Origin: a virus
Lineage: Duplodnaviria > Caudoviricetes
Reading direction: 5' to 3' (one strand)
DNA: 30,742 bases
Virus record (IMG/VR): IMGVR_UViG_3300030332_001053
Coordinates: 1 to 30,742 of that record
The notes beneath the pieces were generated by a model. That model saw nothing but the letters and a program-made list of their open reading frames with translations, searched no databases and had not been told where the DNA came from. Positions 1 to 30,742 of the stretch are shown here, one piece after another. Each line of letters starts with the position of its first letter. Within the stretch, counting starts at the first letter, position 1. The translations under genes and the position numbers were made by a program.

Positions 1-1
1 C

Positions 2-118
2 TTACCGATTGATCTAGATCCAGGTCTTTATAAGACAGTGGTGCATATCCGATACGATTTAAACCCAATTAAAACATTGCACGTAGAGTTTGAAACAACG
101 ACGTTTAATGTAATTTGA
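2..118 (+). CDS. C-terminal fragment of a phage protein (5' end outside window)
   Basis: Frame 2 is open from the window edge: LPIDLDPGLYKTVVHIRYDLNPIKTLHVEFETTTFNVI, ending TGA at 116-118. Confidence 0.6.
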   Translation, partial: LPIDLDPGLYKTVVHIRYDLNPIKTLHVEFETTTFNVI

Positions 119-147
119 TTCAATAAAACTACGTTTGATGATATAAT
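119..147 (+). promoter_or_regulatory. Putative sigma70 promoter for the tail/ejection genes
   Basis: TTCAAT (119-124), 17-nt spacer, TATAAT (142-147) with extended -10 TG at 139-140. Confidence 0.5.
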
Positions 148-174
148 ATAAAAATAAAATTTAATCTCATAAAA

Positions 175-825
175 ATGGCATTAACAGTACAAAACGCACT
201 AGACGCATTCGGAAGATATAAAAGAGATATAACCGACGTACCAAATGCAACATTCATAGAATGGTGTGATTACGTAAATAAGTTTGCTTACAGAAAAATA
301 GCAGGAATAGATGCAGAAAGATTCATAGATCAAAGTAATACCTTTACAGTTACAAGCGCACCTCAAACGAGTGCTTTACCATCAGATTTTGAATATACTG
401 AATCATTCGAAACAGGATTTTACGTAGTAGATGATAATAGTAATGATACAACGCGAAGACTTGCAGTAACCGGATTTGGTTCAAGTAAGATGGGATATTA
501 TATTCAAGGAACAAACGTTGTATTTACAGGGATCGATGATTCTAAAACCATTCGATTAAGATATATCCCCGTCAATACACAAATTACAGCATTAGCTGAT
601 TATTTTACGATAGATACGCTAATAACAGGGGCAGAGATCATTCCTGATGAGTATTTAAACTATATCGTTAAGGCAGTGGACGTATTTTACACCCAGTGGG
701 ACGAAGATCCGAATGCTGAGTCCTTAGCTGACTTTAGGTTCGTTAATGTCTTAGATGAGCTTCTCGACAACATTAGAAAAGGTCCCAGTGCATTCGGGAC
801 ACCAGATTATTCAGTAAATTATTAA
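175..825 (+). CDS. Head-tail adaptor / tail tubular protein A-like
   Basis: 216 aa with helical N- and C-termini and a beta-rich middle (ALPSDF, IRLRYIP). Lies directly before a ~600-aa nozzle-like gene, the usual podovirus order. Confidence 0.6.
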   Translation: MALTVQNALDAFGRYKRDITDVPNATFIEWCDYVNKFAYRKIAGIDAERFIDQSNTFTVTSAPQTSALPSDFEYTESFETGFYVVDDNSNDTTRRLAVTGFGSSKMGYYIQGTNVVFTGIDDSKTIRLRYIPVNTQITALADYFTIDTLITGAEIIPDEYLNYIVKAVDVFYTQWDEDPNAESLADFRFVNVLDELLDNIRKGPSAFGTPDYSVNY

Positions 826-827
826 AT

Positions 828-2621
828 ATGTATCAACCACTTTCAATTAGGGGCGGAACAAATCCAACACAAGCAACTACTTTTATGGGAGCTAAAGGGG
901 TGAATGGTAGAGATTTACCACAACTACTCGATCCAAGCATGGCTCTAACTATCGATAACTACTTGGTTACGGCAGATGGACAATTGGCAAAACGTAAAGG
1001 ACAGTTAGAAGAATTTTCGGTTGCGGGAACAGATCCAATTACGATGATAATCGAATGGGATGCAGATACTTGGATATTTGCTTATGCTTTCAAGGTAGCA
1101 GCTTATACATTGTCTACCGATACTGTTACTGATATTAAAACGGATTTCACAGTAAATGATACCTTCAGTGGTCAACGCTATGGAGGATATTTCTTTGTTA
1201 GTAACGGGAATAATGGGATTGTACGAATTTCAAGAACGATAGATTATGGTACGCAAACAGCTAATTTTACCGTAGGAGCAAGAATTACGGGGGCAACGAG
1301 TGGAGCTACTGCAACTATTCTTGAGGATTCCGATGGTGGAGCAACGGGAACACTTACTATAGGTAATATTACGGGTACTTTTCAAAGTGGTGAAATAATT
1401 ACTGATAATGGATCGCCTACCGGTAGTGCAACTACAACCAGTGTTGTAGAATTCGTTGATACTGTAATAAGTGCAGCGCCCAAGGCTAAAGTATTAAAAG
1501 TAATCGGGGCTAGGTTATTCGCAGGAAATATAGAGCAAGACGAAGCCTCGGTAGCATATTCAGGGATAGATGATGGCAGCAATCCACCGTTTGATAATTG
1601 GACTGTAGCAGCGGCAGCAGATGATCCAGGTTTAGCTAGTTATAGAAACGCAGGAACGGTTAATGCAATTGACACTGTTGGTGAATTCGTTGTTGTATTT
1701 TCCGAAAAAGGTAAATGGGCGTTTTATATTAATACGGTTGATTCAGCAGGAACATTAACGAAGATAGATGTATTCCAGATGACTAGAATTGATTTTGGTG
1801 GTTCAAGAGCAACTATTTCGACTAATCAAGGTTTATTTTATGCAAATGAAGCTGGATTATGGCAGTTGGTGTCAGTGGGTCAACAAAATATTAAATTTAG
1901 TGATCAAGAAGCGTTAACCTCGGTATTATTGGGAGATAAATTCTTCGATAATGTTGATTTAAGTAATGCGGCGATTGAATATGACGCTAAAGCTAGAAAT
2001 ATTTTATTGAGTATAGCCAAGAATTCGGACACAAATAATCTCATTTTGGTGTATAATATAGATACAAAAGCGTTTTCTACGATTAGCGCATGGAATATCA
2101 ATAGATTTATGAATATAGATCAAGTGATCTATGGAGGTAGTGCGACAAGTACTAAGGTAGATAAATTGTTTATTGGGACGACGGATAATGGCGCTAGTAT
2201 AGGAACAAATTTTTTACAAGAACTTCAATTAGGAAACTTAGAAACAAAACAAATGTTACTGGGTTGTTATATACAAGGGTTCTTGTCGGCTAGTTCGGAC
2301 ATAACGGTCAGATTCGATATATACGACATTACTGGCAAACCGATCAAGGATAAACTTAGATTCAGTTGGACAGCGCAAAGAAGCGAAAACGGATTCGATG
2401 GATATGGTACGGCTAACTGGGGTATATCTTCATGGGGCGGCGATGTCGATTTCGCCAATCTCATAGAATCTTTCGATGGTTGTCGTCCTTTTATAAGAAA
2501 TTTTCAACGGGTACGTGTTCATATAACCAGCGGAGATAAACTCCAACACGTTATAAATTGGGTCTCATTAGAAGCGAAGGTGAAATCTAAGATTCGTAGA
2601 AGAAAGATGACAGCATTATAA
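828..2621 (+). CDS. Tail nozzle / tail tubular protein B (P22 gp10-like DNA stabilisation protein)
   Basis: 597 aa, beta-propeller-like composition, N-terminal GVN...DNY...GQLAKRKG motif typical of podovirus nozzle proteins, and matching synteny. Confidence 0.7.
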   Translation: MYQPLSIRGGTNPTQATTFMGAKGVNGRDLPQLLDPSMALTIDNYLVTADGQLAKRKGQLEEFSVAGTDPITMIIEWDADTWIFAYAFKVAAYTLSTDTVTDIKTDFTVNDTFSGQRYGGYFFVSNGNNGIVRISRTIDYGTQTANFTVGARITGATSGATATILEDSDGGATGTLTIGNITGTFQSGEIITDNGSPTGSATTTSVVEFVDTVISAAPKAKVLKVIGARLFAGNIEQDEASVAYSGIDDGSNPPFDNWTVAAAADDPGLASYRNAGTVNAIDTVGEFVVVFSEKGKWAFYINTVDSAGTLTKIDVFQMTRIDFGGSRATISTNQGLFYANEAGLWQLVSVGQQNIKFSDQEALTSVLLGDKFFDNVDLSNAAIEYDAKARNILLSIAKNSDTNNLILVYNIDTKAFSTISAWNINRFMNIDQVIYGGSATSTKVDKLFIGTTDNGASIGTNFLQELQLGNLETKQMLLGCYIQGFLSASSDITVRFDIYDITGKPIKDKLRFSWTAQRSENGFDGYGTANWGISSWGGDVDFANLIESFDGCRPFIRNFQRVRVHITSGDKLQHVINWVSLEAKVKSKIRRRKMTAL

Positions 2622-2638
2622 TTTAAAACCAAATAATC

Positions 2639-4777
2639 ATGGCAGATGCAAGTTCGCTACCAGCGATAACGGAACTAATGTACTTCCAATGGAGTACACC
2701 AACGGCGCCTAATCCAAGACTTTCGGCACCAATTGATTCAGATGATACAACCATAGCATTCACATCCGCTCCTTTAGATGAAGATGGAAGTGTAATTACT
2801 GCACCGTTTATCATGGGGGTAAAAAATAGTAATTCTTATGTTGAATCAATTTATTGTCCAAATGGAGCAGATGGAGCTTCAGGACTTTCAGCAACAGGAT
2901 GTATTAGAGGTATCGACTTAGCAGGATTAGATTTCACAGTAGGTGATACGGATAATGCAGATTCGCATGGACAAGATTCTCCAGTTTTCTGTAATATTAC
3001 AGCCGTATTAAACACTATAATGGTTAATACTATACAGGGGGTTGGTGATATGGCGACCGGTGGAGATGATCTCATTATAGGGGATGGAACGGATACAGAT
3101 AAAACAATCAAGGCGGCGATCGTAGCGGGTGCTACTGGATTTATTAGATACAATCCAACTACTAGTAAAGCTCAATATTCTAATGACGGTGCAGTATGGA
3201 ATGATATAGATGATGTAACAGCGGGATCGCTCGTAGTTATAACGGGAGCAGATACAACGCCTGGTAATTTAGACACTAAAATCACAATCGATTCAGATAC
3301 AATGACTAAGACAGTTACAAGTCCAGGTGGTGATGAAAGATTAGAACTTGCAGCAGTCGGAGGACTAGCAGATATTGTCGATGACGTAACTGCAACAGCT
3401 GCGGAGATAAACAATACAATAGATGGTACAACAGCAACAGCGGCTAACCTAAATACTTTAACGGGAGGCGTTAGTAGTAATGCAGATGCTTTACATACAC
3501 ATTCAGATATTGGGGTGTTTTCCGGAACAGCGGGTGAAGCAATAGATGGTTCTAGTACTCCTCAAGCAGTCGTAATAGGACATTCGACTGGTACACACGC
3601 TATTACGATTTGGGAAACAGCTTCGAGTAGAAGTATGAGTTTAGCTTCGCTTTCAGATTTAAATATGGGTGAACAAGATTCGAATCAAATGGTTGCACAG
3701 AGTTTTACATACGAAGATACAGCGGCAGACACAGTAACTTTGAATAAAATTAGAGTGGCGGTGCAGAAAAATAATGGGCCAGGTGATAATTTCCGAGTAT
3801 TCTTATATGACGATAGTAGTGATACACCAGGATCTTTAGTTACAAGCGGGACGGGTACTACCGTAACGGGAGCAAGTTTAAGTTCTAACGCTTATCAGTG
3901 GACTGAGTTCACTTGGGCAGTAGACCCAAGTATAACTCCAGGTGATAAATACTGGATTGTATTCGATAGAAGTGGTGCAAATGATGGAACGAATTATTAT
4001 GAATTAGGATATACAACCAATGCTAGTTATAGTGGTCACGGATATTCGGTATTCGATGATGTAGGCGGAACATGGGGAGCAGAGCATGGAACGAGAGATA
4101 TATGTATGCAAATTATTGTAGATGCTGATTTTTCTGGAGATGTGCTAGAAGCAGATGCGAATGATTATACTAGATTTAATGCAGTTGGATTTACAGCAGA
4201 TAACGTAGCAGGTGGTGCTTCGATAAATGTACAACCATCTGGTGTAGTAAGTGGATTTACAGGTTTAAGCGTAGGAGAGAGATATTATCTCTCAACGACG
4301 AGTGGGGAAATCACAGCTTCACCGAGTGCGAGTGAAGAAGTGGGACTTATTCCTATAGGCACAGCAGTATCAACTACTGAATTATTATTACAGCCAGGAC
4401 AAAAAATGATACGTTGGGAAACTAGTACGATGGATCTTTGGGAGCCAACTGCGGCATATACAGCAGACTTTTTCTTCGAGACAGGATTCAAACCTACGAG
4501 GATTCAATGGTACGTAGATTTCGTTGATAATAGTACGATGTTTGATATAAAATTAGGAGATTCCTTCTTGGCAGTAGATACAGTTAGAGGACTTTCATTA
4601 TCAGACTTAGCAGCTGGTCATGTAATGACTGGTGGAACTGCAACTTTGCAAGATTTAGATACAGGGACACCAACTATATCCGTAATTGAAGTATTTAACA
4701 CTGGAGTAACTATGAGAATAACAGGAAATAGTAATGATTTTGTAGCGGGTATGAGATTTGTAGCATTTGGCAATTAA
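2639..4777 (+). CDS. Multi-domain virion protein (tail fibre / appendage)
   Basis: 712 aa, acidic and T/G/D/S-rich. Contains cement-like motifs (AGEAIDG; GLSVGERYYLS...IGTAVSTTELL) and an internal beta-sandwich (AQSFT...LYDDSSDTPG...GDKYWIV). Confidence 0.65.
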   Translation: MADASSLPAITELMYFQWSTPTAPNPRLSAPIDSDDTTIAFTSAPLDEDGSVITAPFIMGVKNSNSYVESIYCPNGADGASGLSATGCIRGIDLAGLDFTVGDTDNADSHGQDSPVFCNITAVLNTIMVNTIQGVGDMATGGDDLIIGDGTDTDKTIKAAIVAGATGFIRYNPTTSKAQYSNDGAVWNDIDDVTAGSLVVITGADTTPGNLDTKITIDSDTMTKTVTSPGGDERLELAAVGGLADIVDDVTATAAEINNTIDGTTATAANLNTLTGGVSSNADALHTHSDIGVFSGTAGEAIDGSSTPQAVVIGHSTGTHAITIWETASSRSMSLASLSDLNMGEQDSNQMVAQSFTYEDTAADTVTLNKIRVAVQKNNGPGDNFRVFLYDDSSDTPGSLVTSGTGTTVTGASLSSNAYQWTEFTWAVDPSITPGDKYWIVFDRSGANDGTNYYELGYTTNASYSGHGYSVFDDVGGTWGAEHGTRDICMQIIVDADFSGDVLEADANDYTRFNAVGFTADNVAGGASINVQPSGVVSGFTGLSVGERYYLSTTSGEITASPSASEEVGLIPIGTAVSTTELLLQPGQKMIRWETSTMDLWEPTAAYTADFFFETGFKPTRIQWYVDFVDNSTMFDIKLGDSFLAVDTVRGLSLSDLAAGHVMTGGTATLQDLDTGTPTISVIEVFNTGVTMRITGNSNDFVAGMRFVAFGN

Positions 4778-4795
4778 GATATAACTAATTAAATT

Positions 4796-7441
4796 ATGGC
4801 AAGAAAAAGACCAGGAACGATCACCAAGAGTAAACAAAAGGGTAAAGTAATTGTTTTTGGTGCAGTCGATCCTAAGACAGGTAGGCAAAAACAAACCCTG
4901 CGGACCGGTACGGCAGCTGAATTAGCCAAATTTGATCCGGTCAAACCTAAAAGTACTCGATTAAAAACACCGAGTACCGTTACTGCTAGTAAGAATCAGC
5001 CAGGTAAAGTTATAGAGTTTGGAGAGATAGATCCAGTTACAGGTCGGCAACAACAGACGATGAGAACTGGCACAATACCAAGCATTAGTAGCCCAACACC
5101 TAGTAAATCGGGATTCACGTTTTCGACTGATCCTACAACTGGAATAGTAATTGTTAATGACCCCGCAGGATACGCCCAAACACATCGGGGGAATCAAGGT
5201 ATATTTGTCAATAAGACTACTGGTAAATTAACGGATAGCCGAGGTAACCCAGTAGATCAATTTGGACGTCCAGTTAAACCACCGGAAGAAGAAAAAGAAC
5301 GTACATTAGAAGAACAAGCCGAAGATCTGTTGAGATTTCAACACGGTGAATTATCTGATTTAGGTAAGAAGTTTGGAGTAGATACAATACCTACTTCATT
5401 TGAAGATTCACTTAGAAGGCAACAAGAAGAACATCGAGATAGACTAACTTTTGAAGAGGAACAAGCAGAACGACAAAGAATTATAGATCAACAGAATTTA
5501 GATGCATTTAAGGAGAGTGCGGCAGGTTCGGAAGGACAAGCAATTGCATCATTATCACAAGGTCGTGAGGATGCATTTAGTGCCTCCAAGCCAATGGCTT
5601 TAAGCACATTTCAAGAAAATATTCAAAGACAACTTCGTATTCAAATTAGTAGAGTGCAGGGTGCGCAAGCTGCTAGACAACAAGCATTAAAGAATTTACG
5701 AATAGCACAACGAAATAATGATGAAGCAGCTATAGAACAATATTCGGCTAATTTAGCGGGTGCTGAACAGTCGATCCGTCAAGAAACATCACAGTTATTA
5801 CAAGATCAAGCAATGGCGAATGAAGAAGCAAGAAAGCTTGAAACAGCACAACGAGCAGAATTGAAAGGAACGCTAGAAATATTAGGGGCTTCTGGGATTG
5901 CGGACTTAAATCCAGAAGTATTAACAAAATTATTTGTTGATGCAGGATTTTCCCCTGCATTAGCTGATTCTATGCGTGTTGCACAAACTCAATTAGCAGA
6001 AGTTGAAAAAACAGGAGATATATTGGCTATACAGGAAAAACAGTTGACTATAAAAAATCTTGAATTAGAAATGGCTAATAAAAAATTAGGAGGTACAACT
6101 GCTATCCAAGAGTTTAATTATCTTCAAAGTTTAGTTGAAGCTGGTGCAAGCCTCCAAGAAATACAAGATTTTAAGATCCGAGCAGGATTCGTACAAAAGG
6201 CAAAGGATAATAAACGCAGCGTATTAGATAATGCTGTTACCTCAGGAGTAACCCTGAATGATACACGATTAACCCAAGGGGGTGCATCTAATGGTGCCGG
6301 GCGTATTGATCCGACTACATTAATAACTGATTTCTTATTCGGAAGCGGTGAACGTGGAGAACAAGTTGTAAATGCTGCTGGTGAATCGGTGGGGGTCATA
6401 AGTAGTCCTTATGGTGCAGATCATTCTAATATATCTGGTGAAGAGTCGCACAACGGCGTAGATATTAGTTTTAGCAATAATACTGCTGTTGCTTTATCAA
6501 GCGGTACAATAATTGAGAAGGGATTTTCTAGTAATGATTATGGTGCTTTTGTATGGCTGGAAGATCAGAGTGGCAATGTGATGCAGTATGGACATTTAAA
6601 CGTTGATGACGTTAATGGGCTTTCCGTTGGATCTTTTGTGAATTCGGGTGGCACTCTTGCAAGACAAGAAACGGATCCTGATAAATGGGGATCTGCTACG
6701 GGTGCTCATACAGATATACGATTTGCAGGGGTGCAGGATAATACCGCTGATACTATAGTTCAGGAATACGGGTATGGGATATTAGATGGAAGGATGAATA
6801 TTTCAAACGTAACAGGAGTTGACCAAGAAGAAACTGCTATCCTACGAGCTGCAGTCCAAACATTTGTTAATAAAAAATTAAAAGAAGGCTACAAATCAGA
6901 TTACCCAGTATTGACCGAAACACAATTAGAATTAGTAAATCAAATAAGCGATGACTTTAATTCAAATGAGGCAGTATCTGATATGATTGATATTGCTGGA
7001 GGTCTTGATGTTATTTCCGGGGTATTTGGTACAGAAGATAAATTAAAGGGTGCAACAGGTTTAGATGATATTACTGCAATTAACGCATTCCAAAGAATGG
7101 TTGATCCAGGTGCTACAGTACGAACGGACGATGTAACTTTGATAGAAGAAGCACTTCCGTGGTTAGCTAAAGTTAATCCGAAATTCAAATGGCATAAATT
7201 TAAGAAAGGAGATAAATTACCGATTGGAGTTAGGGAATCTCTCGTTCGTGTTGCTGATGAAATATATACCAGTAAAGCAACTAGATTCAACTCAACTATA
7301 GGTAACCAATTCAAACTTAGAGCAGATGCTGCTAATGTACCTTTTAATCTAATAGGTAGAGACTTCACCGTCTTTGAAGATAATCCATTTGCGGGAGTAG
7401 ATACATCTTCCCCAGAGGAAGATTTAAGTGATTTTGATTGA
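4796..7441 (+). CDS. DNA ejection / internal virion protein with coiled coil and M23 peptidase domain
   Basis: 881 aa with a Q/E-rich coiled coil, M23 motifs HNGVD, YGHLN and SATGAHTD, and a C-terminal AFQRMVDPGATVRTDD motif resembling phage DNA-transfer proteins. Confidence 0.7.
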   Translation: MARKRPGTITKSKQKGKVIVFGAVDPKTGRQKQTLRTGTAAELAKFDPVKPKSTRLKTPSTVTASKNQPGKVIEFGEIDPVTGRQQQTMRTGTIPSISSPTPSKSGFTFSTDPTTGIVIVNDPAGYAQTHRGNQGIFVNKTTGKLTDSRGNPVDQFGRPVKPPEEEKERTLEEQAEDLLRFQHGELSDLGKKFGVDTIPTSFEDSLRRQQEEHRDRLTFEEEQAERQRIIDQQNLDAFKESAAGSEGQAIASLSQGREDAFSASKPMALSTFQENIQRQLRIQISRVQGAQAARQQALKNLRIAQRNNDEAAIEQYSANLAGAEQSIRQETSQLLQDQAMANEEARKLETAQRAELKGTLEILGASGIADLNPEVLTKLFVDAGFSPALADSMRVAQTQLAEVEKTGDILAIQEKQLTIKNLELEMANKKLGGTTAIQEFNYLQSLVEAGASLQEIQDFKIRAGFVQKAKDNKRSVLDNAVTSGVTLNDTRLTQGGASNGAGRIDPTTLITDFLFGSGERGEQVVNAAGESVGVISSPYGADHSNISGEESHNGVDISFSNNTAVALSSGTIIEKGFSSNDYGAFVWLEDQSGNVMQYGHLNVDDVNGLSVGSFVNSGGTLARQETDPDKWGSATGAHTDIRFAGVQDNTADTIVQEYGYGILDGRMNISNVTGVDQEETAILRAAVQTFVNKKLKEGYKSDYPVLTETQLELVNQISDDFNSNEAVSDMIDIAGGLDVISGVFGTEDKLKGATGLDDITAINAFQRMVDPGATVRTDDVTLIEEALPWLAKVNPKFKWHKFKKGDKLPIGVRESLVRVADEIYTSKATRFNSTIGNQFKLRADAANVPFNLIGRDFTVFEDNPFAGVDTSSPEEDLSDFD

Positions 7442-7460
7442 TATTTAATAATAATTTAAT

Positions 7461-9461
7461 ATGGCTACATTAAGACAAGCGATTGATATTGCGAAACAAG
7501 AACCAAATTCAGAAAGATCGCAAAAACTTCTAAGGGGTATACGAGCAGGTAAATTCGATGCAATAGCAGAGCAAGAAGGCTTAGATATATCTTCACTTAA
7601 AATAGATGTAGAAGGAGAAGAGGATATGACCAAAGAAGAAATATTAAACCGTAGACGTGAACAAACTAGATCGGAGCAATTAGCGGGAGGTGATAAACCT
7701 TTATCCAGGGGAGAAAAGATTGTAGCTGGTGGCATAGAGTTAGGAAGTGATGCATTGGTAGGTGCATCTGAATTAGGAGAAAAAGGCATTAAAAGTCTTG
7801 GTCGCTTATTGACTCCTAAGAAGTTTGAAGAGCAATTTGGGTTTGCCAAAGGACCGACTGCTGCGGAACAATTATTCGGAGAAGATGATCCAAAGACAGG
7901 GGAGAATATCATTCGTCAAACAAGAGAAGTTGGTGTAGGGGATATTGTATCGGGAGCAAAAGAAGGATTTATTGAAGGAACAGAAAAGGCAATAGAACGA
8001 ATAGGAACACGTAAGGCATTGATAGAAGAGTTACCAACCGAAACAAGAAAAGAGAAAGCTCTGAAAGGTGCCGCCCAGGTGGGTAATGTTTTTCAATCAT
8101 TCTTAAATACATTGCAGCCGGTATTTGGGGGTGTATCGGGAGGGATAGCCCCAGTAGCAGAACCATTTGTAGCTGAAACACTCGAATCGTTAGATCCTAA
8201 AGCACAAGAAGATTTACTCGAATTAACGGAAGCATTTAAAGTGGTAATTCAAGAAGATTTTGGAAAATTGCCACCATTGCTACAAGAGTTATTACGTAGT
8301 GCAGGGTTGAGCGTGGAAGCTGGAACTTTCGCAGCGGGGGGTAGAGTAGCTGTTCAAACGAGTAAACAAGTGGGCAAGCAATTAATTAAAACAGGAGCGG
8401 AAGGGGTAGAACTATTTTCTTCTGGTATAAAGGCAGCGGATGATATTACTAAATCATTAATCAAAAAAGTTGACTCTATGACACCTAAGATAGAGCCGGC
8501 TAGAGCCACTCAAGCAACAAATATTCTTAATAGTATAAATAAAATTGATCCTAATAAGCAGGTGCAATTCCGAAAATTATCAGGTGGAGATGATTTAGGA
8601 ACATTCTTGCTCAAACGAGATATTGTCGGTCCATCTGATAAAACAGCATTTCAATTAGTAGAGAGGTTTACTGAGGCTAAAAAAAGACTAGATGACGGAT
8701 TAGTGCAAATTAAAGGTTCATATAAGCCAAAGGTTGTCAAAACTGTATTAGAAGATATGCGTGAATTCTATGAGTCTACCGCAAATCCTAGGGCATTAAA
8801 ATTAATAGAAAAGCGGTTAGCAAAACTAGAAAAAGAGGGACTCACATTATCAGAAATAAATAAAATAAAGAGAGAGTTTGAACGCACTATAAGAACGGGT
8901 TATTTAAAAGAAAAGAATGCTATTAAGATTCAACGTAATACTAATCTTGATAATGATTTGCGGATATTTAGAGATGAAGCAGCGATTAAAGCAGGATTCT
9001 CTAATATTAAAGACTTATCGAAAGAAATTCAACTCACTAAGTTTGCAGCAGATGCTATCGTACTAAAACGAGTGAAACAAGCGGCTAATAATCAGTTCAG
9101 TTTAACTGATAATCTATTATTGGTAGGTGGAGCAATTAATCCAGGTAGTTTAGCTATATTAGGATTTAAAAAGATAGGTAGCATGCCAGGTACACAAGCT
9201 CTATTGGTAAAAGCTCTCAAAAATGGGGATATGTCTCCATTGAAAAATTTAGATATAGTGCCAGAGAAAATTATAAATATAAAAAACAAACAAAAGCGCA
9301 TACAAGCTTATAATGAGTGGTTACAGGAAAGTGGATGGGCTGATCTTATGAGATTAACTGATAAAGAAGCACAATTATTGCTGCCAGAAGGGTCATCAAT
9401 ACAAGTCCCTGGATTTAAGCCAAAAAGTATTGCTGACATTGAAGCAGTAGAAGGACGCTAA
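7461..9461 (+). CDS. Second DNA ejection / internal virion protein
   Basis: 666 aa, mostly helical with G/A-rich amphipathic segments; follows the first ejection protein. Confidence 0.6.
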   Translation: MATLRQAIDIAKQEPNSERSQKLLRGIRAGKFDAIAEQEGLDISSLKIDVEGEEDMTKEEILNRRREQTRSEQLAGGDKPLSRGEKIVAGGIELGSDALVGASELGEKGIKSLGRLLTPKKFEEQFGFAKGPTAAEQLFGEDDPKTGENIIRQTREVGVGDIVSGAKEGFIEGTEKAIERIGTRKALIEELPTETRKEKALKGAAQVGNVFQSFLNTLQPVFGGVSGGIAPVAEPFVAETLESLDPKAQEDLLELTEAFKVVIQEDFGKLPPLLQELLRSAGLSVEAGTFAAGGRVAVQTSKQVGKQLIKTGAEGVELFSSGIKAADDITKSLIKKVDSMTPKIEPARATQATNILNSINKIDPNKQVQFRKLSGGDDLGTFLLKRDIVGPSDKTAFQLVERFTEAKKRLDDGLVQIKGSYKPKVVKTVLEDMREFYESTANPRALKLIEKRLAKLEKEGLTLSEINKIKREFERTIRTGYLKEKNAIKIQRNTNLDNDLRIFRDEAAIKAGFSNIKDLSKEIQLTKFAADAIVLKRVKQAANNQFSLTDNLLLVGGAINPGSLAILGFKKIGSMPGTQALLVKALKNGDMSPLKNLDIVPEKIINIKNKQKRIQAYNEWLQESGWADLMRLTDKEAQLLLPEGSSIQVPGFKPKSIADIEAVEGR

Positions 9462-9520
9462 TCAATATATCCTCTATACATGAGCCAAACGATAAGTAAT
9501 GCAAAACATATCCAGTACAT
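9458..9520 (-). CDS. Putative 20-aa hydrophobic membrane peptide (MYWICFALLIVWLMYRGYID), leaderless
   Basis: ATG at 9520, TAG at 9460-9458, single hydrophobic stretch. The ATG lies 7 nt after a perfect -10 box. Confidence 0.55.
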   Translation of the reverse strand: MYWICFALLIVWLMYRGYID

Positions 9521-9526
9521 ATAAGT

Positions 9527-9555
9527 ATTATACTAATAATATTCATATCTGTCAA
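9527..9555 (-). promoter_or_regulatory. Consensus sigma70 promoter on the minus strand
   Basis: TTGACA (9555-9550), 17 nt, TATAAT (9532-9527). Confidence 0.75.
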
Positions 9556-9563
9556 TAGCTCAA

Positions 9564-9592
9564 TTTACAAATAACACCAATTAAGGTAAAAT
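9564..9592 (+). promoter_or_regulatory. Putative sigma70 promoter for the lysis region
   Basis: TTTACA (9564-9569), 17 nt, TAAAAT (9587-9592); back-to-back with the minus-strand promoter. Confidence 0.55.
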
Positions 9593-9615
9593 ATATAAGC
9601 ATTTAATTTTAAATT

Positions 9616-9867
9616 ATGAAGTACGTAGTAGCAATACATATCCTTACGGGAACAACAGTTAATCTTCCTGTTTCGGAAATCTCAGATGAATACAAGGTTA
9701 TAAACGGTATTCAGTTTGATTTACCAGATGGGACTAAACCGTTTGTTGAAGCAGAGATAGTTGAAGATGAATCAGATGAAGAGAAGTTTGAATTTGAGGG
9801 AAAAGAATACAAAACAGAAAGAGGTATGAAGGCAGCAATGACTAGAGCAGCTAAAAAGGCAGAATAA
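9616..9867 (+). CDS. Hypothetical protein (acidic middle, basic C-terminus)
   Basis: 83-aa ORF with AT-rich start context downstream of a promoter. Confidence 0.7.
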   Translation: MKYVVAIHILTGTTVNLPVSEISDEYKVINGIQFDLPDGTKPFVEAEIVEDESDEEKFEFEGKEYKTERGMKAAMTRAAKKAE

Positions 9868-9911
9868 AAGTGACAAAATATAGATGCGGCAATAATCTTT
9901 AACTTATTTAT

Positions 9912-10499
9912 ATGAATAAGAAAGAAGCGGTGGTGATTCATCATACAGTAACACCATCGACATGGAATCTAGACAAAACAGTAAAGAGTATTAATACACA
10001 TCATAAAAACAGAGGTTTTCCAAAGGGAGGTAAAGATCTTTATATCGGGTATCATTATATGATTCACCCAAATGGAGAAGTAGTACAAACTAGAAGAGAT
10101 AACGACATCGGAGCACATACTCGTGAAAAGAGTATGAATTATAAAGCTATCGGTGTTGCTTTAATTGGGAACTTCAATAAAGACAAATTAGAGGGAAAAC
10201 AATATGATTCGTTGGTTAATTTATTAAAAGAACTCTCAGAGCGATATAAATGGTCCAGGAATGATTTATATCATCATGGCATGTTCAAGCCCACCGCTTG
10301 CCCCGGCATGGCTCTAAGGGCGAAATTTGAAGGAATAAAAGATGATGTATTCGAAATAGGATTAAATATACCAGAATGGGCAGAAGATTCTGTTGAGTGG
10401 ACAATTAATAAAGAATTGATAACAGATTGGAGTGAACCAAGCAGACCAGTTAACCGCTATGAGTTAGCGGAGATACTTTTTAAATATAATAATCTTTAA
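9912..10499 (+). CDS. Endolysin: N-acetylmuramoyl-L-alanine amidase (Amidase_2/PGRP fold) with C-terminal SLH-like domain
   Basis: VVIHHT, IGYHYMI, GAH, IGVALIGNF, H...TACPG zinc-amidase motifs. The C-terminal IPEWAEDSVEW...PSRPVNRYELAEILFK resembles an SLH repeat. Confidence 0.9.
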   Translation: MNKKEAVVIHHTVTPSTWNLDKTVKSINTHHKNRGFPKGGKDLYIGYHYMIHPNGEVVQTRRDNDIGAHTREKSMNYKAIGVALIGNFNKDKLEGKQYDSLVNLLKELSERYKWSRNDLYHHGMFKPTACPGMALRAKFEGIKDDVFEIGLNIPEWAEDSVEWTINKELITDWSEPSRPVNRYELAEILFKYNNL

Positions 10500-10509
10500 C
10501 CCCAAATTC

Positions 10510-10584
10510 ATGTTTGAAGGAGAAGCTCCAGAAGCAGCTGAAGAAGCTGTGGAGGAAGAAGCTGCCGAGGAAGCAGCAGAGTAA
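10510..10584 (+). CDS. Putative 24-aa acidic peptide (MFEGEAPEAAEEAVEEEAAEEAAE)
   Basis: ATG 10510 to TAA 10584, filling the gap between endolysin and holin. Same TAACCCC upstream context as the holin start. Confidence 0.5.
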   Translation: MFEGEAPEAAEEAVEEEAAEEAAE

Positions 10585-10602
10585 TACGTAACCCCATAAT
10601 TT

Positions 10603-10842
10603 ATGGAAACACTATTAGGAATGGCGTTAGCCGGTGCAGTAGTCACTGGCGTAGTTGAATTAGCTAAACGTTTTAATATATCGGCAAAATTGACAATGGG
10701 CGTTCTCGCTATCATTGCGGCAGGAGGTTATGTATTCTTCACAGAGTACGCTACTGCTGAAGCGGTGCAACTTGTACTATCTGTATGGGGTACTGCTGTA
10801 GTCTTCTACGAGTTTATTATTAAGAAATTACTCTCTAAATGA
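10603..10842 (+). CDS. Putative holin
   Basis: 79 aa with about three hydrophobic segments and a basic C-terminus; adjacent to the endolysin. Confidence 0.7.
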   Translation: METLLGMALAGAVVTGVVELAKRFNISAKLTMGVLAIIAAGGYVFFTEYATAEAVQLVLSVWGTAVVFYEFIIKKLLSK

Positions 10843-10846
10843 TTAT

Positions 10847-11056
10847 ATGAGTACTTGGCGAGACGGAATTACGATAGGTAGAAATATTTATTTATGGCAA
10901 GCACCAGTTAGGTTTAAAGGTAGTATTTGGCCCCTAACATTAAATATTGACTTGCGTAGTCCCTATAAGAAGTTCAAGATTAATCGTATGTTAAGAGAGA
11001 TAAAATATTATGAATGGATTCAAGGAAATTTTAAGATTAAACAAATTTACAATTAA
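10847..11056 (+). CDS. Hypothetical basic protein
   Basis: 69-aa ORF starting 4 nt after the holin stop. Confidence 0.5.
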   Translation: MSTWRDGITIGRNIYLWQAPVRFKGSIWPLTLNIDLRSPYKKFKINRMLREIKYYEWIQGNFKIKQIYN

Positions 11057-11255
11057 GTAAATATGTGATAAAGTATAAATTGCTTTAGTGCGGATCAATT
11101 AGAATACGTTGAAAACAAGCGGGCGATCAAAAGTAATACATGAGCGCCACAAAAGTTTAGACTAACGCTAATAGATAACATATCTAGGAATATCCTAATC
11201 AATTCATTGAAAAGGGCTTACTGGATATATAAAATATGGTAAGGTTAAGTTAGAT

Positions 11256-11297
11256 AAAGAGGGGAAAGATTAGATTCGATTACCCTCTTTTTCTTTT
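11256..11297 (+). terminator. Possible intrinsic terminator at the convergence of the two arms
   Basis: AAAGAGGG (11256-11263) pairs with CCCTCTTT (11283-11290), followed by TTCTTTT; large loop. Confidence 0.35.
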
Positions 11298-11464
11298 GGT
11301 AATTCGTAAGCAATTATCCGAGCATTAACTTCGGGATATTTGTTCTTTAATGCAGCTAGAGCGCTATCCAACTGATAAAAGGTTTCAGAGTAACCCTCAT
11401 CTTCTGGGAAGTCGATTTTTATTTCAAGTGTTTTCAATTTTATAATATTTAATTTTTTCTTCAA
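11270..11464 (-). CDS. Hypothetical protein (start uncertain)
   Basis: Last ORF of the leftward arm; overlaps the ninG end. Confidence 0.55.
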   Translation of the reverse strand: MKKKLNIIKLKTLEIKIDFPEDEGYSETFYQLDSALAALKNKYPEVNARIIAYELPKEKEGNRI

Positions 11465-11864
11465 GCCAGTCTATATCCCAGCTCCAACTATTATTACGAT
11501 TTGTATCAAGTTCTGTTACAGTATCTTTTCCATACTTAGCGATCATACCTAGTCTGTATTCATTCTCATTGCCGCTTTTCCAGTTGTTGCAGCCACGACA
11601 TTGGGCGTTAACATTACGTTCATCAAATCGCAGGGAACTATAATGGACTCTCCAGAAATGTCCAGCGTCAGCAGTATCGTAAGCAATTATTTCTTCGCAA
11701 CTAATACATTTACAAGGGCAATCTCTATGTCGAATAAACTTATTAAAATGTTTCTCGAGTTCTTTGATTAGTTTTTTACGGTAATCGCTATGATCCTTAA
11801 CGGTCATCTCTTGATCGCTATGGTAGATCTTACGTAAAGTCCTGATGTCTTTTTTCTTAGCCAT
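11424..11864 (-). CDS. ninG: NinG/Rap family HNH-type recombination endonuclease
   Basis: FNKFIRHRD...CISC...DAGHF...LRFDERNVNAQCRGCN signature. Confidence 0.88.
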   Translation of the reverse strand: MAKKKDIRTLRKIYHSDQEMTVKDHSDYRKKLIKELEKHFNKFIRHRDCPCKCISCEEIIAYDTADAGHFWRVHYSSLRFDERNVNAQCRGCNNWKSGNENEYRLGMIAKYGKDTVTELDTNRNNSWSWDIDWLEEKIKYYKIENT

Positions 11865-12078
11865 TAAGTTGAGTTAAAAATTTCTTCCACTGTTTAGGTG
11901 TGATCCATAGGTCACCTTCGCTTTTGTATACGCCAGGCTTAAATATGAGCCCCAGGGCATACTGTACTCTTTTATAAAAAGAGTCTTCAGGTCTAACAAT
12001 ATCTATACTTACTTGTCCTGGACCTATTTCTATTTCAAGATAATTAGAACAGCAAGCACATTTTAGTTTGTGGGTCAT
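11857..12078 (-). CDS. Hypothetical protein
   Basis: 73 aa with N-terminal CACC; tightly packed in the operon. Confidence 0.65.
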   Translation of the reverse strand: MTHKLKCACCSNYLEIEIGPGQVSIDIVRPEDSFYKRVQYALGLIFKPGVYKSEGDLWITPKQWKKFLTQLNG

Positions 12079-12080
12079 TG

Positions 12081-12323
12081 TTATTCAAGTTTACATGGTA
12101 TTTCCAATGATACTTCTACCCCTACAGCTCGTCCCTCTCCATCGTAGTCTTCGATCTCGACTTCGATTCCGATAGCTTGCATTTCAGCTTTTACATCATC
12201 ACATAGGGCAGAACATTTTCCCCAATCCAGGTGGTGGGTTACGTCTAGGTCTCCGTCTAAATCGTAGCTCATACCACATGCAGCAGTTAAGGCTAATGCT
12301 GTCAAGCCTAGTTTTCCGTTCAT
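12081..12323 (-). CDS. Putative small lipoprotein
   Basis: MNGK-LGLTALALTAA-C: basic residue, hydrophobic core and lipobox-like TAAC, followed by an acidic mature region. Confidence 0.55.
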   Translation of the reverse strand: MNGKLGLTALALTAACGMSYDLDGDLDVTHHLDWGKCSALCDDVKAEMQAIGIEVEIEDYDGEGRAVGVEVSLEIPCKLE

Positions 12324-12332
12324 AGGATTAAG

Positions 12333-12683
12333 TTAAATTACATTTACATTATCTATCAAATGCTCCGTACCATTCCGATTCACCGCCACAAGCTCATACG
12401 TCCATCTATCATCCTGAATCCAAATAGGGGAATGGTCTAAGGCACACTCTACGATCAAGGCTCGGTTCTCATGTACCATTTCTTTTACTCTGTCTTTCCA
12501 TGATTCATGACCTGTAACAATAGGCTCTGCTCTTCTAGTGTACACAGTCCGAACCTCCCCGCCCACAATAGCTCTAATCGTTGCAGTTGATACCTCGACA
12601 GAGAAGCTTCTACGTTGCTCTCTCCACTCCCTTGTATGGGAGTTGGCGTTGTTAGGTCTGGCTACATATATAACAGTTGTCAA
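12333..12683 (-). CDS. Hypothetical protein
   Basis: 116-aa ORF with TTG start, same strand as its neighbours. Confidence 0.55.
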   Translation of the reverse strand: MTTVIYVARPNNANSHTREWREQRRSFSVEVSTATIRAIVGGEVRTVYTRRAEPIVTGHESWKDRVKEMVHENRALIVECALDHSPIWIQDDRWTYELVAVNRNGTEHLIDNVNVI

Positions 12684-12862
12684 TTACTACGCTCATGCAA
12701 GGTTTGCACTCTGGCGGCTCTACCTTCTCATCCGTTTTCTTCATCACCTGATTCACCTCTGTATTTATCACGTCTTGAGCGTCTGTTAATCGTACAAGGT
12801 CTATTGCTGCCGCCATAGCAACAATCCCTAGTCCGATTCTTACAGAACGTTCAAGTATCATG
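12652..12862 (-). CDS. Hypothetical membrane-anchored, Cys-containing protein (start uncertain; track gives 12924)
   Basis: MILERSVRIGLGIVAMAAAIDL hydrophobic N-terminus and C-terminal CKPC/CYIC. Confidence 0.45.
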
Positions 12863-12880
12863 AATAGTATAATTATACCA

Positions 12881-13309
12881 TTATTTAGGGGTGTTTGTCG
12901 ATTCGAGAAGGTCTGGATTCTCATGTATGTTTCCTATTACTGAAGCGTCTGTATCAATCATTTGCCCAGTTATGTACTCGTTGTCGTCTTTATCCGCTAT
13001 GTTTTCCACGTAAAATCCATGAACAAAGTAATCGTACTCATGCCCGTTAGCCCCTAGATTGGTTGTCCCGAACTTCACTACGCCTTGCATGAATATATCA
13101 GTCGATTGCACTCCCTTCCTGCTATAATAAATAGCAACTATATCCCCCTCGTATATCTCTGCTCCGTTCTTGTCCTTTAAACTTGTGTATTGATCCTTCA
13201 CTTCATAGTCAGTAGTAAAACGCACGGTCATAATTTCTTCTAAGGTATAAAATTTAAAGAACCATCCATCCTCATCCTGTTTGCCGAATCTAAATTTTAT
13301 TTCTCTCAT
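12881..13309 (-). CDS. YopX family protein
   Basis: MREIKFR...QYTSLKDKNGAEIYEGDIV...VIGNIHENPDLL signature. Confidence 0.92.
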   Translation of the reverse strand: MREIKFRFGKQDEDGWFFKFYTLEEIMTVRFTTDYEVKDQYTSLKDKNGAEIYEGDIVAIYYSRKGVQSTDIFMQGVVKFGTTNLGANGHEYDYFVHGFYVENIADKDDNEYITGQMIDTDASVIGNIHENPDLLESTNTPK

Positions 13310-13536
13310 ATTTTATTTTGTTTAAATCTTTGTACTAAAGCATTCAATTCATTCCGCTCAACTTGTCGAAACAACTTAGCGATCTGACCTTGCTTATGCC
13401 TAATATGTCCTTGTATCCCTGCTAACTCTTGTAGTCCTTTGTAGCTCTCAGGGTTTATTCCATTACGCTGTTGACCTAGCTTGTCTACTTCATCAGAGAG
13501 TATCTGGATCTTTTCTAGTTTTTGATTACGGCTCAT
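13306..13536 (-). CDS. Hypothetical coiled-coil protein
   Basis: 76 aa with ATGA overlaps on both sides. Confidence 0.7.
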   Translation of the reverse strand: MSRNQKLEKIQILSDEVDKLGQQRNGINPESYKGLQELAGIQGHIRHKQGQIAKLFRQVERNELNALVQRFKQNKI

Positions 13537-13655
13537 ATCAGCTTGGCTAATACCTCAATTCCAAACCACAGAAACGCGTGTAGTAATGCAAGCATTCCAA
13601 TCAAAATACCAAGTATCAATATAATTAGCGCAGTATAGTTATAAATTTTTTTCAT
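13533..13655 (-). CDS. Small single-pass membrane protein (40 aa)
   Basis: MKKIYNYTALIILILGILIGMLALLHAFLWFGIEVLAKLI; its stop overlaps the next ATG (ATGA). Not in the ORF track. Confidence 0.65.
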   Translation of the reverse strand: MKKIYNYTALIILILGILIGMLALLHAFLWFGIEVLAKLI

Positions 13656-13656
13656 G

Positions 13657-13830
13657 TTATTCTCTTAAAGCACCTAATTTTACTGCAATACCAAATACTA
13701 AATCATATACTGCTTTAGCTTCCGGATCTTTTTGATCTTGAATAGAATCTAAAAACTCTGTTACAAGATCAAACATAAATTCCCTTTCTAATCGATTGAA
13801 TTTTATTTTCTTCCTATCTTTATTACTCAT
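13657..13830 (-). CDS. Hypothetical protein (57 aa)
   Basis: MSNKDRKKIKFNRLEREFMFDLVTEFLDS...; fills the operon gap exactly. Not in the ORF track. Confidence 0.65.
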   Translation of the reverse strand: MSNKDRKKIKFNRLEREFMFDLVTEFLDSIQDQKDPEAKAVYDLVFGIAVKLGALRE

Positions 13831-14023
13831 AAGCTACTTCGACAACTTCTTTAGTCACTTCAATAGTGATATTGATATCGCCGGATAATATGTATTTTCT
13901 AACTCTTGGCAATGTTTTATCATTCTCGTCTTTCATGATCGGAGCTAACCATTGTTTTACAACGATAACTTCTTGTCCCGATATTTTGTGCTTTATAGTC
14001 TGCCCGACTTCGTACTTCCACAT
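13823..14023 (-). CDS. Hypothetical protein (SH3-like beta pattern)
   Basis: KYEVGQTIKHKISGQEVIVV pattern; operon packing. Confidence 0.65.
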   Translation of the reverse strand: MWKYEVGQTIKHKISGQEVIVVKQWLAPIMKDENDKTLPRVRKYILSGDINITIEVTKEVVEVAYE

Positions 14024-14037
14024 AATAGTGAATTAAA

Positions 14038-14340
14038 TTAATATTTTTCTTTTACTGTTTGTAACCAGATTTTAGATCGATCGTTGCCAGTCCATTTTTT
14101 AGCATCAGCTAAGGTAGGAAAGCGACCACCATAACCCCTCAGCCATACTCGTTTGAAATCGTCGAAGCTTTCCTGTGTAGTATTATACCATTTTAATTGT
14201 CTCTCGCCATTGGGCCACTCCATTATTCCAAAACAATTATTCTTACTCACTCCAGATCCTTTGGTGCAATTGGCGGTTTCGGCAACCGAGACTGCGTACG
14301 CCAATCGTTCAAGGTCTGCTGGTCCTGCTTCAGATACCAC
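14038..14340 (-). CDS. Lysozyme-like (GH73 glucosaminidase-like) domain, probably expressed as a -1 frameshift fusion with the upstream gene
   Basis: VAET (putative catalytic Glu), NNCFGI and YNTTQESFDDF motifs. The frame is open back to 14475 with no ATG before the GTG at 14340. Confidence 0.7.
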   Translation of the reverse strand: MVSEAGPADLERLAYAVSVAETANCTKGSGVSKNNCFGIMEWPNGERQLKWYNTTQESFDDFKRVWLRGYGGRFPTLADAKKWTGNDRSKIWLQTVKEKY

Positions 14341-14450
14341 ATTGCTATTCGGCGCGCTACCATGGCCCGCAATTTGGGATTGAACTTGAACTGTTTCCTG
14401 TAAAACTGTGCGCGAATTGGTTCGCTGTTTAGGTAATTCATAAGATTGGG

Positions 14451-14807
14451 TTATTGTTCTTTTGGGTACATACTTTCAAACCTGGGGTCTTTAAATTCAT
14501 TTTCGTTAGCGTAGTCGCTATTTAAAAGCCCCCCCAGCCAATTATAGCAAGAAGCCTTCCTAGATACCACTTCATTAGTTAATCTTCCATAGAGATCAAC
14601 CTCGCCTCTCTCTGTCGATCCTATCGTTTTATCTTCTAATTGTAATACTTTGAATCCACATAAATCTTTTGCGGAATTAAAGAATGCTTGTTTTTGTATT
14701 TGTACTTGCCGATCAAAACCCGATCCAGCGAATACTACTTGCGCCGCTAGCGAACCTACTATAGCCGCTATAACGAAGTAACCGATATGTTTTTTTGTAA
14801 ACCGCAT
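14451..14807 (-). CDS. Protein with N-terminal signal/TM segment
   Basis: MRFTKKH-IGYFVIAAIVGSLAAQVVFA; ends with TAC CCA AAA GAA CAA TAA. Confidence 0.75.
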   Translation of the reverse strand: MRFTKKHIGYFVIAAIVGSLAAQVVFAGSGFDRQVQIQKQAFFNSAKDLCGFKVLQLEDKTIGSTERGEVDLYGRLTNEVVSRKASCYNWLGGLLNSDYANENEFKDPRFESMYPKEQ

Positions 14808-14824
14808 GTTGCAATTTGGTTAAA

Positions 14825-15169
14825 TTATTCAAAATTACTTATATTTATTTGAGCAGTCATTATTTTATTCATGGATTGACAGACTGCCAGTGCTATTTCC
14901 ATTCTCTTAAATAAACTAAGAGCCTTATAATGTTCTGTTCGAGCATTTTCTAATCCTTTAAGATAATCTTTATATTCTTGACTACCTAATGCTTCTCGCT
15001 CTCTGGATGCTTCACTACCAGTAAAACCTTTACCAATAGCAGCGATCATAGACTTCTGTAGCTCCTTAAGGTTTTCATAAGTAGCTTTCGTATCATAGTA
15101 TTCATTACATACTTTTGGAGCTGTCTTAAGAATATCATTAAGCCGATCTATTATTTCATTTGGGTTCAT
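14825..15169 (-). CDS. Hypothetical helical protein
   Basis: 114 aa, coiled-coil-like, in the recombination module. Confidence 0.75.
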   Translation of the reverse strand: MNPNEIIDRLNDILKTAPKVCNEYYDTKATYENLKELQKSMIAAIGKGFTGSEASREREALGSQEYKDYLKGLENARTEHYKALSLFKRMEIALAVCQSMNKIMTAQINISNFE

Positions 15170-15171
15170 AT

Positions 15172-15591
15172 CTAAAAGGGTAAATCATCTATTTCTACTT
15201 CTTCTTTTTCAGCTATCGCTTTATCTATTCGTTCTTCCGTATCGTGGCTCATACATGCGCCTTTTGCTTCTTCTAAAGATATTTTGTGAACAAGGTTAAT
15301 AAAGTACCGGACTTCCTTACCCTCTTTGCCGTTTGTCTTCACGCCGAATGTTTTGCCATTAATATCACATTTACCTTCTTTGTAAGCACCGGTAAGCATT
15401 TGCCCCAATTGTGCTTGAGAAACCTCGAGGCCACCATGATCCGTGATAAGAAAGTATCTCTTAGCATATCCTGGTTTCCAAGTATTAGAAGTGAGCATCT
15501 TGCGTTCTGCATCATCCCACATTTTCCACGTAAAACCTTTCGCCTCCATAACAGAGAAAGATATTCCGTCTTTTAGTCTTATATAGTCCAT
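15172..15591 (-). CDS. Putative single-stranded DNA-binding protein
   Basis: Beta-rich body with an acidic tail ending EEVEIDDLPF (SSB-Ct-like); next to the exonuclease. Confidence 0.6.
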   Translation of the reverse strand: MDYIRLKDGISFSVMEAKGFTWKMWDDAERKMLTSNTWKPGYAKRYFLITDHGGLEVSQAQLGQMLTGAYKEGKCDINGKTFGVKTNGKEGKEVRYFINLVHKISLEEAKGACMSHDTEERIDKAIAEKEEVEIDDLPF

Positions 15592-15600
15592 TAGTAAAAA

Positions 15601-16290
15601 TTAAATTTTGAAATATTCAGGGAACACATGTTGATTAGGTTTAGCGTTTGGGTACTTGACCTCAAACACGTTACTAATCGCTTCAAACTCCGCCCAATTC
15701 TCCTTAGCCTTTTTAAGTGGTAGGAAGCTCCAGCCTTTCTTAGTGGTGTTCCCCAAATGTAAGAGGGCTAGATTCCCCACCTTCTCAGAATAGCCGTAAG
15801 CAGCTAACTGAACCTTGTGGGAATTATGGATAGATTTACTTGTCTTATAATCTACAAGCCATATCTCACCGTCAATCTTGCACTTTAAATCTATAGTGCC
15901 AGCGAAATTATGTTTGTCGTTCCAAGTGATATACTCAGCGTCTATGATCTCGGGCTTAACTTCTTCTATCCATTCGAGGAATCCGCTCAAGCACTTTAAT
16001 ACTTTAAGAGACTGTTTAGACTTGAACATGCCTCTTACTTCGTCAGAAGATACTTTGTCTCCTTTAACCATCCTTTCAAGACAGTCATGGACGTAAGAAC
16101 CTAAAGCTCCAGATTCTTCCATGATCTCATCTGCTCTCTTATTACCTACGTCTCCTCTCCATTGCTGTAGTCCCCATTCAGAGGGTCCGGCCGTTGAGAG
16201 CTTATAGGTTACCGAGGGATTGTAATCCTCGCCTCTTTGGTAGAATCTCTCATCAAACTCGTATACGTTGATTTGTTTTATTTCATTCAT
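15601..16290 (-). CDS. PD-(D/E)XK exonuclease (RecB/Cas4-like phage family)
   Basis: PSVT, GSYVH, E, FAGTID, LVDYKT and QLAAY motifs. Confidence 0.9.
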   Translation of the reverse strand: MNEIKQINVYEFDERFYQRGEDYNPSVTYKLSTAGPSEWGLQQWRGDVGNKRADEIMEESGALGSYVHDCLERMVKGDKVSSDEVRGMFKSKQSLKVLKCLSGFLEWIEEVKPEIIDAEYITWNDKHNFAGTIDLKCKIDGEIWLVDYKTSKSIHNSHKVQLAAYGYSEKVGNLALLHLGNTTKKGWSFLPLKKAKENWAEFEAISNVFEVKYPNAKPNQHVFPEYFKI

Positions 16291-16517
16291 TTTAAGTTTT
16301 GGTTAATATAATTAATGGTATCTTTGTCGAGCGCCACATTGTTGACTAGGTGATCCAGGTATTCTTCTAGCTGCTCTAGTTTTGCCCAAGCGGCAAATGG
16401 TATCGCCATCCATTCTAGCTTACTTTCGCAAGATTTAAACTCCCGTAGAATTTCTAGCGCGATCTTTAAGTCATGCTTTTTCCGCTTAGTTTTTAAAAAA
16501 TCCGTGATCTTCGCCAT
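16287..16517 (-). CDS. Hypothetical protein
   Basis: 76 aa with ATGA coupling to the exonuclease. Confidence 0.7.
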   Translation of the reverse strand: MAKITDFLKTKRKKHDLKIALEILREFKSCESKLEWMAIPFAAWAKLEQLEEYLDHLVNNVALDKDTINYINQNLK

Positions 16518-16518
16518 T

Positions 16519-16899
16519 TTAATTCTTGGTTAATGATTTAAAATATTCCTCCCATAGGGCGTCCTCGTTGGCCGCAACGTAATCCATTAGTAAATCAGTG
16601 TAGCCGTCCTCATGTACCAGTCCTTCCCATTCGGGGTCAGGTATTTCCTTATCCTTATTCAGCCGGGTCCATTCCCAGAGCAGATCCATATTGTCCTTCT
16701 TCCATTGATCGCTGCCTTCTGGTGCGCTGTACCGCATAGCTCGAACGACTGTTAGTATCTCGGTAATCTCAAACGCTGCTACCGAATCCTTGGCCGTATA
16801 GTGGCGCTGAGTTACAAGCGCTTTTCTAATGATATCTAGTTCGTTGTTTGTTAGCTCTCGAGCTATTGCTGGCGGTCGTACTTCTGTTGCTTTATTCAT
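16519..16899 (-). CDS. Hypothetical protein
   Basis: 126-aa ORF packed in the operon. Confidence 0.7.
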   Translation of the reverse strand: MNKATEVRPPAIARELTNNELDIIRKALVTQRHYTAKDSVAAFEITEILTVVRAMRYSAPEGSDQWKKDNMDLLWEWTRLNKDKEIPDPEWEGLVHEDGYTDLLMDYVAANEDALWEEYFKSLTKN

Positions 16900-17089
16900 T
16901 ATTAGAGTGGTTAAGTGATTCTTCGTATCCGTAGAACCATGTGTCAGTATTCTGGTGCGAAGTACAAAACTTCTCGGCAGCCTCGTACGACATGTGCGAC
17001 TTGATTAGCTCCCGAGGGCTACCTATCTTAGATATTTTAAACAGGTCGTACGGAAGATCTTTGAATGTTTTTGCTTTAGACATATTCAT
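16892..17089 (-). CDS. Hypothetical protein (start 17089 or 17083)
   Basis: 65-aa ORF overlapping both neighbours. Confidence 0.65.
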   Translation of the reverse strand: MNMSKAKTFKDLPYDLFKISKIGSPRELIKSHMSYEAAEKFCTSHQNTDTWFYGYEESLNHSNNE

Positions 17090-17243
17090 GATGGTTAACT
17101 AATAAATTAGACGGATCGTAGTTTAAACAATCCTCATTTGAACAAGCGAGATACTCGAATTGTACGAGTTCATAATCTCCTTGAAAGGTATCCTCGGTGA
17201 GTACCTTTATTGGTTGCCTACATAGGCTGCATAGCATATTCAT
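17076..17243 (-). CDS. Small zinc-ribbon-like protein (55 aa), first gene of a leftward operon
   Basis: MNMLCSLCRQPIK...YLACSNEDCLNY (CxxC ... CxxxxC), directly after a promoter. Not in the ORF track. Confidence 0.65.
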   Translation of the reverse strand: MNMLCSLCRQPIKVLTEDTFQGDYELVQFEYLACSNEDCLNYDPSNLLVNHHEYV

Positions 17244-17272
17244 GTTGCAATGTTAAATGATATACTGAATAT

Positions 17273-17301
17273 ATCATACTATAAGTTAAGGTTAAAGTAA
17301 A
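17273..17301 (-). promoter_or_regulatory. Leftward sigma70 promoter
   Basis: TTTACT (17301-17296), 17 nt, TATGAT (17278-17273). Confidence 0.6.
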
Positions 17302-17306
17302 CCCTT

Positions 17307-17543
17307 TTATTTAATATTTAATTCCATAACCTTATATCCTAAATCTGTAATCATTAAAGAACGATTGACTGAGGAATATCCCACTAGTTTAAGATTACGT
17401 AATGTCTTAAGTCTAAGATTGACAGATGTTTTACTAATGTTTAGTTTTTCTGCAATTTCAACTTGTTTGGGGCTATTCTCGTATGTATTTCGAAAATCCT
17501 CGATAAACTGTAATAGCTCTAACTGATTGCTACTTAATTTCAT
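17307..17543 (-). CDS. LexA-type winged-helix DNA-binding protein (no peptidase domain)
   Basis: LSSNQLELLQFI...SPKQVEIAEKLNISKTSVNLRLKTL matches the LexA N-terminal domain pattern; 78 aa only. Confidence 0.8.
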   Translation of the reverse strand: MKLSSNQLELLQFIEDFRNTYENSPKQVEIAEKLNISKTSVNLRLKTLRNLKLVGYSSVNRSLMITDLGYKVMELNIK

Positions 17544-17935
17544 AATTGTGTTGTTAATATGTTAGCCTTTTGTAATAAATCTAAACCAGATTGATCCCGA
17601 TATAATTCACTATAATAAACCTCTTTGATACCACTTTGAATAATGAGTTTAGCACATTCAAAACAGGGGGAGTAAGAACAATATAAGACTGCGTTATCAC
17701 ACGATGATCCATTCTTAGCACACTTGAGAATAGCATTACTTTCCGCATGGAGCACTTCTGGTTTAGTTACACCATCTATCTCACAAACATTACTCATGCC
17801 ACTGGGGCAGCCATTATATCCCATGGAGATGATATTCTTATTCTTTACAAGTATTGCGCCAACCTTTGCACGTTCGCAATAAGACTCTTGGGCGACGCGT
17901 TCGGCTATGTCGATATATAAATTATGTTTACTCAT
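17540..17935 (-). CDS. dCMP deaminase family protein
   Basis: KVGA, GYNG, HAE and SPCFEC zinc-deaminase motifs. Probable start is MSKHN at 17935, overlapping the TS stop. Confidence 0.92.
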   Translation of the reverse strand: MSKHNLYIDIAERVAQESYCERAKVGAILVKNKNIISMGYNGCPSGMSNVCEIDGVTKPEVLHAESNAILKCAKNGSSCDNAVLYCSYSPCFECAKLIIQSGIKEVYYSELYRDQSGLDLLQKANILTTQL

Positions 17936-18743
17936 AGATTTTCGCTTTAATATGTGGTAAAGGATTATAATCAAGGAATTCTATTTTGTTAGGATCATAT
18001 TCTTCTAATGTTGGAAGATCTCCCAATGGGATTGTGGTGGGAATATATCGGGTTAAAGAATCTACCCGGTCTAAATATTCTTCAACCTGGTTTATATGCC
18101 CCTCGTAAATATGAGCGCTGCCAATGTTAATAATTACGTCCCCTATCGTTCTGTGCTTTGTTTGTTGGGAATTGATTGTGTTAACGACCAAAAACAAAAA
18201 CATTGCATAAAAGCACATATCATATGGCAACCCGATAAATGTATCGGCGCTTCTTTGTGATACAACTAAATCTATAGTATTTTCGTTAACTAATACTTGG
18301 AAAGTATAGAAGCAAGGAGGCAGGGCCATTTTGTCTAGATCGGCAGGATTCCATAAACTTATAATGTGTCTTCGACTATAAAGATTGAGTTTAAATCCTT
18401 TTATAAGTTCTGCCACTTGGTCTACCCCATTAAAGTCTCTGAATTGTTTACCATAAATCGGGCCTAAATCACCATTCTCATCGGCCCAGTTATCCCAAAT
18501 TTTACTACCGTTATCATTTAAGTACTTAACGTTAGTATCCCCATTCAACATCCACTTTAATTCATGTAAGAAATTTTTAGGAAATATCTTTTTACCAGAT
18601 AGCATGGGGAACCCATCCGTAGGATTTAATATAAGTTGTCGCCCGTGTAAATTCAATGTTGGGCCATTACGGGATGTTTGCTTTTCCCCTTTCGTGAGAA
18701 TGTCTTTGAGCAATTTGGTATAGTCTATCTCAAATTGTTGCAT
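17928..18743 (-). CDS. thyA: Thymidylate synthase (ThyA) homolog with dCMP-type specificity residues
   Basis: HELKW, LGPIYGKQFR, SRR, LPPC, QRSAD and AHIY motifs are present, but PCF replaces PCH and GLPYD replaces GLPFN. Confidence 0.9.
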   Translation of the reverse strand: MQQFEIDYTKLLKDILTKGEKQTSRNGPTLNLHGRQLILNPTDGFPMLSGKKIFPKNFLHELKWMLNGDTNVKYLNDNGSKIWDNWADENGDLGPIYGKQFRDFNGVDQVAELIKGFKLNLYSRRHIISLWNPADLDKMALPPCFYTFQVLVNENTIDLVVSQRSADTFIGLPYDMCFYAMFLFLVVNTINSQQTKHRTIGDVIINIGSAHIYEGHINQVEEYLDRVDSLTRYIPTTIPLGDLPTLEEYDPNKIEFLDYNPLPHIKAKIYE

Positions 18744-18755
18744 TGTTTTTAATTA

Positions 18756-19199
18756 TTAAATATTATTAGTTGATCCAAACGCTCCTTCACCCCGTTCTGT
18801 CTTATCCCAATGTATATCTTTGTCAGCTATCGGCACAAGCACCACGTCGACGTATACGACTGGTATTAAAATAAACTGTACCAACTTCATTCCTCGAGTA
18901 ATTTCAACTGTAGAGTCGCCTATGTTGGCCACATGAAGATGTACTTCACCTTGGTAGTCTTCATCCACTACACATGCCCCTACTTGCAATCCATGATTTA
19001 AGGCTATCCCTGATTTATTGAATGCACATAACATATGGCCTTCAGGAACTCTAACCTTAATACCACTTGGGATATTGATACTTTCATTAGGGCCTAAGAT
19101 TCTACTTTCAAAGTCTTCCGGTACATAGAAATCTAATCCAGCTGATTTACTTGTTCCCCTTGTCGGTGTTCTTACTGTTTTTATTTTTTGTATTAGCAT
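18756..19199 (-). CDS. dut: Trimeric dUTPase
   Basis: Five motifs: AGLD, KSG, VVDEDYQGE, LVQF and RGEGAFGST. Confidence 0.92.
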   Translation of the reverse strand: MLIQKIKTVRTPTRGTSKSAGLDFYVPEDFESRILGPNESINIPSGIKVRVPEGHMLCAFNKSGIALNHGLQVGACVVDEDYQGEVHLHVANIGDSTVEITRGMKLVQFILIPVVYVDVVLVPIADKDIHWDKTERGEGAFGSTNNI

Positions 19200-19464
19200 G
19201 ACCTTGATCTGTTAAATAATTATTTAGTCCACCTATATAAGCTACTGCATCAAGTAAATTATCTTCTTTGTGTGCATATGCCTCCCTAGATAGTTTCAAA
19301 GCTATAAGAGCTTTAAACATCTCCACAGCTGTTAGATTTAACCCAGTCATACCGTTGAAAACAATCGCAGCTCTTTCCATATTTTCAGAGATTGGTCCAT
19401 ATTGTCGTTCTTTCTCCTCACTCCTATGGTTTATAATTTGGTCTGCCCTTTTTAATATATTCAT
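19147..19464 (-). CDS. DUF6378-like all-helical protein (possible nucleotide pyrophosphohydrolase)
   Basis: ILKRADQII...RQYG...KLSR...EDNLLDAVAY pattern; probable start at ATG 19464. Confidence 0.7.
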   Translation of the reverse strand: MNILKRADQIINHRSEEKERQYGPISENMERAAIVFNGMTGLNLTAVEMFKALIALKLSREAYAHKEDNLLDAVAYIGGLNNYLTDQGHANTKNKNSKNTDKGNK

Positions 19465-19466
19465 AA

Positions 19467-19760
19467 TTAACAAAGTCTAATATTTTCCCCTCTAGTATAA
19501 ATTGCCTCAGCCTGTAATTTACGTTGTTCGGACGAAGGTGGTAAGATTTCACACTTAATACGAAGTAATGTAGCTGCTTTAGCCATATACATAATCTTCT
19601 TTAGGTCATTGTCGATTGGCCGTTGGAGTAAATACTCCCATGTGGCTATCAACATTCCAGTATTGTCTCCGGCAAGTTTAGGATCTGCCTTCACGATATT
19701 AGCGACGATTTTTTCACGTCGATCCATATCATCAAAGGACTTTTTCCATTTGATCCGCAT
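19467..19760 (-). CDS. Hypothetical protein, first gene of the nucleotide-metabolism operon
   Basis: 97-aa ORF directly after a promoter. Confidence 0.65.
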   Translation of the reverse strand: MRIKWKKSFDDMDRREKIVANIVKADPKLAGDNTGMLIATWEYLLQRPIDNDLKKIMYMAKAATLLRIKCEILPPSSEQRKLQAEAIYTRGENIRLC

Positions 19761-19786
19761 GATGCATGTTGTTAAATTATGAATAA

Positions 19787-19815
19787 AATATAAATTAAGT
19801 TAATTCAAAAGTAAA
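19787..19815 (-). promoter_or_regulatory. Leftward sigma70 promoter
   Basis: TTTACT (19815-19810), 17 nt, TATATT (19792-19787). Confidence 0.55.
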
Positions 19816-19835
19816 GCCTTAAGTCTGAAAAGGGG

Positions 19836-19863
19836 TTTACAAAACCTATGATCGGTGTATATT
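19836..19863 (+). promoter_or_regulatory. Rightward promoter for the candidate sRNA
   Basis: TTTACA (19836-19841), 16 nt, TATATT (19858-19863). Confidence 0.45.
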
Positions 19864-19869
19864 GTTTCT

Positions 19870-19987
19870 GCATGTTGCAATGTATTCTATCTTGCCGATC
19901 CCAAGGGATTATAGAGGTAGAATTTGACTCTCGGTAGGACGAAAGGGCTCAGGCTTGATCTATCCTACCAATGGGAGTTTTTAATTT
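19870..19987 (+). ncRNA. Candidate small regulatory RNA (5' seed, two hairpins, U-tract)
   Basis: Unpaired 19870-19883; stem 19884-19893/19914-19923; stems 19926-19932/19973-19979 and 19933-19939/19963-19969; T-rich tail; no substantial ORF. Confidence 0.5.
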
Positions 19988-20012
19988 ACTTTTTCGATAA
20001 TGTATGTATAAT
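19985..20012 (+). promoter_or_regulatory. Promoter for the replication genes
   Basis: TTTACT (19985-19990), 16 nt, TATAAT (20007-20012). Confidence 0.5.
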
Positions 20013-20027
20013 ATACTCATAAACTAA

Positions 20028-20130
20028 TCGTACACGTTATATTTATATTTATATTCGACAGTTTCAACCTCTTCATTCGCAAGACGTGTGCGAGCTTATT
20101 GTGCGTGGAGGGGTTGAAGTTGTTTAATAT
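20028..20130 (+). promoter_or_regulatory. Structured 5' leader of the initiator gene (long hairpin plus possible pseudoknot)
   Basis: Stem 20051-20076/20105-20130 with G-U pairs; 20028-20038 is complementary to loop segment 20083-20093. Confidence 0.55.
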
Positions 20131-20138
20131 ATTTTAAT

Positions 20139-20909
20139 ATGTTTACGACGATATTTCACCCATTACGGAAGATGTACCGCATGTCGTGCAACGAATATAT
20201 GGTTTTAGATTCCGTTCGAACTTTATCCGCTAATGCTGATTATGATTTTTGGTGTGTGATGTCGATACAGCGAATTGCCGACAACTTAGATCTCCATTAC
20301 AACACTGTATCGCTCGCAATGAAAAAATTAGAAGAGGTTGGACTATTAGTCCGGCGTAGGACAAATCCACAGGACACAGCATGTCGAGTTACGAATGAAT
20401 GGCACCAATGGTTCGCCCAAGGAACAGGTGACTTAATTATGGCTCTTAAAAATAAAAACGGTGAAGTAACGGGGTATATACCAAGGAAAACTATGAAACA
20501 AATTAATAAATCTGGAAACCCCCACAAAAAATGTGGCACCCCCACTAAAAATGTGGTAGACCCCCACAAAAAACGTGGGGGGGGTCCCACAAAAAACGTG
20601 GGTAATATATATAAAGATATAGATATCAATAAAATATATACCCTCTATAAGGAAAAAATTCAGAAGAATGCACGATTAACTGACGCAGCTAAAAAGAAAA
20701 TTAATACACGTTTAAAGGAATTCTCCGTTCAAGAAATAAATATTGCTATTGAAAACTTTGCTGCTGACTCATGGTGGATGGAAAAGAATTCCAACAAAGG
20801 AATGAAATGGTTCTTTGATACAGACGATAGGATTGAACAGTTTATAAATCTTAAACCTAAAATTATTAAAAAATCTAAACCAATTAAAAAACTAATCTCA
20901 ACCCTATGA
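20139..20909 (+). CDS. Phage replication initiator (lambda O-like replisome organiser)
   Basis: N-terminal wHTH (SIQRIADNLDLHYNTVSLAMKKLEEVGLL), repeat-coded linker, helical C-terminal domain; ATGA-coupled to the helicase. Confidence 0.85.
   Translation: MFTTIFHPLRKMYRMSCNEYMVLDSVRTLSANADYDFWCVMSIQRIADNLDLHYNTVSLAMKKLEEVGLLVRRRTNPQDTACRVTNEWHQWFAQGTGDLIMALKNKNGEVTGYIPRKTMKQINKSGNPHKKCGTPTKNVVDPHKKRGGGPTKNVGNIYKDIDINKIYTLYKEKIQKNARLTDAAKKKINTRLKEFSVQEINIAIENFAADSWWMEKNSNKGMKWFFDTDDRIEQFINLKPKIIKKSKPIKKLISTL
20521..20640. repeat. Four 16-bp iterons plus AT-rich tract: probable replication origin
   Basis: CCCACWAAAAAYGTGG at 20521, 20541, 20563 and 20586, each with an internal CCAC/GTGG dyad, followed by AT-rich 20603-20640. 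Confidence 0.85.
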
Positions 20910-22054
20910 ATCTCGAAAGAAAACTTTTACAGTATTATTTTAATAATCCTAACAAGTTATTAGCTTGTCAATTAGAGGATAATGATTTCTCTGAATTAGG
21001 ATTCGTTTATGTCGCTTTAAAGAAACATGCAGAAACTCACGGAGAGATAGATATCGAATTATTTACTATAGATAACATTAACGCTTATCTAGCTTTAGAT
21101 TTACATGAATATTATGGACCAATGAGCGATAAAGCTGAAGTAGAGATTATAAACAAACTACGAGAGGCAAGATTAGACATTATCGTAAAACAAACCGATA
21201 CAGTTAAAGAATTAAATACATTAGATGAATTAAGGAAACCACTACAAGTCGAAAAGGCTGTATCGTTTAAAGAAGATTTACAAGATTATTGGAAGGAATT
21301 TGCTGAAATTGCTACGAGAAGAGAAGCAACTGGAACTATTGGTTTACCTACTGGGATCAGTATGTTCAATGAATATCCATTAATTCCTAATACATTGTTA
21401 GTGATTGGAGCACGAACTTCTGTTGGAAAGACAGCTATGGCACTGAATATGGCGTATGGATTAGCGAAAGAAGGTGGAAAAGTTTTATATATGACAGCTG
21501 AAATGGATTATAATTCCGTTCTTTCAAGACTTTATGCTTTAGCAACAAATCATCCAGTTACAGGGTTTATACACGCACTCAATGATGATTTCGTATCAGA
21601 TGCACATAATGCTCTTCAAACAATAGATGGAGATATACACATAAAATATTGTGGAGGATGGAAATGGTCTAAAATCAAAAACTACATCATAGCAAGTAAG
21701 GATTACGATATGGTGGTATTAGATCATTTACATTATTTACCGGTAGAAGATAACGAGGTTCAATTTCTTACGCAAGTTATCAATGATGCTAAAATGATCG
21801 CAGGACAGAAACGAAACACGTTCGTGATGCTTGCTCAAGTAAACCGTGGAGTTGGAACTGCTGAACAAGAGCCGGAAGTGTATCATTTACGGGGATCAGG
21901 AGGAATTGAACAAGGGGCCGACATGGTTGCCATGCTTCACAGACCGGATCGAACGGAATCAGGAGGAATATTTACATTAGCTAAGAATCGTGGAGGAGCA
22001 TCCGGAGATAGATATGAAATACGCTTAGATTTAAAAACATTGAAAATAAAGTGA
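20906..22054 (+). CDS. dnaB: DnaB-like replicative helicase
   Basis: Walker A GARTSVGKT, TAEM, Walker B VVLDHLH, LAQVNR, LRGSGGIEQGAD and AKNRGG. Confidence 0.93.
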   Translation: MNLERKLLQYYFNNPNKLLACQLEDNDFSELGFVYVALKKHAETHGEIDIELFTIDNINAYLALDLHEYYGPMSDKAEVEIINKLREARLDIIVKQTDTVKELNTLDELRKPLQVEKAVSFKEDLQDYWKEFAEIATRREATGTIGLPTGISMFNEYPLIPNTLLVIGARTSVGKTAMALNMAYGLAKEGGKVLYMTAEMDYNSVLSRLYALATNHPVTGFIHALNDDFVSDAHNALQTIDGDIHIKYCGGWKWSKIKNYIIASKDYDMVVLDHLHYLPVEDNEVQFLTQVINDAKMIAGQKRNTFVMLAQVNRGVGTAEQEPEVYHLRGSGGIEQGADMVAMLHRPDRTESGGIFTLAKNRGGASGDRYEIRLDLKTLKIK

Positions 22055-22075
22055 CAAATATGGTATAATATTTAC

Positions 22076-22252
22076 ATGAAAGAGAAAGAATACGAATTAA
22101 TGCTTTCTGTTTATAACAGTAATCTGAATGAAACAATTGATTTATTCAACAAAATAAAAACAATCATTCGTCAGAGTAATTATCCATGTCAATTAGAAAT
22201 TCATGAGAGAAACTATTCAGGAGCAGATGTACATTTTAATTCTGAATTCTAG
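22076..22252 (+). CDS. Hypothetical 58-aa protein, possibly leaderless
   Basis: MKEKEYELMLSVYNSN...; the ATG is 7 nt after TGgTATAAT (22061-22069), with TTGAAA at 22040-22045. Not in the ORF track. Confidence 0.5.
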   Translation: MKEKEYELMLSVYNSNLNETIDLFNKIKTIIRQSNYPCQLEIHERNYSGADVHFNSEF

Positions 22253-22283
22253 AATTAGCAAGAATCTAGAATTATGTTATAAT
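22245..22283 (+). promoter_or_regulatory. Terminase promoter overlapped by a repeated palindromic site
   Basis: TTAGCA (22255-22260), 17 nt, TATAAT (22278-22283) with extended -10 TG; TCTAGAATTA occurs twice (22248, 22265). Confidence 0.55.
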
Positions 22284-22309
22284 AATTATAAGTTACAAAA
22301 ATAATCAAT

Positions 22310-22600
22310 ATGGTATTCGTAAAAGGACAATCAGGTAATCCTGCGGGCAAACCTAAAGGTGCTAAGAGTGAGAAAACTAAAGCTTGGGAAAAGCTTGGAT
22401 ATTACATTGCTAACGAAGGAGCACAGAAGTATCTTGAGTACTTAGAAGAATGTGAACCGGAAGAATACATGAAGAGGTTTGAATCTACATTAGAATACTT
22501 TAAACCTAAACTAGCAAGGAATCAAACAGAGTTAACAGGTAGAATTGTGAATGTAACTACAACTAAGTATGGAGGAAATCCAGGTACAAGTACCGCATAA
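22310..22600 (+). CDS. terS: Terminase small subunit (DUF5681-like N-terminus)
   Basis: FVKGQSGNPAGKPKG motif; overlaps the terL start. Confidence 0.8.
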   Translation: MVFVKGQSGNPAGKPKGAKSEKTKAWEKLGYYIANEGAQKYLEYLEECEPEEYMKRFESTLEYFKPKLARNQTELTGRIVNVTTTKYGGNPGTSTA

Positions 22601-23936
22601 TTTTCATCCAAGAAGTTATCAATTACCATTACTAGATGCGTTTGATCGAGGATATAAACGATTATTTGTTTTATGGCATAGACGAGCTGGTAAAGATCTA
22701 TGTTTATGGAATTTAATGATAAGAGAAGCCGTAGAACGCGTTGGATTATATTATTACCTTCTTCCCACGTATACTCAAGCCAAGAAGATAATCTGGGATG
22801 GAATCACACATGATGGATTGAAATTCATTGATTTTATACCAAGAGATCTAATCGATAATAAGAACGGTACAGAGCTTAAGATAGAACTATGGAACGGTTC
22901 AATCATCCAGCTGATAGGTACAGACAACTACGACGCAATTAGAGGAACGAATCCAATAGGCTGTGTCTTCTCCGAGTATGCTTACCAGAATCCTATGGCT
23001 TGGGAGGTTATTAAACCGATCCTTACAGTAAACAAAGGATGGGCGCTGTTCAACACGACTCCTAATGGAAAGAACCATTCATATGAAATGGATTACATGG
23101 CTAGAGAGAATCCCGATTGGTTTACTCAATCCTTGGATATACTTGCGACTGGAGTACTTTCCGTGGAAGATATGGATAAAGAACGTTTGGAGGGAATGAG
23201 CGAGGAAATGATTGCTCAAGAATACTTTTGTTCTTACGATGTAGGTAGACAGGGAGCGTATTATGCTGATCAAGTTAATGAATCGCGAGAGAACGATCGT
23301 ATTTGTGGCGTTCCGGAGGAAAAGAATCTTAAGACTGATCTCTGGTTAGATCTTGGAAAGAACGACTCAACCTCTATCATAATGCAGCAACTGGTAGGTC
23401 TAGAACTCCATCTAATCGATTTTATGGAAGATAGTGGTAAAGACATCGATTTTTATATAAAAACTCTTAGAGAGCGAAATTATAGCTATGGAGTAATGCA
23501 CTTACCTCACGATGCATTCCATAAACGCTTAGAAAGTGCTAAGACGATTGCCGAACAATTCGAAGAAGGTGGATTTAAAGTCGAAAGAGTACCACATGCT
23601 TCAATCCAAAACGGTATTCAACAAGTGCGAAAAATATTTCCCAGAGTTTATTTCGATAAAGACAAATGTTCATTGTTAGTTAGAGCATTAGAGAATTATC
23701 ATAAGGAATATGACGAAGTAGGTAAAGTATTTAAGAAAACTCCTAAACATGATTGGAGTTCACATGCCGCTGATGCAATGCGTTATTTAGCAATAGGATT
23801 TGAGAAGGAAGACAAGAATACGGAGAAAGAGGCAGAGCTAGCGAGGCGTGCATTTATTACGCAAGGACGGGATAAGGTTATGAAAGAACAAGACAAAGCT
23901 GCACAACGAGCGGTACGTAATTTCATTTCGGGTTGA
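22569..23936 (+). CDS. terL: Terminase large subunit
   Basis: YQ motif, Walker A HRRAGKD, Walker B CVFSE, TTPNG, nuclease DLG..D, LPHDA and HDWSSHAADAMRY. Confidence 0.96.
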   Translation: MEEIQVQVPHNFHPRSYQLPLLDAFDRGYKRLFVLWHRRAGKDLCLWNLMIREAVERVGLYYYLLPTYTQAKKIIWDGITHDGLKFIDFIPRDLIDNKNGTELKIELWNGSIIQLIGTDNYDAIRGTNPIGCVFSEYAYQNPMAWEVIKPILTVNKGWALFNTTPNGKNHSYEMDYMARENPDWFTQSLDILATGVLSVEDMDKERLEGMSEEMIAQEYFCSYDVGRQGAYYADQVNESRENDRICGVPEEKNLKTDLWLDLGKNDSTSIIMQQLVGLELHLIDFMEDSGKDIDFYIKTLRERNYSYGVMHLPHDAFHKRLESAKTIAEQFEEGGFKVERVPHASIQNGIQQVRKIFPRVYFDKDKCSLLVRALENYHKEYDEVGKVFKKTPKHDWSSHAADAMRYLAIGFEKEDKNTEKEAELARRAFITQGRDKVMKEQDKAAQRAVRNFISG

Positions 23937-23961
23937 CAAGTGTTATACGCTTTGGTACTAT
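23933..23961 (+). promoter_or_regulatory. Sigma70 promoter between terL and portal
   Basis: TTGACA (23933-23938), 17 nt, TACTAT (23956-23961). Confidence 0.6.
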
Positions 23962-23985
23962 AATACCGATCATATAGTCCCACTT

Positions 23986-24147
23986 ATGCAAGACTACCTA
24001 GTGAAAGCGTATTTAACAATCGAAGAGCGACACAAGCTTGAGGTTCTTAAGTCTGCTTTGGGAGTGAAGTCTAATAGTGGGGTAATTAGGAAGTTAATTG
24101 CGTTGATCTATAGTTTACAATTTGAAGATTTAACCAACCAACAATGA
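23986..24147 (+). CDS. Putative ribbon-helix-helix regulator (53 aa)
   Basis: MQDYLVKAYLT-IEERHKLEVLKSALG-VKSNSGVIRKLI strand-helix-turn-helix pattern, with its own promoter. Not in the ORF track. Confidence 0.6.
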   Translation: MQDYLVKAYLTIEERHKLEVLKSALGVKSNSGVIRKLIALIYSLQFEDLTNQQ

Positions 24148-24227
24148 CCACCAAACAAAAAGTACAGGAGCTAATCGACAAATCTACCTCAAAGAAGAAT
24201 AAATTGTTAAATAATTTAAATATATGA
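24144..24227 (+). CDS. Possible 27-aa basic peptide
   Basis: ATGA-coupled to the RHH ORF: MTTKQKVQELIDKSTSKKNKLLNNLNI. Confidence 0.3.
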   Translation: MTTKQKVQELIDKSTSKKNKLLNNLNI

Positions 24228-24266
24228 TATAATATTAATTGGAATTTCGCCGCTAATTATATTATT

Positions 24267-26039
24267 ATGTCTAACTTCACTTTGGATCCGATGCCTAATC
24301 TGACTCCTACCGATGGAAAAGATGATAAGGCTGTTCGGACTGCACTAGAGGTTATGCAAGAGCATAACGATATTAAAGAACAACGAGACTCAGACAATCA
24401 AACTATAATGGATTTGATGGAACGAGGATTTAAAGTTGTTGATCCTTCCGGAACGCGTCAAATATCTTCTAAAGCTTTACAGCAAGCCTTATGGAGAACA
24501 ATACAAAGAATGAAACCATTGGATTTCACAATTCATGGGACTGGTAGACCGGAGTTTATGGAACAATTCGTAACTCAAGGTGTTTCAACAGTTTTAGATC
24601 GAGGTGGATATGTTAAAGCTTTACGAGATAAACAAGGAGCGTTTTTTAATTTACTTTTATTAGGAGATGCATTTATTCAAGTGGGAACTAATCCGAGTGA
24701 GTATGATATGCCTATTGGGTTTAATACAATTTCCAATTCGAATGTTTATGTAGATCCTTTCGCTACAGTAATGAGAGCTGAATCTAGTGGACGAAGTGTA
24801 AGCAAGATGGTGGTAGTGTTTAGTTATTCATGGGCAGAAGCAGTTAAGTTTTATCCTAAACTTAAAAAGATAGGAGGTGCTGGAAGAATTCCAAGAGATT
24901 TAACGTTTGATAAAGAAACAGCACGATCACAACAACAAACAACGCAAATAAAAGAAAAGACTGATTTAGTTGAGATAGCTCATTTTTACGATATAGCAAA
25001 TAAAAATTACACAGTATTCGCAGGTCCTTCATGTACCGTTTTGGAAAAGAAAAGCGGAGATAAATATCCGTTTGTGAAAGGAAAGAAACCGTATATCCCC
25101 GTAATTCACATGATCTGTCAACCAGCGAGTGAAGGGTTCTATAATCACGGTATTGGAGATATGATCTATGATTTAGCGGTTCTCTCACAGAGATTACTCA
25201 ATATGGAAATCAATCATGTCAACGACAACACTTATCCTATTGAATTAGTAAACTTACCAAAAGATAAATCAGCTAAGTTCTTTAATGATCTAATGGCAGC
25301 ACATGAGATGAGAGCAGCAGGTAAGAAAGGATTTGTACCAGTTGAATACGATGCTAATAGTCCGGGAAGTTCTCAAATTAGCTCTCAAACACTTTTGACG
25401 AATAACTTGACTAATGAATGGCAATTGATCTTTGAGCAGCTTACAAGAGAGATTTCAAGATTAGGTATAAACCTAGACGAAGCAGATCGAGGAGCTAATG
25501 TAACGGCTACTCAGATATTAAGTGAAGAAGAAGCAGCTAATTCATTTGTTAAGCAAGTAATGGAATACAATGCGAGTGAAACAAAGTTCTCTATTGAGCT
25601 TACAATGGATATGATTGAAGAATTTATTGGTAAGAAAAATAAAACTAAGTTAAACCTAACAACGTTAATTGATGTCGATGGAGTAGAATTACCTCTAGAT
25701 GAAGCTACACTTGGTAATTTATCGAGTGAACTAAAGGAAGGGGATTATTTTGTTAAGGTTAATGCTCGAACGGGTGCAGTACCTTCTAACATCTTACAGC
25801 AAGCACAGATTAGCAGAATCTTACCTTTAACCCCGCCTGGTACGCCAGCATTTGCGAAACTACAAAAACAACTTGCTGATCTGAATGACAGAGATTTATC
25901 AATGGAAGATTTTGCACTGATACAACAGGCACCACAAATAGCTGAAGAAGCGATCGAGGGAGCAACAGAACCTGGATTGGCTGATACGGAGCGTGCAAGA
26001 ATCAACCCTAGAATCACTGAACCAGAACCAGCATTATGA
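24267..26039 (+). CDS. Portal protein
   Basis: 590 aa after terL with the P22-like pattern (LLLGDAFI, VYVDP, PYIPVI...FYNHGIG, TATQI). Extended -10 TGaTATAAT at 24225-24233. Confidence 0.88.
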   Translation: MSNFTLDPMPNLTPTDGKDDKAVRTALEVMQEHNDIKEQRDSDNQTIMDLMERGFKVVDPSGTRQISSKALQQALWRTIQRMKPLDFTIHGTGRPEFMEQFVTQGVSTVLDRGGYVKALRDKQGAFFNLLLLGDAFIQVGTNPSEYDMPIGFNTISNSNVYVDPFATVMRAESSGRSVSKMVVVFSYSWAEAVKFYPKLKKIGGAGRIPRDLTFDKETARSQQQTTQIKEKTDLVEIAHFYDIANKNYTVFAGPSCTVLEKKSGDKYPFVKGKKPYIPVIHMICQPASEGFYNHGIGDMIYDLAVLSQRLLNMEINHVNDNTYPIELVNLPKDKSAKFFNDLMAAHEMRAAGKKGFVPVEYDANSPGSSQISSQTLLTNNLTNEWQLIFEQLTREISRLGINLDEADRGANVTATQILSEEEAANSFVKQVMEYNASETKFSIELTMDMIEEFIGKKNKTKLNLTTLIDVDGVELPLDEATLGNLSSELKEGDYFVKVNARTGAVPSNILQQAQISRILPLTPPGTPAFAKLQKQLADLNDRDLSMEDFALIQQAPQIAEEAIEGATEPGLADTERARINPRITEPEPAL

Positions 26040-26332
26040 TCCAATGGAAACATATAAGGAAGTATCTTAAAACTCCTATCGAAGGACATAGAAACTGTGA
26101 ACAAGTTTTAGGATCAAGTGGAGCGGTGAATGCGTTGGCCCAGTTCTGGGTACAGAATTCAGAAAACTTCACGGTAGCGACAGCTTCGAGGCTACATGAA
26201 TACGTAAACAAAGGAATGTTTGCACCAAAAGAATTAGTAGCTTATAAGAAAGCATTGTATGACGTCGGAAGTTTCCTAGAAGAATGTCATAAAGAGCGAG
26301 AATTGAAACGATTAGAAAAAGAAATGAAATGA
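26036..26332 (+). CDS. Hypothetical protein between portal and scaffold
   Basis: 98 aa, ATGA-coupled to the portal. Confidence 0.75.
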   Translation: MIQWKHIRKYLKTPIEGHRNCEQVLGSSGAVNALAQFWVQNSENFTVATASRLHEYVNKGMFAPKELVAYKKALYDVGSFLEECHKERELKRLEKEMK

Positions 26333-26367
26333 TGGTATAATAATATTGTTCATTGAAATAAGGGATA

Positions 26368-26417
26368 TGTTGGTTACAGTTTGCGGCAAAATAATTTGAC
26401 GCAGTCTGTAGTCAATA
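26368..26417 (+). promoter_or_regulatory. Long RNA hairpin in the scaffold/capsid leader
   Basis: 23-position stem with 2 mismatches and 4 G-U pairs, ATAA loop, downstream of TGgTATAAT (26333-26341). Confidence 0.55.
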
Positions 26418-26445
26418 GACTATGCATTTATTAACCCAGTCCAAT

Positions 26446-27117
26446 ATGTCTGAGGACAAAGAACAGAAAGAAAGTGAGCAGCTATTCGCTGACACAGCCG
26501 AATCTGAGTCAGACCCAGATGACGCAAGTACCACTGAAACCACCGAAGGTGAGCAAAGTGAAGAAAGCCAGGAACTTGAGCTTGAAGATCCGAAAGGAGA
26601 AGAGCCTAAGTCAAAAGCCTCTATCGCAGAGGAAAACAGGCGGAAGCAACTCGCTGCTTGGGAGAAGAAAGTAGATAACGGTGAAGCCGATATCACGGAA
26701 GCTCCTAAGTGGATTCAAAAAGAGTTGGCACCGCCAGTTGACGTGCAAGCGGTTGTCAAAGAACAACTAGCACTTGAACGCCAAGCACAAAAGTTTAAAG
26801 AGTTAAAGGATGACTTGACTCTAGCAAGGTTACCAAAAGCTGAACAAGCTGCCTTGCAAGAACAGTTCGGAAAGTATCGTGATTTAGGTTTACCTATGTA
26901 CGATGCACTCGAAACTGCAGTTAAGGTCACAGGTGTTAAACTACCAACTCAACAAGCTTTAGATGTTAAACGCAAAAGCATGTCTCTACCAAAGCCAGGA
27001 TATTATTCTGACGGAACCACTACCGACATTAAAGGCGAAATGACAGCCGAAAAGTTCGATAAAATGGATCCTGATAAGAAACTGGGATGGATGGAAACAC
27101 AGCGACAAGGCAGATAA
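26446..27117 (+). CDS. Capsid scaffolding protein (probable start MSEDK at 26446; track gives 26422)
   Basis: Highly acidic disordered N-terminus and helical core; directly before the capsid gene. Confidence 0.8.
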   Translation: MSEDKEQKESEQLFADTAESESDPDDASTTETTEGEQSEESQELELEDPKGEEPKSKASIAEENRRKQLAAWEKKVDNGEADITEAPKWIQKELAPPVDVQAVVKEQLALERQAQKFKELKDDLTLARLPKAEQAALQEQFGKYRDLGLPMYDALETAVKVTGVKLPTQQALDVKRKSMSLPKPGYYSDGTTTDIKGEMTAEKFDKMDPDKKLGWMETQRQGR

Positions 27118-27157
27118 AGGGTAATAAATGTTAAATAAATTTTAACATTATTACATT

Positions 27158-28327
27158 ATGGCTAATACAGTAGCGCCGTTAAATCCGGAGTTATGGGCTA
27201 GAATGCTTCAAGATTACTTGAACAATCGGCTTGTATCTCGACGATTTGCGAGCACAAAATTCGAAAGTATGCTTGATTCAGGTGATCAAATAAACTTTCC
27301 TAGCGTAAATTCAATGCGAGTCCAGAATTATACTCCTGGAACAGATGTAACAATAGATGACTTTGTTGCGACAGCAGATACACTTGTTATCGACCAAAGT
27401 ATCGTTTCATCTTTCTCACTTGACCAGGTTGAAAGAAAACAAGCTCTTGCTAATTATTCAGCAGATCTTGCATTCCAACAATCTTTTGAGTTATCAAACA
27501 GAGTAGATCAAACTTGTATCAATACAGGTGTCACTGCTGCAACTGCAGCTAATACAATCGCTGGAGGAACACTAGCTTCTTCAACGATTATGTCTACTTT
27601 GAACTCAGCTAGAGCACAACTATCTAGAAACAACGCAGTAGACGGGGAACTGTTCTGTGTAATGGATCCAGAAAGAGTAGCTCTTCTATCCGACAGTTTC
27701 ATTGCTAATGGATTCAATCTAGGTGATGTAACTCTACAAAACGGATTCAGAGGTAATGCCGCTGGATTCTCAATTCTTGAATCAAACAACCTACCATATT
27801 CAGTTACTTTGACTATGGACACTATCCCAACAGCAACTGACACTACGATTCTTATGGGTGTTACTTGGACTTGGGTAGCAGCAGGTGCAGCAGCAGCAGC
27901 AGGAGATATTGCAGTAGGTGCTAACGTAGCAGCTTCAAAGGTAAACTTTGTTCTTGCTATGACTGGTACGGCTGCAGGTTCAGCAGCAACTTATATTGAC
28001 GTTTCAACAGCTAACAGAAGAATCTACCAAAATGCACAGCTAGCAGCAGCTACTTTCGTTGGAGACGATTGTGTTATTACAGCATTTGGAATTATCAACG
28101 CTTCTGAAACATTTACTCCAGCAACTAACATATTCGGAACTGAAACTTCTTCACTTCTTTGCGGAAGAGTAGGAGCGGTATCTCTTGCAATGCAAATGAT
28201 GCCACACTTGGAAGTAAGAGAAGAACCTAAACAGTTATCTCAAAACTATCTAACACATACTCTTTATGGAACCACTGTGTTTGATCAAGATATTCCAAGA
28301 CTAGTAGAAATAACTATGAACGCTTAA
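27158..28327 (+). CDS. Major capsid protein (HK97 fold, P22 coat-like) with insertion domain
   Basis: MAN...PELWA, GDQINFP, LVIDQ, GFSILESNNLP and LYG motifs; position after the scaffold. Confidence 0.9.
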   Translation: MANTVAPLNPELWARMLQDYLNNRLVSRRFASTKFESMLDSGDQINFPSVNSMRVQNYTPGTDVTIDDFVATADTLVIDQSIVSSFSLDQVERKQALANYSADLAFQQSFELSNRVDQTCINTGVTAATAANTIAGGTLASSTIMSTLNSARAQLSRNNAVDGELFCVMDPERVALLSDSFIANGFNLGDVTLQNGFRGNAAGFSILESNNLPYSVTLTMDTIPTATDTTILMGVTWTWVAAGAAAAAGDIAVGANVAASKVNFVLAMTGTAAGSAATYIDVSTANRRIYQNAQLAAATFVGDDCVITAFGIINASETFTPATNIFGTETSSLLCGRVGAVSLAMQMMPHLEVREEPKQLSQNYLTHTLYGTTVFDQDIPRLVEITMNA

Positions 28328-28345
28328 TATTAACCCCCATTTAAA

Positions 28346-29281
28346 ATGACACACAAAAATCCACTTAACGTGGAAAGAGTAGTCATCAACTCAAGTGATT
28401 CCACGAATGGGATTTATTTGGATGATGGAACTACGCTTATAGATTCTAGCGGTAATATTGATGCGCCAGTTACAACCACAAATCTAACGACAAGTGGTAA
28501 TACTACATTAGGAGATACAAGCGCTGATGCTTTATCAGTGCCTTCTACAAGTACGTTTAGCGCTCCGGTTACGGTAGGTGTTGACGGTACAGGATATGAT
28601 GTTCAACTCTTCGGAGATACAGCAGGTTCACACATGCTTTGGGATGAATCAGGAGATTTACTGAACTTAGTAAATTCTGATTTAACCGTTGGCGGTGTTG
28701 TTACCGCTGATCTAGAATCGGCAGTATTAACTAATATAGCTGATACTGAATTATTAATTGGTACCGGTGCAGGTACTTGTAATTATGCGGTTATGAGTGG
28801 CGATGCTACTTTAGCTAATACAGGTGCGCTTACTATCGCAGCGGACGCGGTTGAAGAAACTATGGTAGCTGATGGCGATGGTACGGGTGGACTATCTGTT
28901 GCAAAGAACGGTACAGCTGTTTATGACTTTGCAGTAGACGGTGGAACAGCAGGAGTAATTACTCTAGCAAGCACTTGTACTTTCCCAGATAACGCAATTG
29001 TTGAATTAGTATATGTCGAGGTTTTAACAACTTGTACTTCAGCAACAGATGCGGCAACTATCAAGATTGATTTACCAACAGATGGAGATTTAACTACGGC
29101 TATCGCAATTAACGATGCTGGTAATCCATGGGATGCAGGACTTTACTGGGGTGATGAAAACATCACTACTAGCCTGTTGAAGACCACGGCAGCACGTACT
29201 CTTCAGATGACAGTTGCAGGAGGCGAAGCCCTTACCGCAGGTAAAATCGTTTTCCACTTCTCATATACAGTATCTCAATAA
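28346..29281 (+). CDS. Virion structural protein (head decoration / fibre-like)
   Basis: 311 aa, T/G/D/A-rich, fibre-like SGDATLANTGALTI segment and C-terminal beta-sandwich (LTAGKIVFHFSY). Confidence 0.65.
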   Translation: MTHKNPLNVERVVINSSDSTNGIYLDDGTTLIDSSGNIDAPVTTTNLTTSGNTTLGDTSADALSVPSTSTFSAPVTVGVDGTGYDVQLFGDTAGSHMLWDESGDLLNLVNSDLTVGGVVTADLESAVLTNIADTELLIGTGAGTCNYAVMSGDATLANTGALTIAADAVEETMVADGDGTGGLSVAKNGTAVYDFAVDGGTAGVITLASTCTFPDNAIVELVYVEVLTTCTSATDAATIKIDLPTDGDLTTAIAINDAGNPWDAGLYWGDENITTSLLKTTAARTLQMTVAGGEALTAGKIVFHFSYTVSQ

Positions 29282-29323
29282 AGCGTAACTATTTTATATG
29301 AATCGAATGACCAAACTTAAAAA

Positions 29324-29374
29324 GAAATAGTTTCCTAGAGCGTCTCTTCGGGGACGTTCTATGGAGGTTATTTC
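29324..29374 (+). terminator. Long hairpin with cUUCGg loop (terminator or processing/stability stem)
   Basis: TAGAGCGTCTC-TTCG-GGGACGTTCTA core extended by 12 further pairs after a 1-nt bulge; no strong U-tract. Confidence 0.6.
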
Positions 29375-29397
29375 AATAATAATTTAATTTTAATAGC

Positions 29398-29730
29398 ATG
29401 ACATTATCAGCAGTAATGGGGAGTGTGGAAACAACGTCTACCCCTTCAATAGCGAGCGCAGCAACTGCAATCGCAGCGAACAGGAATAGAACTGGGTTTT
29501 ATATCCAGAATCTAGGTCAAAACCCTCTCTTTGTAAGAGAAGGAGCAAGTGCGAGCACAACAGTATTCAATTACGTATTAGCAGCAGGTACCGTTAATGA
29601 CGATGGTACAGGTGGATCTATGCAGCATTTCGATGGGAGTATTTATTACGGGATTGTAACTATTGCAGGTACAGCTCCAAGATACGTTGCATGGGAATAC
29701 GTTGAAGACGCACCAAGACAAATTTTATAA
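29398..29730 (+). CDS. Small beta-rich virion protein
   Basis: 110 aa with an ANRNRTGFYIQNLGQNPLFV pattern seen in phage structural regions. Confidence 0.65.
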   Translation: MTLSAVMGSVETTSTPSIASAATAIAANRNRTGFYIQNLGQNPLFVREGASASTTVFNYVLAAGTVNDDGTGGSMQHFDGSIYYGIVTIAGTAPRYVAWEYVEDAPRQIL

Positions 29731-29740
29731 CAAATAAACT

Positions 29741-30223
29741 ATGAGTACACAGGGACACAAGGTAACTAAGTTACCAGATGACGTTAGCAAAGTTGTAGAG
29801 AAAGCTCGGAACAGGGTTTCTGTGCTAGAAGCTGAACATATTCGGCTTAACTCTTTAGTTGAAGCGTTAAAGGTAGAAGCAAATACTTTAGAAAGCCAAA
29901 TAGAAGGCTTTAAGGATGATATTGGAGAGAAAGAAGCTTTCTTATCTGGCCTAGATGCGCAGACCCAGGCTAACGAACTAGCAGAGGCAGCGGCTACAGA
30001 GGGTAAACTTCTAGCTGAAACAGAATTCGGTGCATTACGGACAGAAATGGACGTTATGAAAGCTGAAAAAGCTGAATTAAAGAAAGAATTAGACAAATTA
30101 AACAAAGGAATCGGGGAATCGCAAGTAAAACACTGCGATCTCTGCGATAAGGTTGAAAAGAAGAAGGCAAACGTAAAAGCCTTCAATGATGCGGTTAAAT
30201 CACTAGCCAAAGAGCTACTATGA
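29741..30223 (+). CDS. Coiled-coil protein
   Basis: 160 aa with heptad-rich E/K/L/A composition. Confidence 0.7.
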   Translation: MSTQGHKVTKLPDDVSKVVEKARNRVSVLEAEHIRLNSLVEALKVEANTLESQIEGFKDDIGEKEAFLSGLDAQTQANELAEAAATEGKLLAETEFGALRTEMDVMKAEKAELKKELDKLNKGIGESQVKHCDLCDKVEKKKANVKAFNDAVKSLAKELL

Positions 30224-30465
30224 ACCAAATGCAACGTGCAGGGTCTTCTAATTCTCTAACAATCGAAGCATTGTTGGAAGCTATAGCTAGTCCGATCCAG
30301 GATGCCTGGGATTACGTCGCATTAACCTATGTAGCGGTAGGTAATGGAGAAGGGCAGATAGAAACTGCCACATATAAGACAGGAGGATCTGGCGGGACAA
30401 CCGTTATAACTCTTACGCTAACCTATGACGCCTCAGATAGAATAGCGTCACTAACAGCAGCATAA
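30220..30465 (+). CDS. Small virion-associated protein
   Basis: 81 aa with a DYVALTY...IETATYKTGG...LTLTYD pattern; overlaps both neighbours. Confidence 0.7.
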   Translation: MNQMQRAGSSNSLTIEALLEAIASPIQDAWDYVALTYVAVGNGEGQIETATYKTGGSGGTTVITLTLTYDASDRIASLTAA

Positions 30466-30742
30466 TGACTAAATACACCACGCCAACATTAAATAAAATG
30501 ACAGGACGCTTAGTTCCTATTTTTGATGGTGGTGAAGTGAGAGAAGATACGAATATACAGAAAGAACTTACAGAAAATGATGCTCCGGTAATGACAGCTC
30601 TTCAAGCAACGAGGAACATATATGTTAACGGAGCAACGGGAGATGATACAAACGACGGTAGAGCTGCAGGTACAGCATTTAAAACAATCCAAAAAGGTGT
30701 GAATATAGCAGGGTATCAAGCCAGCGATACGCAAACGGTAGT
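30465..30742 (+). CDS. Tailspike / pectin-lyase-like beta-helix protein, N-terminal part (runs off the window)
   Basis: ATG 30465 overlaps the upstream TAA and the frame is open to the end; IYVNGATGDDTNDG...AFKTIQKG is the usual cap of parallel beta-helix domains. Confidence 0.7.
   Translation, partial: MTKYTTPTLNKMTGRLVPIFDGGEVREDTNIQKELTENDAPVMTALQATRNIYVNGATGDDTNDGRAAGTAFKTIQKGVNIAGYQASDTQTV

Follow-up and report, generated by a model that had tools for sequence, protein, structure and literature searches.

A ThyA-like thymidylate synthase homolog, a predicted dCMP C5-methylase, in a four-gene cassette of a tailed phage

Introduction

In phage T4, dCTP is removed by the gp56 dCTPase, dCMP is modified by gp42, which has Asp at the position of E. 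coli ThyA Asn177, and the product is phosphorylated by the gp1 kinase. The T4 dCTPase is an all-alpha protein, and the T4 dNMP kinase is a P-loop enzyme. Closest to the locus described here are phages Xp12 (NC_073033, gp60-gp57) and PaMx74 (NC_028809, gp53-gp50), in which a pyrophosphatase-type (PRA-PH) gene with a small helical domain lies upstream of a thymidylate synthase (TS) homolog with Asp177 and a deaminase lies directly downstream, followed in Xp12 by DHFR. In Xp12 DNA, C is replaced to 100% by 5-methylcytosine (5mC), and of 218 type II restriction enzymes, 196 are blocked by this DNA (PMC7653180). Phage dCMP C5-methylases are an enzyme class already in print, represented by the Xp12 enzyme and by others mined through the same residue. 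Specifically, Yang 2021 (PMC8670742) identified positions 177 and 147 as the top two residues separating the TS of modified from those of unmodified phage contigs, and the Asn-to-Asp change at 177 switches TS preference to dCMP (PMC8670742; bioRxiv 2024.12.05.627091). Yang 2024 (bioRxiv 2024.12.05.627091) mined Asp-type TS beside deaminases; five of the seven tested enzymes made 5-methyl-dC (5mdC) and two did not. The authors proposed that the deaminase supplies T, and described the preference of such deaminases for 5mC nucleotides (mSCD) as a polyphyletic trait, for which the accessible text gives no sequence marker. As for the product, Asp or Glu at 143 goes with hydroxymethyl products and Asn at 169 with hydroxy products (PMC13326640).

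Here, we describe a cassette in which DUF6378, dUTPase-like, TS and deaminase genes are combined. Among the tested enzymes identifiable in the literature, none comes from the ThyA-like lineage of its TS homolog. A first-pass annotation had proposed that this homolog may be a natural dCMP C5-methyl- or hydroxymethyltransferase. That core idea is already published for other enzymes, and what is new is the context, namely the cassette itself and the predicted roles of two neighbours of the TS gene. In the following, loci with Asp or Asn at TS position 177 are called Asp and Asn loci, respectively.

Results

The window, i.e., the whole 30,742-nucleotide stretch analysed, is part of the genome of a small marine tailed phage; its genes include those for terminase, major capsid protein, amidase, NinG, exonuclease, an O-like initiator and DnaB. 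Records run over the window end, so that the genome extends beyond this stretch. Four minus-strand genes overlap or abut, in the order DUF6378 (19464-19147), dUTPase-fold protein (19199-18756), TS homolog and deaminase (17935-17540). The 49 window proteins scanned, from a genome that continues past the window, included no DNA polymerase, DHFR or recognisable kinase, and no glycosyl- or carbamoyltransferase; the two kinds of transferase were also missing from the 35 neighbour families that recur in Asp loci. Searches of the window for tRNAs and notable repeats found none. The cassette genes were absent from 18 loci of terminase relatives, most of which had little upstream DNA and few genes in common with the window. 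The leaders of the cassette genes (window 17300-19800) were AT-rich and had no Shine-Dalgarno motif; this, together with the Bacteroidota labels of several GTDB matches, hints at a Bacteroidota host. Elsewhere in the window, an 881-aa gene of the structural block (4796-7441) has an internal M23 peptidase domain, and the region 12300-14100 varies between strains, where assemblies break or skip and base changes cluster at 12807-12823.

The TS homolog (17928..18743, minus strand, 271 aa) matched PF00303 in a Pfam profile search with an E value of 3e-70. The residues that mark the TS superfamily were all present in the alignment: the catalytic Cys144 (E. coli C146), Glu61 (E58), the phosphate-binding Arg124/Arg125 (R126/R127) and Arg164 (R166), and His211/Tyr213 (H207/Y209). 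The first-pass annotation had aligned both specificity motifs to E. coli ThyA without gaps, and our alignment reproduced this, placing Asp175 (GAT, 18219..18221, minus strand) at the substrate-selecting N177 position and Phe145 (TTC, 18311-18309) at the H147 position. The protein resembles E. coli ThyA in fold, in length and in 9 of the 12 C5-proximal residues that PMC13326640 lists, and differs from it in N177D, H147F and C168A, the last being common in ordinary ThyA, as well as in having cytosine-modification genes as neighbours. It lacks the Asn177 of canonical ThyA, yet passes the TIGR03284 thymidylate synthase cut-off (206.7 vs 108.35 bits), which confirms the earlier warning that pipelines would mislabel the gene thyA.

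We then examined whether the Asp codon is real, as a read error at this codon had been named in the first-pass annotation as a possible refutation. Contigs of three further marine runs, none of them marked as the source, had identical letters at the codon with zero alternatives (X6, 17679-18914; X8, 18124-18778; X9, 18093-18256), while the fourth run compared, X10, had no cover there. In addition, four possible-source runs contained no variants at 16594-21087, and a read error was ruled out by these two sets of runs together. Asp at 177 is also not a matter of chance, because 27 of the best 120 homologs carry it and 93 carry Asn; the residues at 147/177 were His/Asn in 93, His/Asp in 21, Tyr/Asp in three and Phe/Asp in three. 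The last residue of the protein is Glu where a hydrophobic one is expected, a minor deviation common to two homologs (P0002 and P0003). A sequencing error at the Asp codon, or decay of a former thyA, is nevertheless highly improbable, since the codon recurs in the further runs and Asp is kept throughout a diverse clade together with every catalytic residue.

The Phe at position 147 did not bear out the role of a second specificity switch given to it earlier. Replacement of the corresponding L. casei His199 in engineered enzymes reportedly favours dCMP further, although our literature search found no paper reporting this result. His was kept in 21 of the 27 close Asp homologs, Xp12 has Pro at this position, and Phe occurred in only three of the 120 closest homologs, every one Asp-type. 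Of 150 cluster representatives taken, 138 were parsed, five of them with other residues at 177; His147 was absent from 17 of the 26 Asp-type and 6 of the 107 Asn-type representatives, indicating that position 147 relaxes together with Asp177 and is not a required switch. A required role for Phe145 was ruled out, as most close Asp homologs retain His. Note that 26 of the 27 close Asp sequences were taken into alignment A1, with P0033 left out.

A phylogeny of Asp-type homologs, one of the checks suggested earlier, placed the TS homolog within an Asp-dominated ThyA-like clade. The FastTree tree contained 197 sequences, with both diagnostic columns masked and hydroxymethylase-type sequences left out, and the clade had 38 tips (37 Asp and one Asn) with a support of 0.94, the Phe/Asp trio forming a small sub-branch of it. 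The single Asn177 sequence, P0112, is nested beside the Asp sequence P0008, an apparent reversion that makes a useful natural control. Asp also occurred at scattered other places among the ThyA-like enzymes of this tree, and we draw no order of events because the deep nodes are weak. With ordinary ThyA, the TS homolog shares about 40-44% identity; with the Xp12 TS, which does not pass TIGR03284, it shares 22%. By sequence, it is assigned to a ThyA-like Asp lineage separate from that of Xp12. Membership of the Xp12/PaMx74 clade, whose signature Asn143/Pro147 it lacks, was ruled out by identity and tree position.

Asp-type TS was found in 27 of 84 viral loci versus 0 of 80 loci of a general metagenome collection, and a motif scan of GTDB returned 48 stretches, mostly in metagenome-assembled genomes. 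No isolated phage in the database search had a TS above 42% identity to the TS homolog. The TS itself was present on 10 contigs, the longest of which has 67,780 bases; the sources of the matching sequences were marine metagenomes, and there were no RNA datasets among the holders listed.

The residues that bear on the product were then compared with described enzymes. Within the stretch Leu141-Phe145 (18309..18323, minus strand), which includes the catalytic Cys144, Leu141 corresponds to L143, where T4-type dCMP hydroxymethylases have Asp or Glu. Asp167 (18243..18245, minus strand) corresponds to D169, where RB69-type 5-hydroxy-dCMP synthases have Asn. Under the rules of PMC13326640, a methyl product is predicted from these two residues, Leu141 favouring methyl over hydroxymethyl and Asp167 favouring methyl over 5-hydroxy. 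The enzyme thus resembles the Xp12-type dCMP C5-methylases in having Asp at 177 with neither Asp/Glu at 143 nor Asn at 169, and also in its context of an adjacent deaminase and pyrophosphatase-type gene. Preference for dCMP is well supported by the Asp rule and this gene context, and dCMP methylation instead of thymidine making is likely because the Asp swap is known from cytosine-modifying phages. Of the first-pass proposal, the dCMP preference stands, with methyl favoured over hydroxymethyl transfer; natural methylases of this kind are already known.

We next characterized the neighbouring genes, scanning loci in all frames and assigning domains by profiles; note that related phages in these co-occurrence counts are not independent. 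The protein encoded directly upstream of TS (18756..19199, minus strand, 147 aa, PF00692) has the trimeric dUTPase fold. All five motifs of homotrimeric dUTPases (human 2HQU, E. coli 1DUD) were recognisable, including the motif III Asp and Tyr. However, compared with human dUTPase, Lys replaces Arg in motif II, and Cys76, His87 and His89 replace Gly, Gly and Val in the base-selecting motif III hairpin (18933..18980, minus strand). The protein also stays under the TIGR00576 cut-off (94.5 vs 102.55), so that it departs from canonical trimeric dUTPases in motif II, hairpin and family score alike. Its relatives numbered 1615 proteins, and in the best 120, on which the motifs were checked, the changes were kept: Lys in 118, Cys in 117, His for Gly in 113 and His for Val in 109. 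The hairpin of dUTPase selects uracil through main-chain atoms (PMC12524310), and for this reason the side-chain changes suggest, without proving, a new base.

The genomic company of this Lys-type subfamily was also examined. Among 80 viral loci fetched with the dUTPase-like protein alone, 75 had an Asp TS within 6 kb, none had an Asn TS and five had no TS. Of the 75, 52 belong to one near-identical gut lineage and the remainder to about five more TS types. In Asn loci, seven of seven dUTPases were Arg-type, and one Arg-type enzyme adjoins an Asp TS (L307). Furthermore, the 36 non-redundant ThyA-like Asp loci (window included) comprised 29 with MazG, six with the Lys-type dUTPase fold and none with both, although this pyrophosphatase slot is not exclusive everywhere, since the gut lineage also carries an all-alpha pyrophosphatase. 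From the altered motifs and the co-occurrence, we consider it somewhat more probable than otherwise that the dUTPase-like protein is a dCTPase. No description of a Lys-type dUTPase subfamily was found in the literature listings and abstract openings searched, which lay outside subscription journals. In Croceibacter phage P2559Y, a Lys-type dUTPase fold (L399:9001-9965) is followed by a 174-aa gene that looks like a degenerate TS by eye; this gene had no Pfam TS match, and the 18 kb retrieved for the phage contained no gene annotated as TS.

The first gene of the cassette encodes a DUF6378 protein (19147..19464, minus strand, 105 aa, PF19905 E value 2e-11) with four to five helices in a model of pLDDT 84, and occupies the slot of the dNMP kinase in related cassettes. 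In 116 non-redundant Asp loci of at least 7 kb, a small helical domain (DUF6378, C14 or Nmad1-like) without a P-loop kinase occurred in 74, a P-loop kinase without such a domain in 28, the two together in one and neither in 13; the absences are soft, because the kinase profiles come from six seeds of our own and the loci are partial. DUF6378 was present in only one of 51 non-redundant Asn loci. Among Xp12-like phages with a PRA-PH gene before TS, the second domain was a P-loop kinase in 17 and Nmad1-like in 17, never both; seven further PRA-PH matches had neither, one of which (L296) was fused to DUF6378. In such phages, the gene before TS annotated as HAD or Cof hydrolase is PRA-PH fused to a P-loop kinase, Nmad1-like or DUF6378 domain (for example, L401:6210-6983, which is Xp12 gp60, L176:6545-7588 and L296:6932-7630). 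The Xp12 genome had no match to the six-seed kinase profiles. Fusions also connect DUF6378 with cytosine modification: among 39 longer DUF6378 proteins, the fusion partner was a TS, always Asp-type, in 12 and the Lys-type dUTPase fold in 16. On the other hand, one DUF6378 protein (P0276) has a P-loop domain as its fusion partner, which weakens the idea of simple replacement. In loci that lack DUF6378, the neighbour of Asp TS and MazG is a helical family of 85 aa without a name, C14 (L039:2208-2462 and 25 similar), and all of its 26 matches were in Asp loci. Dhillonviruses and mycobacteriophages commonly encode distant DUF6378 proteins, for which no link to the cassette was seen.

Structure and profile comparisons gave little for DUF6378. 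Foldseek against the PDB returned nothing at E 0.001, a PDB sequence search gave no match, and the best VIA-align Z of 5.9 was within noise, as were four MazG/PRA-PH-like chains among the top 12 (Z 5.0-5.2, rmsd 2.8-4.5, 64-75 aligned). A viral structure library returned mostly DUF6378 or unnamed proteins, and the ESM Atlas DUF6378 only. The DUF6378 profile was not significant against the DUF3310, C14, Nmad1 and MazG sets, and the sole scoring comparison was that of the Xp12 C-terminal domain with one Nmad1 protein (E value 1.5e-5, probability 57%). T7 gp1.7 is a non-P-loop kinase, and a 5-methyl-dCMP kinase activity is reportedly induced by Xp12. Based on slot and co-occurrence, DUF6378 could be a kinase for modified dCMP, a role to which we give a little less than an even chance; a second pyrophosphatase is the main alternative. 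No function for DUF6378 was found in the literature listings and abstract openings searched, likewise outside subscription journals.

The last gene encodes a zinc enzyme of the dCMP deaminase family (17540..17935, minus strand, 131 aa, PF00383 E value 7e-25), whose ATG overlaps the TS stop by 8 bases, the longest frame opening at 17974. Its best solved relative was 4P9C, a canonical dCMP deaminase structure (E value 1e-35). Among 80 viral loci fetched with the deaminase, 12 had a TS, all Asp-type, and 68 had none. Searched separately, each of the three neighbours of the TS gene thus points to cytosine modification. The three closest viral relatives adjoin Asp-type TS, and the closest relatives adjoin TS of the hydroxymethylase type (Asp143/Thr147).

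We also examined restriction-type palindromes in the window. Observed/expected ratios of C-containing palindromes were 0.92 for 4-mers and 0.74 for 6-mers, compared with 0.98 and 0.99 in Markov simulations. The corresponding ratios were 0.90 and 0.76 in 50 Asn loci, 0.83 and 0.77 in 21 ThyA-like Asp loci, 0.99 and 0.87 in 33 Xp12-like loci, and 0.98 and 0.83 in 28 other Asp loci, groups among which host and GC content vary. Unlike the window, the Xp12-like group therefore showed no 4-mer avoidance. This result points against full 5mC replacement or long-standing full shielding, and would agree with a substitution that is partial, with a cassette gained recently or with a role confined to thymidine supply. 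The lack of a DNA polymerase among the scanned window proteins likewise speaks against full replacement. Across the window (1-30742), CGCG was strongly depleted (10 sites vs about 31 expected), as were CTTA/TAAG and several 6-mer palindromes, which may reflect host restriction systems.

Discussion

Residues, gene order and co-occurrence at this locus were observed directly, and the enzymatic steps are inferred from them. We regard it as fairly probable that the cassette, with a dCMP C5-methyltransferase as its core, turns host dCTP into 5-methyl-dCTP for phage DNA, part of the pool being deaminated to T. In this mechanism, the dUTPase-fold protein would hydrolyse dCTP to dCMP, which the TS homolog would methylate using Cys144 and methylene-tetrahydrofolate, with Asp175 accepting the 4-amino group. 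DUF6378 or a host kinase would phosphorylate 5-methyl-dCMP, and host NDP kinase would complete the triphosphate. The host polymerase, loaded by the phage initiator and DnaB, would then insert 5mC and many type II restriction enzymes would be blocked, while the deaminase is predicted to convert part of the 5-methyl-dC pool to thymidine nucleotide. Only part of the C may be replaced. The cassette most likely works like the Xp12 system, although outside its sequence clade: PRA-PH stands there in place of the dUTPase fold and an Nmad1-like domain in place of DUF6378, Xp12 and PaMx74 have their own DNA polymerase and DHFR, and the two TS proteins share Asp177 and the GLPYD motif. The logic of dCTP removal, dCMP modification and phosphorylation is also that of T4, from which the TS differs in having Leu at 143. 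The TS and mSCD pairs described by Yang and colleagues (bioRxiv 2024.12.05.627091; PMC8670742) share the diagnostic residue, the TS-deaminase adjacency and an origin in viromes, marine and sewage, whereas the accessible main text of the 2024 paper mentions no dUTPase and the present cassette has a dUTPase fold.

Several other readings deserve weight. The enzyme could methylate dCMP merely to feed T synthesis, in which dCTP would yield dCMP, dCMP a 5-methyl-dC nucleotide and the latter, by deamination, T, leaving little or no 5mC in DNA. Such a role is in line with the continued avoidance of palindromes, the AT-richness of ThyA-like Asp loci (median GC 0.32), the kinship of the deaminase to a canonical dCMP deaminase and the lack of a polymerase in the window, and Xp12 does make T from 5mdC nucleotides (bioRxiv 2024.12.05.627091). 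However, the deaminase lies near TS in only 3 of the 36 ThyA-like Asp loci, suggesting that it is accessory, whereas 35 of these loci have the pyrophosphatase slot occupied and 34 that of the small helical domain; the same neighbours also occur in hydroxymethylase-type clusters with glycosyl- or carbamoyltransferases, and the palindrome avoidance may predate the cassette. We consider a thymidine-only role rather unlikely for these reasons.

Less likely again is that the enzyme methylates dUMP, or both substrates, within a classical trio of dUTPase, TS and dCMP deaminase. The identity to ordinary ThyA, the TIGR03284 score and the standard dTMP pathway labels of the neighbours would agree with this, as would the two tested Asp enzymes that gave no 5mdC (bioRxiv 2024.12.05.627091), the scattered Asp among ThyA-like enzymes and the Asn sequence inside the Asp clade. 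Against it stand the shift to dCMP caused by Asn-to-Asp (PMC8670742), the non-canonical dUTPase-like neighbour, which never lay beside an Asn TS while dUTPases of Asn loci were all Arg-type, and the presence of DUF6378 in only one of the 51 non-redundant Asn loci. A product such as 5-hydroxymethyl-dCMP, or another C5 product, decorated further by genes beyond the window, is slightly less probable still. Hydroxymethylase-type TS (Asp143/Thr147) adjoin the nearest relatives of the deaminase and many relatives of the dUTPase-like protein, the L143 rule is a correlation, Xp12 having Asn at this position, and the genome continues outside the window; but Leu141 and Asp167 are methyl-type residues, and the transferases expected for decoration were found neither among the window proteins nor among the recurrent neighbours of Asp loci.

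If the 5-methyl-dCTP cassette reading is correct, the TS homolog adds a ThyA-like lineage to a known enzyme class and shows that standard pipelines will call such a protein thymidylate synthase, a mislabelling by which phage dTMP genes are overcounted and modified genomes go unnoticed. If the predictions for its neighbours hold as well, the viral 'dUTPase' subfamily, which is widespread, would hydrolyse dCTP and could serve to mark phage DNA with modified cytosine, DUF6378 would gain a function, and a compact 5mC module with a further deaminase candidate would serve methylation tools. A bolder proposal, which we put forward only tentatively, is that a portable 2-kb cassette lets small phages reliant on the host polymerase build 5mC DNA, with a dUTPase fold switched to dCTP and DUF6378 acting as a 90-residue helical non-P-loop kinase for modified dCMP, the Nmad1-like domain of Xp12-like phages being their 5-methyl-dCMP kinase.

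Related gene sets occur in other phages. A large group of phage contigs of about 36 kb, L319-L374 (e.g., L326:2242-6435), combines a Lys-type dUTPase fold and a divergent Asp TS (Arg143/Ser147) with DUF6378 and an all-alpha pyrophosphatase, and also holds a gene that resembles asparagine synthase by eye; this group possibly represents an undescribed cytosine modification. The isolated Bacteroides phage BF503P1 (L400:5493-11522) has carbamoyltransferase-like and kinase-like genes and two TS-like genes, one of them an Asp TS, together with a Lys-type dUTPase fold, and is a cultured model for the dCTPase prediction.

What the first reader, a model, noticed from the sequence alone, without database searches (positions are those of the whole stretch)
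19836..19987. Candidate trans-acting sRNA whose 5' seed matches the start regions of three leftward genes
Seen: in the divergent control region a rightward promoter (expected +1 near 19870) precedes GCATGTTGCAATGT, then two hairpins and a T-tract. The unpaired leader ends exactly where stem 1 begins (19884). The same plus-strand word recurs at 17241-17253 (13 nt), 14804-14815 (12 nt) and 19763-19771 (9 nt). On the minus-strand mRNAs these sites cover the AUG of the zinc-ribbon gene (17243) and the AUG of the TM/muramidase gene (14807), and lie just upstream of the AUG at 19760. Two of the three are the first genes after the leftward promoters. Established: P4 CI RNA and P1 C4 RNA control phage development by short pairings. 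Inference: an RNA switch that silences the early arm by masking initiation sites in a host without SD sites; no CI-type repressor is visible in the window. Alternative: the word (TTGCAA core) is a DNA operator.
Basis: partly seen in the sequence, partly recalled or inferred. Interest (0 to 1): 0.8.

Follow-up and report, generated by a model that had tools for sequence, protein, structure and literature searches.

The report
Phage small RNA mirrors start codons
A marine phage carries a roughly 115-base non-coding stretch whose first 14 letters exactly mirror the start-codon regions of two of its own early genes, and a related phage has a different mirror matching the genes in the same two positions, so it is likely a small RNA that would switch these genes off by base pairing.

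Summary
Bases 19870-19883 match the AUG regions of 17243 (13 nt) and 14807 (12 nt), the top two of 50 starts by duplex energy. A double match this long arose in 3 of 300 shuffles. The plus strand folds well (z -4.0) and ends in a T-tract.

The third site (19760) is weaker and probably a duplicate of the 17243 leader, so it is not independent.

New evidence: the only relative holding the same early arm (G005) has a structured, T-ended element (z -4.2) with a different seed. Its top two of 50 starts occupy the same slots: the CxxC gene before the exonuclease, and the membrane gene after the 114-aa homolog. Swapped seeds do not pair.

Best reading: a trans-acting phage sRNA that masks AUGs in a host without Shine-Dalgarno sites (0.65). 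It rests on one relative, no RNA data, and no sequence homology between the two RNAs. No integrase was found, so a timer fits better than a lysogeny switch. It works like Bacteroides FopS; it is not C4 or CI. This scan noted similar anti-start-codon RNAs in other phages before.

The parts
19836..19863 (+). Candidate sigma70-type promoter of the RNA (TTTACA-16-TATATT); +1 inferred at about 19870
   Evidence: 10/12 consensus match; such matches are not above chance in the region (30 found, 32 expected)
19870..19883 (+). Seed: 14-nt 5' segment antisense to the AUG regions of 17243 and 14807; weak 4-bp mini-hairpin predicted
19884..19923 (+). Hairpin 1
   Evidence: predicted fold
19926..19987 (+). 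Hairpin 2 (19926-19979) and T-tract from 19978; likely an atypical intrinsic terminator
   Evidence: not listed by the simple terminator scan; passes my hairpin-plus-T test
17241..17253 (-). Target 1: 13-nt site covering the AUG of the 55-aa CxxC gene (17076-17243), first gene after the second leftward promoter and head of the run leading to the exonuclease
   Evidence: -19.3 kcal/mol; rank 1 of 55 by cofolding; weak Pfam Phage_zn_bind match E 0.0097
14804..14815 (-). Target 2: 12-nt site covering the AUG of the 118-aa membrane-anchored ORF (14451-14807), directly after the 114-aa gene
   Evidence: -19.6; rank 3 of 55 by cofolding
19757..19771 (-). Weak possible target 3 at the start of the 97-aa gene (19467-19760); probably a decayed copy of the target-1 leader
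   Evidence: (-14.5)
19787..19815 (-). Leftward promoter candidate PL1, back to back with the RNA's promoter
   Evidence: 9/12; resembles PL2
17268..17301 (-). Leftward promoter candidate PL2
   Evidence: two overlapping 9/12 matches
14825..15169 (-). 114-aa gene, the synteny anchor for target 2 (32% identical to G005 476-832)
15601..16290 (-). PD-(D/E)XK exonuclease gene, the synteny anchor for target 1
19985..20012 (+). Separate promoter candidate for the replication initiator gene (20139-20909), downstream of the T-tract
   Evidence: 10/12; gene family

Best explanation
The phage carries a folded, T-ended non-coding unit at 19870-19987 whose first 14 bases are complementary to the start-codon regions of two early leftward genes, and it is likely transcribed as a small RNA that would pair over those AUGs and block ribosome loading. 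Shown: the complementarity, its rank among all starts, the lack of SD sites, and a second phage with another seed and position-equivalent targets. Predicted: the fold and the duplex energies. Inferred: transcription from the 19836 promoter, termination at 19978-19987, translational repression, and knock-on effects on downstream coupled genes (the CxxC-exonuclease run and the membrane/muramidase cluster). Because its promoter sits back to back with PL1 and no integrase is present, the RNA most likely builds up during infection and cuts the early leftward proteins to a pulse; it could also block a second phage with the same seed. The seed works as a private address that is rewritten together with its targets in each phage lineage.
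For: Seed duplex ranks 14807 (-19.6) and 17243 (-19.3) first of 50 starts (median -5.6), and they are the two best non-self 30-nt windows of the whole window. A double match of 12 nt or more arose in 3 of 300 shuffles. Plus-strand fold z -4.0 against -1.8 for the minus strand. SD-like sites at 1 of 47 ORFs. G005 shares the initiator (37%), terminase (66%), exonuclease and 114-aa gene and has a folded T-ended element at 6105-6245 (z -4.17, 0 of 200). Its seed (6174-6187) ranks 2786 (68-aa CxxC gene right before the exonuclease) and 486 (33-aa hydrophobic peptide right after the 114-aa homolog) first of 50 (-19.8, -15.7; next -9.9), also by whole-RNA cofolding (-19.5, -15.0; next -8.9). The G005 target-1 duplex extends through a G-U pair to 14 bp. 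Swapped seeds give -1.6 to -5.7. In 35 contigs or loci with 3,088 non-coding CAT sites, 17 sites in 9 contigs match two starts by 11 nt or more, and only the window's and G005's have a hairpin and T-tail behind.
Against: No transcript has been observed. Only one relative could be tested. The two RNAs share no detectable sequence, lie at different loci and carry the seed in different places (5' end against between hairpins), and the two CxxC proteins do not align, so this is matching design, not column-by-column covariation. G005's double match alone appears in 9 of 300 shuffles. The hairpin-plus-T test passes 111 of 3,088 sites, and its thresholds were set after I had seen both cases. G005's promoter is seen by eye only and is not listed by the scan. 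By cofolding, a late-gene start (30220, -13.2) ties with 14807 (-13.1). G013, 99% complete with terminase, portal and capsid at 52-61%, shows no such unit. The seed is partly self-paired.
Confidence: 0.65

Rival explanations
1. The shared word is a double-stranded DNA operator bound by a phage protein (the 78-aa winged-helix protein at 17307-17543 or the 53-aa ORF at 23986), and the hairpins are only a terminator.
For: Three of the four sites lie at about +1 to +20 of predicted promoters (19870, 17241, 19763). The core hexamer is palindromic (sequence). A LexA-type DNA-binding domain protein is encoded next to PL2.
Against: Outside the hexamer the sites are not dyads. Site 14804 has no close promoter match (nearest 9/12 ends at 14862). 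In G005 the three copies are not at promoters, differ in spacing by one base and pair through G-U. In both phages the word sits on the AUG. PL1 and PL2 share a separate spacer motif that is a better operator candidate.
Confidence: 0.13
2. The two gene starts share a leader by duplication or start-context bias, the third copy is chance, and 19870-19987 is just a terminated leader or insulator between the divergent arms.
For: PL1 and PL2 leaders look duplicated (score 69, 0 of 2,000 shuffles, next best of 55 upstream regions 57). G013 has 22-nt repeated start leaders. AT-rich double matches of 11-13 nt occur in 7 other contigs. The finding was picked from many windows, and the shuffle rate is about 1%.
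Against: It does not explain why the copy begins at the predicted +1 and ends at stem 1, nor the independent G005 case with the same two slots. G013's repeated leaders have no non-coding antisense copy.
Confidence: 0.15
3. The word acts on the minus (sense) strand as a start motif or a binding site for a translational repressor protein, and the copy at 19873 starts a 22-aa leader peptide on a leftward transcript.
For: The minus strand has an ATG at 19873 in the same context, opening 22 codons.
Against: Folding and the T-tract favour the plus strand. No leftward promoter is listed between 19815 and 20131. The equivalent ORF in G005 is 10 codons and unrelated. The word marks only 2 of 50 starts.
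Confidence: 0.07

Closest known systems
FopS / GibS sRNAs of Bacteroides thetaiotaomicron (PMC11697453, passages read)
   Same: [quoted passage not shown]
   Different: Host-encoded, multicopy, targets glycan-use operons and binds RbpB. Here it is a single phage copy with two hairpins, aimed at the phage's own early genes, with a seed that differs between phages; no Rfam match.
P1 C4 antisense RNA (PMC8198154, passages; Rfam RF01695 named in PMC2864571, passages)
   Same: Phage RNA that represses phage genes by base pairing.
   Different: C4 lies in one operon with its targets icd and ant and supports C1-based lysogeny. Here the targets are on opposite-strand transcripts 2.6 and 5.1 kb away, with no icd/ant or CI-type peptidase found.
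P4 CI RNA (PMC4825925, passages)
   Same: Small phage RNA acting through short pairings at two sites.
   Different: CI is processed from the transcript it controls and causes premature termination through seqA and seqC flanking it. Here the sites are AUGs of other transcripts, pointing to translation control.
24B_1 of Stx phage, P22 sar, lambda OOP and aQ (PMC12197685, parts 1-2 of 6 read)
   Same: Phage RNAs that turn down the phage's own regulatory genes; sar blocks translation initiation.
   Different: Each has one known or proposed phage target tied to the lysis-lysogeny decision; sar, OOP and aQ are antisense RNAs of a single gene. None is described there as a multi-target anti-AUG seed.

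Membership tests
C4 antisense RNA (RF01695) | Match to the Rfam covariance model | tested here: not met
   0 matches at E up to 1 over the whole window against 4,227 families; none for L202 either
C4 antisense RNA (RF01695) | Encoded in the c4-icd-ant operon, targets in the same transcript | tested here: not met
   No icd/ant family among 49 proteins scanned; targets are on the other strand
P4 CI RNA | Targets seqA/seqC flank the RNA in its own primary transcript and cause termination | tested here: not met
   The seed's complements lie on minus-strand mRNAs at AUGs; none in the rightward leader among the best 15 windows
P4 CI RNA | Released by processing of a longer transcript | not testable with these tools
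   Needs RNA end mapping
FopS/GibS | R1 seed sequence and Rfam model match | tested here: not met
   No Rfam match; the paper says the FopS structure was deposited in Rfam, I did not check the accession
Trans-encoded base-pairing sRNA (class) | Encoded apart from targets, short complementarity to translation-start regions of several mRNAs | tested here: met
Trans-encoded base-pairing sRNA (class) | Own promoter and intrinsic terminator | tested here: inconclusive
   Promoter 10/12 but not above chance; hairpin and T-tract present but atypical
Trans-encoded base-pairing sRNA (class) | Seed conserved or co-varying with targets | tested here: inconclusive
   One relative with a different seed and position-equivalent targets, no alignable RNA; possible second seed copy in G007 without testable targets
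Trans-encoded base-pairing sRNA (class) | Transcript exists and represses by pairing | not testable with these tools
   Needs RNA-seq and reporter tests

The most novel reading that the evidence does not exclude
Phages of hosts without Shine-Dalgarno sites run a protein-free control layer: one small RNA whose anti-AUG seed and the start-codon tags of fixed early genes are rewritten together in each lineage. This gives every phage a private RNA code for timing its early arm and for shutting out only its own kin, with the RNA gene free to move and refold as long as the address is kept.
Probability: 0.3. Interest if true: 0.8.

Novelty: new variant of a known kind. Interest (0 to 1): 0.58.

Why it matters
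In the review sections I read (PMC12197685, parts 1-2 of 6), phage RNAs that act on the phage's own genes each have a single target and come from Proteobacteria phages. A multi-target, trans-acting anti-AUG RNA in a phage with no integrase or CI-type repressor found would show how phages time early genes by RNA alone when the host offers no SD site to mask. The two phages provide a ready orthogonal pair (seed A with targets A, seed B with targets B), which makes the claim cheap to test. They also give a search rule, seed-to-AUG complementarity plus terminator, that finds RNAs sequence searches miss.

Tried and rejected
Searches for a sequence homolog of the RNA found none: Rfam, blastn on 50,697 phage records (only short AT-rich hits), an exact 14-mer scan of viral contigs (119 loci of about 160 estimated; no extended similarity, none with promoter plus fold like the window in the top 14 of 120), and 5 related records.

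Single-protein scans of viral contigs with the initiator, helicase and capsid gave nothing. Both genome-contig scans were empty, so no host was identified; a Patescibacteria-like host is my impression from the TAAC start context and promoter type, not a result. The Atlas gave no function for the 118-aa target and no host.

The metagenome scan returned only the same phage (L139, L140, 99.9%) and distant DnaB genes. No RNA holder listed among 20 runs. Contigs of 8 DNA runs list no variant at the seed or target sites, so they give no covariation.

G008's 14/13/12-nt hit is AT-rich, sits against a gene start and has no terminator; treated as chance. G023's hits come from end repeats. G013's 16130-16640 non-coding stretch shows no seed unit. 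A lysogeny-switch reading was dropped for lack of integrase, resolvase or S24 peptidase in 4 of 4 records, three of which are incomplete.

Paper searches listed no report of this RNA or of an anti-AUG multi-target phage sRNA. I saw listings and abstract starts for most hits, the library lacks most subscription papers, and I opened no supplements; the table of 38 unstudied phage sRNAs in PMC12197685 may bear on novelty.

Full report
Setting. The window is a 30.7-kb linear phage record, 84% complete, found in marine metagenome runs. Structural and lysis genes run rightward. A leftward early arm (19760 to 11270) holds a dUTPase/thymidylate synthase/dCMP deaminase cassette, a winged-helix gene, an exonuclease and NinG. 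An O-like initiator and DnaB helicase start the rightward arm at 20139. Only 1 of 47 ORFs has an SD-like site, and 19 have TAAC upstream. The host was not identified. A second assembly (L140) is identical over 19760-20140.

Observation. The plus strand of 19870-19995 folds into a 14-nt leader, hairpin 1 (19884-19923), hairpin 2 (19926-19979) and a T-tract, z -4.0; the minus strand gives z -1.8. The leader is predicted to form a weak 4-bp mini-hairpin. The promoter match is good (10/12) but not above chance for the region. Triple 11-mers are common (14 in the window), so what matters is the placing. Of 11,375 CAT-containing 14-mers, only the two that are this leader match two of 50 starts across the AUG by 12 nt or more. 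The seed's best non-self partners in the whole window are 14807 (-19.6) and 17243 (-19.3), against a median of -5.6. Dinucleotide shuffles of the non-coding DNA reached this in 3 of 300 runs. With the whole RNA cofolded, the order among 55 starts is 17243, 30220 (a late gene), 14807, 19760, thymidylate synthase, so specificity is good but not perfect.

The third site. The 9-nt match at 19763-19771 needs base 19869 and covers an out-of-frame AUG. The best duplex uses another register and covers the 19760 AUG with a mismatch and a bulge (-14.5). The 80 bases upstream of 19760 and of 17243 resemble each other more than any other of 55 upstream regions (score 69 against 57; 0 of 2,000 shuffles). 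I infer an old duplication, perhaps when the thymidylate cassette came in. This site is a weak paralog, not independent evidence.

Relatives. No sequence homolog of the RNA was found. A profile of the initiator's N-terminal domain gave 73 viral loci. One, L202 = G005, shares the layout: divergent arms, initiator 37%, terminase 66%, exonuclease, and a homolog of the 114-aa gene. Its divergent gap has no such RNA. But between its initiator operon and terminase lies a folded, T-ended stretch (6105-6245, z -4.17) with a different seed between two hairpins. That seed's best two of 50 starts are 2786, a 68-aa CxxC gene directly before the exonuclease, and 486, a 33-aa hydrophobic peptide directly after the 114-aa homolog (-19.8 and -15.7, next -9.9). 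The window's targets are a 55-aa CxxC gene heading the run to the exonuclease and a membrane-anchored ORF directly after the 114-aa gene. Swapped seeds do not pair (-1.6 to -5.7).

Limits of that result. It is one genome. The two CxxC proteins do not align, the RNAs share no sequence, and G005's promoter is by eye only (not listed), so that RNA may instead be the 3' end of the initiator operon. Its double match alone occurs in 9 of 300 shuffles. G007 has the same 10-base core as the G005 seed just before a strong hairpin in a similar gap (6 distinct contexts of that word in the loci held; overall alignment not significant, 103 of 2,000). Its early arm is missing, so targets cannot be tested.

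Controls. Over 35 contigs or loci of 13-47 kb (chosen from those I held), 17 of 3,088 non-coding CAT sites in 9 contigs match two starts by 11 nt or more. Only the window's and G005's are followed by a hairpin and T-tail; the base rate of that tail is 111 of 3,088. The thresholds were set after seeing both cases, so this is a sanity check, not a test. G013, close in capsid, portal and terminase but with another replication module, has repeated start leaders and no antisense copy.

Mechanism. Shown: complementarity, rank, lack of SD sites, and the second phage. Predicted: folds and duplexes. Inferred: a roughly 115-nt RNA from a promoter back to back with PL1 pairs over positions about -10 to +4 of the target AUGs and blocks initiation, with polar effects on coupled downstream genes. 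No tyrosine integrase, resolvase or S24 peptidase was found in G000, G005, G013 or G007 (three are incomplete), so I favour a lytic timer, possibly doubling as kin-specific exclusion, over a lysogeny switch. The operator reading keeps some weight because three window sites lie just after predicted promoters and a LexA-type DNA-binding protein is present. It fails to explain G005, where the copies are away from promoters, differ in spacing and pair through G-U.

Comparison. [quoted passage not shown] It is not a member of that family, nor of C4 or P4 CI: no Rfam match and the target geometry differs (PMC8198154 and PMC4825925, passages). PMC5415839 (passages) and PMC12197685 (parts 1-2 of 6) list the classic phage antisense RNAs, none of this design in what I read. 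Seven paper searches listed no report of it. Earlier notes of this scan describe anti-start-codon RNAs in Bacteroidota and T4-like phages; they are unchecked, share no sequence with this one and are not counted as support.

Verdict. A real feature, most likely a trans-acting phage sRNA (0.65), a new variant of a known kind; interest 0.58. The rewritten seed with kept target slots is the notable part and needs more relatives and an RNA measurement.

Noticed in passing
window 20028-20038 and 20083-20093 (+); L204, L207, L208, L215, L217, L222, L246, L254, L274 upstream of the initiator gene: The initiator's 5' leader has a long hairpin (z -5.0) whose loop is complementary to a stretch near the leader's 5' end (11 bp, 2 G-U). 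About 14 of 41 distinct leaders of related initiators, counted by eye, show the same cross-pairing with different sequences: a likely covarying pseudoknot or kissing leader. No real Rfam hit in 7 loci. No formal control was run.
   Followed up: partly
window 14466-14460 (-): An X-XXY-YYZ slippery heptamer three codons before the stop of the 118-aa ORF; the -1 frame is open from 14475 to 14038 and holds a weak glucosaminidase match (E 8.4e-5, below cut-off). A -1 frameshift would give a membrane-anchored muramidase.
   Followed up: partly
window 19870-19883; G005 6174-6187: Both seeds have CAT and ATG a few bases apart and can form a 4-bp mini-hairpin; 17243, 19760 and both G005 targets also have CAT 3-6 bases before the ATG (base rate 5 of 47 and 4 of 42). 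Could hint at loop-loop initiation; unexplained.
   Followed up: partly
window 17268-17301 and 19787-19815 (-): The two leftward promoters share a -35 word and an 8-base spacer motif at the same position; a candidate operator for the 78-aa winged-helix protein and a sign that the thymidylate cassette came in with a duplicated promoter.
   Followed up: partly
window 20518-20601: Four 19-nt repeats inside the initiator gene, likely origin iterons.
   Followed up: no
G013 24427-25181 and 26617-27064: Small early genes carry repeated 20-22-nt start leaders (three and two or three copies), and 16130-16640 is a long structured non-coding stretch.
   Followed up: partly
G007 3196-3270 (+): Promoter-like site, the G005 seed core with the first C of CAT changed to T (still able to pair by G-U), and a strong hairpin; possible third member, targets not in the contig.
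   Followed up: partly
window 29320-29380: Strong hairpin in the gap after the 311-aa structural gene, probably a terminator.
   Followed up: no
protein P0124 (window 15172-15591): Recorded on 10 contigs, the longest 67,780 bases, longer than the roughly 38-kb phage; concatemer, misassembly or integration is not known.
   Followed up: no
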